From: Deferrisomatales bacterium
GTDB taxonomy: Bacteria > Desulfobacterota > Deferrisomatia > Deferrisomatales > JACRMM01
Direction: 5' to 3'
DNA length: 11,191 nucleotides
Assembly (NCBI GenBank): GCA_033551855.1
Contig: JAWSUI010000085.1
Location: forward strand, 1-11,191
Shown here: positions 1 to 11,191 of the stretch, piece after piece
Numbering within the stretch: the first letter of the stretch is position 1
Layout of the letters: the number at the start of each line of letters is the position of its first letter
Position numbers and translations under genes: made by a program
The notes under the pieces: model-generated
The model's database searches: none
Told to the model about the DNA's origin: nothing
What the model saw: the letters and a program-made list of their open reading frames with translations, nothing else

Positions 1-1087
1 ACCAGCCCTTGTACTCGTCGAGGACGAAGGGCACGAGGTTCGTGAGGCTGGCCGACAGCATCGCGGTGAAGGGCTTGTGCTGGGTGACCGAGGACCAGGG
101 CGTCTGGCCCCCGGAGTAGAACCGCAGGAGGACCTGCTCGGCCGTGGAGCTCTTGCCGCAGCCCTTGGGTCCCCAGAGAAGGAGGAAAGGGAACTTGCGG
201 GTGAGGCGCTTCGCCAGACGGGCTTTCCAGGCCAGCGCCCCCATCCAGCCGACCATGGCCGCCGCCTTGCCGGTGGCGGTGAATTCCAGCCCGTGGGCCA
301 TCAGTGTCCGGAAGTCTTCCGGAGAAGGTTTCGGGACATCTCCAGCGGCCCACCGCACGCCGGTTTCCCCGTCACAGTAGTGGATCAGATCCGAGGTCTC
401 GCGGCCCCCTGGGAGGAGCGTCTTGTCGGTCAGGACGAGCGTCCACTCGCCGTCGCGCTCGTTGAGCCCGAGGACCCGGGTGCCCCGCACCGTACGCGCC
501 TGGGACCGGGAGAGGTGGACCATGAGCTGCTGGAGGTGGTTGTCGGTGCCGAACCACCCGAACTCGGTCGTGGGAAGCCGCCGCTTGAACCCCACCCTGG
601 ACTCGCAGGCCTCGGGGGGCAGGGTGACTTCCCGTCGGATACCGCGATCCGGGCAGGCGGTGGTGCCGAGCATCACCTCGCCGTCGCCGTTCAGTTGCAC
701 GCGGCGGTCGATCTCGATGTGACCGGTGAAGATGACGTCGCCGTACTTGGTCTGCTCCCGGGGGTTGTACTGGACCACCTCGGTGCCCCGGCGGGTCTGG
801 ATGACCTGGCCGATGTCTGCGGCGTGGAGTTGCGCGTCGGAAGCGGCCGCGTGCTTGTCAGGAGAAGGAGGGGAGGGCGCTGAACTCTTGGAGACCTGTC
901 GTGAGGCCTCGACTTCCGCTACGATCTCGCGGACGACCTTGGCGGTGACCCCGAAGATCCGGGCGGCCTCTTTCCCGTACTTCTCCCGGGCTGCCGGGCC
1001 CACCCGCAGAAGCAGGGGTGCCACTTCGTCGCGCAGAGTGCGTTCCACTGCGAGGGGGCGGTGGGCCTCTGTGGCGAGCCGCTGCAT
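1..1087 (-). CDS. P-loop NTPase/helicase; probable C-terminal part of a DnaG-like primase-helicase (runs off the window's left edge; 5' end probably disrupted)
   Basis: Not in the ORF track (no stop inside the window). Manual translation from ATG 1087 gives MQRLATEAHRPLAVERTLRDEVAPLLLRVGPAAREKYGKEAARIFGVTAKVVREIV...KFPFLLLWGPKGCGKSSTAEQ...LVPFVLDEYKGW. Walker A GPKGCGKS is at 149-172 and Walker B FVLDE at 14-28. The frame is open upstream to 1264 (alternative GTG at 1156). SAEDLFLWRMQRL...LLLRV...REKY..EAARIFGV resembles the helical bundle that follows TOPRIM in DnaG. Confidence 0.75.
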   Translation of the reverse strand, partial: MQRLATEAHRPLAVERTLRDEVAPLLLRVGPAAREKYGKEAARIFGVTAKVVREIVAEVEASRQVSKSSAPSPPSPDKHAAASDAQLHAADIGQVIQTRRGTEVVQYNPREQTKYGDVIFTGHIEIDRRVQLNGDGEVMLGTTACPDRGIRREVTLPPEACESRVGFKRRLPTTEFGWFGTDNHLQQLMVHLSRSQARTVRGTRVLGLNERDGEWTLVLTDKTLLPGGRETSDLIHYCDGETGVRWAAGDVPKPSPEDFRTLMAHGLEFTATGKAAAMVGWMGALAWKARLAKRLTRKFPFLLLWGPKGCGKSSTAEQVLLRFYSGGQTPWSSVTQHKPFTAMLSASLTNLVPFVLDEYKGW

Positions 1088-1242
1088 CCGCCAGAGGAAG
1101 AGGTCCTCGGCGGACGTTGCGCGACAGGGAAGGCACCAGGGGAAGGAATAAGGCACGTCAAACCGCCTGCCGGGCGGCGGTCCTGGGCGACGGTGAAGTG
1201 CTTGTTTCCATTGTCGAATCGTGACGCCTCCGCTGTCCCACG

Positions 1243-1340
1243 ACTGACCCCTGAGACTGACCCCTCAAATCGGGGGACGGGGCGGCATCGGGGGTTCTCT
1301 CTTGTCCTCTCGGACGCTCTCATTCCTCGCTGGGACGGAC
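1243..1340 (+). repeat. ~98-bp direct repeat, copy 1 (arm-site region of an att end)
   Basis: ACTGACCCCTGAGACTGACCCCTCAAATCGGGGGAC...GGGACGGAC aligns with 3594-3690 with 4 substitutions and 1 indel. Contains TGACCCCTGA (1245) and TGACCCCTCA (1258). Confidence 0.95.
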
Positions 1341-1500
1341 GGTTGATCCCCTGTGGGCGAGGTTCGCGGTTCCAAGGTAGGGCGCCCTCCAGAAAGACCG
1401 CCCTTCGCAGCCGGGCGGGGGCTTGGTGGCGCGTGCCACTCCAACACGCCCCGCTGGGACAGTTCGCGCAGGCAGTTCTCGCAGCGACAATCGAGCACGG

Positions 1501-1542
1501 TATGTCTAGGCTCAGCAGACTTACTGTGCTTTAATTGCAGTC
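1501..1542 (+). promoter_or_regulatory. Putative extended -10 promoter and operator palindrome for the AbiE-1 operon
   Basis: TG-c-TTTAAT at 1527-1535, 7 nt before ATG 1543, with no Shine-Dalgarno. Imperfect inverted repeat TATGTCT-N9-AGACTTA at 1501-1523. AbiEi proteins are known autorepressors. Confidence 0.4.
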
Positions 1543-2184
1543 ATGGAACGGGACCTTAGAGATCAGATCGGCCGAGAAGAGTTCGACTATCCCTCCCTGA
1601 TGTCGGCGCTCGCCTCGTACGCCAACCCCCGGGACAAGGTGACCTCGCTCCTTCGCCGGGGCACGATCGTCCGGGTGAAGAAGGGCCTCTACGTCTTCGG
1701 GGAGGCCCTCCGGCGACGGCCGTACTCCAGGGAGCTCCTGGCGAACCTCATCTACGGGCCGTCGTTCGTATCCCTGGACTACGCACTGGCCTTCCACGGG
1801 CTCATCCCGGAACGGGTCGAAACAGTCACGTCCGTCACGCCGAAGCGAGGCCGCGCGTTCCGCACCCCCGTGGGGGCCTTCGTGTACCGGCAGGTGTCCG
1901 AGGCGTACTTCCCCCTGGGCATGGACAGGGTCGAGCAGGGCGACGTGGCCTTTCTGATCGCCGTGCCGGAGCGGGCTCTGGCCGACAAGGTGCGCGACGA
2001 CCGAGGGAACCCGCTTCGGTCGTTGGCCGACGCGGCGGCTTATCTCTTCGAGAATCTGCGGCTCGATCCGGAGGCAGCGGCTGTCATGGACGCGGCGCTC
2101 TTGGAGGAGCTCGCGGAGGCCGCGGGTTCCCAGAAGGTCGCGCTGTGCGCCCGTGTGCTGCGGCGGCTGGAGAGTGGCCGATGA
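1543..2184 (+). CDS. AbiEi-like type IV toxin-antitoxin antitoxin / transcriptional regulator (213 aa)
   Basis: N-terminal wHTH signature (LLRRGTIVRVKKGLYVF), then PSFVSLDYALAFHGLIPERV..VTSVT and IAVPERALAD, typical of AbiEi-like antitoxins. ATGA overlap with the downstream nucleotidyltransferase. Confidence 0.85.
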   Translation: MERDLRDQIGREEFDYPSLMSALASYANPRDKVTSLLRRGTIVRVKKGLYVFGEALRRRPYSRELLANLIYGPSFVSLDYALAFHGLIPERVETVTSVTPKRGRAFRTPVGAFVYRQVSEAYFPLGMDRVEQGDVAFLIAVPERALADKVRDDRGNPLRSLADAAAYLFENLRLDPEAAAVMDAALLEELAEAAGSQKVALCARVLRRLESGR

Positions 2185-3047
2185 ACCCCGCGGTCGCCGC
2201 CATGCTTCGGAAGTACGAGCGCCGCAGCGTAGACGACCACGTCAACGCCCTGCGGGAGATCTTCCAGGAGATCGCCCTGTGCGGTCTGTGGCGGGGTAAG
2301 TTCTTCGAGAGGGCTGCCTTCTACGGCGGCACCGCGCTGCGGGTTCTCTATGGCTTGGACCGGTTCAGCGAGGACATGGACTTCTCCCTCCTGACGCCGG
2401 ACCCGCACTTCGACCTGGGCCCGTACTGCGCGATGATGATGAGGGAGCTTCGCGCTTGGGGCTTCTCGACGCGGGTGGAGAAGAAGGAGAAGAGCGCGGA
2501 GAGCGCGGTGGGGTCGGCGTTCCTCAAGGCGAACACGGCCGAGCAGTTGCTCCTCATCGAGGCGGGGGAGGAGATCGCGGGGGCGATCCACCGGGGCCAG
2601 AATCTCAGGATCAAGGTGGAGGTGGACACCGATCCGCCTCCTGGATTTTCCACCGAAGCCAAGTTCCTGCTCCTGCCGGTGCCGTTCTCGGTGCGGGTCT
2701 TCGACCTGCCCAGTCTCTTCGCGGGCAAGATGCACGCGCTCCTCTGTCGCGGGTGGAAGACGAGGGTCAAGGGGCGCGACTGGTACGACCTGGTCTGGTA
2801 CGCGTCCCGAGGGACGGAGCTCGACCTCGCCCACCTGGAAGCCCGCATGCGCCAGAGCGGCCACTACAAGGGGAATGACTCCCTCGATGAGGGCACCTTC
2901 CGGCCACTCCTAGCCGAGAAGATCGACCGGCTGGACGTGGCGAGGGCTCGCGCCGACGTGGAGCGCTTCCTCGTGGACCCCTCGTCGGTCGAGATCTGGT
3001 CCCGGGAGTTCTTCCACGCGGTAGGCGAGAAGATCGCTGTCCGGTGA
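2181..3047 (+). CDS. AbiEii/AbiGii-family nucleotidyltransferase toxin (DUF1814-like), 288 aa
   Basis: Motifs AFYGGTALRVLYGLDRFSEDMDF, IKVEVD, AGKMHALLCR and KGRDWYD. The start ATG at 2181 overlaps the antitoxin's TGA. Confidence 0.9.
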   Translation: MNPAVAAMLRKYERRSVDDHVNALREIFQEIALCGLWRGKFFERAAFYGGTALRVLYGLDRFSEDMDFSLLTPDPHFDLGPYCAMMMRELRAWGFSTRVEKKEKSAESAVGSAFLKANTAEQLLLIEAGEEIAGAIHRGQNLRIKVEVDTDPPPGFSTEAKFLLLPVPFSVRVFDLPSLFAGKMHALLCRGWKTRVKGRDWYDLVWYASRGTELDLAHLEARMRQSGHYKGNDSLDEGTFRPLLAEKIDRLDVARARADVERFLVDPSSVEIWSREFFHAVGEKIAVR

Positions 3048-3267
3048 AGGATCCCTCTTCCTGAGCGGTGGAGCGACAGGGCAAGGGAAGCACGCGAGTC
3101 CCTGTGGGGGGCACCGCAAGCCGACCATGGCGGTCCGCCCTTGGGCTGCCGGGGAAGCCCATCGACGTCGGCAGGAGGACCCTCGGGGAGAGGGGAGGAT
3201 CCCTGCAGCCGCTGAGGAGGGTACCGTGTCCGTGACACACCGACCCCAGAGAGGGCCCCTTACCGCC

Positions 3268-3420
3268 TTGACGGGGGAAGATGGTGTCCGGGAGCAACTG
3301 AGGCGGGCCCTCGCCGACTGCGAGCGGTTGCGGTGGGAGAACGACCACCTGAAGGCCGAGTTGGCTTTCCATGTCACCCCAAGTGTCACCCCGATGGTGC
3401 CGTCTCGTGCCGGCAAGTGA
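3268..3420 (+). pseudogene. Possible 5' remnant of a gene with an N-terminal coiled coil, cut off at the arm repeats
   Basis: From TTG 3268: ..GVREQLRRALADCERLRWENDHLKAELAFH, a heptad-like helix, then read-through into the repeats (VTPSVTP) and a stop. Confidence 0.25.
3372..3392 (+). repeat. Tandem TGTCACCCC x2 (12-bp period), putative integrase arm-type sites left of the core
   Basis: TGTCACCCC-AAG-TGTCACCCC. It has the same 12-bp period and ACCCC core as the TGACCCC pairs right of the tRNA fragment. Confidence 0.6.
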
Positions 3421-3512
3421 GGCCACAGCCATGGCGAGTACGGCGCATAAGAATTTGAAAACGTTGATCTTTCGCCACGTTTCGCGGGAAAGCAATTGCG
3501 GCTTTTTTCGCC

Positions 3513-3535
3513 TTCGAATCCCGTTTCCCGCTCCA
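3513..3535 (+). mobile_element. att core: 3' end of a tRNA-Gly (T-loop to CCA)
   Basis: TTCGAATCCCGTTTCCCGCTCCA = T-loop TTCGAAT, 3' T-stem strand, acceptor strand TTCCCGC, discriminator T and CCA, as in bacterial tRNA-Gly starting GCGGGAA. The 5' T-stem strand, D arm and anticodon arm are absent. It lies in an AT-richer patch ~300 bp from the integrase stop. Confidence 0.85.
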
Positions 3536-3593
3536 CGAAAAAATGCTCTGATTTCAAGAGCTTAGGTTCCATTCAGACCCCCGGTTTTGCCGC

Positions 3594-3690
3594 ACTGACC
3601 CCTGAACTGACCCCTCAAATCGGGGGACCGGGCGGCATCGGGGGTTCTCTTTTGTCCTCTCGGACGCTCTCATCCCTCGCCGGGACGGAC
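3594..3690 (+). repeat. ~97-bp direct repeat, copy 2 (arm-site region)
   Basis: Matches 1243-1340. TGACCCCTGA at 3596 and TGACCCCTCA at 3608. Confidence 0.95.
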
Positions 3691-3770
3691 CGCTTTCCCG
3701 TTTCCAGCACCACGAGAAACGCTGTGATGCCGATGGGTTGGGCCCACAAAGGCCCACGTTTTCGGGGCAC

Positions 3771-3811
3771 TGACCCCTGAAATGACCCCTGAAACGGGGG
3801 GTGACCCCCGA
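3771..3811 (+). repeat. TGACCCC(T/C)GA x3, putative arm-type sites next to the integrase stop
   Basis: TGACCCCTGA at 3771 and 3783 (12-bp period) and TGACCCCCGA at 3802. Confidence 0.75.
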
Positions 3812-3828
3812 CGCGGTTCGTTTCCGGG

Positions 3829-5073
3829 TCACCGGAAGTCCTCCCCCAGGTACCCGCGGATCGCTTCGGCGTCCTGCTCCACCCCCTCCACGTAGTCGCC
3901 GTACACCTCGTAGATCATCTGCTTCGAGCCGTGCCCCATGAGGCGCACGAGGCGGGTGGGGTGGACCCCCACCACCAGGCACCACACCGCGTAGGTGTGC
4001 CGGGTGGTGTAGGGCTTCCGCTCCGGGAGGCCCGCCCGCTTCAGGGCGTGGCGCCACCAGGTCCAGTACACCCGGGCGGCGAAGGGCTCCCCCTCCGGCC
4101 GGGTGACCAGGTGCTCGCCGTCGGTCCGGTCCTCGAGCACGGCGAGGCGCTCCCGGAGCGCGGCGGTGAGCGGGAGCTCCCGGGCCCGGTAGGCGGTCTT
4201 GAGCTGCTCGCTCTCGACCCCGTTGACGATCTTGTTGCGCACCCGGATGCGGTCGGGAAGCACGTCGCGCCGCCGGAGCCCGGCGAGCTCCGAGGCGCTC
4301 ATCCCCGTCATGATCATGATCTCGGTGATGGGCCGGTTCCACTCGTCCATCGCCTCGACCAGCGCCGTCCACTCCGCGAACCGGAACGGCTGGGGCGGGT
4401 CCTTGCGCTTCTGGGGCAAGATCCGGCCGTACCGGACCCGGTGCTGGGCGTAGCCGAAGGGGTCCGACAGCGTCCACTGGTAGTCCGCGCAGGCCTCCCG
4501 GTAGATGATCCGGAGCGGGATCAGGATGTTGTTGATCCGCGCCCGGGAGAGCCCCTTCGCCACGAGGTCCATCACCAGCTGGACCACCAGGGGGCCCGTG
4601 ATCGCGTCGAAGGTGAGGGCTTCGAAGCGCGGCCGCAGATGCATGCGGAGGATGGTGCGGTAGTCCCGGCGCTTGGTCGGGCTGGGGTCCCGCGCCAACA
4701 TCGTCTCCTGCCATCGGTCCGCGTACTCCCCGAAGGTGACGTCCCGCGGCTCCTGCCGGTACTCCCGGCCCTCCAGCCGCGCGAAGAGCTCCTTCTTCTC
4801 TCTGTTGGCTCCCGGAAACGCTTCCTCGAACCGGAAGGTTCCCGCCTTGATTCCTTCTCCCACCCGGTCCAGGAAGGCCCTGAGCTTTCGTTCGTTCGCC
4901 GGGGTGCCCTCCAGGCCGGTCGCCTCGTTCACGATCTGTCCGAGGTAGGGAAACCGGACGTAGAGCCTCGTCGAGTTCTTCCGGCGCCGGACCGCGCCGA
5001 ACGGGCGGGGTTTCAGCTCCTCTTCTTCCAGGAACCGGCCTAGGTCGATGACCTGTGCCTTGCGTTGTGCCAT
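3829..5073 (-). CDS. Tyrosine recombinase/integrase with N-terminal arm-DNA-binding domain (DUF3596-like), 414 aa
   Basis: N-terminus LYVRFPYLG....EATGLEGTPANERK..FRFEEAFP; core-binding region TFGEYADRW...DY..IL..HL.P.F; catalytic region TGMSASELAGL, LKT, PYTTRHTYA, LMGH and MIYEVYGDY. ATG 5073 is preceded by GGAAGGA; the ORF track start at 5163 is less likely. Confidence 0.92.
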   Translation of the reverse strand: MAQRKAQVIDLGRFLEEEELKPRPFGAVRRRKNSTRLYVRFPYLGQIVNEATGLEGTPANERKLRAFLDRVGEGIKAGTFRFEEAFPGANREKKELFARLEGREYRQEPRDVTFGEYADRWQETMLARDPSPTKRRDYRTILRMHLRPRFEALTFDAITGPLVVQLVMDLVAKGLSRARINNILIPLRIIYREACADYQWTLSDPFGYAQHRVRYGRILPQKRKDPPQPFRFAEWTALVEAMDEWNRPITEIMIMTGMSASELAGLRRRDVLPDRIRVRNKIVNGVESEQLKTAYRARELPLTAALRERLAVLEDRTDGEHLVTRPEGEPFAARVYWTWWRHALKRAGLPERKPYTTRHTYAVWCLVVGVHPTRLVRLMGHGSKQMIYEVYGDYVEGVEQDAEAIRGYLGEDFR

Positions 5074-5149
5074 TCGTCTATCCTTCCCGCATGTCGCACC
5101 TCCCTTCCGGCCGTTGCGTGTGGGTCCGGAATGGAGGGTACCCGACGGG

Positions 5150-5458
5150 TCAGGCCTGCTCAAGGCCCCAGTCCAGGTTGACGCCGACGGTCCCGCTCCG
5201 GGTCCCGCGCCGGTGGGCTCGGGGAGGGGGAGGCGGAGAGGACGATTGGGCCGCGGCGCGCCGCTCGCGGCGGGCCCGGGCCTCCTCCAGGGGGGCTTCG
5301 AGACATTGAGGAAAGGGGAAGCGAAGGGCCCGGCCCAGCCGGACGTAGTGCACCCCCTCCCGGAGTCGCCCTTCCTTCATCCACTGGAAGACCGTGGAAT
5401 CGCCGATCTGGGCGCGGTCGGCGAACTCCGAGAGCTTGAGGTAACGTTCCACGGCCAT
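5150..5458 (-). CDS. Excisionase-like helix-turn-helix protein (102 aa)
   Basis: MAVERYLKLSEFADRAQIGDSTVFQWMKEGRLREGVHYVRLGRALRF fits a MerR/Xis-type wHTH. AGGGGGA lies before ATG 5458, and the gene is directly upstream of the integrase. Confidence 0.8.
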   Translation of the reverse strand: MAVERYLKLSEFADRAQIGDSTVFQWMKEGRLREGVHYVRLGRALRFPFPQCLEAPLEEARARRERRAAAQSSSPPPPPRAHRRGTRSGTVGVNLDWGLEQA

Positions 5459-5468
5459 GGTCGTCCCC

Positions 5469-6626
5469 CTACCGGGTGCCGTCTGCGCTGACGGTCGCCC
5501 CGGTTGGTCGACCGGCGCTCGGCGGTCGCCACCGAAGCAGGCTGTCCGGGTCCTCGCCATCGGGGAGCATCACCACCCGGGCCTGGAGGCCTGCGGTCAG
5601 GCAGACCGGCAAGGCCCGGGTCAGGGCCTTCTCGCCGGCATCGTCGGCGTCCAGGAGGAAGATCACCTCCCGTGCGCCGGCCGCGAGGAGGAGCTTCGCC
5701 TGAGCCTCGGAGAAGGCCGTGCCGCCCAGGGCCACGGCGTGGGGCAGCCCGGCCAGGTGCAGGCGAACCGCGTCCAAGGGCCCCTCGACGATCCAGGCGA
5801 AGCCGGCCTTTCGGATGGACTCCCGGGCCTCGAAGAATCCGAACAGCGTCTCCCGCTTCGCGTACACGCCGGGGACCTTCCCCGGGTTCAGGTACTTGGG
5901 ATCGGCGGCCCGGCCGTCCTCGTCGGGGACACTGCGGCCCACGTGGGCGACGATTCGGCCCCGCCGGTCGCGCATCGGGAAGGTAAGGCGGTTTCTCTGG
6001 AACTCGTATGCTGGGCGGCCTTCTTTGCCGGGGCGGAGGAGGTAGGCGTCGAGCAGGAGGTCCTCGGCGAAGCCCCGGCCCTGGAGCCACCGGGTAAGCC
6101 CGCCGGTCCCCGGAGCGTAGCCGATCCCCCAGGGCCCTACGGCCTCTTCCAACTCGCGCTCGTCCAAGTAGGCCCGAGCCCGAGCCGCCGTGGGGAGGTC
6201 GGCATGGAGCGCCTTGGCGAAGTACTCCTGGGCCGCTTCCAGGGCCCGGAGGATCTCCTCACGGCGGTCTTTCTCCGCTCGGAGCTGGGTAGGGTCGACG
6301 TGCGCCGCGGACACGTCCACGCCCGCGGCCGTCGCGAGCTCCCGTACCGTCTCGGCGAAGCCGAGTCCGATCTTCTCCCGCACGAAGGCGATGGCGTCCC
6401 AGGTTCGGGCGCAGGTGCCGAAGCACTCGAATCGCGGCGCGCCGACCTGGGGCTCCTGGTAGGCCACGAAGGAGGGCGTGTCCTCCTCGTGGAACGGGCA
6501 ACGGGCGCGGGGCAGTCCGCTGCCGGGGACCCAGCGCACGCCGTGACGCTCACCCAGCGCCACGAGGTCGACCCGCCGTTTCAGGGCTTCGAGGTCGATC
6601 CCGGAGCGAGACACGTCGCCGGTCAC
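5469..6626 (-). CDS. DnaG-like DNA primase (CHC2 zinc finger + catalytic core + TOPRIM), lacking the C-terminal domains
   Basis: CPFHEEDTPSF..FECFGTC zinc finger; RNRLTFPMRDRRGRIVAHVGR; PKYLN; IVEGPLDAV; ALGGTAF; LDADDAG; LPDGEDPDSLLR, then 20 unrecognisable residues and a stop. GTG 6626 overlaps the upstream gene's TGA. Confidence 0.9.
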   Translation of the reverse strand: MTGDVSRSGIDLEALKRRVDLVALGERHGVRWVPGSGLPRARCPFHEEDTPSFVAYQEPQVGAPRFECFGTCARTWDAIAFVREKIGLGFAETVRELATAAGVDVSAAHVDPTQLRAEKDRREEILRALEAAQEYFAKALHADLPTAARARAYLDERELEEAVGPWGIGYAPGTGGLTRWLQGRGFAEDLLLDAYLLRPGKEGRPAYEFQRNRLTFPMRDRRGRIVAHVGRSVPDEDGRAADPKYLNPGKVPGVYAKRETLFGFFEARESIRKAGFAWIVEGPLDAVRLHLAGLPHAVALGGTAFSEAQAKLLLAAGAREVIFLLDADDAGEKALTRALPVCLTAGLQARVVMLPDGEDPDSLLRWRPPSAGRPTGATVSADGTR

Positions 6627-6817
6627 CGCCGGTTGCCCCCGAGCCGGGGAAGTTGGTCGATCCACCGGTCCAGGTCCCGCTGGTCCACGAGGACCTTCCT
6701 CCCGTGCCGGATGTACCGGAAGGGAAGATCGCCCCGGGAGATTCGGTTCCTCAGAGTCCCGGGAGCGTGGCCGATGTACTCGGCAGCCTCCGGGATCGAC
6801 AGCAGCCTCTTGCCCAT
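6623..6817 (-). CDS. Excisionase-like / AlpA-type HTH DNA-binding protein (64 aa)
   Basis: MGKRLLSIPEAAEYIGHAPGTLRNRISRGDLPFRYIRHGRKVLVDQRDLDRWID. AAGGAG RBS before ATG 6817; translationally coupled to the primase. Confidence 0.88.
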   Translation of the reverse strand: MGKRLLSIPEAAEYIGHAPGTLRNRISRGDLPFRYIRHGRKVLVDQRDLDRWIDQLPRLGGNRR

Positions 6818-7186
6818 GCCTGTGTCTCCTTCCCGTGCGTGATCGGGCAGTGCCTTCTCATGTCGGAGGACTGTCGTATGCCACTGACGGGGAGCCGAAC
6901 GCACCCCCCTTCACCCGGATAAAACGGTCGGCGTGGAACACGGAGGAGGGAATTAGGCGGGAAAGGGCTCAGATTGCCTGGGAGGGGTGACGAGATCTTG
7001 GGGGTCCGGGGCAAAGAAGGAGAGCTTCGGCCAGTTCATGCAGCGCTCGGAGAACGTCTCGAGGTCACTCGGACGCGGTCCCAGGGCCAGCGGCAGTCGG
7101 AGGGCGACAAGCCCGCGGTTGCGGACGCCTCCCGACGCCTCCCGACCGTGCTGCGGTCGGGTGCGGAAGAAGGCGACCTTCCCCGC

Positions 7187-7693
7187 CTACCTCTTCCAAA
7201 ACTCCGCTTTGAGCTCTTCGTACACCTGGAACACGATGGGGCACAGGGAGCAGTTCAAGACGGCCTGGGCGAGGCGGAAGACGAAGCCCTTCTTGTGGAG
7301 GTGGGGGAAGGACCGGCAGTCCCTGGGGCGGTGCTCGTAGACGGTGCAGCGGTTGTCCTTGAGGAGCGGGCAGGGCTTCGCGCGAAACCTCTCGCCGCGC
7401 TCCCCGTCGGCGGGCTCCAGGTACCTGGTCCGGAACTTCTGCACCGGAATCCCCTGGGCGGCGGCGAGTCGTTTCACGTCGGCCGGCCCCAGGACCGGCC
7501 CGACGACCTTGCAGCAGTTGGCGCACCGAGTGCAGTCGATTTGGGCCGCCGCCCGAAAGGCCTCGCGAACCGCCCGATCGATCCTCGCTGCCGGGAAGTC
7601 CGAGGCCTTGAGGAACGACCGGAAGGCCCAGTTGGCCCGCTCCCTCTCCTCCGCCAACCGCTGGATTCGCGTCAGATCGGTTTCGAGCTTCAT
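7187..7693 (-). CDS. YkgJ-family (CxxCxxCC) cysteine-cluster protein, 168 aa
   Basis: DCTRCANCCK...PCPLLKDNRCTVYEHRPRDCRSFP...CSLCP. Confidence 0.88.
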   Translation of the reverse strand: MKLETDLTRIQRLAEERERANWAFRSFLKASDFPAARIDRAVREAFRAAAQIDCTRCANCCKVVGPVLGPADVKRLAAAQGIPVQKFRTRYLEPADGERGERFRAKPCPLLKDNRCTVYEHRPRDCRSFPHLHKKGFVFRLAQAVLNCSLCPIVFQVYEELKAEFWKR

Positions 7694-7727
7694 CGGTCAG
7701 TCATCGAGATCTCGGTGGGCGACCTGG

Positions 7728-8552
7728 TCATGGCTCGGCCTCCGCTCCCTTCCACGGCTCGCCGGGTAGCCGGGCCAATAGCTCGTCCCGCGTGTAGCGG
7801 GCCGCCTCCTCGATGTCCCACGACGCACGGGGGGCGAGCAGCGGCTCAATGTCCCCCGTGAACATCCGGTCGGCGAGCTTGGCGGCCAGGTTGGCCTCGA
7901 ACTCGGCCCGGCTCACGCGGTGGCTTCCCTCGTCCAGGTAGCGCAGGAAGCAGGAGACGACGCGATCCGGGTCGATCTCCGCGGACCGATGGGCCGTCCA
8001 GATGTCGAAGAGGTCCCGGCTCTTCTTGCGCTGGTAGAGTGCCCGGAGCTTCGTGCCGAGGAGCTCGTCGAGGTGGTACGTCTTGATGGAGGCGGCGCCC
8101 GAGAACCAACGCGAGCGGACCTCGTGCTTGCGCTCGAGGAGTTCGAAGACGCTGAAGTGCTCTCGCGAGTTGATCTCGATCTTGAGCCGCATTGGAAGCG
8201 GGGTCGGCCCTTCGGATTGCATCCGGTAGAGGAGCACGACGCGCCCTTCCTTCAGGGTGCGCCGCGGGGTGCCGAGCCAGGGATCGAGCCTCGCGCGCAC
8301 GGCGTCGAGCAGCCCGCCGATCGGACCGGCGGCGACCTGTACGAGGTCGATGTCCTCGGAGTATCGGGCCGGCGGCGTCAGATGCAGCTTGTAGAGGGCG
8401 GTGCCGCCCCGGAAGGCGAGCGCCTCTCTGGCCTCCGGAAGGTCGAAGATCTCCACCAGCGCGCGGCTGAGGATGAGGTCTTGCTCGACCTGTGAGTCCT
8501 GGACCCAGGGCGCCGTCTCGCGCCACTCGGTGATGAAGTCGAAGGGGATCAC
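7728..8552 (-). CDS. AbiEii/AbiGii-family nucleotidyltransferase toxin, 274 aa
   Basis: MIPFDFITEWR..APW...QVEQDLILSRAL, LAFRGGTALYKL, RYSEDIDL, LKIEINSRE and TKLRALYQRKKSRDLFD. GTG 8552 overlaps the antitoxin's TGA; the 468-aa track ORF is over-extended. Confidence 0.9.
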   Translation of the reverse strand: MIPFDFITEWRETAPWVQDSQVEQDLILSRALVEIFDLPEAREALAFRGGTALYKLHLTPPARYSEDIDLVQVAAGPIGGLLDAVRARLDPWLGTPRRTLKEGRVVLLYRMQSEGPTPLPMRLKIEINSREHFSVFELLERKHEVRSRWFSGAASIKTYHLDELLGTKLRALYQRKKSRDLFDIWTAHRSAEIDPDRVVSCFLRYLDEGSHRVSRAEFEANLAAKLADRMFTGDIEPLLAPRASWDIEEAARYTRDELLARLPGEPWKGAEAEP

Positions 8553-9331
8553 AGGTCGGGCTCCACCGAGACGTTCACGAGGAGGCGCCACCGCGGGTCG
8601 TGCGGCGCTTCGTCTGCGGGTGCGCTCGGCACCAGCGCCGTCGTCTCGTTCACCACGCCGGCGATATACTGGGCGAGGGGTTCGGTCTTGTCGCCGGCGC
8701 CCACCTGCTCGAGGAGATGGCCGAGCCGCTGCGCCCACGGCACGGGCGACAGGGGTGCAAGCGAGGCCAGCATCTCCCCATCCAGCTTCTCGGCGAGCTC
8801 CGCGAGGACGGTGGCGACGTTGTCGATCCCGCCCGCGTGCTGCGGGTAGCCCACGAGGTCGAAGGCCGTGGCCTCGGGCGTCGAGACCGCGAGCTGTCCG
8901 CGCGGGGTGTTGACGCGCACCGTCGGCACCTCGGCGACGTTGCGCCGAGCGACGAAGGCGACCCGGGCGTCTCCGCAGGCGATCGGGGGCCGGTTCTTCG
9001 CCACCATGACCTGGAACACCTGGGGCTGCTGGTGCGCAGCCCCGTGATAGCGGCCGGCCGTGAGGAGCGCGGCGTAGTAGGAGAGGCCGAGGTGGTCCAT
9101 GAGCTGCGGCACGAACTGATCGGCAGGCAGGCAACCGAGCCGCCGATACTCGGGCGGGACGACCACGTGGAAGCCGCGGTGGGGCGTGGCGACGAGGCCC
9201 TTGCGCTGGAGCCGCCGCAGGGCGGCCCGCGCCGCGGCGACCGACGCCCCGAGGCCTGCGGCCAGCTCGCCGGTCGTGAAGTGGTACCGTCCCCGGGACG
9301 CCAGGTTGTCGATGAGGTCCGCCGCCGACAT
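8549..9331 (-). CDS. AbiEi-family type IV TA antitoxin (260 aa)
   Basis: GRYHFTT..L....ARAALRRL..KG..ATPHRGFHVVVPPEYR, YYAALLTA..YHGAAHQQPQVFQV, VSTPEATAFDL and QRLGHLLE. GGAG lies upstream of ATG 9331 (alternative GTG 9355). Confidence 0.88.
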   Translation of the reverse strand: MSAADLIDNLASRGRYHFTTGELAAGLGASVAAARAALRRLQRKGLVATPHRGFHVVVPPEYRRLGCLPADQFVPQLMDHLGLSYYAALLTAGRYHGAAHQQPQVFQVMVAKNRPPIACGDARVAFVARRNVAEVPTVRVNTPRGQLAVSTPEATAFDLVGYPQHAGGIDNVATVLAELAEKLDGEMLASLAPLSPVPWAQRLGHLLEQVGAGDKTEPLAQYIAGVVNETTALVPSAPADEAPHDPRWRLLVNVSVEPDL

Positions 9332-9361
9332 GGTTCGCGCTCCATCAGGAATCACGGGAGA

Positions 9362-9390
9362 AAGATAACGGTATTCGTGGCGTTTGTCGA
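9362..9390 (-). promoter_or_regulatory. Putative sigma70 promoter of the AbiE-2 operon
   Basis: Minus strand TCGACA-17 bp-TATCTT, bracketed by the inverted repeat AGGAATC (9347-9353) / GATTCCT (9393-9399). Confidence 0.5.
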
Positions 9391-9548
9391 GCGATTCCTA
9401 TAGCGATGTCCTGTGGCGAGGCCCGCAGCTCGCCTCATGGCCACGTCTCGGGGCACCAACCCGTCAGGCGCTGCGAGGGAGCCACCGTGGGCGCGCTTCC
9501 CTTGCATGGGCCGCCCCTGCCAGGTGTTCATGAAACTGCGGAGCCCCG

Positions 9549-10334
9549 ATGCTCATCTGTGCCGCCGGCGACATCCATGGCGCCCTGAACCAGCTCTACG
9601 CCGACGTGCTCGCCTTCGAGGGCGAACTCGGCGTGCGCTTCGATCACGTCCTTCACGTCGGTGACTTCGGAATCTGGCCGGACCCCGAGCGCGTGGACAA
9701 GGCCACCCGCAAGCACGAAGGCGCCGGCGACTTCCCCGCCTGGCTGGCCGAAGGACGTGAGGCACCCCGCTCGACGATCTTCGTCAAGGGCAACCACGAG
9801 GACTTCGTATGGCTCGACGATCGCACCGACGATCGTGCGCTCCCTGGCCTTCAATACCTTCGCAACGGGACGGCCATCGAGGTCGAGGGACCCGACGGCG
9901 CGGTGCGGGTGGGCGGCATCGGCGGCTGCTTCGGTCCCTCCGACTACGAGCGGCGGTCGCGTAGCCTCCAGGGCTACGCGCGGCGCCACTACACCCGCGA
10001 AGACGTGGAGGCGCTGTGCGCCCGCGGCCGACTCGACGTGCTCCTGCTCCACGACGCGCCAGCCGGTGTGGAGATCGTCAAGTACGACCGGCGAGGCGGC
10101 CGCCACGGCTACGTGAGCGAGGCGCCGGGGCTCGAACGTGCGATCGAGTCCACCCGCCCGCGCGTGTGCTTCTTCGGCCATCACCATCGGCGCCTCGATG
10201 CGGAGGTCGCCGGCGTCCGTTGCCTGGGGCTGAACATCGTCGGCCGCCCCGGCAACCTCGTCGCCATCGACCTGCCCGCGCGAGGGAGAGAGTGGTCGAC
10301 CCTCGGCGAGTGGCCGCCAGCCGAGCAGCGGTGA
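9549..10334 (+). CDS. Calcineurin-like metallophosphoesterase, 261 aa
   Basis: All five motifs are present: GDIHG, GDFG, GNHED, LLLHDAP and FFGHHH. Confidence 0.92.
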   Translation: MLICAAGDIHGALNQLYADVLAFEGELGVRFDHVLHVGDFGIWPDPERVDKATRKHEGAGDFPAWLAEGREAPRSTIFVKGNHEDFVWLDDRTDDRALPGLQYLRNGTAIEVEGPDGAVRVGGIGGCFGPSDYERRSRSLQGYARRHYTREDVEALCARGRLDVLLLHDAPAGVEIVKYDRRGGRHGYVSEAPGLERAIESTRPRVCFFGHHHRRLDAEVAGVRCLGLNIVGRPGNLVAIDLPARGREWSTLGEWPPAEQR

Positions 10335-10971
10335 TCTCTTCTCGGCCCCTGCCGTGCGGGGTACGGAGGGGCCGCAAGTTTGGCGATGCCGTACGGCGGT
10401 CAGAGGTGGGGCTGGAAGACCGCGGGGGGGTCCTTCAAGTCCGCCGGAGCGAATCGCCCCTCCAGGGCGAACGAAGGGCGCGGTTCTTGGCCGCTCGCCG
10501 GACCGCCGTCCCAGGGAGAGGGGGGCTGGGCACTGCATCGTCGGAGGGCGCCGGCATTCGATGGACGTCGGCCCAGCGAGCGGCTGGGGCGTTTCCACCG
10601 CGCCCTTCGGCGGGTCCTGCGCCCCGGCTGGCGCCGGCAAGGTAGGCTCCGGCCCCGACGGGGAGAACCCGGCCCTCCCCCTGGCGAGCGGCCCATGAAC
10701 GATGGCCCTCGTCGGGTCGCCCGTCCTGGCCGCCCCTCCCGCCATAGCCCCTCCCGGGTGTGTGCTGGGGCTTCGCGTTTTGCCCTCCGGCCGGGCCCGG
10801 GGCTTCCGCGCCCCGAACCCCTCCGGCCTCTCTGCCCGCCCCTGAGCTTGGCCGGGAGGGAACACGCCCGAGCGGGACTCTCCCCATCCCCCCGCGCCTG
10901 AGGTCTTTCCACTTCGAGCTTCTCCTCCGCGTCCCGAGTCCTCCGCCACTTCGAGCCGCGCCCCCCTGCAC

Positions 10972-11009
10972 AAAAAGATCGGGCCGAACGATCGGAGCCC
11001 GATCTTTTT
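10972..11009. repeat. Perfect 13-bp inverted repeat (hairpin; could act as a bidirectional terminator)
   Basis: AAAAAGATCGGGC-N12-GCCCGATCTTTTT. Confidence 0.7.
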
Positions 11010-11191
11010 CTGTTCCCGGCCGCGCGACCCGCCCCGCGTTCGACTGCGGCCGGCAGAGGGGCTTTCCCCTGGGGGACGGGACCGTCCGTCCCCCTCGGGG
11101 TTCCTCCTGCCGGCAAAGAGCCTCCTCCCCATCGGGGTGGACACACATGGGGTGTGTTCATTTCGAGCCTCGAGCGAGAGGCGAAGGAGGC

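Follow-up and report, generated by a model that had tools for sequence, protein, structure and literature searches.

The window, the whole 11,191-nucleotide stretch of DNA analyzed here, is one contig (C85) of a Deferrisomatales bacterium and is the meeting point of two related mobile elements at tRNA-Gly(GCC). Its features are as follows.

2..1156, minus strand: stand-alone Cch/SaPI-Rep-like (MCM-like) helicase, 5' 385 codons; the contig breaks inside the gene.
1154..1168, minus strand: presumed start codon, GTG at 1156, preceded at a distance of 6 nt by an RBS-like AGGCGG, as read from the sequence.
1243..1340, strand not assigned: relic arm joint, where a helicase-side CTGACCCC repeat runs directly into a copy (95%) of 3594-3690 and no att core separates the two.
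1543..3047, plus strand: AbiEi-like gene (1543-2184, weak Pfam match) and AbiEii (2181-3047, Pfam), cargo at the right end of the left-hand element (ICE1).
3372..3391, plus strand: ICE1-type arm repeat, TGTCACCCC twice, which assigns DNA left of the att core to the element on contig C11.
3513..3535, plus strand: att core, the 3' end of tRNA-Gly(GCC) and junction of the tandem elements.
3595..3789, plus strand: arm repeats of the right-hand element, CTGACCCC pairs at 3595 and 3770.
3829..5073, minus strand: tyrosine integrase (Arm-DNA-bind_2 and Phage_integrase, Pfam).
5150..5458, minus strand: probable excisionase (xis), in no Pfam family; function suggested by position and homologues.
5469..6626 (frame 6665..5469), minus strand: stand-alone DnaG-type primase (zinc finger and Toprim) with catalytic motifs.
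6623..6817, minus strand: HTH_17 protein (Pfam E 4e-12), first gene of the operon.
6911..6940, minus strand: promoter-like motif TGTTCCA-N10-TTTAT, common to the transfer operons of the second element (ICE2).
7187..10334, strand mixed: cargo of the right-hand element (Pfam), parts of which recur on C111; it comprises a CxxCxxCC protein (7187-7693, minus), a second AbiE pair (7728-9355, minus), and a metallophosphoesterase (9549-10334, plus).

Exact copies of the att core lie at C11:70517, inside an intact tRNA, and at C21:1574; Rfam places a tRNA on C11 only and detects no intron or other RNA family. The ICE1-type arm repeat has only two matches in the genome, in the window and at C11:70597 adjoining the intact tRNA. 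The right-hand arm type also flanks the attR of C21, at 1233 and 1421. By arm type, the DNA left of the core thus belongs with C11 and the DNA right of it with the C21 attR. The original prediction described a single ∼4.4-kb xis-int-att-AbiE block, which instead consists of parts of two elements, with the core inside it and different arms on each side. The left-hand cargo recurs elsewhere: in run X1, positions 1271-3365 lie on a 6,281-nt contig that afterwards continues into other sequence. The relic arm joint presumably arose when an attP or a tandem junction lost the DNA between its arm repeats.

The assembly has three att cores, two helicases, two integrases of this family, and transfer genes in two paralogous sets, counts that fit two tandem integrative conjugative elements (ICEs). 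Paralogues are 98% (TraE), 86% (TraK), 97% (TraC), 82% (TraF), 97% (TraH), 97% (TraN), and 71% (TrwC) identical, and the sigma-like factors are 61% identical over 184 aa. A tyrosine integrase, a probable xis (by position and homology), and an att core matching a tRNA 3' end are all present. We propose that two sister ICEs sit in tandem at tRNA-Gly(GCC) and that the window is their junction. ICE1 (C11, C53, and others) would end in the order helicase, relic arm, AbiE, attR, and the second element, probably ICE2 (C110, C103, C32), would start in the order att, int, xis, primase, HTH and finish on C21 with the other helicase copy and attR. C110 has a repressor, a sigma-like gene, and a tra operon. 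On C11 the tra genes follow int, and the right-hand element is tied to transfer genes by the counts and a motif variant, across contigs that are unlinked, a search for overlapping ends having joined none of them. Within the assembly, no primase is found in the left-hand ICE, and no single sequence carries primase and helicase within one element; both genes are probably kept intact at opposite ends of such elements.

The primase has CHC2 zinc finger, DNAG_N, and Toprim domains and retains the catalytic Glu and DxD of Toprim. As originally noted, its recognizable sequence ends after DPDSLLR (5532); a stop codon follows 20 codons on and adjoins the xis ribosome-binding site. The helical bundle and DnaB-binding domain that would follow Toprim are missing, and the bundle resides on the helicase instead. 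Relative to the primase of L068, a locus in a second Deferrisomatales genome, dN/dS is 0.30, indicating purifying selection. The xis is 48–50% identical to the gene preceding int in L068 and L078, and the integrase is 47% identical to that of C11 and about 50% identical to those of L068 and L078. The operons of C11 and L078 consist of motif, xis, and int and lack a primase, so the primase is dispensable in this operon, which counts against our preferred reading.

The helicase frame (1156..2) is open at the contig start, and the 3' half of the gene and its origin are absent from the assembly. Residues ∼15–85 correspond to the DnaG helical bundle located after Toprim. The claim that a helicase frame resumes at ∼1120 is borne out by SAEDLF at 1114 and by Walker A and B motifs, except that the gene starts at a GTG of its own and its 14-codon N-terminus is conserved, with six synonymous and three non-synonymous changes relative to the second genome. 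The start is identical in C21, L008, P0003, P0395, P0399, and P0400, and in P0125/L075 a stop codon lies in frame just ahead of it. A second helicase copy, 95% identical (C21:2-1156), adjoins the terminal attR, and C85 and C21 are identical over 816-1235. Helicase dN/dS is 0.14–0.16, indicating purifying selection, to which the ICE1 copy is also subject. A candidate conserved hairpin over the helicase ribosome-binding site was rejected because its z-scores (-0.3 to -1.4) do not set it apart from shuffles.

A model of P0003, a full-length relative (85% identity), has a pLDDT of 93, and its best fold matches are SCCmec Cch (5DGK; E 4e-13, TM 0.65 by target) and SaPIBov1 Rep (8TCH; E 6e-10). The helicase is thus predicted, from the model of this relative, to have a Cch-like fold with Walker A and B motifs. 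Viral proteins named DUF927 are among the fold matches, and the DUF927 Pfam domain (PF06048) has no match in the helicase up to E 0.1. A PDB sequence search with the helicase profile returned short P-loop matches only. An earlier structure model built from six sequences was set aside (pLDDT 42). In the second genome, CTTACC/GGTAAG repeats follow the helicase stop, with four in 467 nt and eight in 497 nt against a genome background of 0.08 per kb, and such clusters come after both of its two helicase ends.

The two halves align without overlap to neighboring segments of the same fused proteins, as had been proposed as a check of common origin. On P0126 the primase matches 24–379 and the helicase from 384; on P0127 the primase part is 36–350 and the helicase starts from 371. 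Only ∼12 residues between the halves are unaccounted for. These two proteins are the closest full-length relatives of both halves (37% for the primase; 41% and 33% for the helicase). A profile of the first ∼90 helicase residues matches 15 of 109 DnaG-like proteins at iE<0.01 and none of 109 shuffled ones. Where the DPD motif was found, in 9 of the 12 best matches, the match starts 12–13 residues past it. In the primase tree, the 10 closest primases fall into a single clade (100/100) whose neighbors are the fused P0126, P0127, and P0005 (98/97), and host-type DnaG lies elsewhere. The split helicases join the fusions P0126 and P0127 (100/100), and their own monophyly receives no more than 51/17 support. 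These comparisons indicate that the primase and helicase genes descend from one fused primase-helicase. The two are halves of one ancestral gene, as originally supposed, but the DNA between them is a junction of two elements.

The separation of the genes is shared by relatives. All of the 10 closest primases (50–85% identity) are stand-alone proteins of 331–423 aa and none is fused, and the best primase match of at least 698 aa has 41% identity, although length-restricted searches missed P0126 and P0127 and may have missed a closer fused form. The closest homologues are therefore two genes that end and start at the points seen in the window, contrary to what interruption of a single gene predicts. 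Tails are of equal length in five close primases. In P0004 and P0154 a linker-like sequence replaces the PWC N-terminus, and contig ends may have truncated P0277 and P0284. The second Deferrisomatales genome has primase (with stop), xis, int, and att in L068 and an int remnant, att, and helicase in L008, with a different att core and target; DNA context is drawn from these two genomes only. The stand-alone primases, shared helicase N-terminus, purifying selection, and second-genome layout together indicate, at the level of sequence, that the split is old and fixed.

Of 21 genomes of the order, two carry the genes, and each of these two has both. Scans gave 0 of 400 other genomes in a phylum sample and 0 of 7 in the family. 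Viral contigs and GenBank phages contained no helicase relatives. The helicase search returned four distant matches in Clostridium plasmid records, where the annotation reads CHC2 zinc-finger protein, and a metagenome scan gave three distant loci without primase or integrase matches. A primase scan of genome contigs gave 52 loci, none above 37% over long matches.

The promoter-like motif links the window operon to transfer genes. TGTTCCA-N10-TTTAT has four matches in the genome and none in three shuffles, with the patterns refined after hits were seen. The three matches outside the window precede trwC, trhF-traF-traH, and dsbC-traL-traE-traK. The TTTAT variant accompanies the window operon and three transfer operons of C32/C110, and an AATACC variant accompanies the xis-int and dsbC-tra operons of C11 and trwC of C53. 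A profile gives four new matches above 18 bits, of which only two are ahead of transfer genes, and a motif scan of genome contigs gave 28 loci, the three examined all being from the C14-16 genome. The promoter motifs of the sister ICEs diverge together with the sigma-like genes, which points to a way in which relatives in tandem may escape cross-activation.

We suggest that an ancestral fused DnaG-primase/Cch-like-helicase gene split long ago in this lineage, just after the Toprim domain. The primase would have been kept in the excision operon, and the helicase, which took the DnaG helical bundle along and gained a new N-terminus, would have come to lie beside attR. A sigma-like factor of the ICE would turn on the HTH-primase-xis-int and transfer operons together, and the ICE would then excise. 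An iteron origin directly after the helicase gene would be where the helicase loads, and the primase, made separately, would prime copying of the circle, so that the excised ICE is not lost. No DNA event would rejoin the reading frames. As a whole, the best explanation is that a gene in the replication module of an ICE split long ago and that two tandem sister ICEs meet in the window; we assign it a probability of about 0.72.

A possible, tentative addition concerns transcription. The circle would have the order promoter, HTH, primase, xis, int, attP, helicase on one strand, and the helicase would be transcribed only after excision, by read-through of attP, so that an integrated ICE could not fire its origin. 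The genes are all co-oriented, and the helicase is within ∼0.45 kb of an att core in C21 and L008. Upstream of the helicase, neither the ICE motif (in C85, C21, L008, and L075) nor a sigma-70 consensus was found, but consensus scans are weak in this 68% GC genome. In Tn916, DNA-processing genes gain a promoter only after circularization, according to the accessible text of PMC11658703. However, in ICE1 ∼2.3 kb of DNA that includes an AbiE pair in the opposite orientation separates att and helicase, yet this copy is under purifying selection, and a weak terminator-like hairpin (3561-3545) lies between int and att, although it folds no better than shuffles. It is doubtful that the pair forms a two-part excision-gated replicase, with the primase in a sigma-driven xis-int operon at attL and a promoterless helicase at attR, in which circularization would yield one transcript across attP, the proteins would re-associate via the DnaG bundle, and replication would occur only on the circle.

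It is rather unlikely that the right-hand element is a smaller mobilizable island that uses the activator of ICE2, like SGI1 or MGIVchHai6, in which case the old fission stands. Its layout of motif, HTH_17, replication gene, and xis parallels MGIVchHai6 (PMC7449626, in the part available), C85 has no transfer gene, and further tyrosine-recombinase matches (on C116, C97, and C7, plus one on C37) could serve ICE2. Conversely, the integrase, helicase, att, and transfer-set counts match two ICEs exactly, the xis-int operon of ICE1 is likewise preceded, at the corresponding place, by a motif variant of its own, and no copy of an oriT-like block occurs on C85 or C21.

Decay or misassembly is improbable. 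Each sister would have lost one half so that neither gene works, or the contig would be misassembled; the arm joint shows a past deletion, the second genome has int remnants next to its helicases, and the identity of C85 and C21 could be assembly collapse. Against this, the frames are open with catalytic motifs, dN/dS is well below 1, and equal-length primase tails recur. Contigs of run X2, from another study, span both the primase-xis (5280-5653) and helicase-arm (450-1265) junctions, which disfavors misassembly. The earlier alternative of tandem sister elements was close, but loss of one half by each fits poorly because a second helicase lies beside the C21 attR and the right-hand element probably has both genes. 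Last, the original proposal of an excisable nested element whose removal restores a fused frame is largely refuted: the halves are complementary, in the right order and on the same strand with few residues missing, but the att core is mid-block at a two-element junction with no recombination site flanking the block, no flanking word exceeds chance here or in the second genome (longest 8 nt; the junction regions share three 8-mers, and at least one occurs in 41% of 2000 shuffles, as first judged), the helicase has its own selected N-terminus with an in-frame stop before it in P0125/L075, the split is the norm in close relatives, and no joint from ∼5530 to ∼1120-1180 is among the 15 shown of 18 joints in four runs of assembled contigs, which cannot show absence.

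Primase and helicase as separate or fused proteins, islands in tandem at tRNAs, and transcription coupled to excision are already known singly; their combination was not found in the literature searched. What was supposed to be a DNA-level switch becomes a testable account in which an ICE may silence its replicative helicase while integrated. The locus also reveals a natural DnaG split point, with the Toprim core apart from the helical bundle and kept so by selection, and an ICE family in a little-studied bacterial order.

SCCmec/SaPI islands, in the accessible part of PMC7581432, encode helicase and primase as separate or occasionally fused proteins, and their iteron origin directly follows the helicase gene. 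Their Cch and Rep proteins (DUF927-containing, MCM-like), the best fold matches of the helicase model, have only 10–12% sequence identity to the window helicase, which lacks a DUF927 Pfam match, has an N-terminal DnaG helical bundle, and has its primase gene across att rather than adjacent. The uncharacterized metagenomic P0126 and P0127 are single frames of 1051–1068 aa, unlike the split window genes. In MGIVchHai6 and MGIVflInd1, an operon of AcaCD site, HTH_17, DUF927, and xis is switched on by the activator of a helper, and the DUF927 gene of MGIVchHai6 is dispensable for excision and transfer (PMC7449626, same part), which counts against our preferred reading. SGI1 shows activator-dependent replication of the excised island (PMC7826253, portion available). 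Relative to these islands, the window operon holds a primase with the helicase moved to the other end, its motif accompanies a sigma-like gene rather than AcaCD/SetCD, and the element, which targets tRNA-Gly, is probably an entire ICE encoding a TrwC relaxase. Gating like that of Tn916 is possible for the window helicase by analogy of layout, Tn916 being unrelated and replicating by rolling circle. AgaPP-AgaPH has separate primase-polymerase and helicase genes whose proteins bind each other, described as "unusual" by its authors in the accessible section of PMC11724360; there the primase is AEP-type and the genes are adjacent, and the window pair resembles it in having separate genes.

Two minus-strand frames of the window, which is the entire contig C85 of a 132-contig assembly, carry the replication functions considered here.

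6665..5469, minus strand: DnaG-type primase frame with CHC2 zinc finger, DNAG_N and Toprim domains
1156 to contig start, minus strand: helicase frame, open at the contig edge

The primase frame meets a stop codon 20 codons past DPDSLLR. The original prediction took the two as halves of one gene and, at the level of sequence, their complementarity is real. A search of 1.84 billion database representatives with the full-length 85% relative P0003 recovered two fused proteins, P0126 and P0127, and both halves match adjacent segments of these. Residues 24-379 of P0126 align with the primase half (37%), the stretch from 384 onward aligns with the helicase half (37%), and P0127 aligns likewise. The primase half was matched by 10 of the 150 listed matches of the P0003 search. 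A profile of the helicase N-terminus matched 15 of 109 DnaG-like proteins directly past the DPD motif, versus 0 of 109 when shuffled.

What did not stand is the nested insert, a xis-int-att-AbiE block, between the halves. The intervening 4.4 kb is a junction at a tRNA-Gly(GCC) core (3513-3535), with different arm repeats on each side. The core is the 3' end of the tRNA and has exact copies in the intact tRNA on contig C11 and at C21:1574. To its left is a TGTCACCCC pair, found elsewhere only beside the C11 tRNA, and to its right are CTGACCCC pairs matching those beside the C21 att site. The start of contig C21 carries another copy of the helicase gene (95% identical, ∼420 nt from the C21 att), near which no primase was found. 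Transfer genes occur in this genome as two paralogous sets (C11/C53 and C110/C103/C32), alongside two relaxases and a pair of integrases of the window's family. The simplest order is tRNA, the left-hand element ICE1, att(3513), a second element, and att(C21); it is probable rather than established, since end overlaps yielded no linkage of these contigs and further tyrosine recombinases are present besides the two family integrases. Positions 1243-1340 form a relic joint in which a helicase-side arm meets an int-side one with no core.

Other features surround the junction. The attR arm on C21 (1233-1574) is a ∼188-nt tandem duplication, a further worn copy of which is resembled by the DNA directly upstream of the C21 helicase start. 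The helicase copies are identical across window positions 816-1235, reflecting either recent conversion or assembly collapse, and have 62 differing sites across 1-815. A non-coding stretch just past the terminal attR (C21:2941-3187) is 92-97% identical, inverted, to window 10453-10820, and an inverted repeat lies at about 10975-11010. The AbiE pairs, one on each side of the junction (1543-3047 and 7728-9355), differ from each other. A CxxCxxCC gene and the second AbiEi have copies on C111 (93-97%). A 97-codon ORF of no family (3127-3420) overlaps the ICE1 arm repeat and may not be a gene.

The reading we favor, with a probability of roughly 0.7, is that a replication module lying where two tandem ICEs meet underwent fission long ago. 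The separation is ancient and has been retained. Among primases, the 10 nearest relatives (50-85%) have lengths of 331-423 aa, and nine have the DPD motif, which starts 7-78 residues from the protein end; one of the 10 is frameshifted and two are possibly cut by contig ends. The best long primase match is 41%, in a search that missed P0126 and P0127. The helicase shares an FPWCLPC N-terminus with database relatives P0003, P0395, P0399, and P0400 and with locus L008 of a second Deferrisomatales genome (C14-16). Helicase P0125 (45-47%) has an MSLPWC start directly past an in-frame stop, the called starts of P0124 and P0398 are further downstream, and P0004 and P0154, with linker-like starting sequence, were left unclassified. 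Helicase dN/dS is 0.14 (C85/C21) and 0.16 (C85/L008), the first 14 codons differing by six synonymous and three non-synonymous substitutions; the primase value is 0.30. In trees with rows hand-picked out of match lists, the 10 split primases form one clade (100/100; 40 rows) joined by P0126, P0127, and P0005 (98/97), and the nine split helicases fall together with P0126 and P0127 (100/100; 29 rows), their own monophyly being without clear support. Window 1124-1144 (minus) encodes a conserved CxxC in the new helicase N-terminus (CxxH in P0125), a region predicted with low confidence to be a helix and possibly a metal or redox site.

The second genome has parallel layouts: primase(stop)-xis-int-att at L068, as in the window, and int remnant-att-helicase at L008. 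Its att core differs from that of the window and is one we take to be tmRNA-like. Both genes are carried by the same two of 21 genomes of the order, a co-occurrence weakened by kinship and element load. Integrase remnants downstream of one helicase (L009 1745-1996) and upstream of another (L008 1969-2424) hint at repeated tandem build-up and deletion.

Built from 86 sequences (pLDDT 93), the structure model of P0003 has its best matches in SCCmec Cch and SaPIBov1 Rep, followed by PriRep1 and MCM; Pfam gave no DUF927 match in the helicase. CTTACC/GGTAAG clusters lie directly past both helicase ends seen in C14-16, the same place relative to the gene as the SaPI iteron origin, which lies just past the helicase gene (PMC7581432).

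A genome motif scan located two promoter-like forms.

Window 6911-6940: TGTTCCA-N9-10-TTTAT
C32:5263: TGTTCCA-N9-10-TTTAT
C32:30052: TGTTCCA-N9-10-TTTAT
C110:2151: TGTTCCA-N9-10-TTTAT
C11:72381: TGTTCCA-N-AATACC
C11:75440: TGTTCCA-N-AATACC
C53:21846: TGTTCCA-N-AATACC

The TTTAT form had four genome matches versus 0 in three shuffles and the AATACC form three versus none, with patterns refined once matches were known; a looser pattern had 20 versus 8-17 in shuffles. The TTTAT form is upstream of the window's HTH-primase-xis-int and, within the C32/C110 set, of trwC, trhF-traF-traH, and dsbC-traL-traE-traK; it also precedes the L068 primase, L078 xis, and trhF on L108. The AATACC form is upstream of xis-int and the dsbC-tra operon (C11) and trwC (C53). 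The primase is optional in the operon, being missing on C11 and L078. A sigma-70-region-2-like gene (weak Pfam match) accompanies each transfer set, and the two, 61% identical, are the most divergent pair compared. These patterns suggest that both variants are promoters for sigma-like factors that the ICEs encode, with the window operon as part of the regulon of the sister element, ICE2. A motif variant and sigma-like gene for each sister ICE possibly insulate tandem relatives. The conserved block found ahead of both trwC genes has another copy, its third, at C2:2779-2879, on a contig with no relaxase; this is possibly an oriT-only island.

Under the old fission, induction would express primase, xis, int, and transfer genes together, the ICE would excise, and helicase and primase would then copy the circle. 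A version in which excision gates the split system is doubtful. In the derived circle, the co-oriented helicase comes after int with attP in between, and no ICE motif was found upstream of it; because of this order and the missing motif, read-through from int into the helicase may be possible, as in Tn916, where transcription reads through in the circle (PMC11658703). Against a strict need for read-through, an AbiE pair intervenes between att and helicase in ICE1. The recombination switch first proposed, with excision rejoining the halves, is very improbable: words common to both break points are at chance level, the ∼5530 to ∼1120-1180 joint is absent from the joints shown (15 of 18) in assembled contigs, which are blind to rare forms, of four runs from four studies (X1, X2, X6, and X11, out of 20 listed), and X2 contigs cover each junction in the window's arrangement.

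Among the papers listed by literature searches, none was described as having primase and helicase genes flanking an att site on opposite sides; related elements may be listed in the supplements to island surveys. In published work, tandem integration is common (PMC8409611; bioRxiv 10.64898/2026.01.13.699239), SGI1 replication is under helper control (PMC7826253), and the nearest described operon to HTH-primase-xis-int is AcaCD site-HTH_17-DUF927-xis of MGIVchHai6, the DUF927 gene of which is dispensable for transfer (PMC7449626). AgaPP and AgaPH are likewise encoded by separate primase and helicase genes and their products bind each other (PMC11724360).
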